DNA of 60,865 bases from Proteobacteria bacterium UBA6522 (GTDB lineage Bacteria; Pseudomonadota; Gammaproteobacteria; Steroidobacterales; Rariloculaceae): NCBI GenBank assembly GCA_002434915.1, contig DJLG01000177.1, forward strand, positions 5,001 through 65,865. The letters are read 5' to 3'. The translations under genes were made by a program, and so were the position numbers. The first letter of the stretch is position 1; every line of letters begins with the position of its first letter. Positions 1 to 60,865 of this stretch are shown here, one piece after another. Below the pieces are notes generated by a model. That model did not search any database and had not been told where the DNA came from. It saw nothing but the letters and a program-made list of their open reading frames with translations.

Positions 1-212
1 TCATCCGGTTCAAAAATTCTATGCCACTCCCTTACACAATCTTCAATTTCAGCATTGCTTGGAAGTGCCCCCGCTTCTCGAATTCCAAATCGACGCGCTG
101 CCTTACGCTTAGCTAAACCATAGTCTTGTATGCCATGTTCGTTAACGAGTCTAGCTGCTTCCTGCGCTAATCTTTCACGTAATTCGATAATGCTAAGCCC
201 TAGCTTAGACAT
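1..212 (-). CDS. Hypothetical protein, 5' part only (runs off the window edge)
   Basis: Minus-strand ATG at 210..212 opens a frame with no stop to position 1. It reads MSKLGLSIIELRERLAQEAARLVNEHGIQDYGLAKRKAARRFGIREAGALPSNAEIEDCVREWHRIFEPD. It is absent from the ORF track because it is truncated. I recognised no family motif. Confidence 0.45.
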   Translation of the reverse strand, partial: MSKLGLSIIELRERLAQEAARLVNEHGIQDYGLAKRKAARRFGIREAGALPSNAEIEDCVREWHRIFEPD

Positions 213-255
213 AGTGATATTCCCCAATTAGCCGGAATTTTATCCGGCCAGATAC

Positions 256-2844
256 TTAGAATATAGGCTCTGGTTTCGTTAAGTTTTCATGAATTGCATC
301 AGAATAAGTTTTTACAATCGTACGGTCGGAAAGATTAGCCCTATCTGATTCAGACTGCGGTGCAAAGCCTATTCTGAATTTTTCAAATATACTATTTTCG
401 GTAGTATCAGCAACAAGCCCTGTCTTTGGGTTTATACGCACATCAATAATTCCTGTTGGCCGAAGCATCGTGTTTAAACGAGATTCATCAAGAGCTTCTC
501 GCATAAAATCGATCCACATTGGGAGCGCTGTTGATGCACCTGTTTCACGTGTTCCTAATGGTTTAACCTGATCAAACCCAATCCAAGCCGCTGTTACAAT
601 GTCACCGTTATACCCTGCAAACCAAACATCGCTAGAATCATTAGTTGTCCCAGTCTTGCCACTTAGATCAGTCCGACCAAGCTCACGATAGGCACGTCTT
701 CCGGTTCCGCGACGGACATTATCCTGCAACATGTCATTTATAAGATAAGCGTTTTGTGCGGAGATAGTTCTTTCCGTATGGTTTTCACTAGAATAAAGGT
801 CAGAAGATGTCTCAATCAGTAGAGGGTCCATATCTTCGCTATTAGCGCAGTTCGAGCACGCTAAATCAGGGTTTGCTCTATAAAGCACCTGTCCATTTTC
901 ATCTTCTATTGTTTCAATTATATAGGGAGCAACACTGTAACCACCGTTAGCAAAAGTTGCATAGCCTTGGACTATATCAAGCGGTGCGACACCACCTGAA
1001 CCTAAAGCTAGTGTGTTGTTTCTCGGCAACGCTGTTTGATCAAAACCAAAACCCTTTAAATGCTCAACTGTATGGGAAATCCCTGTTACTAGATCAGGAC
1101 TTCTGAGTATCCTGATTGATACCAAATTCAAGGATTTGATAAGCGCTTCCCTTAAACGAGTTGGACCATTAATCTCACCTGAATAGTTCTCAGGACGCCA
1201 AAATGTTTCTAGCTCAGAACTTTGCTCCACAATCGGCGCATCATTAATGATACTTGCTGCCGTAAATCCACGTTCAAGAGCAGCGGAATAAATGAAAGGC
1301 TTAAAAGCAGACCCAGGTTGGCGGTCTGCGTCCATGGCACGATTGAATTTGCCATTTTTTTTCTCGTCATAAAAGTTAAAACCACCAGTGAGTGCTGTAA
1401 TAGCGCCATCCTGTGGATCTATAGAAATCAGTGCACCCTGAACATCAGGAACCTGTGCAAGGCGTATATCACCAGTCTCTGATATTTCAAATAACGCGAC
1501 ATCACCAGCTTTTAGAACATCAGCTACCGTCTTAGGAGATGCGCCTTTTCGATTCTGATTAATATAAGGAGACGCCCATGCAACCGCATTAATATCTAAA
1601 GGTATTGTTCCACGATCAGTAAAGTAGACTTTTGCCTCAAAAATTGACGTTAAATCTTCCGCTTCGTTAGGGGTCTCCTCTACCGCATTAATCATAAGTT
1701 CAGTATCAATATGTTCCCCTGCCGACAATACTGCTAATTGCTGTTCTACGGTCACTATTTCATCAACACTGACTACCAACCCTGGGAAAAAGCCAGGAGC
1801 GGAGGGAAACTCCTTGATTTTTTCTGTAAGCAACTCATCCCAATCTGATTCAAGCCAGTCATCATTGAATAAAGGACCCCTATATCCATGACGCTTGTCA
1901 TACCCTATCAACGCCTTATTAAGCGCCATGTTAGAGGCCCTTTGTAAGCGTGAATCAATTGTAGTTTTGATTTTGAGTCCAGAATCTGTGGCAGCTTCTT
2001 CACCGAATCTTCTTATTGCCTCTCTGTAAGCTCTAGCAGCAACATAAGGAGCATCAAGCTCTTGTGCGCGGTCATACAAACGACTTTCTACCAGAACACC
2101 CAAAGCTGCCTGATATTCAGCCTGCGTAATAAAGTTAAGCTCTTGCATTCGCCCTAAAACATAGTTGCGCCTTTGTGCAGCTACATCCGCATTCCTTACA
2201 GGGTTATAGAGGGAAGGTGCCGCAGGTATACCCGCAAGAATAGCGGCTTCCGATAGTGTAATTTCATCTAGCGGTTTACCAAAATAAGATTGAGCCGCTG
2301 CCGCAACACCATAAGAGTTTTGTCCAAGAAATGTGGTGTTAAGGTAAATTTCAAGAATCTCTTTTTTGCTAAATTCCCTTTCTATTCGTAATGCTAGAAC
2401 CCATTCCTTAAACTTTCGTACCAAGGTTCTATCACGTGTGAGGTGCCTTTGACGAGCAATCTGCTGTGTGATGGTACTACCACCTTGCCTACTATCACCT
2501 GCGCTAAGAACAAAATATGTCATTGCTCGAAGTATGCCCTGATAATCGATACCTGGATGCTCAAAAAATCGATCATCCTCTGCGGCAAGCACTGCCTGCA
2601 CCATTACCTGTGGAATATCCTCATACTGAAGCGGTGAACGTTTCGCGCCAAACTGGCTAATCAAACGGCCATCTCGACTATAGACTGATAGGGGAGTTTG
2701 TGGGCGAACGTCTCGCAGCTCATTGGCTTGGGGCAAACTAGGGGCTACATAAAAATACCCGCCCGAAAGCAAAGCACCAATGCAAAGGCATGTGGTGACC
2801 ATAAAGGTCCCGAAACTCAATAAAATTTTACTGTAAGCGCCCAT
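256..2844 (-). CDS. mrcA: Penicillin-binding protein 1A (bifunctional glycosyltransferase/transpeptidase)
   Basis: 862 aa with an N-terminal TM anchor. GT51 motifs EDDRFFEHPG, GGSTITQQ and RKFKE are present. Transpeptidase motifs are SAFKPF (SxxK), SLN and KTGTT. Confidence 0.93.
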   Translation of the reverse strand: MGAYSKILLSFGTFMVTTCLCIGALLSGGYFYVAPSLPQANELRDVRPQTPLSVYSRDGRLISQFGAKRSPLQYEDIPQVMVQAVLAAEDDRFFEHPGIDYQGILRAMTYFVLSAGDSRQGGSTITQQIARQRHLTRDRTLVRKFKEWVLALRIEREFSKKEILEIYLNTTFLGQNSYGVAAAAQSYFGKPLDEITLSEAAILAGIPAAPSLYNPVRNADVAAQRRNYVLGRMQELNFITQAEYQAALGVLVESRLYDRAQELDAPYVAARAYREAIRRFGEEAATDSGLKIKTTIDSRLQRASNMALNKALIGYDKRHGYRGPLFNDDWLESDWDELLTEKIKEFPSAPGFFPGLVVSVDEIVTVEQQLAVLSAGEHIDTELMINAVEETPNEAEDLTSIFEAKVYFTDRGTIPLDINAVAWASPYINQNRKGASPKTVADVLKAGDVALFEISETGDIRLAQVPDVQGALISIDPQDGAITALTGGFNFYDEKKNGKFNRAMDADRQPGSAFKPFIYSAALERGFTAASIINDAPIVEQSSELETFWRPENYSGEINGPTRLREALIKSLNLVSIRILRSPDLVTGISHTVEHLKGFGFDQTALPRNNTLALGSGGVAPLDIVQGYATFANGGYSVAPYIIETIEDENGQVLYRANPDLACSNCANSEDMDPLLIETSSDLYSSENHTERTISAQNAYLINDMLQDNVRRGTGRRAYRELGRTDLSGKTGTTNDSSDVWFAGYNGDIVTAAWIGFDQVKPLGTRETGASTALPMWIDFMREALDESRLNTMLRPTGIIDVRINPKTGLVADTTENSIFEKFRIGFAPQSESDRANLSDRTIVKTYSDAIHENLTKPEPIF

Positions 2845-2975
2845 CTTTAAAGGAGTATTTTACTACCCTGTAGCCATATTCTAGCTAGAATTTAGATAAT
2901 AAGCTCTATTATTAGGGTAGCCTTTTATATTATGTAGACTAGACTCAGACATCGGAATCGATTTAAGGCACTTCA

Positions 2976-3512
2976 ATGACTAAGGCTCACAACGTATTTC
3001 TTGTGGGAGCAATGGGTTCCGGAAAAACTTCTGTCGGCCGCCAGCTCGCGCGCGAACTAGGCATGGACTTTATTGATAGCGATGAAGAAATTGAAAAATG
3101 CACAGGCGTAGACATTAGATTTATTTTTGAAAAGGAAGGTGAAAGCTTATTTCGAGAACGCGAGAAAGCTATAATTTCCAATCTCACTCAAATGGAAAAC
3201 TTAGTCCTCGCTACCGGTGGTGGTTCCATATTGGATGCTAAGAATCGGCAACTGCTAAACACTAATGGCATAGTTGTATACCTAGAGACTAGTGTGAAGC
3301 AGCAGCTTTTACGCACCCAAAAATCGAAAACACGCCCACTTCTTGTAGGTAAAAACCCTGAAGCTGTCCTGACTCGCCTGATGGCATCTCGTGGACCGCT
3401 ATATGAGCAAGTTGCACATTTTTCTGTAAATACGGAAAAAAAACGACTAGCTGTAGTTGTAAATGAGATAAAGAAAAAGCTTTTAGAACAAACCGTAAAA
3501 CCATTGAAATAA
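2976..3512 (+). CDS. aroK: Shikimate kinase
   Basis: 178 aa with Walker A GAMGSGKTSVGRQLA. It lies directly upstream of aroB, as in the conserved aroK-aroB pair. Confidence 0.92.
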   Translation: MTKAHNVFLVGAMGSGKTSVGRQLARELGMDFIDSDEEIEKCTGVDIRFIFEKEGESLFREREKAIISNLTQMENLVLATGGGSILDAKNRQLLNTNGIVVYLETSVKQQLLRTQKSKTRPLLVGKNPEAVLTRLMASRGPLYEQVAHFSVNTEKKRLAVVVNEIKKKLLEQTVKPLK

Positions 3513-3537
3513 TAATGCCCCCGGGAACATATCTAAG

Positions 3538-4626
3538 ATGGATACAATTCAAGTTGCATTAGGCGAAAGAAGCTACCCAATTCATATTGGCCCTGGGCTT
3601 ATAGGTGATCAAGAATTACTACGCCACTCAATACCTGCAACTCAGGTATTAATAGTCACAAATGAGGTTGTCGCGCCCCTTTATTTGAATGCTTTTGAAG
3701 ATGCGCTATCTGCAAAACAACAACATAGCCTTGTACTGCCAGATGGAGAGTCAGAAAAAACCCTTGCTTCTTTGGCAAAGATACTCGACAAATTGGTTGA
3801 ACAAGGGTTTCACCGTGACGCCTACCTCGTCGCTCTTGGAGGAGGAGTGATAGGAGACCTTACAGGCTTTGCCGCAGCATCTTATCAGCGTGGCATAAAA
3901 TTTGCGCAGATACCGACCACACTACTAGCACAGGTGGACTCCTCCGTGGGAGGGAAAACGGCTGTTAATCACCCCAAAGCAAAAAATATGATAGGCGCAT
4001 TCCATCAGCCAAGCTGCGTACTTGCCGATACAAATACCCTTAAAACACTTCCGACAAGGGAGTTTTCTGCGGGTCTAGCCGAAGTTATCAAACATGGCCT
4101 AATTTTAGACAGCACCTTTTTTAACTGGCTGGAAAACAACATTAAAGAGGTACTTACTCAAGATTCAAGTGCACTAACTCATATAGTTAGTCGAAGTTGC
4201 GAAATCAAGGCCGATATAGTTTCCAAGGATGAATTTGAACAGGGCGCCAGGGCACTGCTTAATCTTGGACACACCTTTGGCCATGCACTTGAATCACTAA
4301 TGGGTTATGGAGAATGGCTACATGGAGAGGCGGTTTCTATAGGAATTAATTTAGCTGCGGAAACCTCAAGAGAACTTGGCATGATAAAAACTGACGATTG
4401 CGAAAGAATTCGATCTTTGCTGAAGCAAGCTGGTTTACCGGTAAGAGACTCCAAAATAGAACCTGATGCCTTGTTAAAATTAATGAGGATGGACAAAAAA
4501 GCTAATACCAGCGGAATCCGAATGGTATTGCTTGAGGATCTTGGTAACGCCGTCGTCGTATCAAGTCCAGATGAAAGAGTTATAAAAAAAATTATTCAAA
4601 CTCAATCCATTGATAGCTCTGTGTGA
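3538..4626 (+). CDS. aroB: 3-dehydroquinate synthase
   Basis: 362 aa with the GGGVIGDLTGFAAA nucleotide-binding loop and metal-binding HGEAVSIG / GHTFGHALE motifs. Confidence 0.93.
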   Translation: MDTIQVALGERSYPIHIGPGLIGDQELLRHSIPATQVLIVTNEVVAPLYLNAFEDALSAKQQHSLVLPDGESEKTLASLAKILDKLVEQGFHRDAYLVALGGGVIGDLTGFAAASYQRGIKFAQIPTTLLAQVDSSVGGKTAVNHPKAKNMIGAFHQPSCVLADTNTLKTLPTREFSAGLAEVIKHGLILDSTFFNWLENNIKEVLTQDSSALTHIVSRSCEIKADIVSKDEFEQGARALLNLGHTFGHALESLMGYGEWLHGEAVSIGINLAAETSRELGMIKTDDCERIRSLLKQAGLPVRDSKIEPDALLKLMRMDKKANTSGIRMVLLEDLGNAVVVSSPDERVIKKIIQTQSIDSSV

Positions 4627-4629
4627 TAC

Positions 4630-5769
4630 GTGCCAGAATCATTAGCTAATTATGCTGCAACTCCGAACAATTCCCGTGGACGCCTCCACCCTGAAGACAA
4701 CTCTGACTACCGGACGGAATTTCAGCGTGACCGTGACCGTATTATTCATTCAGCAGCGTTCCGACGACTAGTCTATAAAACTCAAGTTTTTGTGAACCAC
4801 GAAGGAGACCTCTATCGGACTCGTTTAACTCACTCTCTCGAGGTAGCACAAATCGCTAGAACGGTTGCTCGAGCAATGAATCTCAATGAGGACCTAGTTG
4901 AGGCAATCAGTCTTGCTCATGATCTTGGTCATACTCCATTTGGACATGCTGGTCAGGATGCTCTTAATGAATGCATGAGGGACTACGGTGGGTTTGAACA
5001 TAATTTACAATCACTAAGGGTCGTCGATCAATTAGAAGACAGGTATCCCCAGTTCCCAGGTCTTAATCTAACGTTTGAAGCACGTGAAGGAATATTGAAG
5101 CATTGCTCTTTGAAAAATGCCCGAATTCTTGGCGAGCTTGGACAACGTTTCATAAAAAGACATCAGCCTAGCCTAGAGGCTCAGATTACTAATATTGCAG
5201 ATCAAATTGCATATAACAATCACGATGTAGATGATGGCTTAAGATCTGGATTAATTAAAATCAGCGATCTAGTTGGAATGAGTTTTTTTTCTGAGCAACT
5301 AATAATAACCAAAAAACAATACCCGAAACTTACTGAACGCCAACAATCGAAGGAAGTAATTCGAAGGATGATTGCTAGCCTAGTTACAGACCTGATTGAG
5401 ACTAGTATGTGCAATATCCGGGAATTCAAACCAGAAAGTATTGATATGATTCGCCAATACAAATATCCATTAATTAATTTTAGCGAGTCGTTTATAGAAT
5501 CTCAAAAAACTCTAAAGCTATTTCTTAGAGAAAATCTTTATAGTCATCCAAAAGTTCGCGAGATGACTAGTCAAGCACATGAGATCGTATCAACGCTTTT
5601 TTTATCACTACTAGAAAACCATAAGCTCATGCCACTTGAACATGCACTTAGCGCCAATCAGGCACATAAAGAAATAGGACTAAATGGTTCAGCACGAATT
5701 GTTGCTGACTATGTGGCAGGCATGACAGATCGTTTTGCATTGCAGTTTTATGAGGACTTAAAAAAATAA
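4630..5769 (+). CDS. dgt: dGTP triphosphohydrolase-like HD-domain protein
   Basis: 379 aa, GTG start. HD motif reads HSLEVAQI...LAHDLGHTPFGH, and the C-terminal ADYVAGMTDRFA is typical of dGTPase-like proteins. Confidence 0.85.
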   Translation: MPESLANYAATPNNSRGRLHPEDNSDYRTEFQRDRDRIIHSAAFRRLVYKTQVFVNHEGDLYRTRLTHSLEVAQIARTVARAMNLNEDLVEAISLAHDLGHTPFGHAGQDALNECMRDYGGFEHNLQSLRVVDQLEDRYPQFPGLNLTFEAREGILKHCSLKNARILGELGQRFIKRHQPSLEAQITNIADQIAYNNHDVDDGLRSGLIKISDLVGMSFFSEQLIITKKQYPKLTERQQSKEVIRRMIASLVTDLIETSMCNIREFKPESIDMIRQYKYPLINFSESFIESQKTLKLFLRENLYSHPKVREMTSQAHEIVSTLFLSLLENHKLMPLEHALSANQAHKEIGLNGSARIVADYVAGMTDRFALQFYEDLKK

Positions 5770-5836
5770 TCTGGAAAGCAATAATACAAATGCTAAATAC
5801 ACGCTACTCTATCTGTGGCTCTGCTAGAATGTACGA

Positions 5837-6559
5837 GTGTCATTAGATAAAACCTCAGACTTTTATATCCCCCCAAACCAACGCCTCATTGTTGCATTGG
5901 ATGTGCCTAATATTTATGAGGCAAAATCCCTCGTAGACAAACTCGGAAGTACCGTAGAATTTTATAAAATTGGTCTCGAGCTTGCTACAACTAGGGACTA
6001 TTTTGACCTATTGAACTGGTTAACCAATCAAGGTAAAAGTGTTTTTGCTGACCTAAAACTTTATGACGTCCCAGCTACAGTCTCAGCTGCTGTAAGACAG
6101 TTGCGTGACACAGGAGCTACTTTCCTTACCGTACACGGCGACAAATCTATTATGGAAGCAGCTGCTTCAGAAAAGGGAGACCTTCAAATACTTGCGGTAA
6201 CAGTACTAACAAGTATGGATAACGAGGATTTAAAGCAAATGGGCATTGGGTTAGATGTAGAGGATTTAGTACTTGAACGCGCAAAACTCGCTATATCTAG
6301 TGGCTGCGATGGAGTAATAGCATCCGGACTTGAAGTACAAACTCTTCGACAAACACTAGGAAATGAGGCAACAATCGTAACCCCAGGCATCCGACCAGCT
6401 GATTCTTCTGTCATTGATGATCAGAAACGCATTGTGACCCCAAAAAGTGCTTTTGAGGATGGCACAAATTATATAGTTGTTGGGCGTCCGATCCGTAATG
6501 CCATAGACCCAAAAAGTATGGCAGAAACTATACAAGCAGAAATTGCCGCTGCCATCTAA
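5837..6559 (+). CDS. pyrF: Orotidine 5'-phosphate decarboxylase
   Basis: 240 aa, GTG start. Motifs LIVALDV, DLKLYDVPATV and VVGRPI match OMP decarboxylase. Confidence 0.9.
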   Translation: MSLDKTSDFYIPPNQRLIVALDVPNIYEAKSLVDKLGSTVEFYKIGLELATTRDYFDLLNWLTNQGKSVFADLKLYDVPATVSAAVRQLRDTGATFLTVHGDKSIMEAAASEKGDLQILAVTVLTSMDNEDLKQMGIGLDVEDLVLERAKLAISSGCDGVIASGLEVQTLRQTLGNEATIVTPGIRPADSSVIDDQKRIVTPKSAFEDGTNYIVVGRPIRNAIDPKSMAETIQAEIAAAI

Positions 6560-6614
6560 TACATACAAATAAAGATATTGGCTTAGCTGTCAGAAAATGA
6601 CTTGATTAACCCAG

Positions 6615-6986
6615 TCAATTTAGATCTGCCGCATACTCTTTTAAAATTTCTAGTGGAACAATCTCAAGCGCACGGATATGCGATCCACGTAGCATCACGC
6701 GAGGTGCCATACCATGTTGTTGGGCCTCAAGCCACCGAGCCGCACACAGGCACCAACAGTCGCCTGGTTTTAAACCTGGAAAGCCGAATTCAGGTTTTGA
6801 TGTGGTCAAATCATTTCCTCTGAATCTGGAAAATTCTAGGAACTCTCCGGTTACCTGAACACACACGGTATGTGACCCAAAATCATCGTCGCTCGTGTTA
6901 CAACAGCCATCACGGAAGAAACCAGTTAGCGGATTCTCACAGCAACTTTCTAACGTCTCACCCAAAACATTTATAGGCTTATCCAT
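6615..6986 (-). CDS. DUF2237 family protein
   Basis: 123 aa. NVLGETLESCCENPLTGFFRDGCC...GSHTVCV...CWCLCAARW is the Cys-rich pattern of DUF2237. Its start overlaps the fadD stop (TAATG), suggesting translational coupling. Confidence 0.8.
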   Translation of the reverse strand: MDKPINVLGETLESCCENPLTGFFRDGCCNTSDDDFGSHTVCVQVTGEFLEFSRFRGNDLTTSKPEFGFPGLKPGDCWCLCAARWLEAQQHGMAPRVMLRGSHIRALEIVPLEILKEYAADLN

Positions 6987-8650
6987 TATTCTCGTAATTC
7001 TCGTCTAAGAATTTTTCCAATATTATTTTTTGGCAGTTTATCCATGAAAACTATGTCTCGAGGTCTTTTATAACCTGTTAGATTCTTACGACAATACTCC
7101 ATCAGCCGTTCTTTTTTAAGCAGTGGGGTTTTTCTAACCACAAATAATCGTACAGTCTCACCTGAGTGTTCATCAGGAATACCCACTGCAGCTGCTTCTA
7201 TAACTTCTGGATGTGCAACAACCACATCCTCTATTTCATTTGGGTATACGTTAAATCCTGATACTAGTATTAGGTCTTTTTTACGATCCTCAATATATAA
7301 AAATCCATGCTCATCTATTCGACCAATATCGCCAGTTTTGAGCCATCCTTCATCAGATAAAATATCTGTTGTTGCTTTAGGGTTTTTCCAGTATCCACTC
7401 ATAACCTGGGGACCACGAATATGTATTTCACCCACCTTACCTAGATTCATAGCCGTCCCGGCTTCATCGCAAATTATTACTTCTGTAGATGGCAGTGGCA
7501 ATCCAACTGAGCCATTAAACTCAAACATATCTAATGGGGTAGCACTCACAATCGGTGAAGCTTCAGTAAGGCCATAGCCTTGAGCTAATGGTCTGCCTGT
7601 TATAGCCTGCCATTCCTCCGCAATGCTTGCCTGAACCGCCATTCCTCCGCCCATTGTTGCTTTGTGTTTACTAAAATTAATTCGTGAAAATCCTGGGTAG
7701 TTTAAAAGGGCATTGAATAAAGTATTGACCCCCGTGAGATATGTAAATGGTTGACGCCTTAGTTCTCTAATCAAACTTCTTATATCACGAGGGTTAGTTA
7801 CTAAGAGGTTATGTCCGCCAAGATATATAAAACAAAGTAAATTAGCGGTTAAAGAAAATACATGGTAAAGCGGTAATGGCGTAACAACTAAATCACCACG
7901 ACCATTTAGAAAAGGTTTTGCCCATGCAGCGGCTTGTAAAACATTGCTTACCATATTTCTATGCGTAAGAATCGCTCCCTTAGGGGTTCCGGTAGTGCCT
8001 CCAGTGTATTGGAGGAATGCAGCACTTTTACTACAAATAGTTATATCTTTATAGGAGGAATTTTTACCCTTGGTGATTGCTTTTAGATAACTCTCAGCTA
8101 TCTCTATTTTCCAGCTAGGTACAAGTTTTTTTATATATCTTACGAATAAATTTGTCATAGCTCGTTTGAAAATTGGGAAATGGTCTCCCACCGCTGTGAC
8201 AATAACTTTTTCTAGTTTTACCTTTGATAATACGCTCTGCAATACAGCAGCAAAATTTTCTAAAACAACAATTACTTTAGCGCCACTATCGCTAAGTTGA
8301 TGCTCCAATTCCCGAGCCGTGTAAAGTGGATTTACATTTACTACAACCATTCCCGCTCTCAATATGCCAAATGTGACTATGGGATACTGAAGAAGATTAG
8401 GTAGCATTATCGCAACCCTGTCTCCTGGCTGAAGATCGGTATCCGACTGAAGATACGTGGCAAAATGGCGGCTTAACTGATCAATCTCCTCGAATCGCAT
8501 TGCCACACCACTATTAGAAAAAGCAGTAAGACCTGAATTTTTCTGGAAACTATCTTCAAGCAATTCCTTTAAAGAATTAAACTCATCAGGGTTTATCTCG
8601 GCTGGCACACCGTTTGGATAGGATCTTAGCCAAGGCCGAAGTTCATCCAT
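6986..8650 (-). CDS. fadD: Long-chain-fatty-acid--CoA ligase
   Basis: 554 aa with AMP-binding motifs YTGGTTGTPKGA, GYGLTE and TGDIG, and the C-terminal ILRREL typical of FadD. Confidence 0.88.
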   Translation of the reverse strand: MDELRPWLRSYPNGVPAEINPDEFNSLKELLEDSFQKNSGLTAFSNSGVAMRFEEIDQLSRHFATYLQSDTDLQPGDRVAIMLPNLLQYPIVTFGILRAGMVVVNVNPLYTARELEHQLSDSGAKVIVVLENFAAVLQSVLSKVKLEKVIVTAVGDHFPIFKRAMTNLFVRYIKKLVPSWKIEIAESYLKAITKGKNSSYKDITICSKSAAFLQYTGGTTGTPKGAILTHRNMVSNVLQAAAWAKPFLNGRGDLVVTPLPLYHVFSLTANLLCFIYLGGHNLLVTNPRDIRSLIRELRRQPFTYLTGVNTLFNALLNYPGFSRINFSKHKATMGGGMAVQASIAEEWQAITGRPLAQGYGLTEASPIVSATPLDMFEFNGSVGLPLPSTEVIICDEAGTAMNLGKVGEIHIRGPQVMSGYWKNPKATTDILSDEGWLKTGDIGRIDEHGFLYIEDRKKDLILVSGFNVYPNEIEDVVVAHPEVIEAAAVGIPDEHSGETVRLFVVRKTPLLKKERLMEYCRKNLTGYKRPRDIVFMDKLPKNNIGKILRRELRE

Positions 8651-8713
8651 AAAAACAAGCTAGACGCATGTATTTAGCAGGTAACATTAATATTATTTTA
8701 GGGAAGTGCATTG

Positions 8714-9355
8714 CTAGAGAAAATTTACCAAGATCGTCCAGACGTTTTCCATCATAACGCGATTGCCACTTTCATTTGGGTGAATACCATCGGACTGCAT
8801 CAATTCTGAGTTTAATGCGACACCCTTCATTAAAAACTCTACTAGTGGCACGCTAAACTCTTCAGAAAGTTCTGGGTATGTCTTGGCAAACTGACTGGTG
8901 TATAAAGCCCCATAGTTAGGTGGAATCTGTATGCCAGTAAGAATTGGCATCGCACCTTGAGCCTCGGTAAGCCTAAGCATGGCGCGCAAATTTTCACGTA
9001 ATTGCTCCACTGATTGCCCACGCAATCCATCATTACCACCAAGCTCGATGATAACTATTACGGGGCTATAACTATCTAATAGACCCGGTAACCGCGCTAA
9101 CCCTCCAGAACTTGTATCACCTGGAACGCTGGCATTTATTATTTCATATCCGTAACCTTCTGCTGTCATTCGTTCCTGTAGCATTGTGACCCAGGATGAT
9201 TCAATACGCAGTCCATAACCACTGCTTAAAGAATCTCCGATGACAATTATTGTCTGCTCAGCTAAGACATTCTGAGGAATAAAAATAAACGCGATACATG
9301 CCGAGATTGTCGGTGTAACTAAAATTCGAGTGTAAGAAATAAATCTAAAAAACAT
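8714..9355 (-). CDS. tesA: SGNH/GDSL arylesterase / acyl-CoA thioesterase I (secreted)
   Basis: SGNH blocks GDSLSSGYG, GGNDG and DGIHP are present. The ORF opens at 9436, but the internal Met at 9355 precedes a signal-peptide-like segment and avoids an 83-nt overlap with ybbA, so I prefer it. Confidence 0.8.
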   Translation of the reverse strand: MFFRFISYTRILVTPTISACIAFIFIPQNVLAEQTIIVIGDSLSSGYGLRIESSWVTMLQERMTAEGYGYEIINASVPGDTSSGGLARLPGLLDSYSPVIVIIELGGNDGLRGQSVEQLRENLRAMLRLTEAQGAMPILTGIQIPPNYGALYTSQFAKTYPELSEEFSVPLVEFLMKGVALNSELMQSDGIHPNESGNRVMMENVWTILVNFL

Positions 9356-10052
9356 GACAGAGCCTAAATCCATACTTGCCGCAAAAAATCTGACTAAAAA
9401 GGTTACCAGCCCAGAGGGGGAACTGACCATCCTCAATGAGGCTTCCTTTCAAATAAATTGTGGTGAGACTGCTGCAATAGTTGGGCCATCCGGAGCCGGG
9501 AAGTCTACCTTGCTGGCCCTTCTTGCTGGTCTTGATGAGCCAACATCAGGCAAAGTTTGGTTAAACGGGGTAGAGCTCTCAACTATGGATGAGGATGGTC
9601 GAGCGCTACTTAGGAACCATCAGGTGGGATTTATTTTTCAATCATTTCATTTGCTTTCTTCATTAACGGCACTTGAAAATGTGCTTTTACCACTAGAATT
9701 AAGTGGCACGATGGAAGCTATGAGTCTTGCACAAGAAGCATTGGAGCAAGTAGGTCTTAACTCACGTATGCATCACTACCCTCGCCAACTATCCGGAGGT
9801 GAGAAGCAAAGAGTTGCTATAGCTAGGGCTTTTGTTACAACTCCATCACTACTTTTTGCAGATGAGCCTACTGGAAATTTAGACAATAAATCAGGCGAGC
9901 TTATTTTAAATTTATTATTCCAATTAAATGCTGCCGCTAATACTACCCTTGTACTAGTTACCCACGACCTCACTGCCGCAGCACGCTGTGACCGTGTACT
10001 TGAAATGGCCGCAGGAAGTATCGTTAATAATGTTAATGATCAAACACTGTAA
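9354..10052 (+). CDS. ybbA: ABC transporter ATP-binding protein (YbbA/LolD-like)
   Basis: 232 aa with Walker A GPSGAGKST, signature LSGGEKQRVAIARA and Walker B LLFADEPT. It is divergent from tesA, as in E. coli and Pseudomonas. Confidence 0.85.
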   Translation: MTEPKSILAAKNLTKKVTSPEGELTILNEASFQINCGETAAIVGPSGAGKSTLLALLAGLDEPTSGKVWLNGVELSTMDEDGRALLRNHQVGFIFQSFHLLSSLTALENVLLPLELSGTMEAMSLAQEALEQVGLNSRMHHYPRQLSGGEKQRVAIARAFVTTPSLLFADEPTGNLDNKSGELILNLLFQLNAAANTTLVLVTHDLTAAARCDRVLEMAAGSIVNNVNDQTL

Positions 10053-10081
10053 TAAATAACTAATTTTTTATTAATTTATGT

Positions 10082-11050
10082 TTAGACAACCCTTCTAAGT
10101 TTTCCGCCAGCCAGATAGTCCGCAATATTTTCTGCCATTTGGTCCAATGCGCGTTGTCGTGACTCTTTTGATGACCATGCAATATGTGGCGTCATTATTA
10201 AATTTTGAATATCAGATCTTAGTAGGGGTTCATCATCCTCAGGAGGCTCTTTAGATAGAACATCTATGCCAGCACCTCCTATGAACCCAGAATCCAAAGC
10301 GCTTACTAATGCCTGGCTATCGATTAATCCACCACGGGCTGTATTTATTAATAGAGCATCCGATTTCATCATATTGAGCTCTTCTACTCCGATGAGATGA
10401 CGAGTTGTCGGAGTAAGTGGACAGTGTAGACTAATAATATCAGCGTCCTTTAGCACTCTGTGCAAGGTTGTCCTTCCTTCTCGAAGACCATCTTCATGAA
10501 TCTTTATTCGGTCTGCAACAAGCACTTCCATGCCAAAGCATTTTGCTGCCTCTGCAACGGCAGAACCTAAATTACCATAGCCTATGATTCCAATCGTCTT
10601 ACCCGTCAATTCCCGGATTGGGTATTCAGCAAGAGCTCGCGTCTCAGTATCCTCCCAAGCTTTACCCGAAGATGGTGTCGGACATCCTCTTATATGCCTT
10701 GTTAGCCCAAGGATAAGTGACATGACATGCTGAACAACGCTTGCCGTACAGTAGCCTCGAATATTTGAAACGGCTATTCCTCTCTCCCTAGCAGCTTCCA
10801 AATCTATATTATCTGTACCAGTAGCTGCTAGTACGATTAATTCTAAGTCCTTACAAGCCATTATGGTTTCTTTGTCTAAAACCAATTTATTTAACATAGC
10901 AATCTGCTTACCATACAGTCGCTGTAACAATTCATCCTTATTTGAATGGCCGTGATAGTTGATCTGTAATAACTTGTCTAAAAGGGTTGTATCCACACCA
11001 GAGCCGAGAGAGGAAAAATCAAGAAATGCGGCTTTCATCTGACTGGACAT
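10082..11050 (-). CDS. D-isomer-specific 2-hydroxyacid dehydrogenase (glycerate dehydrogenase-like)
   Basis: 322 aa with NAD loop GIIGYGNLGSAVA and catalytic region ARGGLID...TPHIAW. Confidence 0.85.
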   Translation of the reverse strand: MSSQMKAAFLDFSSLGSGVDTTLLDKLLQINYHGHSNKDELLQRLYGKQIAMLNKLVLDKETIMACKDLELIVLAATGTDNIDLEAARERGIAVSNIRGYCTASVVQHVMSLILGLTRHIRGCPTPSSGKAWEDTETRALAEYPIRELTGKTIGIIGYGNLGSAVAEAAKCFGMEVLVADRIKIHEDGLREGRTTLHRVLKDADIISLHCPLTPTTRHLIGVEELNMMKSDALLINTARGGLIDSQALVSALDSGFIGGAGIDVLSKEPPEDDEPLLRSDIQNLIMTPHIAWSSKESRQRALDQMAENIADYLAGGKLRRVV

Positions 11051-11111
11051 GACTGAGAAGCTTACACTATTAATTTATGACTAAATCGCCTTTATAAGGA
11101 ATAACAACTAA

Positions 11112-11573
11112 ATGAATAAACCCTTTTGGGAGTCAAAGTCCCTGGCCCAAATGAATGCTTCTGAATGGGAATCGCTCTGCGATGGCTGTGGGCGTTGCTG
11201 TCTTCATAAGCTTGAGGATGAGGAGACGAATGAGGTTCACTACACCGATGTTGCCTGCCGGTTACTACATATAAAGGATTGTCGATGCACGCACTATGAA
11301 TCCCGGCTCGAATTTGTTCCAGACTGCATAGTACTAACACCTGACAATCTTGAATCCCTAGCTTGGATGCCAACGACATGCGCTTATCGACGTATCTCAG
11401 AAGGTCGAGGTCTTGCAAAATGGCATCCCCTTATTTCGGGAGACCCAAAAAGCGTGCATCAGGCTGGCATATCTATAAGCGGTCGCTGTATCTCCGAGTC
11501 CAGTGTAAAAGAAGATGAAATACAAGAACGAACTATTAGTTGGCTTCGCCCACCCAAGGAAAAATCCAAATAA
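11112..11573 (+). CDS. ycgN: UPF0260 (YcgN) family Cys-rich protein
   Basis: 153 aa. [34 protein letters not shown] matches the YcgN family signature. Confidence 0.8.
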
Positions 11574-11584
11574 TTGCTATCTAA

Positions 11585-14326
11585 CTAGCCGGTATTTTGC
11601 ATTCCATGAGCAATACCATTAATACTGGCCATCAATGCCTGCAATACAGAGTCGTCTTTGCTCTCACCATCTCTCCAACGCTTAAGAAGGTCTACCTGTA
11701 TGAGGCTCATAGGGTCAACATATGGATTACGAAGCCTTATCGCTCTTCGTAATGTGTCATCTTTTTCTAGAATCTCTGACTGACTTGTTATTTTAAGAAT
11801 TAAATCAACACAAAGATCATGCTCTGCACGTATCAGCGGAAAAAATTCATTATGCAAAGGCCCTGCAAGTTTTGAATATCTTTCAGCTATTGCGATATCA
11901 ACCTTACCTAATACAACCTCTGCATCTAAAATAAGAACTTTGAAGAATGGCCATTCTACTAGCATCTGCTTAAGCTCATCTGCGCCAAATTTCTCGCAAG
12001 CATGGTGGAGTCCTGTCCCAAGACCAAACCAACCGGGCAAAATCAATCTGTTCTGCGTCCATGCAAACGCCCAAGGAATTGCGCGTAACTCAGAAAGCCG
12101 CTCATCATCCATTCTCAAACCAGGACGAGATCCGATCCCCAATTTTTCTATTACATCAATCGGTGTAGCTCTTCGGAAATAATCTGGGAACTTCTCCTGA
12201 TCATAGATCATATTCTTATATGCTTGGCGACTTACCTCCGAAATTTCGCCCATAATTTCGCGCCAATTTTCAGTGGCTTGGTAAGGCTTATCATGTCGGG
12301 CAGTAACAAATAGGACTGATGCTACTGTCTGTTCAAGAGATCGCATAGCGATTGTTTTGAGGCCATATTTTGCATTAATAACATCGCCTTGTTCCGTCAT
12401 ACGAAGACGGCCCATGATAGCGCCAGGTGGCGACGCGAGAATTGCCTCATGTAAATGCCCACCTCCCCGACTCACAGTTCCCCCACGACCATGGAATAAG
12501 GTCAAACGAACATTAAATTTGTTAGTAATGTCTGCTAATGATTTTTGTGCGTTATGCAATGTCCAGCGCGCAGCAGCAGGTCCATCGTCCTTATTACTAT
12601 CTGAATGCCCGATCATGACCATCTGATGATTACCCCTATGCTCAAGATGTGATCGGTAAATCTCATCAGAAAGCAAGCTCTCCATAATTACTGAAGAATT
12701 TTCGAGATCTTCGATTGTTTCAAACAATGGCACAACATCTAGAGGTACTGGCGCACCCTTTGGTCCCAAATCACCCCATTTCGCTAAAAGTAATACAGAT
12801 AAAATATCATCTGGACCATGGGCCATGCTGACAATATAGGGTCCTATAGAGTTGATACCGTATTTTCGCCTACAGTGCGAGATCGCCTTAAATACTGAAA
12901 GTGTTTTTCGCGCTCCTGAAGAGAGAGAGCCTATGGCTGACTCTCTTCTCTCGAGCGCCTCTTTTAAACGTTCGGTGCGTACTTCAACACTACTTTCATG
13001 CCAACCGCGCTCCTTCAAACCCTCGCTTATAACACCACGATGTACAACGGCGTTCTGCCGAAGATCCAAGGTTGCAATATGAAACCCAAATGTCTCCGCA
13101 CGACGACGAAGTCTTTTTACTGAAAATAAGCCCGCATTACGCCCCTTATTCGCTCGCAAGCTATCTTCAATAAGCACGATATCTTGAATAAACTCATCTG
13201 GTGACTCATAGGGAAAAGCACTATCGTCATAAGTGGCTTGCAGTCGTGCCGCCGCGAGCCTAAAAAAAACTCGGTAAGGCATCTCCCGGTGTCTTTCAGG
13301 TATAGAGCTCGATGCCTCTGGAAAATGACTAGCATAGACTTCAATTTGACTATGCAATGCGTCATTAATGTTTATTCGACCCTTACTTTGACTCAGCTTT
13401 TGTGAAAGGGCTATACATTCGTTGTAATAAAGGTTTAAAACCAAAGCTCTTTGACGCGTAAGTGTCTCGCGAATATTCTTTGCCGTGACATTTGGATTAC
13501 CGTCCATATCGCCGCCAACCCATGACCCAAACTTGATTAAGTTAGAGGAAGGAATCCTTATGCTTTGATCAGGAAAAACCGATTTCACAGCATCTTCAAG
13601 GCCTTCATAGAAGACTGGGATAATTCGGCATAAGACGTCAGTCAAAAAGAATAGAGCATGTTCAGCTTCATCGGCAACACGCATATATGCCTGTGGATGC
13701 TCTTCAGTTTGCCAGCCGGATGTCATTTCATGAAGTATTCGACCTAACACTTCTTGCTCTTCCTGAGGTGTTAGATAGGGATCGAGCATTGCAACTAAAT
13801 GGCGAGCAATATTCTGCTGTTTACGAAGCAGGGTCCGGCGGCTGGCCTCGGTAGGGTGGGCAGTAAAAACTGGCTCAACAGATATCTGTGCTAGAGCATC
13901 TTCTATATCTGGAGCTTCAAGACCAGACTCTTTCAACTGCTTCAATATATCTAAAAAACCAAGAGGCTGATGCTTTATAGAATCTCTCAGATAAGCTCGT
14001 CGCCTTCTAATGCGATGAACCTTCTCGGCCATGTTGACCATTTGAAAATAAGTCGAAAATGCACGTATAAAATCCCTTGCTGTACCAGGCTCTAATGCTG
14101 AAAGTAAGGCTTGCAACTTTTCAAGTTCGTCAACACTGCCTTCTCTGTGAGCTATAGAAATTCTGCGTGCTTCCTCCACCAAGTCAAAAAGAGCCTCCCC
14201 TCCCTGCTCTTTTACTAACTCTCCAACCAACTCTCCAAGTCGACGGACATCGGCCTTCAGGGCCTGATCTTTTTCAGCAAAGAAGATTTCCTCGCGGCGA
14301 ACTTTTTTTAATTTGGAAGATGACAT
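11585..14326 (-). CDS. ppc: Phosphoenolpyruvate carboxylase
   Basis: 913 aa with VFTAHPTE, FHGRGGTVSRGGG and the C-terminal ...MQNTG typical of PEPC. Confidence 0.95.
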   Translation of the reverse strand: MSSSKLKKVRREEIFFAEKDQALKADVRRLGELVGELVKEQGGEALFDLVEEARRISIAHREGSVDELEKLQALLSALEPGTARDFIRAFSTYFQMVNMAEKVHRIRRRRAYLRDSIKHQPLGFLDILKQLKESGLEAPDIEDALAQISVEPVFTAHPTEASRRTLLRKQQNIARHLVAMLDPYLTPQEEQEVLGRILHEMTSGWQTEEHPQAYMRVADEAEHALFFLTDVLCRIIPVFYEGLEDAVKSVFPDQSIRIPSSNLIKFGSWVGGDMDGNPNVTAKNIRETLTRQRALVLNLYYNECIALSQKLSQSKGRININDALHSQIEVYASHFPEASSSIPERHREMPYRVFFRLAAARLQATYDDSAFPYESPDEFIQDIVLIEDSLRANKGRNAGLFSVKRLRRRAETFGFHIATLDLRQNAVVHRGVISEGLKERGWHESSVEVRTERLKEALERRESAIGSLSSGARKTLSVFKAISHCRRKYGINSIGPYIVSMAHGPDDILSVLLLAKWGDLGPKGAPVPLDVVPLFETIEDLENSSVIMESLLSDEIYRSHLEHRGNHQMVMIGHSDSNKDDGPAAARWTLHNAQKSLADITNKFNVRLTLFHGRGGTVSRGGGHLHEAILASPPGAIMGRLRMTEQGDVINAKYGLKTIAMRSLEQTVASVLFVTARHDKPYQATENWREIMGEISEVSRQAYKNMIYDQEKFPDYFRRATPIDVIEKLGIGSRPGLRMDDERLSELRAIPWAFAWTQNRLILPGWFGLGTGLHHACEKFGADELKQMLVEWPFFKVLILDAEVVLGKVDIAIAERYSKLAGPLHNEFFPLIRAEHDLCVDLILKITSQSEILEKDDTLRRAIRLRNPYVDPMSLIQVDLLKRWRDGESKDDSVLQALMASINGIAHGMQNTG

Positions 14327-14365
14327 TAGAAGACTTACCGTCGGAAGAAATAGTACCTTACTACA

Positions 14366-16201
14366 CTACCTGTAACCACGCGCCTGAAGCTCAAAAAGAC
14401 GTGCATATTGACCTCCCATTGCAAGCAGTTCTCCATGGCTCCCTCTCTCAATGATTTCGCCTTGATCCATAACCATTATCAGCTCTGCCCTACGAACAGT
14501 TGAAAATCTATGGGAAATAAGAATTGCTATCTTATCAGCTGTTAGGGACTGAAAATCGTCAAATATCTCAGACTCTGTCTGAGAATCCATTGAGGCTGTG
14601 GGCTCATCAAGAACAAGTATATCGGCGCCGGTTCTCATAAAGGCTCGTGATAAGGCGACACGCTGCCACTCACCACCAGATAACTCTTGTCCTTTATTAA
14701 ACCAACGGCCTAATGGGGTTTGATAACCTTCCGGTAATTTATCAATAAATTTTGCTGCTTTTCCTTTGGTAGCGGCATCAATCCACCTCTCATCTTCCCA
14801 AAGATGACCAACGTCACCTACACCTATGTTTTCACCTACGGGTAACTGATAACGATTAAAGTCCTGAAAAATAACCCCTATCGATTTTCTTAACTCGGCA
14901 AGATTCCATTGCGACAGTTCCATACCTTGATAGTAAATGGAGCCACTATCCGGCGGATAAAGCCCTGCCATAAGCTTAATTAAAGTAGTCTTCCCAGATC
15001 CATTTAACCCAACAATTGCCACGCTTTGACCAGGCCTTATAGAAAAACTGACATTGCGAACCGCAGAATGCGATCCACCAGGGTAGGTGAAACTCACGTT
15101 ATCAAAAGTCAAACCAGCAGAAGGATCAGGTCCTGTCGTACTTATTCCATGGCCTTGCGGTGTTTCTTCCTCAAGGTATTCATAAAGATTAGATAAATAC
15201 AGATTGTCCTCATACATACCACCAATTGATGTCAACATAGAAGAAACAGATGACTGCCCTTGTTTAAAAACAAGAAGATACATTGTCATCTCGCCGAGAC
15301 TTATTGAACCTTGAATCGTCGATACGGCAATCCATGCATAGGTGCTATAAAAAGCAACATTACCAAAAAGACTAAGTGCAAAACCCCACCCATCTCGCCG
15401 GATAGCAAGCTTACGATCCTCTTCATATAAAACTCCAAAAATGTTCCTATATCTGCTCATGAGTTCTCGGCCGAGCGAGAATAGTTTCACTTCCTTTGCA
15501 TGATCCTCACGAGCTAGCACCATCTCCAAATACAACAACATTCTTCTCTCAGGAGACCGGCGACGAAATACTCGGAATCGCTCACCAGAAAAAGCAGTTT
15601 CTGCCGCAAAGGCTGGAATACCTGCGGCAATCAGTATCAATACTGCCCAAGGTGAGAATTGCAGTAAAAGGCCACCAAAACTTGCCAGTGATATACCATG
15701 CTGTGCAAGCCCAAAGGTTCGATTAACTAGACTAAGTGGTCGACTTGAAGCTTCCTGACGAGCTCTGTTGAGCTTGTCATAAAATTCGGAATCCTCAAAT
15801 TGAGCTAAATCAAGCGTTAAAGCCTTTTCAAGAATTAAAATATTGACTCGTTGACTAAGAAGAACGCGAAGTAGCGCCTGGCAGAAACCTATTGCACGCT
15901 GAACACCAGCTAGGCCGGCCACTAGGAGACCCTCCACAATCACCCAGGCAAAAACCAAAGAATATTCTGCTGAACCACCGTCTTGAACTGTAACTATTTC
16001 GCTAACTACACCATCCACTATCAACTTACCTACATAAGCAACGGCAGCAGGAAGGACTCCAGCGGTCACTGTGAATAGAGCGAGCGCTATTGTTAAGCCT
16101 CTATGAGTAGACCAAACGAGCTGGATAGCTCGGCGACTATAGCGAAACACGCCGAAATAACTTTCAAGCGTAACGTCTTCATTCGCGGGATATCGAAGCA
16201 T
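14366..16201 (-). CDS. ABC exporter, fused permease/ATPase
   Basis: 611 aa with an N-terminal six-helix TMD. The NBD carries GLNGSGKTT, LSGGEWQRVALSRA and LVLDEPT. Confidence 0.85.
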   Translation of the reverse strand: MLRYPANEDVTLESYFGVFRYSRRAIQLVWSTHRGLTIALALFTVTAGVLPAAVAYVGKLIVDGVVSEIVTVQDGGSAEYSLVFAWVIVEGLLVAGLAGVQRAIGFCQALLRVLLSQRVNILILEKALTLDLAQFEDSEFYDKLNRARQEASSRPLSLVNRTFGLAQHGISLASFGGLLLQFSPWAVLILIAAGIPAFAAETAFSGERFRVFRRRSPERRMLLYLEMVLAREDHAKEVKLFSLGRELMSRYRNIFGVLYEEDRKLAIRRDGWGFALSLFGNVAFYSTYAWIAVSTIQGSISLGEMTMYLLVFKQGQSSVSSMLTSIGGMYEDNLYLSNLYEYLEEETPQGHGISTTGPDPSAGLTFDNVSFTYPGGSHSAVRNVSFSIRPGQSVAIVGLNGSGKTTLIKLMAGLYPPDSGSIYYQGMELSQWNLAELRKSIGVIFQDFNRYQLPVGENIGVGDVGHLWEDERWIDAATKGKAAKFIDKLPEGYQTPLGRWFNKGQELSGGEWQRVALSRAFMRTGADILVLDEPTASMDSQTESEIFDDFQSLTADKIAILISHRFSTVRRAELIMVMDQGEIIERGSHGELLAMGGQYARLFELQARGYR

Positions 16202-16322
16202 TAATGCGTTATTTCTATGTGGTGGGACAAGTAAGACCTCAATTTTAGTCTATCTGAGTTGGCGACAGTTGAAACACCATGTTATTTAGGGGGTTATAGA
16301 GCAAATACAAAATGAGATATTA

Positions 16323-18137
16323 GTGCCCGATTTACCCAATAGCCATGGCATTTTCGTTCTTCTACTAACGGGGTTTGCTTTTTACCTATTCACAAGAGAT
16401 CGGCTACGCTTAGAAGCTTCTGGGCTTATTATTCTAGTAATCCTCGTTCTGACTTTTGAGTTATTTCCCTACTCAGCTAATGGCGATACCTTATCTCCGA
16501 TCGAATTCCTCTCTGGGTTTGGACATGAAGCACTTATCACAATATGCGCTTTAATGATCCTAGGCAAAGGACTTGAAACTACTGGGACACTTCAGCCTCT
16601 CGCCACGCTCTTAGCTAAAACATGGATGGCACGACCAAGACTATCCAGTCTTGCTACGTTGATCATAAGCGCACTCCTTAGCGCATTCCTTAACAACACG
16701 CCAATCGTTGTGATGTTGCTTCCTGTGCTAGTTGGAGTCGCAGTAAAAAATAACATAGCGCCATCTTCTATACTCATGCCAGTCGGACTAGCCACCATTG
16801 TGGGCGGGATGGCTACCACCATCGGAACATCTACTAACCTTTTAATTGTATCAATAGCAACATCTCAGGGCATGGCGCCGTTGCAAATGTTTGATTTTGC
16901 TTTCCCAGTGCTAATAGTTGGTAGCCTAGGAATATTATACCTGTGGCTAATAGCACCCCGCCTTCTACCGAAACGCAAACCTCCATTATCAGACACGGCA
17001 CCACGAGTTTTTAATGCAAGCTTGCACATTAATGCAGATAGTAAGGCGTGTGGGGCTCCCTTCGCTGAATGCTTAGCTCTAACTAATAACGAAATGAAAG
17101 TAGACCGTATTGATAGAGGGGAAGACCTCTCGGTTACAAAACTGCCTTCTGTAACCATACTTGAAGGCGATCGCTTAGCAGTAAGGGATACACCAGAACG
17201 TCTAAAAAGTTTTGAACAGAAACTGGGCGCAACGTTGCATAACGAGGCAAATAAAAGCCTAAGCGACCAAGAACCACAAAATCTTGCAGAAATAGTGATC
17301 ACAAGAAATTCTATGCTCTACAGAGCTAGTCTTCTCGGCACCCAATTTGCGCAACGAACCAACCTTTTGCCTCTAGCACTCCACAGAGTCCATAACGCAG
17401 GACTAGGAGAAATCTCTCATGAGATTGGAGCAACCTCACTAAGAGCAGGTGATGTAGTGCTAGTTCAGGGGACCGGCTCTGAGTTAAGAAAATTAAAAAC
17501 CCTTGGCACTGAACTTGTACTCGACGGAACAATGAAGCTTCCCTACACACATCGTGCACCAAGAGCAGCAGTTATTATGATGCTCGTGATTCTAACAGCG
17601 GCACTAGGGATCATGCCTATACCAATTGCGGCTCTGACCGGCGTTGGACTGATGCTGGCAACGCGCTGCCTTAGATGGGGAGATGTGTCTGGTGCTTTAT
17701 CGACTCCGATCATTATGATGGTAGTTGCGAGTTTGGCCCTTGGATCAGCTATGACAGAGACTGGTGGGGCACTATATTTTGCTCAAGTTCTTGTGTCCGC
17801 AGTCGAACATCTGCCAATACCCATAATTCTAAGCATACTAATTCTGGTCATGGCAATTCTTACTAATATGGTTTCAAATAATGCAACCGGAGTTATAGGC
17901 GCACCAGTCGCTATTCAAATTGCTGAACAGCTTGGAACCTCACCAGAACCTTTTATTCTTGCGGTTATTTTTGGGGCTAATATGAGTTTTGCAACTGCTT
18001 TTGGCTACAAGACAAATTTATTATTGCTATCTGCCGGAGGGTATAAAGCCACTGATTTTTTAAGAGCAGGTATTCCTCTGATACTGATAATGTGGGTAGG
18101 TTTTTCCATAATCCTGCCCTTTCTATACGACCTTTAA
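16323..18137 (+). CDS. SLC13/DASS-family anion permease with central TrkA-C-like domains
   Basis: 604 aa, GTG start. Hydrophobic N- and C-terminal halves flank a soluble region of about 200 aa, the typical architecture of this family. Confidence 0.82.
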   Translation: MPDLPNSHGIFVLLLTGFAFYLFTRDRLRLEASGLIILVILVLTFELFPYSANGDTLSPIEFLSGFGHEALITICALMILGKGLETTGTLQPLATLLAKTWMARPRLSSLATLIISALLSAFLNNTPIVVMLLPVLVGVAVKNNIAPSSILMPVGLATIVGGMATTIGTSTNLLIVSIATSQGMAPLQMFDFAFPVLIVGSLGILYLWLIAPRLLPKRKPPLSDTAPRVFNASLHINADSKACGAPFAECLALTNNEMKVDRIDRGEDLSVTKLPSVTILEGDRLAVRDTPERLKSFEQKLGATLHNEANKSLSDQEPQNLAEIVITRNSMLYRASLLGTQFAQRTNLLPLALHRVHNAGLGEISHEIGATSLRAGDVVLVQGTGSELRKLKTLGTELVLDGTMKLPYTHRAPRAAVIMMLVILTAALGIMPIPIAALTGVGLMLATRCLRWGDVSGALSTPIIMMVVASLALGSAMTETGGALYFAQVLVSAVEHLPIPIILSILILVMAILTNMVSNNATGVIGAPVAIQIAEQLGTSPEPFILAVIFGANMSFATAFGYKTNLLLLSAGGYKATDFLRAGIPLILIMWVGFSIILPFLYDL

Positions 18138-18197
18138 GCCTTAATACTGGTTTTTCGGTCTTGACCCTCAAGAGCCCCTAGGGACATACTTCCCATT

Positions 18198-18348
18198 ATG
18201 AATTATCGTGTGAACACCCATTCCTTCGTAAGGCACTGTTGGCTAAGCTTATCAGCCGAGAGGGTACGGCACGCGTAATCTGACCAAAAGAGTCTAATTC
18301 GAACATGCAAACCCATCTCCGCACCTACGGATATGGGTTTTTTGTTTT
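18198..18348 (+). promoter_or_regulatory. Candidate trp operon leader: 26-codon leader ORF, alternative pairing segments and terminator
   Basis: ORF 18198..18278 reads MNYRVNTHSFVRHCWLSLSAERVRHA*, with one Trp codon at 18240..18242. Segments 18213..18223 (ACACCCATTCC) and 18310..18321 (AACCCATCTCCG) are near-duplicates, and both are complementary to 18256..18265 (CCGAGAGGGT). The second segment is the 5' arm of the terminator. Confidence 0.35.
18309..18348 (+). terminator. Rho-independent terminator-like hairpin immediately upstream of trpE
   Basis: Stem 18309..18321 pairs with 18328..18340 (12 of 13 bp), with loop CACCTA. A T-run TTTTTTGTTTT follows. Confidence 0.6.
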
Positions 18349-18369
18349 GTGGCGGCTGGAGAAAAAATT

Positions 18370-19773
18370 GTGCGGGCACCATTTGATATCGTAGCAGACC
18401 TAGATACACCAGTATCAGCATATATAAAGCTGCGAAAGTTTAATCCACGCTTTCTGCTTGAAAGTGTGGAGGGTGGAGAACGGTTGGCACGATACTCATT
18501 TTTAGGGTTCGGCATTGGACCAACCCTAGAGCTTTATTCGAACCGCCTGGTTCTCAATGGAGAAACTCAAAAACGTCCAAAAAATCGTGTTGAATGGCTA
18601 AAAGTCCTGCGTGAAACACTTGCCGCCAGTCCAGATCTTTACCCCAAAATTGAGGGCCTACCATTTTCTGGAGGACTGGTTGGAGCATACGGGTATGACG
18701 TTGTTCGCTATTTTGAAAGAGTACCCGCCACTCAAACAGAACTAAAAGGGTTACCACAGGCATCATTATTAGCGCCCGAATCATTACTCGTTTTTGATCA
18801 CCTAACTCGACGTGTTGCCTTACTGCACTCTGGGACCGAACACGAGCGAAAAGAACTACGTAAAAAAATAGTTGATGCTTTGCGCGAAAACATTAATGAA
18901 GCCTCAGTCATGCCACCTCTGAAAAAAAAGGCAAGTTTTTCAGAAGCAAAAGCTAGTCTGGACAAACAAGAATTCATTTCAAAGGTTAAACGTTGCAAAA
19001 CTCATATTACAGCGGGAGACATATTACAAATTGTCTTATCAGTACGATTTTCAGGAAAAACAGACTTACAACCATTTCAATGCTATCGGGCAATGAGACT
19101 GCTAAATCCATCACCCTATATGTTTTTCTTTGAGCTTGGTGACCTTAAGATTTCTGGCTCATCTCCTGAGGCATTAGTCCGGTTAGAAAACCGTGAAGCG
19201 TCACTAAGGCCAATTGCTGGAACACGACCAAGAGGAGAAACCACAAAACTAGATGAGGCATTAGAGGTCGAACTACTCGCAGATCCAAAAGAGAATGCGG
19301 AACACGTTATGCTCGTTGATTTGGCTAGAAACGACCTTGGTAGAGTTGCGCAATCTGGAACTGTCAAAGTAGATCCCTATCTAAAAATCGAGAGATATAG
19401 TCATGTCATGCATATTGTTAGTGGAGTACGCGGGACCCTGGAAGAACAACATGATGCTTTAGACCTTTTCGCTGCTGCCTTTCCTGCAGGAACTCTAGTA
19501 GGCGCTCCAAAAGTTCGAGCTATGGAATTGATTGCCGAGATGGAACCAATTAGCCGGGGCCTATATGGAGGCACAATGGGCTATATAGCTAAGAACGGTA
19601 ATATGGACCAAGCTATAACTATAAGAACGATGGTGTTCAATAGAAATGAATATAGCTTTCAGGCGGGCGCAGGAATAGTTGCTGATAGTAACCCTGAACA
19701 CGAATATCAAGAGGTGCTTGCCAAGAGCGCTATCCTAAGACGCGCACTCGAGATCGCGAAGGATGGCATATGA
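18370..19773 (+). CDS. trpE: Anthranilate synthase component I
   Basis: Motifs GTRPRG, LLADPKENAEHVMLVDLARND and GAGIVADS are present. The ORF opens at GTG 18349, but that codon abuts the terminator T-run. The in-frame GTG at 18370 has a GGAG (18358..18361) 8 nt upstream, so I prefer it. Confidence 0.9.
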   Translation: MRAPFDIVADLDTPVSAYIKLRKFNPRFLLESVEGGERLARYSFLGFGIGPTLELYSNRLVLNGETQKRPKNRVEWLKVLRETLAASPDLYPKIEGLPFSGGLVGAYGYDVVRYFERVPATQTELKGLPQASLLAPESLLVFDHLTRRVALLHSGTEHERKELRKKIVDALRENINEASVMPPLKKKASFSEAKASLDKQEFISKVKRCKTHITAGDILQIVLSVRFSGKTDLQPFQCYRAMRLLNPSPYMFFFELGDLKISGSSPEALVRLENREASLRPIAGTRPRGETTKLDEALEVELLADPKENAEHVMLVDLARNDLGRVAQSGTVKVDPYLKIERYSHVMHIVSGVRGTLEEQHDALDLFAAAFPAGTLVGAPKVRAMELIAEMEPISRGLYGGTMGYIAKNGNMDQAITIRTMVFNRNEYSFQAGAGIVADSNPEHEYQEVLAKSAILRRALEIAKDGI

Positions 19774-20354
19774 ACGTGCGACTCCTCTTAATTGATAACT
19801 ATGACTCCTTCACCTATAACCTTGTACAGGCTTTTTTAATGCTAGATGCAAGTGTGATTGTCCATCGTAATGATGCCATCGATGTGGCATCTGCGGCTCG
19901 CATCTCTCCGACTCATTTGGTTATTTCTCCAGGCCCTGGTCGTCCATCTGATGCAGGAGTATCACTTGAAATGATTGAGTATTTTTCTGATAAAACTCCG
20001 GTGCTTGGCGTTTGCTTAGGGCACCAATGCATTGTTGAGCATTTCGGCGGTTCGATAGTTGCGGCGCAAAACTTAATGCATGGAAAAACATCCCAGATTG
20101 AGCATGATGGCAAAGCAATCTATAGATCTCTCCCTAATCCCTTTGAGGTCGGGCGTTATCACTCTCTTGCCGCAAAGCGAGATGAAGTTCCACAAAACTT
20201 AACTGTAACGGCACAAACAAAAGAGGGAGAGATTATGGGAGTGCGCCACAAAACGTTACCCATTGAAGGTGTGCAGTTTCACCCCGAGAGTGTGCTGACA
20301 CCTAATGGCCCAAAAGTACTTGAAAACTTTCTCTACCCTGAACGGAACGTCTAA
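19770..20354 (+). CDS. trpG: Anthranilate synthase component II (glutamine amidotransferase)
   Basis: 194 aa with catalytic GVCLGHQ and GVQFHPES. An ATGA overlap joins it to trpE. Confidence 0.93.
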   Translation: MNVRLLLIDNYDSFTYNLVQAFLMLDASVIVHRNDAIDVASAARISPTHLVISPGPGRPSDAGVSLEMIEYFSDKTPVLGVCLGHQCIVEHFGGSIVAAQNLMHGKTSQIEHDGKAIYRSLPNPFEVGRYHSLAAKRDEVPQNLTVTAQTKEGEIMGVRHKTLPIEGVQFHPESVLTPNGPKVLENFLYPERNV

Positions 20355-20368
20355 TTAGCATCTGGAGG

Positions 20369-21400
20369 ATGGCGATGAGCTCACAGGCTACAAGCTTACT
20401 TGAGAAGGTTATGGCAAAAACCGATCTCACCGAGGAAGAATCAGCTTCTATATTAAATGGAATGGCCTCTGGTGCTTTGCCGCCTGCCCTCGCTGGTGGG
20501 TTGCTCGTTGCACTCCGAACAAAAGGCGAAGCTACATCTGAAATTCGTGGGTTTGCAAATGCAATGCGTGAACTTGCTATCAAACCATCTCTGCCAGACG
20601 GGGAGCCCTACGTAGATATAGTCGGCACAGGAGGTGATGGTTCTGGTAGTTTAAATCTCTCCACTGGTAGCGCACTACTCGCTGCTGTGTGTGGCGCTAA
20701 AGTTTTGAAGCATGGGAACCGGTCAGTTTCCAGCCTATCTGGTAGTGCTGACGTCTTAAAAGCACTTGGACTACCAGTTCCTATGGATGAACGACAAATC
20801 AAAGACTGTTTGGATGAACTAGGATTCACTTTTCTATTTGCGCCTAGTTATCACCCTGCTATGAAAGCTATTGCACCTGTACGTCAAGCACTTGGAGTAA
20901 GAACAGTTTTTAATATTCTCGGGCCCTTAGCAAACCCAGCGTGCCCTCCTTTTCATGTGATTGGCGCTTACAGTGAGTCGATGGCAGAGTTAATGGCGAA
21001 TACGTTATCCGGATTAGATGCAAAGCGCAGTTTTGTTGTACACGGCGCACCTGGGTGGGACGAGCCTACGCCGGTAGGTCCTTTCCTATGCTTCGATGTT
21101 CGTCCTGGCTCAGTAACAAAAACTGTTCGAGACCCTGCAGATTATGGCCTAGCCCGTTGCAAAGCGACTGATCTAGAAGGTGGAACACCAGAAGAAAATG
21201 CAAAACGTTTGCGCAGCGCATTGTGCAATGGTGATAGTAATGCTCATCGAGAAGCATTGATTCTTGGTGCAGCTTTGGCTTTAGAAGTAACCGGTGCAGT
21301 TTCAAACCCAGAAAGTGGTGTTCATGAAGCGCGCAGTGCACTTAATGATGGGCATGGTAAAAACTTCATTGAACAAATGGAATCTTTTGGTCAAAGATAA
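20369..21400 (+). CDS. trpD: Anthranilate phosphoribosyltransferase
   Basis: 343 aa with DIVGTGGDG and KHGNRS motifs. Confidence 0.93.
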   Translation: MAMSSQATSLLEKVMAKTDLTEEESASILNGMASGALPPALAGGLLVALRTKGEATSEIRGFANAMRELAIKPSLPDGEPYVDIVGTGGDGSGSLNLSTGSALLAAVCGAKVLKHGNRSVSSLSGSADVLKALGLPVPMDERQIKDCLDELGFTFLFAPSYHPAMKAIAPVRQALGVRTVFNILGPLANPACPPFHVIGAYSESMAELMANTLSGLDAKRSFVVHGAPGWDEPTPVGPFLCFDVRPGSVTKTVRDPADYGLARCKATDLEGGTPEENAKRLRSALCNGDSNAHREALILGAALALEVTGAVSNPESGVHEARSALNDGHGKNFIEQMESFGQR

Positions 21401-21405
21401 AACCA

Positions 21406-22269
21406 ATGAAAAACAATACTTCTCACAAAGCTAGCAAAGGATCATTCTTGGAAAAAATGGCCCACGCTAGCCGACTTCGTGCAAAAGAAGCTAAAACCAA
21501 AGAAGCAGAGGGGGCTCTCCTTAATCGTGCCGCTGCAATGCCTAGCCCACCCCCACTAAAGTTAAGTGGTTTTAACGTCATAGCTGAATTAAAGCGGCGA
21601 TCACCAGCCATGGGTGATCTTGTGGATAGTGGTTTCTCGCATGACGCACAGCTTGAGGCTTATGCCAAAGGTGGTGCTGCTGCTGTCTCCATTTTGACAG
21701 AACCCGATGAGTTCAAAGGCTCCTTGAAAGATCTTTATGATGCATCAGCCTCGCTGTTTGATAGGGGCATTCCAACTATGCGAAAAGACTTTCTTACTGA
21801 CCCTTATCAGGTGCTAGAGTCTCGTGCAGCCGGCGCTAGCGGCATCCTTGCTATTGTTGCTCCATTAAGTGACTCAGAAGTGAACTCGTTATTAAGTTGT
21901 GCCGATGAACTAGGGCTTTTTGTCCTTTTGGAATGTTTTGATCAGGAAGATCTGGAACGTACGTCAGCTATGAATATAAGCAACCATTACACAGTCCCGG
22001 TACTGTGTGGCATTAATTGCCGAAACCTCAAAACTCTAGAGGTTGACTTTGATCGTTTTAGGCAACTAGCAACTCATATACCACCGACACTGCATTCGGT
22101 AGCTGAAAGTGGTATCAGCTCTTCAGAAGAAATAAAAGCGATTGTAAAGCTAGGATATAAAACTGCTCTAATTGGATCAGCACTTATGCGTGCTGAAGAT
22201 ACTGCTGATAGATTGGCGTCGCTTAAGCAAGCGGGGTTTAACGAGCTTGGTGGCACTACATGTTCATAA
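21406..22269 (+). CDS. trpC: Indole-3-glycerol phosphate synthase
   Basis: 287 aa with IAELKRRSP, RKDF and ESGI motifs. It is monofunctional, not fused to trpF. Confidence 0.9.
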   Translation: MKNNTSHKASKGSFLEKMAHASRLRAKEAKTKEAEGALLNRAAAMPSPPPLKLSGFNVIAELKRRSPAMGDLVDSGFSHDAQLEAYAKGGAAAVSILTEPDEFKGSLKDLYDASASLFDRGIPTMRKDFLTDPYQVLESRAAGASGILAIVAPLSDSEVNSLLSCADELGLFVLLECFDQEDLERTSAMNISNHYTVPVLCGINCRNLKTLEVDFDRFRQLATHIPPTLHSVAESGISSSEEIKAIVKLGYKTALIGSALMRAEDTADRLASLKQAGFNELGGTTCS

Positions 22270-22841
22270 AAATCTGTGGCCTAAGCACAGAAAAAGATGT
22301 ACAGGCAGCGATATCAGCTGGCGCAGATGCATTGGGATTTGTCTTTGCCAGCTCGCCGAGAAAGATAAGCCCTGATCGTGCGCTTTCCTTATGTAAAAAT
22401 ATTGGAGATCATATAATTCGAGTAGCGGTAATGCGTCACCCTACGCCAGATGAGTGGGGCGAAGTGAAAACTGTATTTGCCCCGGACTGGCTTCAGACAG
22501 ACCATGAAGATTTTAAATCACTCAACCTTGGAGACTGTAAGTCGCTGCCAGTATTTCGGACAGGGCATGTATCTGAGCTAAAAGAATTGCCACGACCTAT
22601 GCTTTTTGAAGGGATGAACAGCGGAGCTGGTGAAAAAGCCAACTGGGAAGAAGCTGCACTTGCAGCGGCTAGTACACAGTTGGTTCTCGCGGGTGGTCTT
22701 ACCGCTGAAAATGTTGAGATAGCTATCAAGTCAGTATCTCCATGGGGAGTTGATGTATCCAGCGGCGTTGAAGTTGCCCATGGAACTAAAGACCCATCTA
22801 AAATTCGAGAGTTTATCGCCCAGGTCCGGGCGACGGAGTAA
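22260..22841 (+). CDS. trpF: N-(5'-phosphoribosyl)anthranilate isomerase
   Basis: 193 aa with N-terminal FIKICGL and the C-terminal GVDVSSGVE pattern. It overlaps trpC by 10 nt. Confidence 0.88.
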   Translation: MFIKICGLSTEKDVQAAISAGADALGFVFASSPRKISPDRALSLCKNIGDHIIRVAVMRHPTPDEWGEVKTVFAPDWLQTDHEDFKSLNLGDCKSLPVFRTGHVSELKELPRPMLFEGMNSGAGEKANWEEAALAAASTQLVLAGGLTAENVEIAIKSVSPWGVDVSSGVEVAHGTKDPSKIREFIAQVRATE

Positions 22842-24112
22842 TGATGATACGACCAAACGAAGAAATAAATGAGAAGAAACTATTGAGAGCGCTTGTTGAT
22901 GGAAAGTTGCCCGATGCTTCTGGGCGTTTTGGACCTTTTGGAGGACGCTATGTCCCTGAAACCTTAATGCCTGCAATTGAGCGGCTTACTGAAGGTGTTC
23001 ACCGATTACTTCCGGACGAATCATTCAATCACAAACTAACCTCACAATTAAAAGAGTGGGTAGGAAGACCCACTGCATTAACTCACGCGGCTAGGCTTTC
23101 AAAAGCTTGGGGTGCAGATGTTTGGTTTAAACGCGAAGATCTTGCTCACACTGGTGCACATAAAATTAATAATGCAATTGGACAAGCCTTGCTTGCCAAA
23201 GAACTCGGTGCAACAAGAATCGTTGCAGAAACAGGTGCGGGACAACATGGGGTTGCCTCAGCAGCAGCTTGTGCACGAGTAGGGCTACCATGTGTGGTCT
23301 ATATGGGCGAACTTGATATACAAAGGCAATCACCAAATGTTGATCGCATGAAACGTCTGGGCGCTAATGTAGTCTCAGTTAACTCTGGTGACCGCACTCT
23401 ACGTGCTGCCATCGATGAAGCTATCAGAGACTGGGTTTCCGATCCAGTTGATACCTATTATCTTCTAGGCTCAGCTGTAGGACCGCATCCATACCCTTTC
23501 TTGGTTAGGGAACTACAAGCTGTTATTGGCCGAGAGGCCAGATCACAATTGGAAACACACGGAGGTCTTCCTGATGCGGTTTTTGCATGTGTTGGAGGAG
23601 GATCCAATGCGATTGGTCTTTTTCATGGTTTCCTAGGAGAGGAAAATATAAGCCTAATCGGTGTAGAAGCAGGGGGCCGTGGCGATGATCTCGGTGATCA
23701 CTCTGCTACTCTAGGTTCGGGACGTCCAGGTGTACTACATGGTGCATACAGCCTTTTATTGTATGACGATCATGGACAAATCCAAGAAACACATTCTGTT
23801 TCAGCAGGGCTAGATTATCCTGGAGTTGGCCCTGAACATGCCTTATTAAAGCTCGTAGGCAGAGTTAAGTATGTCACCGCAAAAGATTCTGAGGCTTTAG
23901 ATGCATTACAGGAGTGCTGTGAGTTAGAAGGAATTTTACCTGCTCTAGAAACGGCTCATGCTATCGCAGGTGCTCGGCATTGGGCTTCAACAAATCAAGG
24001 AGCACGGATTCTTATCGGGCTTTCCGGGCGAGGAGACAAGGATATGCCGATACTCAGCCAGTACCCCATCAAAACAAATGACACGGAAGGGGCTGAAAAT
24101 GCTGCCGCATGA
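22841..24112 (+). CDS. trpB: Tryptophan synthase beta chain
   Basis: 423 aa with FGPFGGRYVPETL, the PLP-lysine motif HTGAHKINN, and GGGSNAIG. Confidence 0.95.
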   Translation: MMIRPNEEINEKKLLRALVDGKLPDASGRFGPFGGRYVPETLMPAIERLTEGVHRLLPDESFNHKLTSQLKEWVGRPTALTHAARLSKAWGADVWFKREDLAHTGAHKINNAIGQALLAKELGATRIVAETGAGQHGVASAAACARVGLPCVVYMGELDIQRQSPNVDRMKRLGANVVSVNSGDRTLRAAIDEAIRDWVSDPVDTYYLLGSAVGPHPYPFLVRELQAVIGREARSQLETHGGLPDAVFACVGGGSNAIGLFHGFLGEENISLIGVEAGGRGDDLGDHSATLGSGRPGVLHGAYSLLLYDDHGQIQETHSVSAGLDYPGVGPEHALLKLVGRVKYVTAKDSEALDALQECCELEGILPALETAHAIAGARHWASTNQGARILIGLSGRGDKDMPILSQYPIKTNDTEGAENAAA

Positions 24113-24860
24113 GGCCCTTAAGAATGCCCTAGAAAAATCTGAAGAATCTGCACTTGTTGCCTTCCTAACGGCTGGCTATCCTGAACCTAAAAATTTCCTT
24201 AATGTTCTTTATGATGTATCAGAGGCAGCTGATGCAGTTGAAATAGGTGTCCCTTTCTCTGATCCAATGGCTGACGGGGTAACTATTCAACGGTCTAGTC
24301 AAGCAGCAATTGAACATGGCGTAAGCCTTAGCTGGATACTGGATCAACTGGGCAGTAGAACAATAAAAAGTAATACACCACTACTTTTAATGAGCTATCT
24401 CAACCCATTGCTTGCTTTTGGTTTCGACGATCTTGCCTCGCGAGCTCTACAAGTTGGCGTAAGCGGCTTTATCATTCCAGACCTTCCATACGAAGAAAGT
24501 ATGCTGCTTAAGACATCACTGGATAAGGTAGGCATTGCTTTAATTCAACTGGTTACACCAGCTACCCCATCTATTCGCCTTAACGAAATTTGTCAGGCCA
24601 GCCAAGGTTTTGTCTATGCCGTCACGAGGACAGGCATTACAGGTAGTGCAACACAATTTCCTGCGGACCTGGCCGACTATCTTGCTGCCGTAAAAGAAGC
24701 CGCAAAGGTGCCTGTATGCGCTGGTTTCGGGGTTCGAAAAAGTGAGCAGGTGCGAATGATTTCAAGGCATGCTGATGGAGTAATTGTTGGTTCCGCTCTG
24801 GTCGAGGCTCTTGAGAGAGGTGAGAATCCTGGAGAGTTTCTTCGGAATCTGCGCCCATGA
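24099..24860 (+). CDS. trpA: Tryptophan synthase alpha chain
   Basis: EIGVPFSDPMADG motif is present. The track ORF opens at 23958 inside trpB. The Met at 24099 (MLPHEALKNALEK) follows GGAAGGGG and gives the usual short trpB/trpA overlap. Confidence 0.9.
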   Translation: MLPHEALKNALEKSEESALVAFLTAGYPEPKNFLNVLYDVSEAADAVEIGVPFSDPMADGVTIQRSSQAAIEHGVSLSWILDQLGSRTIKSNTPLLLMSYLNPLLAFGFDDLASRALQVGVSGFIIPDLPYEESMLLKTSLDKVGIALIQLVTPATPSIRLNEICQASQGFVYAVTRTGITGSATQFPADLADYLAAVKEAAKVPVCAGFGVRKSEQVRMISRHADGVIVGSALVEALERGENPGEFLRNLRP

Positions 24861-24876
24861 AATGGGTGCTCTAATA

Positions 24877-25194
24877 ATGAAAAGATTGATGAGTTTTGAA
24901 TCTCTTGCTCAGGTCGGCCACCTGAAAAATATTCTTGAGCAATCTGGAATTGATTGCTTAATCAAGAATGAACAGCTTTCTGGAGGCTTAGGAGAGATCC
25001 CATTTTTAGACTGCTTACCAGAACTTTGGATTATTCGAGATCAGGATTTTTCGCGTGCCGAATCTCTTCTAAAAGCCACTCTTAACTTTCATGAAAGTGA
25101 AAAAAGTTGGCGCTGTATTGATTGCGGAGAAAACAACGAGGGTCATTTTGCTGTCTGTTGGCAGTGTAGCTCACCTGATTCTCTAAATGCCTAA
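24877..25194 (+). CDS. DUF2007-like small protein with C-terminal zinc ribbon
   Basis: MKRLMSFESLAQVGHLKNILEQSGIDCLIKNE resembles DUF2007, and the C-terminus carries CIDCGENNEGHFAVCWQC (CxxC...CxxC). The start could also be ATG 24862. Confidence 0.6.
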   Translation: MKRLMSFESLAQVGHLKNILEQSGIDCLIKNEQLSGGLGEIPFLDCLPELWIIRDQDFSRAESLLKATLNFHESEKSWRCIDCGENNEGHFAVCWQCSSPDSLNA

Positions 25195-25212
25195 TAATCC
25201 CATCTCTAATGC

Positions 25213-25956
25213 TTGGATAAAAATATTATGACTACTCCTATTACTACCGCCTGCGTCTTAATTATTGGCAATGAAATACTATCTGGAAAAACACAAGACA
25301 CTAACCTGCAATTTCTAGGCCGTGAGCTCGCTAAAAGAGGTGTTAGCCTTAAAGAGGCACGCGTATTAGTCGACGAAAAAAACGATATTGTAAAAACATT
25401 AAACGAATGTCGAGCCAGATATGATTATGTAATCACAACTGGTGGCATTGGCCCTACTCATGATGATATTACGTCCGAGTGTGTTGCAGCTGCCTTTGGC
25501 CGAGAACTGGTACTGAACGATGAGGCGGTAGCTTGTCTGACGCAGAGAAGCCGGGAACTTAATGAAGCACGGCTCAAGATGGCTCATATCCCGAAAGGTG
25601 CCGAACTAATTGATAATCCAGTTAGCAACGCCCCAGGTTTTCGGCTAGACAACGTATTCGTACTGGCAGGTATTCCATCAGTAGCACAAGCTATGTTTGC
25701 TACATTTGCGGATAGCCTAGAGACGGGTGAAACAATAATTTCTAAAAGTTTAGATGTCTATATTCCTGAGGGAGATCTCGCAGCACCACTAGGAGATATT
25801 GCGCAGAGATACCCAACCGTTGAAATTGGAAGTTACCCTTTCTCTAGGGATGGGCGCTATGGAGCCAATTTAGTTGTACGAGCTATGAGTTCATCCACCG
25901 TCGATAAGGTGCTCGAAGAAATAGAATCTGCTATGCAGCTCTTAGAGGATAGCTAA
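25213..25956 (+). CDS. CinA-like molybdopterin-binding (MoCF-biosynthesis domain) protein
   Basis: 247 aa. IIGNEILSGKTQDTN and TTGGIGPTHDDIT are typical of the CinA N-terminal/MoaB-like domain. It starts at TTG 25213 or ATG 25228. Confidence 0.78.
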   Translation: MDKNIMTTPITTACVLIIGNEILSGKTQDTNLQFLGRELAKRGVSLKEARVLVDEKNDIVKTLNECRARYDYVITTGGIGPTHDDITSECVAAAFGRELVLNDEAVACLTQRSRELNEARLKMAHIPKGAELIDNPVSNAPGFRLDNVFVLAGIPSVAQAMFATFADSLETGETIISKSLDVYIPEGDLAAPLGDIAQRYPTVEIGSYPFSRDGRYGANLVVRAMSSSTVDKVLEEIESAMQLLEDS

Positions 25957-25981
25957 ACAATCAATAATCTAAAGTGAAGTA

Positions 25982-27616
25982 CTAGCTGTTCTTTGAATGA
26001 TCAGCAAGAAAAGCCCAGACTATACCCAAACCAGTTATATACCACGCTGGCCAAACTGGAATAATCTCGGTACCCATCCATAAAGCACCAACTACTATTA
26101 AAAACATACCAGGGAGTATGCTAATACGTTCAATAAAAATGTTTTGCTGAGATTTTTTCTTGCTACTATTTTTATGTGGTTTTTCTTCCCGGGCTTCTTC
26201 TAGAATATTTTTAATTATCTGATGAATAGCATCTGGCAACTGCACAAGATCTTCGCTGATCTGGGGCCAATTTTGAATAAACCGCTTTACATGAGCACGA
26301 GGATCCGTACGTTGCTTCATCCATTCTTGAAGAACGGGTTGAGCAGTCGACCAAAGGTCAAGATCAGGATAAAGCTCACGACCAAGCCCTTCAACATTTA
26401 AAAGAGTTTTTTGGAGTAAAACTAGTTGCGGTTGAACCTCCATATCAAACTTTCGCGCCGTATCAAATAGTCTTAGTAGCACGAGACCAAAGGAAATATC
26501 TTTTAATGGTTTATTAAAAATAGGTTCACATACAGCACGAATTGATGCCTCTAACTCTGCTATATGAGTGCTCGAGGGTACCCAGCCAGAATCTACGTGT
26601 AACTGAGCGACTCGATTATAGTCTTGCTTAAAAAAAGCTAGAAAATTACCTGCTAAGTAATGCTGATTACTTGGGCTGAGACTACCCACAATACCAAAAT
26701 CAATAGCTATGTAACGTGGGTTTTCTGGATTGGATATATCTACAAAAATATTTCCAGGATGCATATCCGCATGAAAAAAATTATGCTGAAAAACCTGAGT
26801 GAAAAAAATTTCCACGCCATTCTCGGCAAGACGTTTTATATTTGTGCCAGCATCTCGTAAGGCTTTGACATCACTAATCGGCACGCCTTTGACATGCTCC
26901 ATAGTGAGAATGTTTTTTCGGCAATATTCCCAATATATTTCAGGCACATAAAGCTTTTTAGAATCTTTAAAATTTTTCTTGAGTTGAGTTGCGTTAGCAG
27001 CCTCTCTAAGTAAATCAAGTTCCTTAAGAATGGTTTTTTCGAACTCTTTAATGACTTCTACAGGCCGAAGTCGATGTCCATCCGACCAATAACGTTCCGC
27101 CAGCGTGGCAATGGCATAAAGCACTTTAAGATCACGTTCGATAGATAGTCGAGCATCAGGCCTTAAAATTTTTACTACAACTGACTCGCCTGTATGGAGA
27201 GTGGCACTGTGCACTTGAGCAACAGATGCTGCAGCCAATGGTATTTGTTCGAAATCAGCAAATATTTCTTCTGCTTTTTTTCCGAATTCAGACGATAAGA
27301 TATTTAGTGCCTCTATAGAATCAAATGGAGGCACCTGATCTTGCAGTTTTGCAAGCTCATCTGCTATATCAACTGGAAGCAGATCACGTCGCGTTGAAAC
27401 TGCTTGACCGAACTTTACGAAAATAGGGCCTAGTTCTTCAAGCGCTAATCTTATCCTGACTCCAAGGGACTCTGGATATGGTCCACGTGGAATAAAACGG
27501 TATATCCAACCAACAGAACGAAACAGATGTGTTTCCCTAACAACATCTTCAAGGCCATAGCGAAACAGCGTTTTCTGAATTACTAGTAACCGTAGAATTA
27601 GTCTGAGTTGCCCCAT
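25982..27616 (-). CDS. ubiB: Ubiquinone biosynthesis regulatory kinase-like protein UbiB
   Basis: 544 aa. ABC1/ADCK motifs AAASVAQVH, HADMHPGN and DFGIVG are present, with C-terminal TM helices. Confidence 0.93.
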   Translation of the reverse strand: MGQLRLILRLLVIQKTLFRYGLEDVVRETHLFRSVGWIYRFIPRGPYPESLGVRIRLALEELGPIFVKFGQAVSTRRDLLPVDIADELAKLQDQVPPFDSIEALNILSSEFGKKAEEIFADFEQIPLAAASVAQVHSATLHTGESVVVKILRPDARLSIERDLKVLYAIATLAERYWSDGHRLRPVEVIKEFEKTILKELDLLREAANATQLKKNFKDSKKLYVPEIYWEYCRKNILTMEHVKGVPISDVKALRDAGTNIKRLAENGVEIFFTQVFQHNFFHADMHPGNIFVDISNPENPRYIAIDFGIVGSLSPSNQHYLAGNFLAFFKQDYNRVAQLHVDSGWVPSSTHIAELEASIRAVCEPIFNKPLKDISFGLVLLRLFDTARKFDMEVQPQLVLLQKTLLNVEGLGRELYPDLDLWSTAQPVLQEWMKQRTDPRAHVKRFIQNWPQISEDLVQLPDAIHQIIKNILEEAREEKPHKNSSKKKSQQNIFIERISILPGMFLIVVGALWMGTEIIPVWPAWYITGLGIVWAFLADHSKNS

Positions 27617-28242
27617 GCTATCCCGCCATTCTTCTTTGCTAAAAGCCTATCTATTCTTTGTTCTGTCCTATCTATATCTTCTCTTAAGACTTCAACCTCA
27701 CGATTAAATCTTTCAATTTCAATCCTTGGGGGCAGATGACTAGACTCTTCCTGTATAAATTCCGATGTGTTCATCGCCACAGATTTGATAGCCCGATTAC
27801 CCCATTTGGTCAATCGGCGGGCCATATCTGATACCTCATAAGCTAAAACATCCCCAACCAAGTATGAAAGCTCTTCCTCAATCTCTGGGCGTGCGAGACG
27901 CAACAACTCTGAATAACCCTCGATAGTTTCCGTATCACCACAAATAGTAGCTTCAGATGCTCTTAGTTCATTTGCGGTCGACGCACGAATAAGCCTTAGA
28001 AAGGTTATTGGTGTTCCAGATATTGAAGCCGTCATGTCTCTTTCAGCATCATTTTCACTAATCTCATTTATCCTGAGATAAGCATCTTCTGCTTTTAAGC
28101 AGAATTTAAAATTCACATCCTTAACGTTCACCAATAATGTGCGATCTTCTAATGCACGCAGTTGGCTTTGGGCAGTCGAAGACCCATTAATATGATGGTT
28201 CAACAAGCTTTCCATAACTGCCGTAGCTCTGTTAGTAATCAT
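27598..28242 (-). CDS. ubiJ: Ubiquinone biosynthesis accessory factor UbiJ (SCP2 domain)
   Basis: 214 aa. The call rests on the conserved position between ubiE and ubiB, plus an SCP2-like N-terminal half and a coiled-coil C-terminus. Confidence 0.72.
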   Translation of the reverse strand: MITNRATAVMESLLNHHINGSSTAQSQLRALEDRTLLVNVKDVNFKFCLKAEDAYLRINEISENDAERDMTASISGTPITFLRLIRASTANELRASEATICGDTETIEGYSELLRLARPEIEEELSYLVGDVLAYEVSDMARRLTKWGNRAIKSVAMNTSEFIQEESSHLPPRIEIERFNREVEVLREDIDRTEQRIDRLLAKKNGGIAWGNSD

Positions 28243-28247
28243 TAGCC

Positions 28248-29012
28248 CTACAATTTAAAACCTAGATGTAAGGCAACGATTCCGGCAGATAGATTATGAT
28301 ATTCACAACGCTCAAAACCTTCACTAATCATTAGTTCTTTTAATGCATTCTGATCAGGATGCATCCTTATAGACTCAGCCAAATAACGATAGCTATCAGA
28401 ATCATTTGTAATTAGCCCGCCAAGCCTCGGCAAAACCTGAAAACTATAAAGATCATAAATGGAATTAAGAAAACTTATTTTAGGCTTAGAAAATTCAAGG
28501 ATTAATAATCTTCCGCCTGGCTTTAACACACGATACATGTCAGCAAGAGCTGCCAACTTATTCGTTACATTGCGTAACCCAAAACCTATGGTGACACAGT
28601 TAAACTTGTTACTTTCAAAAGGAAGTTTTTCGGCATCAGCTTGCGTATAGGCCACGTTTTTAGCAAAACCTGCATCAGTAAGCGAATCACGGCCCTTATG
28701 TAGCATACTTGAATTAATATCCGTTACTACAACAAGACCGTTAGATCCGACCTGATGAGCCATACCTTTACTAAGATCGCCGCTACCTGCCGCAACATCC
28801 AGCGCAAAATCACCATTCCTAAGGGCAGTCTTTGAAAGCGTAAATTTTTTCCACGCACGATGCATACCAAACGACATAATGTCATTCATCAAATCATATC
28901 TATCCGCTACTGAATCAAATACAGCTCCAACACGAAGACTCTTGTCATCCAAAGGAACACGCTCAAAACCAAAATCAGCAAATTGTTCAGTTTTTTTCTG
29001 GTTCTCTGCCAT
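28248..29012 (-). CDS. ubiE: Demethylmenaquinone/ubiquinone C-methyltransferase
   Basis: 254 aa with SAM motif LDVAAGSGD and the N-terminal VFDSVADRYDLMND characteristic of UbiE. Confidence 0.93.
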   Translation of the reverse strand: MAENQKKTEQFADFGFERVPLDDKSLRVGAVFDSVADRYDLMNDIMSFGMHRAWKKFTLSKTALRNGDFALDVAAGSGDLSKGMAHQVGSNGLVVVTDINSSMLHKGRDSLTDAGFAKNVAYTQADAEKLPFESNKFNCVTIGFGLRNVTNKLAALADMYRVLKPGGRLLILEFSKPKISFLNSIYDLYSFQVLPRLGGLITNDSDSYRYLAESIRMHPDQNALKELMISEGFERCEYHNLSAGIVALHLGFKL

Positions 29013-29394
29013 TCATATCCACCATTCTTTGATGACCCGCCTTATCAAGGCGCTCGAGATACTTCTTCCAATTATCTTCATAGCGCGACCCCAGTTCGTA
29101 AAGTATTGGCCATGAATAAAGACCTGTATCATGTCCATCATCAAAAATTAGTCGAACCGCATAGCGGCCAATCGCTTCAATTTTTTCAATATTTACCCCC
29201 TCCTTGTTGATAACCAAAATTGGCTCATCTGCGCCATGTCCCTTAACCTCGGCTGAAGGTGAGTGGACCCTTAAGTATTCGGCAGAAAGACTAAATCGCA
29301 ATCCATCAGAAAACTGGATTAATAATTGACGAGAACGTTTTTGCAACTTTATATCCGTGGGATATACGCCTGTTTTTAATTCCTGAATGCTCAT
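28987..29394 (-). CDS. DUF971 (gamma-butyrobetaine hydroxylase N-terminal-like) protein
   Basis: 135 aa. [15 protein letters not shown]...[18 protein letters not shown] is the DUF971 pattern. It follows hslU, as in Pseudomonas. Confidence 0.75.
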
Positions 29395-30695
29395 AAAATG
29401 TACCGTGTTAGATCCTCATCTTGGGCAAGATCACCAAGATGCTGACTCACATAGGCAGCATCAACCTTAGTTGCATGACCCTCTTTATCTGCAGCTTCAA
29501 ATGAAATCGATTCCAAAAGTCTTTCCATAACTGTGTGTAGTCGTCTTGCTCCAATATCTTCAGTGCTTTCATTAACACGAAATGCTACTTCAGCAATTTG
29601 TTTTATCCCTGTTGAATCAAAATAAAGATCCACACTTTCGGTTGCCATTAGCGCCGTATACTGTTCCGTCAATGATGCATCAGGCTCTGTTAGTATTCGA
29701 ACAAAATCGTCTGCCACAAGAGCTGATAACTCTACTCGTATTGGGAACCGGCCCTGAAGTTCTGGGATAAGGTCTGCTGGTTTTGCAACATTGAATGCGC
29801 CAGATGCAATAAACAGTATGTGATCTGTGCGAACCATTCCATAACGAGTGCTAACCGTACATCCCTCAACAAGTGGCAATAGGTCACGCTGCACTCCCTC
29901 TCTGGAAACATCTGCGCCTAGAGTGTCAGACCGGCGCGCCACCTTGTCTATTTCATCAATAAAAACGATCCCATTCTGCTCCACAGCCGTGAGTGCCTGC
30001 AGCTTAATATCTTCTTCATTAACCATCTTTACTGCTTCTTCATCAGTTAACAATTTCAATGCATCCCGCACTCGAAGTTTTCTCGGATTAACACGTCCAC
30101 TAGACATATTTTGAAATAAGCCCTGTAATTGGTTAGTCATCTCTTCCATACCGGGTGGCGCCATAATCTCTACGCCTACTCCCGCTGACTGGACCTCTAT
30201 TTCAACTTCCCGATCATCTAATTCACCCTCCCGTAATTTCTTTCTAAAACGCTGTCGGGTTTCGTTATCTTGCTCAGCACTAGATCCTGGCAATAGTGCA
30301 TCGAGGACTCGATCCTCCGCTGAGTCCTGAGCACGGTGTCTAACCTTTGCTACCTCATCCTCTCTAACCATCTTTACTGCCATGTCTGCAAGATCACGTA
30401 CTATCGTGTCAACTTCACGCCCCACATAACCAACCTCAGTAAATTTAGTTGCCTCCACCTTTATAAAAGGCGCGCTTGCAAGCCGAGCAAGTCGCCGAGC
30501 AATTTCTGTTTTTCCAACACCAGTTGGGCCAATCATCAAAATATTTTTTGGTGTAATTTCGCTTCCAAGTGGCTCTGAAACCTTTGATCTACGCCATCTG
30601 TTTCTCAGTGCAATCGCAACAGCTCGCTTAGCATCATTTTGACCAATAATATGTTTGTCCAGTTCTTGGACTATTTCTCTGGGTGTCATAGACAT
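29391..30695 (-). CDS. hslU: ATP-dependent protease ATPase subunit HslU
   Basis: 434 aa with MTPREIV..LD.HIIGQ and Walker [16 protein letters not shown]. Confidence 0.95.
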
Positions 30696-30768
30696 TTCAG
30701 TACACTCTCAAAAGTAGTGGTGTGCTATAAAACTGAGCTGAAACTCGGCCTTCAACTAACCAAATTCT

Positions 30769-31299
30769 TTAAAGCTCTTCTATAGTGATTTTATGATTGG
30801 TGTATACACAGATATCTGCAGTAATAGCCAGTGATTTTTCTACAATACTGCGAGCATCAAGCTCCGTGGTATCCAGAAGAGCGCGTGCCGCTGCTTGGCA
30901 GTACGCACCTCCAGACCCTATCGCCAAAAGTTCGCTCTCTGGTTCAATTACGTCTCCAGTACCAGAAATAAGTAACGATTGCTTTTCGTCTGCAACTACA
31001 AGCAGAGCCTCAAGGCGACGAAGCATCCTATCTGTTCTCCAGTCTTTCGCAAGCTCAATTGCAGCACGTGTTAGGTTCCCGTATTGCTCTAACTTCTTCT
31101 CAAAATATTCGAATAAGGTGAACGCATCAGCAGTTCCTCCCGCAAAACCTGCCAATACATTTCCATTATGAAGACGACGAACCTTTCGTGCATTACCCTT
31201 CATAATCTTATCGCCCATGGTTACCTGGCCATCGCCACCCATGGCAATGCCAGCCCCACGTCGGACACAAATAATGGTTGTACCATGAAAATTTTCCAT
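30769..31299 (-). CDS. hslV: ATP-dependent protease subunit HslV
   Basis: 176 aa with the N-terminal catalytic Thr context [10 protein letters not shown] and GGDGQVT. Confidence 0.95.
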
Positions 31300-31371
31300 A
31301 TCATCACTCAGGCAAATACAAACAGTCCTAATAAAATAGTAGTTCCTAAATCTAGTTAATAAAAATTCATC

Positions 31372-32268
31372 TCAGGAACGCCGAGCCCGCGGGTGAGCCT
31401 TATCATATATTTGGGCTAGATGCTGGAAGTCAAGGTGCGTATATACTTGGGTGGTGGAGATACTTGCATGCCCTAATAGCTCCTGTACCGCTCGCAAGTC
31501 ACTGCTTGACTCCAACATATGGGTAGCAAATGAGTGTCTTAGCATATGTGGATGAATAGAGGTTGAGGCTCCCTGCTGCATACCCCAACGCTTTAATCGA
31601 GCCTGAACAGTCCTACAGGCTATTCGGGTCCCACGCTGAGTTACAAATATGGCCTCTTCTTCTTTCTTTGCCATCGACGCTCTAATTAACATCCAAGCCT
31701 TTAGAGCTTCTAGAGCATGCCTACCTACAGGAACCACTCGTGTTTTATTGCCTTTCCCAATCACACGGATAGTGCCATCCTGAAAATCAAGATCTGCTAG
31801 ATTTGAGCTGACGAGCTCTGCAAGCCTCAAGCCAGAGGAATAAAATAACTCTAGAATTGCTCTATCTCTCATGCTTAATGCATCTTCTGTACTTAGTGTT
31901 AGAAGGCTTGCTACCTCATCAGCATCTAGCGTTGCAGGCAACCGCCTAGAAGGTTTAGGCGCTTGAATGTTTATAGCAGGATTTACTGAAACTACTCCGG
32001 TACGCATTAAATAACCAAAGAAGCCTCGAATCGCGGATAACCTACGTGCCACACTCCTCGGACTAGCACCCTTACGGTGCGATTCGGATGCAAATCTGCG
32101 AATAAAATAAGAATCTACTGACTCAATACTTACCGATTGATTCTTACAAAAATCAATTAGTGCATTTAGATCTCGCCGATAAGCGCTCACTGTATGTGGC
32201 GAAAGTCTTCGTTCCTTCTCAAGGTGCCGAATGAAAGTATCGATTCTGGTTTCAAGATCCTGCGACAT
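31372..32268 (-). CDS. xerC: Tyrosine recombinase XerC
   Basis: The catalytic region is LRHSFATHML...HASISTTQVYTH. The dapF-DUF484-xerC synteny supports the call. I prefer the Met at 32268 (MSQDLETRIDTFIRHL) over the ORF opening at 32301. Confidence 0.9.
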   Translation of the reverse strand: MSQDLETRIDTFIRHLEKERRLSPHTVSAYRRDLNALIDFCKNQSVSIESVDSYFIRRFASESHRKGASPRSVARRLSAIRGFFGYLMRTGVVSVNPAINIQAPKPSRRLPATLDADEVASLLTLSTEDALSMRDRAILELFYSSGLRLAELVSSNLADLDFQDGTIRVIGKGNKTRVVPVGRHALEALKAWMLIRASMAKKEEEAIFVTQRGTRIACRTVQARLKRWGMQQGASTSIHPHMLRHSFATHMLESSSDLRAVQELLGHASISTTQVYTHLDFQHLAQIYDKAHPRARRS

Positions 32269-32998
32269 TTGGTCCGTTCTTTGCACTAACAGCTGCATCA
32301 AACAATAAAGCGGCTGTCACTACCTCTCCTAATCGGCTTAGAAAATCCATGCCTTTTCCAGGATTAAAATGATCGGGGTCTTTACTGCCTATGACAATAA
32401 ACCCAAGTTTTTCAGGGTCCCCCAAAGGGATTAGGGCTGATGAATTAATTTCAGATGCGCCATGCTCAAAAACGAATGTTTTCTGATCATCCTTAAGCTG
32501 CCCACATCTAGGCTGACTAGAGCGCAAAAAGCTTGCGAAGGAATTCAAATTCTCATCATTATCATCGACTATTTTAGTAAAACTATTATTTGATAACTCA
32601 TCGTTGGCTACTGATGAAAAAAGGATTAAAACAATTTTGTCTGCTAAAAAACTTGTCTTTAAAGTGGCTTCAAGTAATTTTATTCGCTCAATACAGGTCT
32701 TTGACTTCATTAGAGTCACTGCAAGCTGGTGAATTTTTTCTAATACAACATGATTATCTTTAGCAACTGCAACAAGCTCATTAAGTTGTCGTGTAAGTTT
32801 GCTATTACTCTGACGTAGCACATCGATTTGACGCTCTACAAGCGAAACGGCATCACTACCAGCATGGTGTGAAAATTTAAGATCAATCAGTAACTCTGGA
32901 TTTTCTTCAAAAAAATGTGGGTTGCTACTGAGATATATTGCTACATCTTCTTTTGACAAAGCATTTGCGGCAACATCCCGATTTTCTTGTTGGCTCAT
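32252..32998 (-). CDS. DUF484 (YigA) family protein
   Basis: 248 aa. YLSSNPHFFEENPELL and a GAF-like C-terminus are present, and it holds the conserved slot between dapF and xerC. Confidence 0.8.
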   Translation of the reverse strand: MSQQENRDVAANALSKEDVAIYLSSNPHFFEENPELLIDLKFSHHAGSDAVSLVERQIDVLRQSNSKLTRQLNELVAVAKDNHVVLEKIHQLAVTLMKSKTCIERIKLLEATLKTSFLADKIVLILFSSVANDELSNNSFTKIVDDNDENLNSFASFLRSSQPRCGQLKDDQKTFVFEHGASEINSSALIPLGDPEKLGFIVIGSKDPDHFNPGKGMDFLSRLGEVVTAALLFDAAVSAKNGPNVAGS

Positions 32999-33819
32999 AA
33001 TTCTATATGCCCCTCATATACCTTAGTTACAGGACCCGACAACCATAGCGAATGCCCTGGCCCTAACCATTGAACCTTTAGTGTGCCCCCCATAAGTTCG
33101 ACTTGAACATCTGCATCTAAGAGACCCCATCGTCTGCCAACTGCTACCGCGGCCGCCGCACCTGTTCCACAGGCCCTGGTCTCACCAACACCACGCTCAA
33201 AGACTCGTAACTTCAAATTATGCGAGCCTAAAAATTCTACGAAGCCAATATTGACGCTCTGTGGAAAAAACGCATGGGCTTGTAATTCAGACCCCAGTAT
33301 ACCGACGGGAGCCTTATCAACCGAATCAACCTGAATTATGGCATGTGGATTACCCATAGAAACTGCGCCTATCTCGATAGATTCGTTTTCTAGTTCCAGT
33401 AAATACCGATCAGATTCAACATCCACAAGAAATGGCAGCGCCGTCGGCATAAAATTTGGCTCACCAAGGTTGATCGCCACCGTATCATCAGACTGTAATT
33501 TAGCCTCAACTATCCCGGCCATGCTTTCCAGTACTAATTCGCTGCTTTCTGATTCGGCGGCAAGATGCCAGGCTATGCATCGTGCGCCATTACCGCACTG
33601 TTCAACTTCTGAACCATCTGAATTGAATATTCGATAATAAACAGCAACGCCTGATTGAATGGGTGTTTGCAGAACTAATAGCTGATCAAAACCTATACCG
33701 ATACGTCTATCCGCCAAACGGCGCACAATATCCTTGCTTGGTAAAGCCATACCATCTGGCCAATGAATTATCATAAAATCATTGCCGAGACCGTGCATTT
33801 TTGTAAATTCAAGTTCCAT
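32995..33819 (-). CDS. dapF: Diaminopimelate epimerase
   Basis: 274 aa with FTKMHGLGNDF and the two catalytic Cys motifs GNGARC and ACGTGA. Confidence 0.93.
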   Translation of the reverse strand: MELEFTKMHGLGNDFMIIHWPDGMALPSKDIVRRLADRRIGIGFDQLLVLQTPIQSGVAVYYRIFNSDGSEVEQCGNGARCIAWHLAAESESSELVLESMAGIVEAKLQSDDTVAINLGEPNFMPTALPFLVDVESDRYLLELENESIEIGAVSMGNPHAIIQVDSVDKAPVGILGSELQAHAFFPQSVNIGFVEFLGSHNLKLRVFERGVGETRACGTGAAAAVAVGRRWGLLDADVQVELMGGTLKVQWLGPGHSLWLSGPVTKVYEGHIEL

Positions 33820-33869
33820 AGTACTAGTAATAACCTGCTTTGCCGTTTAACTTGCTCTTGAGGATTATA

Positions 33870-35375
33870 GTGGATTCAATCGTTACCAAACCTAAAACTA
33901 AGCATGAAGATCTTAGATCCTTCCTTTTGGAGCTAGAGACTCACGGGGCACTGCGTCGCATATCAAAACATGTGTCACCCCATCTTGAAATGACGGAAGT
34001 ATCTCAACGAACACTTGAAAATGGTGGTCCAGCGCTATTATTTACCAACACAAAAGATTCAGATATACCTGTGCTAACAAACCTCTTTGGGACACAGGAG
34101 CGTATTGCCGCAGCGCTTGGAGCTACATCAACAGAAGTATTTAAGGAGCTTGGCCAGTTACTTGCTTCTCTAAAGGCGCCAGAACCTCCAAGAGGTCTTG
34201 GCGAGGCTTGGCAAAAACTGCCGCTGGTCAAAAAAATTCTCAACATGTCTCCTCGTATTACCAAACGCGCCTCTTGCCAAGAAATCGTCGTTGAACCTGA
34301 CGATGTTGACCTCAGTAAATGGCCAATACAAACCTGCTGGCCAGATGATGCTGGGCCATTAATTACCTGGGGTCTTACCACTACGCGTGGCCCAGCCGAG
34401 GGACTAACCGCTTCCCGACAAAATCTTGGCATATATAGACAACAAGTCATAGGTCGGAATCGGATTATTATGCGTTGGCTTGCACATCGTGGCGGAGCCA
34501 CTGATTTCTTGGCTTGGTCCAAAGAAAATCCAGGAGAACCGTTCCCAGTAGCCGTAAGCATCGGTGCGGATCCGGCTACTATATTAGCTGCCGTAACTCC
34601 AATACCAGACTCTCTTTCAGAGTACTCATTCGCTGGACTTTTACGTGGTGCGCGCACTCAGCTGACACGCTGCCTTGGTTCAAGCTTAAATGTGCCAGCC
34701 AATGCTGAGATAACCCTCGAAGGGGTAATCGTTCCAGGAGATACCGCTGAAGAAGGCCCATTCGGCGACCATACAGGTTATTACAATGAGGTTGAGCAAT
34801 TTCCTGTCATGACGGTAGAGCGAATAACCCATCGACGTGATCCAATATATCACAGCACTTATACTGGCCGACCACCTGATGAGCCCGCAATACTTGGGCT
34901 TGCGATGAACGATATGTTTGTCCCTATTCTTAAAACGCAGTTTCCGGAAATAACTGATTTTTTCCTCCCAAGTGAAGCCTGTTCTTACCGGGTTGCCGTC
35001 GTAAGCATCCGAAAACAATATCCTGGTCATGCCCGAAGGATCATGTTTGGTATTTGGTCATATTTACGTCAATTCCTTTATACAAAAATGATTATCGTTG
35101 TAGACGAGGATATAGACGCCAGAAACTGGGCTGACGTGATATGGGCTATGAGCACACGAATGGACCCAGCTCGAGATACACAGCTTGCCGAGTCCACTCC
35201 AATCGATTATCTAGATTTTGCTTCTCCTGTTGCGGGCCTAGGATCAAAAATAGGATTCGATGCTACCAATAAGTGGCCTGGCGAAACTAATCGAAGCTGG
35301 GGAAAGCCAATAAATATGAGCGAAAAAATTGTTACGCGAATTGATAAACTTTGGAGTGAACTTGGTATTGATTGA
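33870..35375 (+). CDS. ubiD: 4-hydroxy-3-polyprenylbenzoate decarboxylase
   Basis: About 500 aa and UbiD-like throughout ([22 protein letters not shown]). I prefer the GTG at 33870, which follows GAGGA, over the TTG ORF opening at 33840. Confidence 0.9.
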
Positions 35376-35460
35376 CAACTACAGAAGCAGAATGGACTTT
35401 TATAGTAATGCTAGCTATTTTGTAGTCATCAACACTTAAATCCATTTCTACGGAGAATAA

Positions 35461-36102
35461 ATGCGACATATACTAGTGACAAACGCAAAAGGCGGATGCG
35501 GTAAAAGCACTATCGCAACGAATCTCGCAGCCTATTACGCCTCTGAAGGTTATACCACAACCCTGGCCGACTATGATCAACAAGCAACTACGCTTAATTG
35601 GCTGGATGAACGACCAGAAGAGTGTGCCTCTATTGTCGGACTAGCAGCTTTTGATGACGGACTTCGTTATCTGCCGAGAAATACTGACTATTTAATTATT
35701 GATGCTCCTGCCGGATCCAAAGGTCCGGAACTTACAGCCCTTGTTAAACATGCCGAAACAATCATCGTTCCTATCATGCCCTCACCAATTGATATTAAAG
35801 CTGGAACCGCATTTGTTAATGAGCTGCTGAATAAGGGAAAAATCGTTAATAAAAAGGCTAGGGTAGCTGTGATAGCCAATAGAGTTAAAGAAAATACCAT
35901 TATATTTCAAGAGCTTGAAGATTATCTCGAGAAGCTGAAAATCCCTTATATAGCAAAGCTTAGAGAGGCTCAAAATTATATTCGAGCCTATCAACGAGGA
36001 CTAGGCATCCATGAACTGCCTTACTATCAAGCCTGGCAAGACTGGGAACAATGGGATGAGCTTATCGAATGGCTGGATTCGAGACGCTCTCAGCCTCGAT
36101 AA
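35461..36102 (+). CDS. ParA/MinD-family P-loop ATPase (orphan)
   Basis: 213 aa with the deviant Walker A NAKGGCGKST and Walker B-like LIIDAP. No ParB-like gene is adjacent. Confidence 0.8.
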   Translation: MRHILVTNAKGGCGKSTIATNLAAYYASEGYTTTLADYDQQATTLNWLDERPEECASIVGLAAFDDGLRYLPRNTDYLIIDAPAGSKGPELTALVKHAETIIVPIMPSPIDIKAGTAFVNELLNKGKIVNKKARVAVIANRVKENTIIFQELEDYLEKLKIPYIAKLREAQNYIRAYQRGLGIHELPYYQAWQDWEQWDELIEWLDSRRSQPR

Positions 36103-37348
36103 GCTCTAATGAAGAATCCTTCTTCAATATATCCGAATCGCCTTTTAGAGTGCTTTCTGGTCCATCAAGTAGAGGCATCTCATCAACGGCACTAGTGACT
36201 AAACTTAAGCCAGATCTAAATGCGAGGGTAGCATTGTCCTCTTCTCCAAACTGCTTAAGAAGACGTCCATATAAGACAAAAGCATCTGTCCGAGGTGACA
36301 TGGCTAAGCTAGACTCAAGATAGCTCCGGGCTTTGCCCCAAAATTCTAATGTCATACAAAGCCTTGCTGCTGTAAGGAGCAAACCATCATCCTCTGTATG
36401 CTTCTCAAGCCATTCTTCAACATAGCGCAATTGTTTTTCAGCATCTCCATCGGAAATTTTTCCATATGCAAGCACTAAATCATCGTTCCATTCAGCTTTT
36501 AGACCTGCTCTTAGCTCTTTTTCAGCTTCCTTGCCATATCCACATAAACTAATTGCCATTGAATGGACCGCTATTATTTTTGGAATGCTACGAAGTCGTA
36601 TAGGCATTTTTTGCCATACGGAATCTATTTTTTCATAGGTAATTTTAGGGCATGCCCAGCATGACTGCAGCGCTGATGTACAAAGGCTTTCCAGCTCCGT
36701 CGTTTCCAACCGAGCAAAACCCAATTGAGGCAACAGTTCGACAAGCTCTTCCCAATGCCCGGATGCATGGTAAAGCTTCGCAAGCAATGCAAGTAAGACG
36801 GGATGATTAGGTTCTGTTTTTTGTATATGGCTTAATGTTGCTAGTGCTTGCCCAAACTCCTTATGTTCAAGCTGGAGTTCGGCCTGGGTTAGCAAAATGG
36901 TTATTTTCGCTTCTGGCAGCTCCTCAAAAGCTAACTTCAACCAGTTATCTCGGCGACTATCTGATCCTTGTGACTGGGCTGCTCGTGCTGCAAGAAGGTA
37001 GCTAATAAGTGGAGCATCTGTACCCTTTAAGCTCTGTGCCAACAATCGCTCACCCTTGGACCAGTCGCCTTCAGAGATGTGCATCAAACCAAGGGTTAGC
37101 TTTTCTCCTGCACGCCTCACACGTCTTTCTACTAAAGCTTCACCTAAGCGACGCGGTGCATTCCAAACCGCAACTAATACTCGAATAACAGCATAGGCAG
37201 CCACTAATGTTAAAGCTAGGCCTGGGACAGACATCTCAACAACATATCCCATAAAATTTATCAGCACATAGCCACGGTCCTGTAACAAAAAATTTGAAAT
37301 GAATACTCCAAAAAATAAAGCCATCAGAATCCAAAACCCGGTCCTCAT
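36062..37348 (-). CDS. hemY: HemY-like TPR membrane protein
   Basis: 428 aa with two N-terminal TM helices followed by TPR-like repeats. It lies directly downstream of hemX (TAATG overlap). Confidence 0.82.
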   Translation of the reverse strand: MRTGFWILMALFFGVFISNFLLQDRGYVLINFMGYVVEMSVPGLALTLVAAYAVIRVLVAVWNAPRRLGEALVERRVRRAGEKLTLGLMHISEGDWSKGERLLAQSLKGTDAPLISYLLAARAAQSQGSDSRRDNWLKLAFEELPEAKITILLTQAELQLEHKEFGQALATLSHIQKTEPNHPVLLALLAKLYHASGHWEELVELLPQLGFARLETTELESLCTSALQSCWACPKITYEKIDSVWQKMPIRLRSIPKIIAVHSMAISLCGYGKEAEKELRAGLKAEWNDDLVLAYGKISDGDAEKQLRYVEEWLEKHTEDDGLLLTAARLCMTLEFWGKARSYLESSLAMSPRTDAFVLYGRLLKQFGEEDNATLAFRSGLSLVTSAVDEMPLLDGPESTLKGDSDILKKDSSLELIEAESVSNPAIR

Positions 37349-38472
37349 TAGCCTTCTCTATCCGAAAGCCTGCGCAATAATTCGAGAGATCCGCTGATAT
37401 CAGGTAGCTCCGGCTCAATATTTAGATTCGCCATTTCCTGTAAAAGCAGGAGAGCACTTTCTACTCTTTGATCTGAAGCATCAAATTCTCGGCCAAGTAA
37501 GGCGCTGGCAGCGCTCAGACTAACTTCAAATACACCTCCCTGAGACCTAAACAACGCAAGCCTGGCAAGCTCCAACTCAAGTTCTAACTGCCTTCTGACT
37601 AATGCTTGCTCTTCATTACTGAGCATTCTTGTCGAATCACTCTCTGTACGTTCAACGCTAATCATCCCATTCATTGCTTGTTTAAAGCTGTACCAGATAC
37701 GCTCTAAATTTGGCGTAATATTTTCAATTGATTCTTGGTCGCCGCCTAAGTTCACAGGCGCCACCGAAGCGATAGGTAATGATTCCACGCTTTCTAAAAG
37801 CCTTGCGAGGCTATAATTTAATCCCTCTTTATCTGGTAGCTGAACTGCTATCAACGATTCCAGTTCTTCTAAAATCTGCTCATTAACAACACGAAATGAC
37901 GGGTTTCCCAGCTCCCTAAGCTTGGCGTCAGCCAATTCCAAAGCGGTAATAGCGCCTTCCCAATTATTGCTCAGGCCTAATGCTGTATTAGCAACCACTA
38001 GATAATACTCAGCTTCTGCTCGTATCCACTCGCGCCTTGCAGAATCTGAAACCCCTTGTAATGAGTTAAGACGTCGCTCCAAAGTCTGAAAACGCTCAGG
38101 AAATTCCTCCAAACGCCTATCTAGATCACGCGCAATATTACGAGCGTCTTCATTTGCATTCTGTAGTGAATTAACCCTGTCTCCAAATGAGTCAAGCATC
38201 CCCTGTATATCGCGAATTGACTCTACAGATTGGCTTTCAGACTGTCTTAGCATGGTCGAATAAATTTGATGCTGCCACCAAAGATACCCGGTTGAAAAAA
38301 CTGACATTAAAGCCAGCAATAAAGCTAAAAATACCGCGACATAAAGACCTTTACTTTTCATGGTTACTAGCTCGTTTTTAGCCAAAATATCCGCTGTACT
38401 TTGAGCCTCCACAGGGCCATTGTTCTCTAAATCAGGTAGGTCTTTTATGATCTGATCACTCATAGTTTTCAA
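37348..38472 (-). CDS. hemX: HemX-like membrane protein (annotated in databases as uroporphyrinogen-III C-methyltransferase-like)
   Basis: 374 aa with a single TM segment and a long coiled-coil periplasmic region. It is paired with hemY. Confidence 0.72.
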   Translation of the reverse strand: MKTMSDQIIKDLPDLENNGPVEAQSTADILAKNELVTMKSKGLYVAVFLALLLALMSVFSTGYLWWQHQIYSTMLRQSESQSVESIRDIQGMLDSFGDRVNSLQNANEDARNIARDLDRRLEEFPERFQTLERRLNSLQGVSDSARREWIRAEAEYYLVVANTALGLSNNWEGAITALELADAKLRELGNPSFRVVNEQILEELESLIAVQLPDKEGLNYSLARLLESVESLPIASVAPVNLGGDQESIENITPNLERIWYSFKQAMNGMISVERTESDSTRMLSNEEQALVRRQLELELELARLALFRSQGGVFEVSLSAASALLGREFDASDQRVESALLLLQEMANLNIEPELPDISGSLELLRRLSDREG

Positions 38473-38643
38473 AGAATGGTTACTCTATATCTGTTTTACC
38501 ATACCTATAGTCTCTTAAACCAAAGGGGTTTGAATATGTTTTTCCAAACCTTCATGCTTGTTGAGGGTATCATGTGTACTGTGACAGCTTCAGGTTAACC
38601 CCTGTCGCTATCGACTATGTTTATAGACTAAACGGTATTATTA

Positions 38644-38904
38644 ATGACCAACCAATCCGAACGCCCGACATTGGATAGACTAGCCAAGCAGTTAGCCGAT
38701 GCAGTGCCAGGCAACTTAAAGTCCATCGGCGAAGATGTTGAGCGAAACTTCAAGTCTATTACTCAATCTACATTGTCAAAAATGGATCTCGTGACTCGCG
38801 AAGAATTTGATATTCAAACCGCTGTTTTGGCTAGAACGCGTGAGAAATTGGAATTACTTGAAACCCGGTTAGCCGAACTAGAGGATTCCCAACAAATCGA
38901 TTAA
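38644..38904 (+). CDS. ubiK: Ubiquinone biosynthesis accessory factor UbiK (YqiC/BMFP family)
   Basis: 86 aa. MDLVTREEFDIQTAVLARTREKLELLETRLAELE is the typical coiled-coil signature of this family. Confidence 0.75.
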   Translation: MTNQSERPTLDRLAKQLADAVPGNLKSIGEDVERNFKSITQSTLSKMDLVTREEFDIQTAVLARTREKLELLETRLAELEDSQQID

Positions 38905-38941
38905 TAATCGATATTGGATTCCTGAGATAATGATGTCATCT

Positions 38942-38969
38942 TTGTGAGACTTCATATAATCGATATAAT
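38942..38969 (+). promoter_or_regulatory. Sigma70-like promoter candidate
   Basis: TTGTGA (38942..38947), a 16-nt spacer, then TATAAT (38964..38969), about 25 nt upstream of the TTG start at 38995. Confidence 0.3.
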
Positions 38970-38994
38970 TTGGACCATATAAAAGGAGGAGCGC

Positions 38995-39210
38995 TTGGAT
39001 AAAAGAGATAAACGTTTTTACGATAGCTTCATGATTGTTACAGGTATATTTACAGGAATTATCTTAGGTATAGTTTTTGCTAAAGCACTCGCACAACCAA
39101 CCGATATTATTGCAATCACCTCGAAAATTAATTCGAATACACAAATAGAATTTACGGAGCAAAACAAAATTATTAACTCGTTTGATACCACTATTATCAG
39201 AACATATTAG
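38995..39210 (+). CDS. Small single-pass membrane protein (hypothetical)
   Basis: 71 aa, TTG start preceded by AAGGAGGA at a good distance. One hydrophobic helix reads FMIVTGIFTGIILGIVFAKALA. No family was recognised. Confidence 0.4.
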   Translation: MDKRDKRFYDSFMIVTGIFTGIILGIVFAKALAQPTDIIAITSKINSNTQIEFTEQNKIINSFDTTIIRTY

Positions 39211-39261
39211 GCAAAACACTTTGATGAGTAATTATGCTCATCAAAAGCTGGCACCAAGGGA

Positions 39262-40170
39262 ATGATAAAAAAACCATACCGTCTACTTGCTATAGCACTT
39301 ACCAGCATTACCACAAATAGCCTCCTCGCACAGGATCTTACGTATTCTGCTGATCTCCTCACACAAATCCGTGATGCTTCGCGTGCTGTACCAGGAGCGC
39401 TTCCAACCTCTATTAATTTCGTTAAGTTTGCCGAGAGTCATAGAACATATTCAGTAGTTATCGAAGACGGGGGGGAAGAGCCATTTATTTCAGCTCGTAC
39501 GGCGTTTCAGATTGTCTATCAAGATGGCTCTGTGATGATCGATGCGGGCATGGATGAAACAGTCCACCAATTTTATGGATTTGGACGTGTTGAACCCTAC
39601 TGGCCAGAACGTAATCAGATGGTACAAGACGCTTTGCGGCAGGCGAATATGATCTTAATTACCCACGAACATGGTGATCACATTGCCGGCGTTATACGTA
39701 GCGATATTCGAGATGAAATCGCTAGTAAAACAATTTTAACAAAAGCCCAAGTAAACACTTTAATCGATTCGCCTCAACTGCCTGAAATTGGCTTAACGGA
39801 AAACCTGGCCGCTAAATACACTGTCATAGATTACGATAAGTTTCTGCCAATAGCCCCTGGAATAGTTCTAGTCAGAGCGGCCGGCCATACGCCAGGCCAT
39901 CAGATAATTTATGCTCAGCTAGAAACCGGTATGGAATATGTTTTTATTGGTGATATTGGATGGTCACTAGATAATGTCATAGAGATAAAACCAAGACCTC
40001 AGTCAACTATTAATAGAATTGGCGAGGACCCACAGGCCCTGGTGACTCAACTAACTTGGCTTAATGGGCTCCTTAAAGAGAATTTACTGGTAATCCCCTC
40101 TCATGATGACTCATTGCTATTTAAGTATGCAGCGGAAGGACTTCTGAATGATTCTTTTATAATTCACTAG
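39262..40170 (+). CDS. Secreted MBL-fold metallo-hydrolase
   Basis: 302 aa with a signal-peptide-like N-terminus (LLAIALTSITTNSLLA), the HxHxDH motif THEHGDHIAG, and later GHTPGH. Confidence 0.8.
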   Translation: MIKKPYRLLAIALTSITTNSLLAQDLTYSADLLTQIRDASRAVPGALPTSINFVKFAESHRTYSVVIEDGGEEPFISARTAFQIVYQDGSVMIDAGMDETVHQFYGFGRVEPYWPERNQMVQDALRQANMILITHEHGDHIAGVIRSDIRDEIASKTILTKAQVNTLIDSPQLPEIGLTENLAAKYTVIDYDKFLPIAPGIVLVRAAGHTPGHQIIYAQLETGMEYVFIGDIGWSLDNVIEIKPRPQSTINRIGEDPQALVTQLTWLNGLLKENLLVIPSHDDSLLFKYAAEGLLNDSFIIH

Positions 40171-40226
40171 CACGATAAACGTATCATTTTTTGAGAAACC
40201 TATAACTGATATCTTCCGTTTGGCTG

Positions 40227-41426
40227 CTAGATCCTTAATGGTAGATCAACAGCAGCACCAGATTCTGAACTCCTATAAACCGCCTCAGTCCACTCCATGT
40301 ACTGTGTACCTGTTTCGAAAGTTGCCATTGTCACTTCTTCCACACCTAGAATTGCGTTAATAAACTCCTCTTCTACCCGATAGAAGGCCTGTTGTTCTGA
40401 AGGATTAGGAAGTTCAGTAAGCTGCATGTCCCCCCGTCGACCAATAAAAATACTCTGGCCACTATCCACACGTCCTGGTGTACCTGCTATGTGGATCGTA
40501 CCTTCGCTGCCGAAAATCCAGGTATGGTTTCCATTCGATAGACCACTAGTTGCACTAAACTTCATATGGACTTGGGCACCATTATCTAGCTCATACAAAA
40601 CATCGACGTGATCCGGAATACTGACAGACTGTAATTCTCCATCTGAGTTACGTCTGCTCGGTACGTGTACCTTTGTCATCGCCATTACTCGATTTCCAGC
40701 ACCAAACCATCGCAGCATCGATTCATAGGTGGACCCGATATTCAAAACGTTATAACCGCTGAACTCCCGATCATGACGCCAATGAAGCTCCCCACCAAAG
40801 TCTGCAAATCGACGCTGGACCCTCTGAATCTCAACTGAAAGTACCTCGCCCACATAAGATTCCTCCAACAAGCGATGCAAAGCTCTATCGATCACATAAC
40901 TGGTAGAAGTGGGCACTAGCTGACAAACAAGGTCTGGGTGTTGTCTGGAAGCTGACAGCATTTCATGAGCCTCTGCCGCAGTATTCGACATGCGCGCCTG
41001 ACACAAAACGTGTTTCCCACTCTCAAGCGCCGCTAATGTAATCATGTGGTGCATGTAAGGCCAAGTACCTATTAACACCGCATCAATCCCATCATCACCT
41101 AATAGCTCTTGCCAGTTAGAATAGGCCCGTGGAATATTGAACTCATCGGCTACCCGTCGACTGGATTGTAAAGATCGGTTTGCAACTGCCACAATTTCAC
41201 ATTCCGGTATTTTTTTAAATCCTGGAATCATTACTTCACGAACGACCGTGCCTGCGCCTATGATGCCCACGCGAATCTTGTCCTCTGTTCGTGGCGTCGC
41301 CGGCTGGGAGTCTTGCGCAAAGAGACTAGGCGTTGCTAATGCAGCTGCTACTGGAATTGCTGCCGAGGAAAGAAATTCTCGGCGCCTCATTTTAGGTTTC
41401 ATGTCGGTTTCGGATTCATCTTTCAT
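40227..41426 (-). CDS. Tat-exported Gfo/Idh/MocA family oxidoreductase
   Basis: 399 aa with the twin-arginine motif MRRREFLSSAA...ALATPSLFA and Rossmann loop VGIIGAGTV. Confidence 0.85.
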   Translation of the reverse strand: MKDESETDMKPKMRRREFLSSAAIPVAAALATPSLFAQDSQPATPRTEDKIRVGIIGAGTVVREVMIPGFKKIPECEIVAVANRSLQSSRRVADEFNIPRAYSNWQELLGDDGIDAVLIGTWPYMHHMITLAALESGKHVLCQARMSNTAAEAHEMLSASRQHPDLVCQLVPTSTSYVIDRALHRLLEESYVGEVLSVEIQRVQRRFADFGGELHWRHDREFSGYNVLNIGSTYESMLRWFGAGNRVMAMTKVHVPSRRNSDGELQSVSIPDHVDVLYELDNGAQVHMKFSATSGLSNGNHTWIFGSEGTIHIAGTPGRVDSGQSIFIGRRGDMQLTELPNPSEQQAFYRVEEEFINAILGVEEVTMATFETGTQYMEWTEAVYRSSESGAAVDLPLRI

Positions 41427-41558
41427 CGGTATAGCCCCATGCTTCTGTTCGTCTCAGAAACTAACAGATTGATAAAATAACTGACAGTCCCACCTAAGAC
41501 TATGCACATGGAACTATATTGTTATTTCGGAAAATTTAGCGGGAGATGAGATTTGAGT

Positions 41559-41684
41559 CTAACACTGCTCTCTAGGCTTAGCCCCATTTACTCGCAATGT
41601 GCGCCTACCAATATCTGTTCCATTTAATTGTGCAACAGATGCTCCACCTTCTTCTTGATACGGATTCCAAAATTTCACGCACAT
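41559..41684 (-). pseudogene. Remnant of an RRM-type RNA-binding protein gene (C-terminal half only)
   Basis: The 41-codon minus-strand ORF reads MCVKFWNPYQEEGGASVAQLNGTDIGRRTLRVNGAKPREQC. The tail ...LNGTDIGRRTLRVNGAKPRE matches the conserved C-terminus of bacterial RRM proteins (LNG..lgGR.L.VNeAkPRE). The RNP1 region is degenerate, and the N-terminal beta1/RNP2 half is missing. Confidence 0.35.
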
Positions 41685-41693
41685 TGCTTTCTG

Positions 41694-41975
41694 TCAATCA
41701 GAGCGACTAGTTACTTCGATCAAGTGATAACCAAACTGGGTTTTTACAGGCCCCTGAACGTCATTTATGGCAGCACTAAAAACAACTGTATCGAATTCTT
41801 GTACCATTTGTCCTGGCCCAAACGAACCCAAATCCCCGCCTCTTTGTCCAGATGGGCAGCTAGAGTGCTCTTGGGCAAGTGCTGCAAAATCTCCGCCCTC
41901 CGCTATCTGATCTTTCAACTGTATGCAGAACTCCTCACTATCGACGAGTATATGTCGAGCCGTTGCCTGTGCCAT
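41694..41975 (-). CDS. ppiC: Parvulin-type peptidyl-prolyl cis-trans isomerase C
   Basis: 93 aa. ARHILV...CPSGQRGGDLG.F..GQMV.EFD...F....GPV.TQFGYHLI is the classic PpiC pattern. A strong SD (GGAGGCAAGG) precedes it. Confidence 0.9.
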   Translation of the reverse strand: MAQATARHILVDSEEFCIQLKDQIAEGGDFAALAQEHSSCPSGQRGGDLGSFGPGQMVQEFDTVVFSAAINDVQGPVKTQFGYHLIEVTSRSD

Positions 41976-42101
41976 CCTTGCCTCCTGTGCATTTAAGTTA
42001 TAACCCCTATCGGGCGCGTGAAGTTACACCTTGTAGAATATTTTTGCCATTCATATTTTCTAAAAAGTCTTTTTAGTTGCAGCCCAAATACAAATTCCGC
42101 T

Positions 42102-42770
42102 TCATTGTTTGATTTTTACAAAGTGACGCCTAAAGATTAAACCAAAGTTATTTGTTGGCATCTCCACAACCTCATCTAAAAACAGCCCTGCACTTTGTCC
42201 TAGTTTTTCTAAGTTTTCCAAATCTCTTACACCCCAAGCAGAATTTTTCTGCCTCAACTGTCTATCAAAAGACTCATTGCTCGGCGCAGTATGAGCCCCA
42301 TACCGACGATAAGGCCCATACAAAAAAAGAACTCCTGCATCCGACAACACTTCTTCTGAACCCTTGATAAGTTCTTTAGCTGCTTCCCAGGGCGCAACAT
42401 GAACCATATTGCTACATAAAACCATATCTACTTGCGTAACAGGCCAAGGTCTTGTCATTACATCTAAATCCAGGGGGCTTTTGATATTAGCGAGCTTCGC
42501 CCGATCCATTCTGGCCTGTATGGAAACACGAAAATCAGGGTCTGGGTCAGAAGGAATCCAGTCTAGACTGTCTAAGGCGGAAGCAAAATGGACAATATGC
42601 TGTCCTGTACCGCTGGCCACCTCCAGCACTTTTCCAGCAGATGGAACACACGCTTTTAGCGCCTCAAGAATCGCTTCTTTATTGCGCTCGGCAGCTGGCA
42701 TGCTCCAAAGACCAGCAGGATTTTTAGTGCCATAGGGCCTATTCATATCAAACTCTGTACTAATCACCAT
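42102..42770 (-). CDS. DUF938 family class I SAM-dependent methyltransferase
   Basis: 222 aa. AAERNKEAILEAL..., VLEVASGTGQH, and the C-terminal MPTNNFGLIFRR are typical of DUF938. An alternative start is Met at 42746. Confidence 0.8.
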   Translation of the reverse strand: MVISTEFDMNRPYGTKNPAGLWSMPAAERNKEAILEALKACVPSAGKVLEVASGTGQHIVHFASALDSLDWIPSDPDPDFRVSIQARMDRAKLANIKSPLDLDVMTRPWPVTQVDMVLCSNMVHVAPWEAAKELIKGSEEVLSDAGVLFLYGPYRRYGAHTAPSNESFDRQLRQKNSAWGVRDLENLEKLGQSAGLFLDEVVEMPTNNFGLIFRRHFVKIKQ

Positions 42771-42787
42771 AAAATTTTTAGTTTATG

Positions 42788-43051
42788 CTACCTCTTAGCT
42801 CTGTTGGCTGCCGTGACTATTGCAGCAGCTAAAAGCGCTATGCCAACCGAAACCCCAATAGCTGCCCCAACAGAGGCCCCAATACCGGGCACACCAAAAA
42901 AAGCGCCAAATATTATGCCAAATATAACGCCGATAATTACCCCAGCAGGGAGCGCAGCAACGCCCCAAACTGGAAAAAATTTCTCACGATTTAGCCTAGC
43001 TCGTTGTTCTATCAAATCTTTCACTCTGTTGAGTCCACCCAGGAAGCCCAA
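42788..43051 (-). CDS. Small glycine-zipper membrane protein (hypothetical)
   Basis: 87 aa with GxxxG-rich hydrophobic segments (GVIIGVIFGIIFGAFFGVPGIGASVGAAIGVSVG). It overlaps the upstream thioesterase gene by 31 nt. Confidence 0.5.
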   Translation of the reverse strand: MGFLGGLNRVKDLIEQRARLNREKFFPVWGVAALPAGVIIGVIFGIIFGAFFGVPGIGASVGAAIGVSVGIALLAAAIVTAANRAKR

Positions 43052-43536
43052 CCTTCTGGCAGTTTTTTAACCCCTAACACAGACATGAATTTCTTAGGGC
43101 TCAACGGCACAATCTTATACTGGCCGTTTACTAATAAATCACCTGATTCATTTCTTGCGTCATTGTGAACGGTTTGAATCCTTCCTGCTTCGGCTAGATT
43201 CGGTATGGTTGCTGAAAGATATAGAGGTTCACCTTCTCTCGCAGGACGATGATATGTGACTTGTGCCGACCTCAGGAGCCAAAGCGCCTTCGGCCCTTTT
43301 GTGAGCATCATCCCCGACCAGCAAGCTATACAATCAAGAGCTGTAAAAACAATGCCACCATGTGTAATACCGGGAAATCCGATTAAAGAAGGGTCCGGCA
43401 AAAAGATCCCTATGATTTTTTTTGGGTCGTTCGGGTCATAATTAACCTTTAGCTGTAACCCTTGGCTATTGGACGGACCACATCCAAAACACACACTATC
43501 AGCAATGAATCTATCGTTTAGCGCTTGCTCTGACAA
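43021..43536 (-). CDS. PaaI-family hotdog-fold thioesterase
   Basis: 171 aa, TTG start, with CFGCGPSN and the GITHGGIVFTALDC motif. Confidence 0.8.
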   Translation of the reverse strand: MSEQALNDRFIADSVCFGCGPSNSQGLQLKVNYDPNDPKKIIGIFLPDPSLIGFPGITHGGIVFTALDCIACWSGMMLTKGPKALWLLRSAQVTYHRPAREGEPLYLSATIPNLAEAGRIQTVHNDARNESGDLLVNGQYKIVPLSPKKFMSVLGVKKLPEGWASWVDSTE

Positions 43537-43549
43537 AGCATTTACTCCA

Positions 43550-43786
43550 TTAATTCTTTGATTGCATCGCTATCCTGAGAAACTTTATTATTTCTTCGTC
43601 AGCTGGAAAGCGCCCTTCCTTGTCTTTTGAAAAAATAAATTCGCTATTAAAAAAAATATCGAATACACCATTACTTCCCTCAATGAGCCTCACATCGATA
43701 GCTAATTCTTTCTTTATTTTTGCCTCCAGACCGGCGGCAACTGAAAGATAATTTCAACGCCCACAATATTTAATTATGACACTCAT
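43550..43786 (-). CDS. SelW/SelT/SelH (Rdx) family selenoprotein, with Sec encoded by in-frame TGA at 43754..43756
   Basis: Not in the ORF track. The minus strand reads ATG(43786) MSVIIKYCGR-U-NYLSVAAGLEAKIKKELAIDVRLIEGSNGVFDIFFNSEFIFSKDKEGRFPADEEIIKFLRIAMQSKN, ending at TAA (43550..43552). The TGA falls at the second redox position of the CxxU/CxxC motif. GxF(D/E)I...IFSK...GRFP is typical of the family. A SECIS-like hairpin follows. Confidence 0.8.
43712..43747 (-). promoter_or_regulatory. Bacterial SECIS-like stem-loop downstream of the UGA
   Basis: The mRNA reads UGA-AAUUAU-CUUU-CAG-UUGCCGCC-GGUCU-GGAGGCAA-AAAU-AAAG. The upper stem (43733..43740 with 43720..43727) forms 7 of 8 bp. The loop is GGUCU and starts 24 nt after the U of the UGA. 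A lower 4-bp stem pairs CUUU with AAAG. Confidence 0.5.
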
Positions 43787-43794
43787 GACTCACC

Positions 43795-44157
43795 TCACCC
43801 ATTTAATAGAATTCCAATAGTCTTCAAAGATAGTAAAGCCATAAAAATGAATAGTCCGGTCGTTGTGAGCGCCATAATCCATTTGGCCACTATTGACAAC
43901 TTATATCTCATTCTATCAATAAACGTTATGCCTAATTCCATCTCTTCTATGGGAGTAGAAAACATCTGTCCCACTACTAACAGGGACAGCATCCATAACA
44001 TTATTACGATGGAAATTAGCGAAAAAGTCTGGGTTCCATAAGGCCCCACATAAAACAAAAGCCCAAGAAATACGCAAATAGATCCTAATGCCAAACCCCA
44101 GATTATGAGTCTATTAGCATAAAGATGTCGGCCAAGAAAACTATAAAATTTAAGCAT
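43795..44157 (-). CDS. Hypothetical multi-pass membrane protein
   Basis: 120 aa with three to four hydrophobic helices and no recognised family. It ends 8 nt before the SelW-like start codon. Confidence 0.5.
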   Translation of the reverse strand: MLKFYSFLGRHLYANRLIIWGLALGSICVFLGLLFYVGPYGTQTFSLISIVIMLWMLSLLVVGQMFSTPIEEMELGITFIDRMRYKLSIVAKWIMALTTTGLFIFMALLSLKTIGILLNG

Positions 44158-44227
44158 GGACTTTCCTTTGCGCTATTTTCTTCCTTGTTTTATGAGGCTT
44201 TTGGTCATTTAATATATCAAGCCAAAC

Positions 44228-44719
44228 CTAGTCTAAAAGCAATTCATAAAGACACACATCTAAAGTTTTGCCAAACTTCTTGCCTACTTCCCTAAGAAAG
44301 CCAACATGGCTAAAACCCAAACTTCTACTGATGTGGATACTTGCTTCAGATCCCTCTGTTATTTGAGCGAGTAGAGCATGAAACCCTATTAAGCGTGCTG
44401 CACTAATAATTTCTCTCATCAAAGCCGTGCCAATCCCCTTACCTTGATGATTGATATTTACATAGAAGGAAATTTCTGCGGTGTCTTTGAAAGCATCGCG
44501 TTTCGACCAAGGCGATAGAGATGCCCAACCAACGACAACCTTGTTGAGCTCTGCCACATATAAGGGATACCTAGTACCTGTATGCTCTTCGAACCATTGT
44601 GCTTGTTGATTAATTAGTCTTGGATAAACATCAAAAGTGGCTGTTGTTGTTTTAATTGCTTCGTTATAAATGGCTGTTATTGAATCTAGATCGTCAATCC
44701 TAGCTAAGCGAATTTCCAT
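44228..44719 (-). CDS. GNAT N-acetyltransferase (phosphinothricin/methionine-sulfoximine acetyltransferase-like)
   Basis: 163 aa. IYNEAI...TATF...W and the acetyl-CoA loop QGKGIGTALM are present. Confidence 0.83.
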   Translation of the reverse strand: MEIRLARIDDLDSITAIYNEAIKTTTATFDVYPRLINQQAQWFEEHTGTRYPLYVAELNKVVVGWASLSPWSKRDAFKDTAEISFYVNINHQGKGIGTALMREIISAARLIGFHALLAQITEGSEASIHISRSLGFSHVGFLREVGKKFGKTLDVCLYELLLD

Positions 44720-44776
44720 CTTCTTATAGTTTCTTAATAAAAGTTTTTTCTGACAGCCTATTTGATAGTACCCATA

Positions 44777-46069
44777 TCAATGCATGTTGATGCTCTCACT
44801 GTGATTGAACCCGATGATACGAAGCGCTTCTTGAAGCTGACTATCATCACTTAACTCAATATCGCTATCCATACCACGATACTGACGCTTTGGGTGTTGC
44901 GCTGCCACAATAAAATCCGGCTTAATTCCCGTGCCATTTATAGAATCTCCAGAAGGCGTGAAATAATGCGAGGTGGTTAACTTTAAGGCTTCACCATTTA
45001 ATAGAGGGATAACTGTCTGGACGGAGCCTTTACCATAAGTCTGTTCTCCAACTAGGTGCGCACGATCATGGTCTCTCAAAGCTGCAGCAACAATCTCCGA
45101 AGCAGACGCAGACCCATTATTTACCAGTACTGCAACATCTATCCCTGAGAAAGTGTCGCCTGGTGTTGCATATTTTTCAAAACTCGCATCTTTCATGCGT
45201 CCACCAACACGCACAATCAATCCTTGTTCAAGAAAAGCGTCTGCCACTTCAACAGCTGCGTCTAAAACACCGCCAGGATTATTCCGAAGGTCTAGAATAA
45301 TCCCGCTTAATTCATTGCCGTCGCCCAAAACACTAAACGCCTCTTCAAGCTCTTTCCCAGTGCTGTCTGAAAACCCCATAAGCCTTATGTAGCCATAACC
45401 TCCACCAAGGTGCTCAGCTCTTACTGTCTTAACCTGAATATCTGCCCTAGTTAAAGCAAAGTGTAATGTTTCATCCAGCCCCTTTCTCTTTAATTCTAAA
45501 GTAACCGGTGTTCCTGATTGCCCGCGCATTCTGTTTACAGTTGCTTCTGTGTTTTCTATATCTACAGGCACATCGTTGACTGATATCACAATATCGCCTG
45601 ACAGAATTCCAGCCCGCTGTGCTGGAGTGCCGTCTAACGGCGCAACAACTCTTACTTGGCCATCCTCAAGACTAATATCAAGACCAACTCCAGCATATTG
45701 TCCAGTTGCACTTATCCGAATGCCCTCATAATCGTCGGCACTTAAAAAGCGGGAATGGCTATCAAGGCCTTCCAACATTCCGCCTATAGCCTTTTCTATC
45801 AGCGTAGAACCATCTAGCTCATCTACATACTCGTCACGAAGGCTTTCAAACACTTCGCCCAGAAGGCTAATCTGATCTTCGGATAATCGGTTGGACGAAA
45901 AATCAGTGTATCTATTGCCTTCTTTAAGCAAATACCCACCCGCAGAGGCCGCAAATCCGGCCACAGCGCCAAGCATCATCATTAAAATAATTCTACCTTT
46001 CAATAACATAGATAGAACACACCCTTGTTTCTGGACTGGGCACCTTAGCACACGAAAATAGCTCCTCAA
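44777..46069 (-). CDS. ctpA: Carboxy-terminal processing protease (S41 family)
   Basis: PDZ region (GILSGDIVISVND) and S41 catalytic region (NNGSASASEI ... TYGKGSVQ) are present. The Met at 46009 (MLLKGRIILMMMLG) is an alternative start. Confidence 0.88.
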   Translation of the reverse strand: MRSYFRVLRCPVQKQGCVLSMLLKGRIILMMMLGAVAGFAASAGGYLLKEGNRYTDFSSNRLSEDQISLLGEVFESLRDEYVDELDGSTLIEKAIGGMLEGLDSHSRFLSADDYEGIRISATGQYAGVGLDISLEDGQVRVVAPLDGTPAQRAGILSGDIVISVNDVPVDIENTEATVNRMRGQSGTPVTLELKRKGLDETLHFALTRADIQVKTVRAEHLGGGYGYIRLMGFSDSTGKELEEAFSVLGDGNELSGIILDLRNNPGGVLDAAVEVADAFLEQGLIVRVGGRMKDASFEKYATPGDTFSGIDVAVLVNNGSASASEIVAAALRDHDRAHLVGEQTYGKGSVQTVIPLLNGEALKLTTSHYFTPSGDSINGTGIKPDFIVAAQHPKRQYRGMDSDIELSDDSQLQEALRIIGFNHSESINMH

Positions 46070-46080
46070 ATATTCTCATG

Positions 46081-47244
46081 CTATCTTTGATTTGATGGAG
46101 CCAACCATAGGCCCGGATCCATGGGCAATCCTTCATGTCGAATTTCAAAATATAGCGCTTGGCGGGCCTGGCCCCCAGAATCGCCTGCCTGTGCAATTGC
46201 TTCGCCCGGAGCCACCCAGTCTCCAGATTCCTTCAATATAGTTTCATTGTGTCCATAAAGACTCATGTAGCCATCGCCATGATCAACTATCACTAACAGC
46301 CCAAGCCCAGGCAACCAGTCTGCATATGCCACACGGCCTTGATGTATAGCCCTGACAGGGGTCCCTGATGGCGCGCCAATAAGCACGCCATTCCATGTCA
46401 ACTGACCTTCTTCACGTGAATCTCCATAGTTGTTGATAAGAGGTCCAGAAACAGGCCAAAGCAAAGTGCCTTTAATGCGTTCAAAATCTACATCTAAATC
46501 AATAGGAAAGTCAGACAGTAGTGCCCTAACCTCTTCAATAACCTGCCTGAGCCTTTCTTCCTCTTCGCGTAATCGTGCGATATCGCCACCTGCGCCTAAT
46601 ATGTCTGTCTCAATACGACTAATAGCTATTTGGCGCTCTTGACGAGCGCCTTCAAGCTCTAATAACTCTGTCTTTTGGGCGTCCTCCAAGCTTATAAGAC
46701 GCGAAAGAGAGTCGCGACTATTGCTCTCTAGCTCGGCTAAGTTAGCAGTCTCTGTGATGAAAATATTGACTCGTTCTCTTCGAGCTCGATTAAGATAATC
46801 ATAATAGATCATCATTCTGCCCAAGCGCGCCGGATTCTCCTGATTCAGGAGTAGCTTTAATTTTTCCTGTCTACCAGATAGATAGTTCATACGAACCTGG
46901 TTGGACAAGGCATCGCTCTCTCTAATGAGCTGCGCCTCAGCTGCCTCTATCTCAAGCCCCAAGGCCTGGGTTTGTTCTTGTTGGCCCCTAAGCTCTTCTT
47001 GAATAACCCTCAATTTTGTGGAACTAGATGATATTTCTACTTCTACTTGCCTTAACGCGCGGTGATTTCTATCACGCTCCACATTCTGCTCGGCTAGCTT
47101 CTCTTCTAACGTTCTGATCTGGTTGCGTACAACCTCTAAACTTTCTTCCTCAGGAGATTGCGCTACAGCAAAACAGACGATACAACACCACATTACCGCA
47201 AAAGCTTGAATATCTATCAGGTAACTATGCTTTTTTTCGTTCAT
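46081..47244 (-). CDS. envC: Murein hydrolase activator EnvC-like (coiled coil plus M23/LytM domain)
   Basis: 387 aa with a long coiled-coil N-terminal half. The C-terminal LytM domain reads GLLVIVDHGDGYMSLYGHN. Confidence 0.85.
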   Translation of the reverse strand: MNEKKHSYLIDIQAFAVMWCCIVCFAVAQSPEEESLEVVRNQIRTLEEKLAEQNVERDRNHRALRQVEVEISSSSTKLRVIQEELRGQQEQTQALGLEIEAAEAQLIRESDALSNQVRMNYLSGRQEKLKLLLNQENPARLGRMMIYYDYLNRARRERVNIFITETANLAELESNSRDSLSRLISLEDAQKTELLELEGARQERQIAISRIETDILGAGGDIARLREEEERLRQVIEEVRALLSDFPIDLDVDFERIKGTLLWPVSGPLINNYGDSREEGQLTWNGVLIGAPSGTPVRAIHQGRVAYADWLPGLGLLVIVDHGDGYMSLYGHNETILKESGDWVAPGEAIAQAGDSGGQARQALYFEIRHEGLPMDPGLWLAPSNQR

Positions 47245-47332
47245 GGCGTAGTACAGTTTAGCGAGTGAATTTTATAAATGCTCGGCTGTTATACTCTCGC
47301 GCCCTGGATTTGCAGTACCTTCGGAGAAATAA

Positions 47333-47749
47333 ATGGACCAACTGGTAGAATTTGCAGATAACAACAGGCTTCTTGTTCTAGCGCTGCTGGCTTCATGGGC
47401 AGGGGTTATGTTTTACGAAATGAAGCTCAAAGCTACTACGCTTTCTCAGGTTTCCACTACAGATGCCGTTCGCATTATCAATAAAGGCGCCACTATTATT
47501 GATGTACGGACTGATGATGCATATGACGGAGGACACATTGTGAATGCTAAGAATATTACGCTTAGCTCTATTCAAGCTGACCAAAATGTATACAAAAAAA
47601 AGAATAAACTACTATTAACCGTCTGTGAAAATGGCATCAACTCTAGTAAAGCAGCAAACCTTCTGCGTAAGGCTGGGTTTGAAAACGCTTTTAGCCTTAA
47701 AGGTGGGCTACGACAATGGCGTACCGATAATATGACACTGGTCAAATGA
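47333..47749 (+). CDS. Rhodanese-domain membrane protein (YibN-like)
   Basis: 138 aa with an N-terminal TM helix and an active-site loop around CENGINS. Confidence 0.8.
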   Translation: MDQLVEFADNNRLLVLALLASWAGVMFYEMKLKATTLSQVSTTDAVRIINKGATIIDVRTDDAYDGGHIVNAKNITLSSIQADQNVYKKKNKLLLTVCENGINSSKAANLLRKAGFENAFSLKGGLRQWRTDNMTLVK

Positions 47750-48027
47750 ACGCAGACGGCCCAAGCTCTAGCCATGTTGTTATCTATTCTTCGCCTCTCT
47801 GTGGATATTGCGAAGCAGCGGTGCGTCTTCTAAAAATGAAGGAAGCAGTATTTCTTGAGATAAATGTGTTACAAAACCCACGGAGCAAGGAAGAGATGGT
47901 TAAACTAAGCGGACGGAAAACTGTCCCTCAAATCTTTATTGGCGGACAACCGATCGGCGGTTACACCGAACTAAATGAATTAGAAATGACAGGAAAATTA
48001 AGCTCACTACTGGTAGAAGCGTCCTAA
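47746..48027 (+). CDS. grxC: Glutaredoxin 3
   Basis: 93 aa with active site CGYC and TVPQIFIGG..IGG. An ATGA overlap joins it to the rhodanese gene. Confidence 0.88.
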   Translation: MNADGPSSSHVVIYSSPLCGYCEAAVRLLKMKEAVFLEINVLQNPRSKEEMVKLSGRKTVPQIFIGGQPIGGYTELNELEMTGKLSSLLVEAS

Positions 48028-48087
48028 CGACATTACGATCACTACAAAACCTAATTAGCTCATTATATTACGGAGACTCTCAAGCAC

Positions 48088-48579
48088 ATGACAGAAAAAA
48101 AGTCTGCGGACAATCAAAACAAACAGCTTGTGTTACAGAAAATCTATATTAAGGATTTCTCTTTTGAATCACCTAGGGCACCTGAGATATTCAAAGCTGA
48201 TATGTCTCCACAAACTGAACTAAATATTAGGTCAAGCTCTAAGGAAGTAGGAGAAAATGCTCAAGAGGTTAGCCTTACCCTTACTGTCGAAGCCAAAGAA
48301 AACGATAAGGCACTGTTTCTGGTAGAACTAGAGCAAGCTGGTGTATTTATTATGCAAGGCTATACGGAAGAGGAGCGCCAGATGCTGGTTGGAAGCTACT
48401 GCCCTAATGCGTTGTACCCCTTTGCTCGGGAGGCTGTTTCTGATGTGGTCACACGTGGTGGTTTTCCACAATTATTGTTGCAGCCCATTAATTTTGATGC
48501 TCTTTACGCTAAAGCGATGCAAGAACAGTCGCAAAAAAATGGCGATCAAAGCTCAGCCCCTTCCAAGGCTACTCATTAG
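48088..48579 (+). CDS. secB: Protein-export chaperone SecB
   Basis: 163 aa. LQKIYIKDFSFE.P and CPN.LYPFAREAVSD...GGFP.L.L.P.NF are present, with an acidic C-terminal tail. Confidence 0.92.
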   Translation: MTEKKSADNQNKQLVLQKIYIKDFSFESPRAPEIFKADMSPQTELNIRSSSKEVGENAQEVSLTLTVEAKENDKALFLVELEQAGVFIMQGYTEEERQMLVGSYCPNALYPFAREAVSDVVTRGGFPQLLLQPINFDALYAKAMQEQSQKNGDQSSAPSKATH

Positions 48580-48596
48580 GTAGCTGAGCTACTTCC

Positions 48597-49598
48597 ATTA
48601 ACTTACCTAACCGAATTGCTGTCTTAGGTTCCGGCTCTTGGGGCACGGCACTAGCCATTCACTTCGCACGTATAGGTCGCCCAACAATCCTATGGGGAAT
48701 TGAGGAAGAAGAGATCAAAGCTATGGAGCGGAGCCGGTACAATGACCTGTATCTGCCAGGAGCACACTTTCCTGACGCTCTGCAAGTTACGACCAATATT
48801 GATGATGCGCTCATTGGAGCCGAAGATGTTCTAATTGTAGTTCCTAGTCATGCGCTTCGAGAAACCCTTGAGAGATTAAAAAACTCCTCTCAGTCTATTA
48901 AGCATTTAACCTGGGCAACAAAGGGATTTGAAACTGAAACCGGACTGCTGCCGCATCAGGTAGTTAGGCAGGTAATGGGCACTAGCTTACCAATGGCCGT
49001 TATCTCTGGCCCAACCTTTGCATCCGAAGTAGCAGCAGGATTGCCTAGCGCTGTATCCATAGCCTCAACAACCGAAGCTAATGCGAATCGTCTTGCTCAA
49101 GCTATCAGCACAGATACTTTCCGCGCCTATACAGCTAAAGATATCGTTGGTGTTGAGGTTGGCGGCGCTACTAAAAATGTTCTTGCGATCGGAGCAGGAA
49201 TATCCGATGGGCTAGGCTTTGGAGCCAATACTCGTATAGCAATGATAACGCGCGGACTAATCGAAATGACACGGCTTGGGTTAGCCTTAGGCGCCCAGAA
49301 AGACACCTTTATCGGACTATCCGGTATGGGTGACCTTGTTTTGACTTGTTCAGATGATCAGTCTCGCAATCGCCGTTTTGGTCTAGGCCTTGCTGATGGC
49401 GCCAGTGTTGAAGGCCTACGCAGAAAAATTGGGCAAGTTGTTGAAGGCTACTATGCAGCAAGAGCAGTTTACAAAGTAGCAAAAAAACTAGAAGTAGAAA
49501 TGCCAATTGTAGAGCAGATATATCGTGTCATATATGACAAGCTCGAGCCGAAAGAGGCCGTGGCTAATCTATTAGGACGCCCTTTAACGCCCGAATAA
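48597..49598 (+). CDS. gpsA: NAD(P)H-dependent glycerol-3-phosphate dehydrogenase (start codon non-canonical or unresolved)
   Basis: The GpsA-like sequence runs through GPTFA.EVA, GG..KNV.AIGAG..DG and QSRNRRFG. The Rossmann motif IAVLGSGSWGTALA (48615..48656) lies upstream of the first ATG at 48723. The frame opens at 48588 and contains no ATG, GTG or TTG before 48723. ATT at 48597 is my tentative start. Confidence 0.82.
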   Translation: MNLPNRIAVLGSGSWGTALAIHFARIGRPTILWGIEEEEIKAMERSRYNDLYLPGAHFPDALQVTTNIDDALIGAEDVLIVVPSHALRETLERLKNSSQSIKHLTWATKGFETETGLLPHQVVRQVMGTSLPMAVISGPTFASEVAAGLPSAVSIASTTEANANRLAQAISTDTFRAYTAKDIVGVEVGGATKNVLAIGAGISDGLGFGANTRIAMITRGLIEMTRLGLALGAQKDTFIGLSGMGDLVLTCSDDQSRNRRFGLGLADGASVEGLRRKIGQVVEGYYAARAVYKVAKKLEVEMPIVEQIYRVIYDKLEPKEAVANLLGRPLTPE

Positions 49599-49609
49599 AT
49601 TTATATGCC

Positions 49610-50074
49610 TTATGCAATCTCATGAAAGCCTTGCTGCCTCCATGCTTCATAAAGAACTATGGCTGCAGCATTGCTCAAATTCAGACTACGATTTCCATGC
49701 TTAAGAGGAATTCTAAGGATCTGTTCAGGCGGCATACTAGTTAGTACCTCTTTGGGTAATCCTCGAGTCTCGGGTCCAAAAAGAAATGCGTCACCAGGCG
49801 TAAACTCTTTGTCGAAAAAACTGTTTTCTCCCTTAGTGCTTAAAGCAAAAACCCGTCTGGGTTGTAGTGTCTCCAAGCATTTTTCGAGCGATACATGCTC
49901 CATCACACATGTTAATTCATGGTAATCAAGTCCTGCCCGTCGGAGGCTTCGTTCTTCCATTTGAAACCCGAGCGGATGTATTAGATGTAATTCTGCTCCA
50001 GCATTGGCGCAAAGACGAATAATATTCCCCGTGTTTGGAGGAATCTCAGGTTGGTATAAAATTAAATGAAACAC
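49610..50074 (-). CDS. trmL: tRNA (cytidine/uridine-2'-O-)-methyltransferase TrmL (SpoU family)
   Basis: 154 aa. LYQPEIPPNTGNIIRLC and the C-terminal RSLNLSNAAAIVLYEA are typical of TrmL. Confidence 0.88.
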   Translation of the reverse strand: MFHLILYQPEIPPNTGNIIRLCANAGAELHLIHPLGFQMEERSLRRAGLDYHELTCVMEHVSLEKCLETLQPRRVFALSTKGENSFFDKEFTPGDAFLFGPETRGLPKEVLTSMPPEQILRIPLKHGNRSLNLSNAAAIVLYEAWRQQGFHEIA

Positions 50075-50147
50075 TTGAGTATTCTATGGCCTTAGTCGTC
50101 ACGCTCCGACATAATGAGATCATCAAAATGCCCATATCACATTAAAC

Positions 50148-51089
50148 ATGAGTGGCCCCCTTGCGATGGAATTCTGTGGGCTAAAATTGTCCTCTCCTGT
50201 GATACTTCTATCGGGATGTGTTGGGTTTGGCGAAGAATACACCCGAATAGAGGGTTTCTCGAACCTTGATGTTGGAGCTATCGTGTTAAAGGGCACAACG
50301 CTAGAGCCACGTTTAGGCAATCCTGCCCATCGCGTATGGGAAACGCCTTCTGGCATGCTTAATGCTATTGGCCTTCAAAACCCAGGTGTTAAAAAAGTTA
50401 TTACAGATATTCTTCCAAGCTTAAATTTTGATGAAACACGCTTCATTGCAAATGTTTGCGGCTCCACCATCGAAGAATACGCAGAGGTTACACGTTATTT
50501 TGATGATTCTCCGATTGATGCAATGGAAATCAACATTTCATGTCCTAATGTAAAAGAAGGTGGCGTTGCTTTTGGCAATAACCCGGATATGTCTGCGCGT
50601 GTTGTTGAGGCCTGTCGAAACTTTACAAACAAACCCCTAATAACAAAATTATCGCCAAATCAAACCGATATTGCTGCAAATGCTAAGGCATGCATTAATG
50701 CTGGCACTGATGCTTTTTCCGTTATCAACACCATAATGGGCATGGCAATTGACATTGAGACACAGAAACCCATCATCGGTAATGTACAAGGAGGCCTCTC
50801 TGGGCCGGCAATTCGTCCAATTGCCCTGCTCAAGGTTCATCAAGTATATGGTGTTGCTGCGCTTCATGGGATACCCATTATAGGACAGGGGGGAATGGAA
50901 ACTGCGTCTGATGCGATCGAGTTTTTGTTGGCAGGCGCCACTACAGTGGGATTGGGTACAGGGCTTTTTTATGATCCGCTAGCGGCAAAAAGGATTAATA
51001 GGGGCATTGGGAATTATCTTAGGACTCATAATTTTGAATCTATCTCTGACATCGTTGGCGGTCTAGATTTAGGTGTAACAAGAAAATAA
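50148..51089 (+). CDS. pyrD: Dihydroorotate dehydrogenase, class 1 (1B catalytic-subunit-like)
   Basis: 313 aa. ASGC.GFG, GAIVLKGTT.EPR.GNP.PR, MLNAIGLQNPG, the active-site Cys in NISCPNVKEGG, GGLSGPAIRP and IIG.GG closely follow the Bacillus-type PyrD pattern. Confidence 0.85.
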   Translation: MSGPLAMEFCGLKLSSPVILLSGCVGFGEEYTRIEGFSNLDVGAIVLKGTTLEPRLGNPAHRVWETPSGMLNAIGLQNPGVKKVITDILPSLNFDETRFIANVCGSTIEEYAEVTRYFDDSPIDAMEINISCPNVKEGGVAFGNNPDMSARVVEACRNFTNKPLITKLSPNQTDIAANAKACINAGTDAFSVINTIMGMAIDIETQKPIIGNVQGGLSGPAIRPIALLKVHQVYGVAALHGIPIIGQGGMETASDAIEFLLAGATTVGLGTGLFYDPLAAKRINRGIGNYLRTHNFESISDIVGGLDLGVTRK

Positions 51090-51091
51090 AA

Positions 51092-52117
51092 CTAGCGCAT
51101 ATGCAGCTCAACCACGTCTTCGTCAGCCAACAGATGTTCTGGTCCAACTTGCTGCCCATCATAGACTTCCTTTCCCCAAGCGCGTGCATATTTGAGCGAT
51201 CCAGCCAAATCCTTATGAACTAGACGTGCTACATCCAATACATTCGAACCTCTACGTAGAGTAAAAGGCCTATCCTTTTGTGGTGGTTTTCCAGGTGCCT
51301 TGGTGTAAATACGGACGATATTTAAGCCATCAAAAAGTACCCCTCCAACCTTTTGAAGCCCTTCTCCGCTATGTGTTGATGTAACTAGAGACGGAAACTC
51401 AATATTTAGCAAATCCTTTAAGGCCTGTAACACGGCCGGATCAGGATCGAGATCATATTTGTTTGCAATGAGCAGCGTCGGCAAAACAACACGAAAGGGG
51501 TCTGGCTCATCTTTCTCCTCTAAAGCAGGTTCATGGCTAGAGGATAACCACTGTTCTAATAAGGCAACTTTTATCTCTTTTAGGCGATCCAAAATGACCT
51601 CAACATGTTCCGTACACTCCGGATCGGCAATATCCAATACCAATAATGCTGCATCCGCGGGATGTAAGGCCTCCATCAGCCAGCTTGGCATGTAATCGGC
51701 TGATAATGGCGGCAGATCTATTAGCTGAAAACTTATGTCCTCAAACGGCAACATTCCAGGCATTGGCTCATGGGTTGTAAAAGGATAAGGGCCAATCTCT
51801 GCCCTAGACCCAGTAAGCTTTGCATGAAGACTGGATTTGCCTGAATTTGGCGGGCCCAACAAAGCGATTTGGGCAGCGCCCTCTTTGCGCACGCTATGAA
51901 CAGGGCCAGAACGGTTTCCGCCTTTCTTAGGTCCAACTAGTTGCTCGGACAGTTGTTTAATGCGGCTTTTAATATCTGCTTGGAGGTTTTCTGTACCTTT
52001 ATGCTTAGGAATTGTGCTCAGCATTTCCTTAAGGCACGCCAAACGTTCTCGCTCATCACGAGCTGAACGAAACTCTTGTTCAGCTTTCTTGTAGGCTGGA
52101 CTTAGATTGGTAGGCAT
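51092..52117 (-). CDS. DRG/Rbg-like OBG-superfamily GTPase with C-terminal TGS domain
   Basis: 341 aa with a helical N-terminus. G1 is GPPNSGKSS, G3 is DLPP and G4 is NKYD. The C-terminus is TGS-like (VRIYTK.PG...D.PF.L..GS.V.D.A..VH). Confidence 0.78.
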   Translation of the reverse strand: MPTNLSPAYKKAEQEFRSARDERERLACLKEMLSTIPKHKGTENLQADIKSRIKQLSEQLVGPKKGGNRSGPVHSVRKEGAAQIALLGPPNSGKSSLHAKLTGSRAEIGPYPFTTHEPMPGMLPFEDISFQLIDLPPLSADYMPSWLMEALHPADAALLVLDIADPECTEHVEVILDRLKEIKVALLEQWLSSSHEPALEEKDEPDPFRVVLPTLLIANKYDLDPDPAVLQALKDLLNIEFPSLVTSTHSGEGLQKVGGVLFDGLNIVRIYTKAPGKPPQKDRPFTLRRGSNVLDVARLVHKDLAGSLKYARAWGKEVYDGQQVGPEHLLADEDVVELHMR

Positions 52118-52223
52118 GTTGTCCTCTTATTGAGCCATTATGCTCTAGCCTATTACTATAGGCATGCCAATGACCTAATAATTAGCATATCCGATTGTAA
52201 CCACCTTTTTACTGGGTACTGTA

Positions 52224-53009
52224 TTGAACATTCATCCGACATCAATCATTTCAAATGAGGCAACTATCGCACCAGAAGTAACGATAGGTCCTTATGTAGT
52301 CATAAAAGGTAAGGTCTCGATTGGCCCTAATACCGTCGTGGAATCTCACGTAAGACTTGGAAGCGAATATGGTGAGGTATTAATCGGTGCGCATAATCAT
52401 ATACAGAGCGGGGCGATGTTGGGAGCTCCGCCCCAAGAATGGGGGTACAAAAAAAGCTATACAAAACTAATAGTAGGTGATCACACTCGAATAGGAGAAG
52501 GAGCATCCCTGAACCTAGGAAGCGAAAAAGGTACTGGCGTCACTATAGTAGGGGACCGCGTTTTCATCATGGCGTACGCACATGTGGCTCATGATTGTCG
52601 GGTTGGAAATGATGTTGTTCTAACAAATATGGCACAACTAGCGGGACACTCCATTATCGAAAAAAATGCGATTATTGGCGGGTGCTGTGTCGTTACGCAG
52701 TTTGTACGCGTCGGAGAATATTCGTTTCTTGCTATAGGCGCACACGCTAATAAAGATATTCCTCCTTATACCATTGCTGATGGACACTGGGCCATTCCAA
52801 AAGCATTTAACAAAATTGGCTTAAAAAGAGCAGGCCTATCGGAAACAAAACGCCGCAATATTAACCGTGCAATTCGTGTGTTTTTGCAGACTTCTCTAAC
52901 TATGACCGAAGTCATAGAGAAGATTGAGGCAGATTGTGAGCATGATGAATATACTGCGCACCTAGTGAAGTTTCTCTCTAGTTCAAAACAAGGCCTTGCA
53001 CGTAAGTGA
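52224..53009 (+). CDS. lpxA: Acyl-ACP--UDP-N-acetylglucosamine O-acyltransferase
   Basis: 261 aa, TTG start. It begins IHPTSIIS..A.I, has hexapeptide repeats and AHDC.VG, and ends in a helical domain (N.IGL.R.G). Confidence 0.83.
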   Translation: MNIHPTSIISNEATIAPEVTIGPYVVIKGKVSIGPNTVVESHVRLGSEYGEVLIGAHNHIQSGAMLGAPPQEWGYKKSYTKLIVGDHTRIGEGASLNLGSEKGTGVTIVGDRVFIMAYAHVAHDCRVGNDVVLTNMAQLAGHSIIEKNAIIGGCCVVTQFVRVGEYSFLAIGAHANKDIPPYTIADGHWAIPKAFNKIGLKRAGLSETKRRNINRAIRVFLQTSLTMTEVIEKIEADCEHDEYTAHLVKFLSSSKQGLARK

Positions 53010-53947
53010 CTAATATTAGAACAGCCGTCATCGGTGTAGGGCACCTAGGAGCCTACCACGCAGAAAAATATTCACTGATTGACAATGTTGATCTTATTGC
53101 TGTGTGCGATATTAATAAAAGTATTGGCGAAAAAATTGCCTTAAAACATGGGGTCACTTTAATTTCTGACTATAAAGAATTACTAGGGAAAATAGATGCA
53201 GTAACTATTGCTACAGACACTTATACACATTTTGAGCTTGCGTCTTTTTTTTTAAAAAATGGCATCCATGTGTTAGTTGAAAAGCCGATAACCACAACTA
53301 GCGAAGAAGCTAAAAAACTAACCATGCTTGCAGAAGATAACGATCTTAGGCTACAGGTTGGACACATTGAGCGGTTCAACCCAGCATTGATTTCAGCACA
53401 AAAAAAACTGGGCAAGGTCCAGTTCATTGAATGTCATCGACTTGCGCCCTTTAAAGGAAGAGGTGCGGACGTTGATGTTATTTTAGACCTGATGATTCAT
53501 GACCTTGATGTCATCCTCTCCTTGGTTGAAGGCAGCCCTCGTAGCGTGTCTGCGATAGGCATTTCAGTAATTACCAATAGTGTAGATATAGCAAACGCGC
53601 GAATCGAGTTTAATACCGGAGCAATAGCAAACGTTACTGCATCTCGAGTATCAACAAGCGTTCAACGAAAATTTCGAGTTTTCCATGAAGGGCAATACCT
53701 ATCCATCGATTTTGGCGAAGGAAAACTTCAATTGGTTATAAAAGAAGATATAGATGACAAGAACCAAAATTCTTTAAAAGAACAGCGGTGGTCTTTGGAA
53801 AAGGGTGATGCTCTTTTGGCTGAAGTTCAAGCTTTTATTACCGCTATTCAAAAAGGCATTCCATGCCAGGTCAGTGGCTATGACGGAGTCATAGCTTTAG
53901 AGCTTGCCGAAAGAATTATCTTGGACATATCCAAACGTACACCTTGA
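53006..53947 (+). CDS. Gfo/Idh/MocA family oxidoreductase (GnnA-like candidate)
   Basis: 313 aa with Rossmann loop AVIGVGHLGAYHA and the EKP motif (VLVEKPI). A 4-nt overlap joins it to lpxA. Confidence 0.8.
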   Translation: MTNIRTAVIGVGHLGAYHAEKYSLIDNVDLIAVCDINKSIGEKIALKHGVTLISDYKELLGKIDAVTIATDTYTHFELASFFLKNGIHVLVEKPITTTSEEAKKLTMLAEDNDLRLQVGHIERFNPALISAQKKLGKVQFIECHRLAPFKGRGADVDVILDLMIHDLDVILSLVEGSPRSVSAIGISVITNSVDIANARIEFNTGAIANVTASRVSTSVQRKFRVFHEGQYLSIDFGEGKLQLVIKEDIDDKNQNSLKEQRWSLEKGDALLAEVQAFITAIQKGIPCQVSGYDGVIALELAERIILDISKRTP

Positions 53948-53977
53948 TTTAACCGCTAGGCTTTTCACGTCAAGGGC

Positions 53978-55372
53978 CTAATTATCAAGACCTAGCTCCT
54001 TGATTTTTCGGGTTAAGGTATTTCTTCCACAGCCTAACAGTCTTGCCGCTTCAAGGCGCTTTCCGTCTGCACAACGCAAAGCAGCTTCAATCAGTGTTCG
54101 CTCAAATGCTGGCAAGGCTTTAGTAAACAATGGCGCCATTGGCGTAGATGACAATTGCTCTTCTGCCCACTGCGCAAGGCTTTGCGTCCAATCATCATTG
54201 GAACACAGTCCTTCTCCTCCCAGTTCCGACGGGAAATCAGCAGTAACTATTTCCGAGCCAGCGGCAGTAATCATTAAGCGCCGACACATGTTAACTAACT
54301 CACGAACATTGCCAGGCCAATCGTAATGCAACATTGCCTGTGAAGCGCCAGAACTTAATGTTTTTGGCCCCACACCAAGCTCTCTAGCTGCCTGGTTAAG
54401 GTATACGCTAGCAAGCGTAGTTATATCCTCTTTACGATCACGCAAAGGGGGAACATCTATTCCCATTACATTGAGACGGTGGAAAAGATCCTCACGAAAC
54501 TTCCCAACATTTACAGCATTACTAAGATCTTGGTTAGTGGCTGCTATGACTCTTACATTAACCCTGACGGACTTTTGCCCTCCAACGCGGAAAAACTCGC
54601 CTTCTGCTAAAACGCGTAACAAATGTGTCTGCAGCTCGACCGGCATATCACCAATCTCATCTAAGAATAGAGTCCCTCCCTCAGCTTGCTCAAACCGACC
54701 TATTCGACGTTCAGAGGCTCCCGTAAAAGCGCCTTTCTCATGACCAAAAAGTTCAGACTCTAATAAGTCGGGCGTAATAGCCGATGTGTTTAGAGCGATA
54801 AATGGAGCATCCGCACGGGGAGAGTTTTCATGTAATGCCCGAGCTACCAGCTCTTTCCCTGTGCCGGACTCGCCAGTAATTAAAACGGTCATGCTTGAGC
54901 GTGATAAACGGCCTATAGCACGAAATACTTCTTGCATCGCTGGGGCCTGCCCAATCATTCTTGGGGCGCTCTTTATTCCGTCTACTTTTGGGTGCCCAGA
55001 TATCTGGCCTGCAGCTCTTGAAACTAAGTCTATTGCGTCATCAATATCGAAAGGTTTAGGCAAATACTCAAATGCTCCGCTCTGATAAGAGGACACCGCA
55101 TTATCAAGGTCTGAGTGTGCTGTTATGACAATAACTGGAATGTCTTCATTGCGAACACGGAGGGTTTCCATTAGCTCTAAGCCTGTCATATCAGGCATAC
55201 GAATATCTGTGATAATGACGTCCGGTTTATCCTTATTTAGCGCCCGAAAAAAAACTTCTCCTGAATCAAAGCTACGCGGCTCCATTTGTGCCTGCTTAAG
55301 CGCTTGCTCTAAAACCCAACGAACTGATTCGTCATCATCTACAACCCATACTGATAGCATAGAAGCAGACAC
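53978..55372 (-). CDS. ntrC: Nitrogen regulation protein NR(I), sigma54-dependent response regulator
   Basis: 464 aa with a receiver domain (DDDESVR...DIRMPDMTG), an AAA+ domain (GESGTGKE, GAFTGA, ESELFGHEKGAFTGA) and a C-terminal HTH. Confidence 0.93.
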   Translation of the reverse strand: MSASMLSVWVVDDDESVRWVLEQALKQAQMEPRSFDSGEVFFRALNKDKPDVIITDIRMPDMTGLELMETLRVRNEDIPVIVITAHSDLDNAVSSYQSGAFEYLPKPFDIDDAIDLVSRAAGQISGHPKVDGIKSAPRMIGQAPAMQEVFRAIGRLSRSSMTVLITGESGTGKELVARALHENSPRADAPFIALNTSAITPDLLESELFGHEKGAFTGASERRIGRFEQAEGGTLFLDEIGDMPVELQTHLLRVLAEGEFFRVGGQKSVRVNVRVIAATNQDLSNAVNVGKFREDLFHRLNVMGIDVPPLRDRKEDITTLASVYLNQAARELGVGPKTLSSGASQAMLHYDWPGNVRELVNMCRRLMITAAGSEIVTADFPSELGGEGLCSNDDWTQSLAQWAEEQLSSTPMAPLFTKALPAFERTLIEAALRCADGKRLEAARLLGCGRNTLTRKIKELGLDN

Positions 55373-56460
55373 TAGCTTGGCCTATGCTCATTAGATATTG
55401 CTGGCAGAAACATTTGGAATTTTGTTGAGCCAGGATTGCTTTGAAATTCTATTAGGCCCCCGTTACGACTGACAAGGTCCTGCGCGATGGTAAGGCCAAT
55501 TCCCGTACCGGTACTATGCCCTGTTACCAAAGGATAAAAAATGGTCTCCCGCAGCTCATCTGGTATCCCAGGACCATTGTCTTCAACTTCGGCACATAAA
55601 ACCAGGCGGTGCCTTTCCCCGCCAAGCGTATAGTTGTTAAACGCCCTTGTCCTAAAAGTTAACAGGCCTTTTGTGCCTATAGCTTGCAAGCCATTCTTTG
55701 CGATATTTAAAAATGCTTGTATTAACTGATCCCGATCTGCCTTTGTGAGCGGCAAACTTGGATCATAGTCTCTTTGTAACTCAACACCCTCGAGTCTCTC
55801 TGCCTCTATTAATTTAGCCACATGCTCAGTGACCTCATGAAGATTAAAGACCTCTTCTTTTGACTGCCTTCCAGCATCAAGGATGCTATCAACTAATGAG
55901 GCTAAACGATCAGCTTCATCAATGATCACCTTCGTATAAGCTTTCAAGTCAGCTGTAGGTAATTGACGAGCTAAAAGCTGGGCCGCTCCTCGTAAACCTC
56001 CAAGCGGATTTTTAACTTCGTGTGCCAACTGCTTAACAATGCGTCGGCTTACACGACGTTGTATTCCTAATTCCGCTTCACGACGAATCTGGCGATCACG
56101 CTCTGTATCAAAAAGCTCTAAAACCAGCTGATCCGCTAACCCTTCAAGGGGTGCCACACGGCAATCTAGTAACATCTCACGCTCGCCAACACATGTAGCG
56201 ATTTCCCTTGCTCCACATGTCAGCCCGCTTTCTGCTGCTCGTTGACACAACCCTAAGAAATCATCAAAGGGAGCAAAACAGTCGCTAATGGGCTTACCAC
56301 ATGCCTGTGTACGGCTAACACCAAGCAAGCTCTCCGCTGATGAATTTAAGGTTATGATATTGAAATCTAAATCTAGGGCTACCACAGCGGTCGTTAGCCC
56401 CTGGAGTATTGTTTCGGAATCCAAATTAATATTCCGTAAATGTACCCTTTGAGACTCCAC
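55372..56460 (-). CDS. ntrB: Nitrogen regulation sensor histidine kinase NR(II)
   Basis: 362 aa, GTG start. It has a PAS-like N-terminus, H-box HEVKNPLGG, and ATP-binding blocks (DNGPGIP, GTGIGL). It overlaps ntrC by 1 nt. Confidence 0.88.
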   Translation of the reverse strand: MESQRVHLRNINLDSETILQGLTTAVVALDLDFNIITLNSSAESLLGVSRTQACGKPISDCFAPFDDFLGLCQRAAESGLTCGAREIATCVGEREMLLDCRVAPLEGLADQLVLELFDTERDRQIRREAELGIQRRVSRRIVKQLAHEVKNPLGGLRGAAQLLARQLPTADLKAYTKVIIDEADRLASLVDSILDAGRQSKEEVFNLHEVTEHVAKLIEAERLEGVELQRDYDPSLPLTKADRDQLIQAFLNIAKNGLQAIGTKGLLTFRTRAFNNYTLGGERHRLVLCAEVEDNGPGIPDELRETIFYPLVTGHSTGTGIGLTIAQDLVSRNGGLIEFQSNPGSTKFQMFLPAISNEHRPS

Positions 56461-56484
56461 TGATAGCTCCGATAGAATCGGTAA

Positions 56485-56500
56485 AGCACTATAAGTGCCA
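56485..56500 (-). promoter_or_regulatory. Sigma54 -24/-12-like element (also a short palindrome) between glnII and ntrB
   Basis: The minus strand reads TGGCAC-TTATA-GTGCT, against the consensus TGGCAC-N5-TTGCW. GG and GC are spaced by 10 nt. The predicted start site would be about 14 nt upstream of the ntrB GTG at 56460, with a GGAG in between. Confidence 0.35.
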
Positions 56501-56567
56501 ACCGTAAAGCTTTTAAGCTCTAGTGATTAGAAAACGCCTACCTTCTTTGGTCTACATTGCACTAATG

Positions 56568-57578
56568 CTATACGCCAGACCCCTTGGTAGTTTTGACAAT
56601 TGCAGCAGCAACCTTATAAGGATCTGCATTAGATGCCGGTCTGCGATCTTCCAACCGTCCTTTCCAACCATCATCAACTGTTCCTACAGGTATCCGAATA
56701 GATGCGCCCCTATCAGAGACTCCGTAGCTAAACTCATTGATTGACTGTGTTTCGTGCAATCCGGTTAGACGTTGGTCGTTATCTGCCCCATAAACACTTA
56801 TATGCCTTTCAATGTTTTTTCCAAATTCTTCGCAAATTTTATGAAAAACTTTTTCGTCTCCGGACTCGCGCATTACAGCATTAGAAAAATTTGCATGCAT
56901 TCCCGATCCATTCCAATCTGTTGGTCCGAGTGGTTTAGGGTGCCATTCTATTGCATATCCATGTTTTTCTGCTGTCCGTTCAAGTATATAACGAGATATC
57001 CAAGTTTCGTCCCCAGCACGCTTAGCTCCTTTTGCGAACACCTGGAATTCCCACTGACCAGCAGCTACTTCTGCGTTAATACCTTCAATGTTTATCCCTG
57101 CTTCTAGGCAGGCATCAAAGTGTTCTTCAATGCAATCTCTTCCGTATGTGTTATTGGCGCCTACTGAGCAGTAGTATGGGCCTTGCGGTCTTGGGTACCC
57201 TCCTTCTGGAAACCCAGGCGGGAGATCAGATATCGTATCCCAAAGGAAGTACTCTTGTTCGAACCCGAACCAGAAATCTTCATCGTCGTCATCTATGGTA
57301 GCTCTACCATTTGACACGTGAGGTGTCCCATCGGCATTTAAAACTTCGGTCATCACTAAGTAAGCATTCAACCGCAGGGGATCAGGATAAATGGCCACTG
57401 GTTTTAGGAGACAGTCGGAATCGCTTCCGTCAGCTTGTAGGGTAGAACTTCCGTCAAATGACCACATAGGGCACTCTTCAAGTGTTCCGCCAAAGTCTGA
57501 CGCAATTCGTGTTTTGCTTCGCAGGCTCTGAGTTGGCGTATAGCCGTCGAGCCAAATATATTCCAATTTACTTTTCAT
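56568..57578 (-). CDS. glnII: Glutamine synthetase, type II (eukaryote-like GSII)
   Basis: 336 aa. It starts EYIWLDG...LRSKT, and carries FGFEQEYF, GINAEVAAGQWEFQV, NGSGMHANFS and RGASIRIP. Length and motifs fit GSII, not the roughly 470-aa GSI. A strong SD (GAGGAGGAG) precedes it. Confidence 0.9.
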   Translation of the reverse strand: MKSKLEYIWLDGYTPTQSLRSKTRIASDFGGTLEECPMWSFDGSSTLQADGSDSDCLLKPVAIYPDPLRLNAYLVMTEVLNADGTPHVSNGRATIDDDDEDFWFGFEQEYFLWDTISDLPPGFPEGGYPRPQGPYYCSVGANNTYGRDCIEEHFDACLEAGINIEGINAEVAAGQWEFQVFAKGAKRAGDETWISRYILERTAEKHGYAIEWHPKPLGPTDWNGSGMHANFSNAVMRESGDEKVFHKICEEFGKNIERHISVYGADNDQRLTGLHETQSINEFSYGVSDRGASIRIPVGTVDDGWKGRLEDRRPASNADPYKVAAAIVKTTKGSGV

Positions 57579-57955
57579 GAGCTTCTTTGCTCCTCCTCAA
57601 TTTATTATTACAGTTCTTAGTAAGCCGTTTGGTCCGTTTAATTCAGTTGGTGGTCGAATACATCTGTTAGTTTGATCTTAGACGTTTCAGCAAATCAGAC
57701 AATCTGTATCAATATACGTTACAGGTAATATTTATGCCAAACCCAAAGATCACCTAAGTTTTTGTTTTTTCTAAAAATAATCGAATTTCCCAAAAGGCTT
57801 TTGCCCCAGGATGGTGCGATTTATGCATATGATGCCCTATTTGGGTGCTGAAGTGGAGATTTTAGAGCATTTAACATTAACTACTGGGGCTAGCGTTCTA
57901 ACTATATACTGGCGTCAATTTTTAGGCCGCCCTGTTGTTGTGGCGGGAGAGTTCA

Positions 57956-59512
57956 ATGGATTTAATGGATAAGCTAGTCTCACTTGCCAAGCGTAGAGGG
58001 TTTATTTTTCCCTCCAGTGAAATTTATGGGGGCCTTAGTGGCTGTTGGGATTATGGTCCATTAGGCGTTGAGCTAAAACGTAATGTCAAAGAAGCTTGGT
58101 GGCAGGATATGGTTAGCCGTCATGATGAAACGATGGTAGTTGATGATGGGCCATCGGCATATTCTATGGCAGGAATCGATAGCTCTATTTTAATGAATCC
58201 GCGCGTTTGGCAGGCTAGCGGACATGTTGATGGGTTCAGTGATCCTATGGTGGACTGTCGCGAGACCCGTAATCGGTATCGTGCTGATCAGATGGTGGTT
58301 TTTGGTCTTGTGGAAAACGATCAAACTAATAAACCAATTGACGATAATACAATATTATTTGCGGCCCCCGGAGAGCTAGAGTCAACAGATGAGGAGGAGT
58401 TATTAGCTCCTCATAAAAAACAAGTTTCTAAAATAAGAAAGGCGCTTGGCAGCTTTAAGATGGTACAAATACCTGGGGCTTTATCTGATGCGGCTTTACG
58501 AGCCAGAACCCTGGCTCCTGGAGCATCAGAACCAGGAACATTAACGGAGCCGCGTGCTTTCAATCTTATGTTTGAAACGCATGTCGGAGCTCTAAAGGAT
58601 AGCTCTAGTACCGCCTATTTACGACCAGAAACCGCCCAAGGGATTTTTGCGAATTTTAAGAATGTATGTGATACAGCACGAGTGAGGCTGCCTTTTGGAA
58701 TTGGGCAACTAGGCAAGGCTTTTCGGAATGAAATAAACCCTCGTAACTTTACATTTAGAAGTCGTGAGTTTGAACAAATGGAGATTGAGTTCTTCTGTAA
58801 GCCGGAAGAAGCCAGCATGTGGTACCAATATTGGCGCAATAGACGTTATAACTGGTACATCGGCCTTGGCATTGATAAAGCTAAACTTCATTTGAGGGAA
58901 CATGAAAAGAATGAATTAGCTCACTACGCTAGATCATGTGCTGACGTAGAGTATGAGTTTCCTTTTGGAATAAGCGAACTTGAGGGTATTGCAAACCGAA
59001 CTGATTTTGATCTCCGTCAACATATGGAGCACAGCAAAAAAGATCTTCGATATCTAGATGATCTTGAGCCAGACAAGGAGAAAAGGCGCTTCCTTCCATA
59101 TGTTATCGAACCCTCAGCAGGAGCAGACCGTGCAACGCTTGCTTTTTTATGCGATGCCTATACAGAAGATAAAATTAGCGGAGAGACTCGGACAGTATTA
59201 AAGCTTCACCCCAGATTAGCGCCTATAAAGGCGGCTGTCTTTCCTCTTGTAAAAAAAGATGGAATGCCTGATAAAGCTCTCGCTATTTATCGCGAGTTAC
59301 GCAAACAATTTACTACCTCTTATGATGAAAAGGGGGCTATAGGAAGGCGCTATCGACGCCAAGACGAAGCTGGCACACCATTTTGTATAACTATTGATGG
59401 CGACACTATGACCAATGGTACGGTTACACTACGCGAGCGTGATACATGTGAACAAATCCGCTTGCCAGCAACCGAGCTTTTAGCTTATATAAATGAACGG
59501 CTTGATGAATGA
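57956..59512 (+). CDS. glyQS: Glycine--tRNA ligase, single-chain alpha2 (GlyQS) type
   Basis: The ORF opens at TTG 57935, but I prefer ATG 57956, which follows GGGAGAG. RRGFIFPSSEIYGG..G.WDYGP.G..LK.N, YLRPETAQG.F, FRNEI.PR.F.FR.REFEQMEIE.F and PSAG.DR are present. This pattern belongs to the dimeric GlyRS, not the glyQ plus glyS type. Confidence 0.9.
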   Translation: MDLMDKLVSLAKRRGFIFPSSEIYGGLSGCWDYGPLGVELKRNVKEAWWQDMVSRHDETMVVDDGPSAYSMAGIDSSILMNPRVWQASGHVDGFSDPMVDCRETRNRYRADQMVVFGLVENDQTNKPIDDNTILFAAPGELESTDEEELLAPHKKQVSKIRKALGSFKMVQIPGALSDAALRARTLAPGASEPGTLTEPRAFNLMFETHVGALKDSSSTAYLRPETAQGIFANFKNVCDTARVRLPFGIGQLGKAFRNEINPRNFTFRSREFEQMEIEFFCKPEEASMWYQYWRNRRYNWYIGLGIDKAKLHLREHEKNELAHYARSCADVEYEFPFGISELEGIANRTDFDLRQHMEHSKKDLRYLDDLEPDKEKRRFLPYVIEPSAGADRATLAFLCDAYTEDKISGETRTVLKLHPRLAPIKAAVFPLVKKDGMPDKALAIYRELRKQFTTSYDEKGAIGRRYRRQDEAGTPFCITIDGDTMTNGTVTLRERDTCEQIRLPATELLAYINERLDE

Positions 59513-59549
59513 CCGTATAGCACTTAATAAAAGACCAACGGAACTAGAT

Positions 59550-60101
59550 ATGTCGGTCCAACGAAAGTTTGTCATATTGGATCGGGATGGCGTCATAAAT
59601 CATGACTCAGCCCTCTATATAAAGTCTCCTGAAGAATGGCGTCCAATTGCAGGGAGCCTTGAGGCCATATCAGCGCTTGTACAGGCTGGGATAGAAGTGG
59701 CTGTAGTATCAAATCAGTCCGCTATAGGTCGTGGGCTAATCTCCGAAGAAATGCTAAAGAGCATTCATATGAAAATGTCTCGCGAGGTTGAAAAAGCAGG
59801 GGGACGTATAGCTGGCATTTATTACTGCCCTCACCATCCAAGCGATGCGTGTGACTGCCGAAAGCCAGCGCTTGGAATGATTAAGCGCCTTGAACATGAA
59901 CATGGGATTCTTGTTAAGGGTATGCCATTAATTGGGGATAAGCCAACAGATATTGAGTTGGCTAAACGAGCAGGCGCGCGCCCCATTTTAGTGCGCACAG
60001 GATATGGCGAGAACAGTCTGGACTCTATAGACAGGTCAGTGGCTGTCTATGAAAACCTTGCCTGTGCTGTTAAAGCTTTGTTAGCCGAAGGCACAACATG
60101 A
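59550..60101 (+). CDS. gmhB: D-glycero-beta-D-manno-heptose-1,7-bisphosphate 7-phosphatase
   Basis: HAD motif I is LDRDGVIN. VSNQS and the zinc motif YYCPHHP...CDCRKP are also present. The Met at 59550 avoids overlap with glyQS; the ORF opens at 59493. Confidence 0.85.
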   Translation: MSVQRKFVILDRDGVINHDSALYIKSPEEWRPIAGSLEAISALVQAGIEVAVVSNQSAIGRGLISEEMLKSIHMKMSREVEKAGGRIAGIYYCPHHPSDACDCRKPALGMIKRLEHEHGILVKGMPLIGDKPTDIELAKRAGARPILVRTGYGENSLDSIDRSVAVYENLACAVKALLAEGTT

Positions 60102-60817
60102 GCGTTCTAAAACAGTGGCTAGGCTCTGTTTTATTTACCTTATATCTCTTCTTCTCTTTACCGCCATATGCATTCTTAGTGTTAATTACAGCTCCTTTTT
60201 TCACACGCTCTAAAAGCATGCGCATTGCTGTTGCTTGGGTTGAATCGGTCTTTTATATGTTGGACCTACTATGCAGCCTTAATTACTCTGTTGAAGGAGA
60301 GCAACATCTACAAGGAGAAAATACTGTAATACTAATGAAGCACTCTTCCGCTTGGGAAACTCTCGCTCAATTTAAACTTTTTCCTGAACAAACATGGGTT
60401 CTAAAACGGGAGTTGATGTGGGCACCATTTCTTGGTTGGGCGCTAAGGGTATTTAAACCAATTGCAATTAACCGTCAGGATGGAAAAAACGCTGTAGAGC
60501 AGGTGATTGAACAGGGTTGTGCTAGGTTAAAGCAGGGCCTTTGGGTTGTTGTATTTCCTGAGGGGACCCGCGTGCCATTAGGCGTCACAAAACGGTATGG
60601 TTTGGGAGGGGCTCTTCTAGCCAAATCGGCAGAAAAACCTGTCATTCCTGTTGCTCATAATGCAGGGAATTTCTGGCCTCGGCGTGGGTGGCTAAAACGC
60701 CCTGGAACTATACAAGTTGTAGTTGGAAAACCAATACCTAGTGTCGCAAAATCTGCTCGTTCCTTGAATGAAGAAGCTCAGTCTTGGATAGAAAAAACTC
60801 TTGGAGAGCTCGATTAA
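60098..60817 (+). CDS. plsC: 1-acyl-sn-glycerol-3-phosphate acyltransferase
   Basis: 239 aa with an N-terminal TM segment, the acyltransferase block KHSSAWE (an HxxxxD/E variant) and FPEGTR. An ATGA overlap joins it to gmhB. Confidence 0.85.
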   Translation: MSVLKQWLGSVLFTLYLFFSLPPYAFLVLITAPFFTRSKSMRIAVAWVESVFYMLDLLCSLNYSVEGEQHLQGENTVILMKHSSAWETLAQFKLFPEQTWVLKRELMWAPFLGWALRVFKPIAINRQDGKNAVEQVIEQGCARLKQGLWVVVFPEGTRVPLGVTKRYGLGGALLAKSAEKPVIPVAHNAGNFWPRRGWLKRPGTIQVVVGKPIPSVAKSARSLNEEAQSWIEKTLGELD

Positions 60818-60865
60818 TGTCGCGGCCTTTACTAGACATCTAGGTTGGATGCAGACAAGGCATTT

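Follow-up and report, generated by a model that had tools for sequence, protein, structure and literature searches.

Positions 43550-43786 of the window (the whole 60,865-nucleotide stretch of DNA that was analyzed), read on the minus strand, very probably form an intact gene for a SelW-like protein in which an in-frame UGA is decoded as selenocysteine, giving a putative Cys8-Gly-Arg-Sec11 active-site motif. This assignment was reached by comparing sequences. The original prediction had preferred selenocysteine insertion to a pseudogene, a preference that is supported by the conservation of the TGA column among relatives, by a selenocysteine/cysteine pair between this gene and its homologues and by the presence of a SECIS-type hairpin. 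The family is already known and is abundant in marine bacteria. The main value of the result is therefore a corrected annotation. The gene also makes it likely that an uncultured marine lineage of the Gammaproteobacteria uses selenocysteine, and it provides a clean SECIS example with covariation common to Gammaproteobacteria and Campylobacterota.

Coordinates of the SelW-like gene, of its elements and of the upstream gene, with the basis of each assignment.
Feature	Position	Strand	Basis or remark
SelW-like (Rdx family) selenoprotein gene, complete	43550..43786	(-)	translation, Pfam, TIGR02174, structures, dN/dS
Start codon ATG	43784..43786	(-)	GTG in one relative (L002)
C-G-R-U redox motif, TGT GGG CGT TGA	43754..43765	(-)	aligns with CxxC of 2LJK, 2FA8, 2OJL and 2P0G
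In-frame TGA, codon 11, probably read as selenocysteine	43754..43756	(-)	TGA column conserved, 22/22 loci
SECIS-like hairpin UUGCCGCC/GGUCU/GGAGGCAA	43720..43740	(-)	7 bp, one G.A mismatch, -8.5 kcal/mol
Apical loop GGUCU	43728..43732	(-)	G43731 and U43730 invariant; 26 and 27 when counting from the U of UGA
TAA stop of the selenoprotein gene	43550..43552	(-)	translation
Shine-Dalgarno-like GAGGTG	43791..43796	(-)	sequence reading; conserved in L001 and L002; putative function
120-aa hydrophobic, presumably membrane protein	43795..44157	(-)	family unknown, no Pfam match

Reading frame and protein family

The open reading frames 43021..43536 and 43795..44157 are separated by a gap of 258 nt, for which the mechanical list of open reading frames has only a 47-aa fragment starting at GTG. 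A hidden frame containing an in-frame TGA had been proposed to occupy this gap. It is present there, exactly at the predicted coordinates. Minus-strand translation gives 78 sense codons, including the UGA (Sec) at codon 11, and then the TAA. The N-terminus before the TGA reads MSVIIKYCGR, with the codons AGT GTC ATA ATT AAA TAT TGT GGG CGT following the ATG, and a further 67 sense codons (NYLSVAAG...MQSKN) separate the TGA from the TAA. The CGRU motif is located immediately C-terminal to the first predicted beta strand (VIIKY). The GAGGTG is positioned 4 nt 5' of the ATG, where it overlaps the TGA with which the upstream gene ends.

The readthrough translation, with U read as C, was compared to family models. 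It matched the Pfam Rdx model (PF10262) with an E-value of 5.6e-16, which is far beyond chance, and with residues 3-70 aligned on profile positions 2-72 of 74. As expected from the original prediction of an Rdx-type protein, the scores exceeded the curated cut-offs both for this model (59 bits versus 22.6) and for TIGR02174, CXXU_selWTH (46.6 bits versus 34.2). The best NCBIfam score, 70.2 bits, was obtained with NF041051 (SelTWH_Campy). As the equivalog cut-off is 88 bits, the protein appears to be a sister of the Campylobacterota equivalog rather than a member of it. The two share their length class, the FSKDKEGRFP block, the TGA at codon 11, the register of the SECIS hairpin and the G-U of its loop. 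However, identity between the SelW-like protein and the NF041051 relatives is only 35-44%, their motif is CNQU instead of CGRU, their stem has 5 bp instead of 7, and their genomic context is different.

A phmmer search of the PDB sequences matched seven Rdx-family structures, which are of the Cys type: MIEN1/C17orf37 (2LJK), Atu0228 (2FA8), 2OJL, the V. cholerae SelW-related protein (2P0G), 2OKA, 3DEX and 2OBK. Likeness extends over residues 3-74, at low identity (E = 1.8e-7 to 0.05), and the structures correspond to longer proteins (about 100-117 aa versus 78 here). Their CxxC motif is in the matching place, with a Cys where the present gene has TGA. Indeed, in the printed alignments (2LJK, 2FA8, 2OJL and 2P0G) the TGA column coincides with the second Cys of YCxxC. 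The TGA had been assigned from the sequence pattern to the second redox position of the CxxC/U motif, and this is where the Cys homologues of solved structure have their second Cys. The TGA column and the Cys of the homologues constitute a classical Sec/Cys pair. Homology to the solved Rdx structures also suggests a thioredoxin-like fold for the SelW-like protein.

The gene was also compared to the SelW-like genes of marine bacteria known from the Sargasso Sea and from GOS. These encode proteins of about 75-90 aa, in which an N-terminal beta strand is followed by CxxU, and they combine an in-frame UGA with a SECIS hairpin directly downstream, in a marine bacterial host. All of these features are found here, and no essential difference from this family was noted; the lineage in the present case is an uncultured gammaproteobacterial one. 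In the 2005 Sargasso Sea data, SelW-like CxxU proteins were the most abundant selenoprotein family, with 48 genes (PMC1088965). In GOS they ranked first once more, with 427 Sec forms versus 56 Cys forms, and were particularly common in marine samples (PMC2398784). The gene described here fits this known family in every tested respect. It opens no new question, the SelW-like CxxU proteins having been the best-represented family in ocean metagenomes since 2005.

The hairpin downstream of the UGA

A hairpin, UUGCCGCC-GGUCU-GGAGGCAA, had been proposed to follow the UGA. It was found at 43740-43720, where it begins 13 nt 3' of the UGA, with a loop beginning 24 nt after the U of the UGA. Published constraints for bacterial SECIS elements are an apical loop of 3-9 nt, an upper stem of 4-16 bp, a G in the first two loop positions, a UGA-to-loop distance of 16-37 nt and a minimum free energy (MFE) of -7.5 kcal/mol or below (PMC13188914, Fig. 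2 legend). Scored by hand, the hairpin falls within all of these limits, with a 5-nt loop starting with GG, 7 bp, a spacing of 21 nt and -8.5 kcal/mol. Taken alone, it is thermodynamically unexceptional (z about -1.6), as 14-17 of 200 shuffled sequences fold equally well. The fold by itself is not beyond chance, and the case for the hairpin is a comparative one.

For this comparison, the 60 nt from the UGA were aligned across 14 distinct sequences, without gaps. Columns 17-24 were paired with columns 30-37 in 77.7% of cases, versus 33-54.5% when the partner was slid by 1-3 columns. The covariation score was 0.342, versus 0.142 in shuffles, and none of the 500 shuffles equalled it. The core pairs were also recovered independently by RNAalifold, and the G26 and U27 of the loop were unchanged in all the homologues compared. 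Changes on both sides were observed in four pairs (18-36, 21-33, 22-32 and 24-30), two of which are single differences between clades, so that independent compensatory events are few, roughly five. In the Campylobacterota set alone, the 5-bp core (columns 20-24 with 30-34) was 100% paired, and two pairs had changed on both sides. The change from C24-G30 to G24-C30, found in two loci (L014 and L023), involves two synonymous third-position substitutions (Ser UCC to UCG and Val GUG to GUC). The change from U22.G32 to A22-U32, found in L004, results from two substitutions which both alter the amino acid.

The Campylobacterota relatives have weak minimal hairpins, whose values (-3.4 to -6.0 kcal/mol) lie above the -7.5 threshold. 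Over positions +4 to +50, the values for these relatives range from -4.3 to -9.0 kcal/mol, and most still miss -7.5. In the Campylobacterota, an outer helix pairing columns 8-14 with columns 48-54 was also considered. It was 87% paired but displayed no change on both sides, and was rejected as unsupported. This pairing (AUAGACC...GGUCUAU; L003, L004 and L012-L024) may merely reflect conserved codons (YRP...VY). The analogous helix in the window (43743-43748 with 43707-43712) is an MFE prediction only. Searching Rfam gave no relevant match at the gathering score for the whole window, and only chance-level matches within 43500-43850 at E up to 10. Rfam SECIS models are mainly eukaryotic; the missing match is therefore weak negative evidence.

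The original prediction had likened the hairpin to the SECIS of E. coli fdhF, on the basis of the GGUC in the loop and the similar distance of its G-U from the UGA. Both points were confirmed on the real E. coli fdhF sequence. In the two genes, the hairpin lies within the coding sequence just 3' of the UGA. The hexamer GGUCUG occupies positions 22-27 from the U of the UGA in fdhF, and the identical hexamer is found at 25-30 here, placing the loop 3 nt (one codon) farther from the UGA. With GGUCUG in its loop, the hairpin could plausibly be recognized by E. coli SelB. The stems differ, with a G.A mismatch here and a bulged U in fdhF, and their sequences are unrelated. Moreover, the extended lower helix in this comparison is unsupported here.

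Conservation of the TGA and alternative readings

Homologues were collected by pattern-based scans in which the U column was left out of the pattern. The pattern scan yielded two gammaproteobacterial MAG contigs and two Sulfurospirillum genomes, and 19 metagenome contigs were obtained in addition. One match, in Bradyrhizobium (L005), was spurious and does not correspond to a homologue. The TGA was counted in the 21 loci covering the N-terminus and in the window, i.e. in 22 loci, which belong to Campylobacterota and to marine Gammaproteobacteria. In all of them the TGA is at codon 11 and is followed by 64-75 open codons, with no other frame break. The motif is CGRU throughout the gammaproteobacterial set and CNQU in the Campylobacterota set. 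For the 60 codons 3' of the TGA, dN/dS was 0.13-0.46 (Nei-Gojobori), and changes in the ten codons 5' of it are mostly synonymous. Purifying selection thus acts on either side of the TGA.

These data bear on the possibility that the TGA results from a nonsense mutation (TGC or TGT to TGA) in a decaying Rdx gene. A premature stop at codon 11, together with a public annotation limited to a fragment, is what such a pseudogene would present. The original prediction had turned to orthologues on this point, and these have the TGA in a single column in two phyla, without the scattered frame breaks of decay. Nor are the relatives copies of one contaminant sequence, their identity to the window ranging from 35% to 99%. 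Furthermore, the gene is kept where its neighbors are lost. Because the TGA column is conserved and the gene is under purifying selection, the pseudogene is effectively refuted, and we regard it as extremely improbable. An error of sequencing or assembly by which a Cys codon became TGA has in its favor only that such errors are possible a priori in a metagenome assembly. The identical TGA was recovered from independent assemblies (Tara, ENA, JGI and NCBI MAGs), including that of an isolate, Sulfurospirillum arcachonense DSM 9755, which makes the probability of such an error negligible.

It might also be proposed that the TGA is a true stop, closing a 10-residue leader peptide, and that translation from an internal start yields a protein of 47-59 aa, as annotated in GenBank. 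Gene callers did choose such starts (59 aa for P0001 and P0002, 47 aa for P0003 and 50 aa for P0004), and a GTG is available at codon 32 in the window. However, in the gammaproteobacterial copies the callers did not settle on one position, their starts being at codon 20 or at codon 32. Conservation extends to the Shine-Dalgarno site, the start codon and the first ten codons of the gene. The Rdx match begins at residue 3 and takes in the beta1-CxxU motif; without beta1 and the redox motif, the fragment would be devoid of the feature that defines the family. We therefore consider an internal start highly improbable.

Alternatively, the UGA could be recoded as a residue other than selenocysteine, either by a near-cognate tRNA (Trp or Cys) or through reassignment of TGA. 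Such decoding would be in line with the fact that no selenocysteine machinery was found in the window or in the fetched loci. However, 16 of the window's 48 long open frames end with TGA, and any recoding must therefore be specific to the gene and not a global reassignment. A search of the whole window for other frames interrupted by Cys/Ser/Thr-x-x-TGA gave no credible case besides the Rdx gene. The Cys in the TGA column of Cys-type homologues, as well as the conserved SECIS-type hairpin with its loop G-U at the canonical distance, also argue for selenocysteine. Finally, SelW selenoproteins and their SECIS elements are documented in the Epsilonproteobacteria, the class of Sulfurospirillum (PMC4607533, in which the genus itself is unnamed). 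Recoding to another residue is thus very unlikely, and so is a lineage devoid of selenocysteine machinery that decodes UGA in another way.

Under selenocysteine decoding, the ribosome would initiate at the ATG at 43786, behind the GAGGTG site, and at the UGA (43756-43754) SelB would deliver selenocysteyl-tRNA(Sec). SelB would be tethered by the hairpin located 13 nt downstream (43740-43720), which presents a G-U in its 5-nt apical loop, 21 nt past the UGA. Translation would then run on to the TAA at 43550. The product may be a small thiol/selenol oxidoreductase acting via a Cys-Sec selenenylsulfide.

The conserved UGA, the SECIS and the purifying selection together suggest that selA, selB, selC and selD are encoded elsewhere in the genome. 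Neither selA, selB or selD nor a tRNA-Sec was found in the window or in any of the fetched loci (23 loci). ARAGORN, run on the window and on 21 loci, detected no tRNA-Sec, and indeed no tRNA. When the window and all loci were searched by tblastn with E. coli SelA, SelB and SelD, nothing matched at E up to 1e-3. NCBIfam models applied to the large open reading frames of the window identified an ABC exporter, trpE, trpD, ntrB, ntrC, GlnII, GlyRS and HemY, and no selenocysteine machinery. In a database search with E. coli SelA, the named organisms among the matches listed were all Enterobacteria.

Gene neighborhood and public annotation

The Rdx gene belongs to a co-directional run. It is preceded by genes for an M23 peptidase, an S41 peptidase, a GNAT protein and the 120-aa hydrophobic protein, and followed by genes for a 4HBT thioesterase, a small hydrophobic protein, a DUF938 methyltransferase, a PPIase and a GFO oxidoreductase. 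The stop of the 120-aa protein gene is located 8 nt before the ATG of the selenoprotein gene, a spacing which suggests that the two are probably co-transcribed. Gene order is kept in the gammaproteobacterial relatives, where the membrane-protein and Rdx genes are always adjacent. In one relative (L002, 6228-6485) the 4HBT thioesterase is absent, and in two others (L001, 5510-5593, and L009, 2510-2593) the GNAT gene is mostly lost, with only a 28-residue remnant matching; all three retain an intact Rdx gene. The 120-aa protein displays 79-84% amino-acid identity in the more distant gammaproteobacterial relatives and is absent from the Campylobacterota contexts. In Sulfurospirillum, the Rdx gene stands alone between oppositely oriented genes.

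Since the two genes are adjacent in all gammaproteobacterial relatives, even where GNAT or 4HBT was lost, the SelW-like protein and the 120-aa membrane protein might form a lineage-specific functional module. We consider such a functional link rather unlikely. If it were real, the dedicated partner in the membrane would offer a first entry point to what bacterial SelW-like proteins do biochemically.

The selenoprotein is systematically mis-annotated in public records, whether the contigs are nearly identical to the window or related to it. Contig PASY01000025.1 (GCA_002712225.1; 71,907 nt; L025) is collinear with the window and has 99-100% amino-acid identity to it over 11 genes, three of which differ by one or two residues. 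In a Tara contig (L006), by contrast, 9 of 10 matched genes have 100% identity, and the M23 fragment has 99.6%. The annotation of PASY01000025.1 has only a 59-aa 'hypothetical protein CMD70_07815', whose start lies after the TGA (43550-43729 in the window; 10001-10180 in L025). A relative labelled 'Rdx family protein [Candidatus Rariloculaceae bacterium]', from a family placed in the Gammaproteobacteria, is also 59 aa long, and the other public records have fragments of 47 and 50 aa starting after the TGA. The SelW genes of Epsilonproteobacteria are typically missed by annotation as well (PMC4607533).

Some other features of the window were noted. The glycine-tRNA ligase at 57935-59512 (+) is of the dimeric (alpha2) type (NF003211, 642 bits); most Gammaproteobacteria have the alpha2beta2 enzyme GlyQ/GlyS. 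At 53978-57578 (-), a gene for a GlnII-type glutamine synthetase immediately precedes ntrB and ntrC; it scores 387 bits with NF041605, below the 500-bit equivalog cut-off. Finally, the long open reading frames 22841..24112 and 23958..24860 (+) are in different frames and have 155 nt in common, which could be due to an over-extended start call or to a frameshift.
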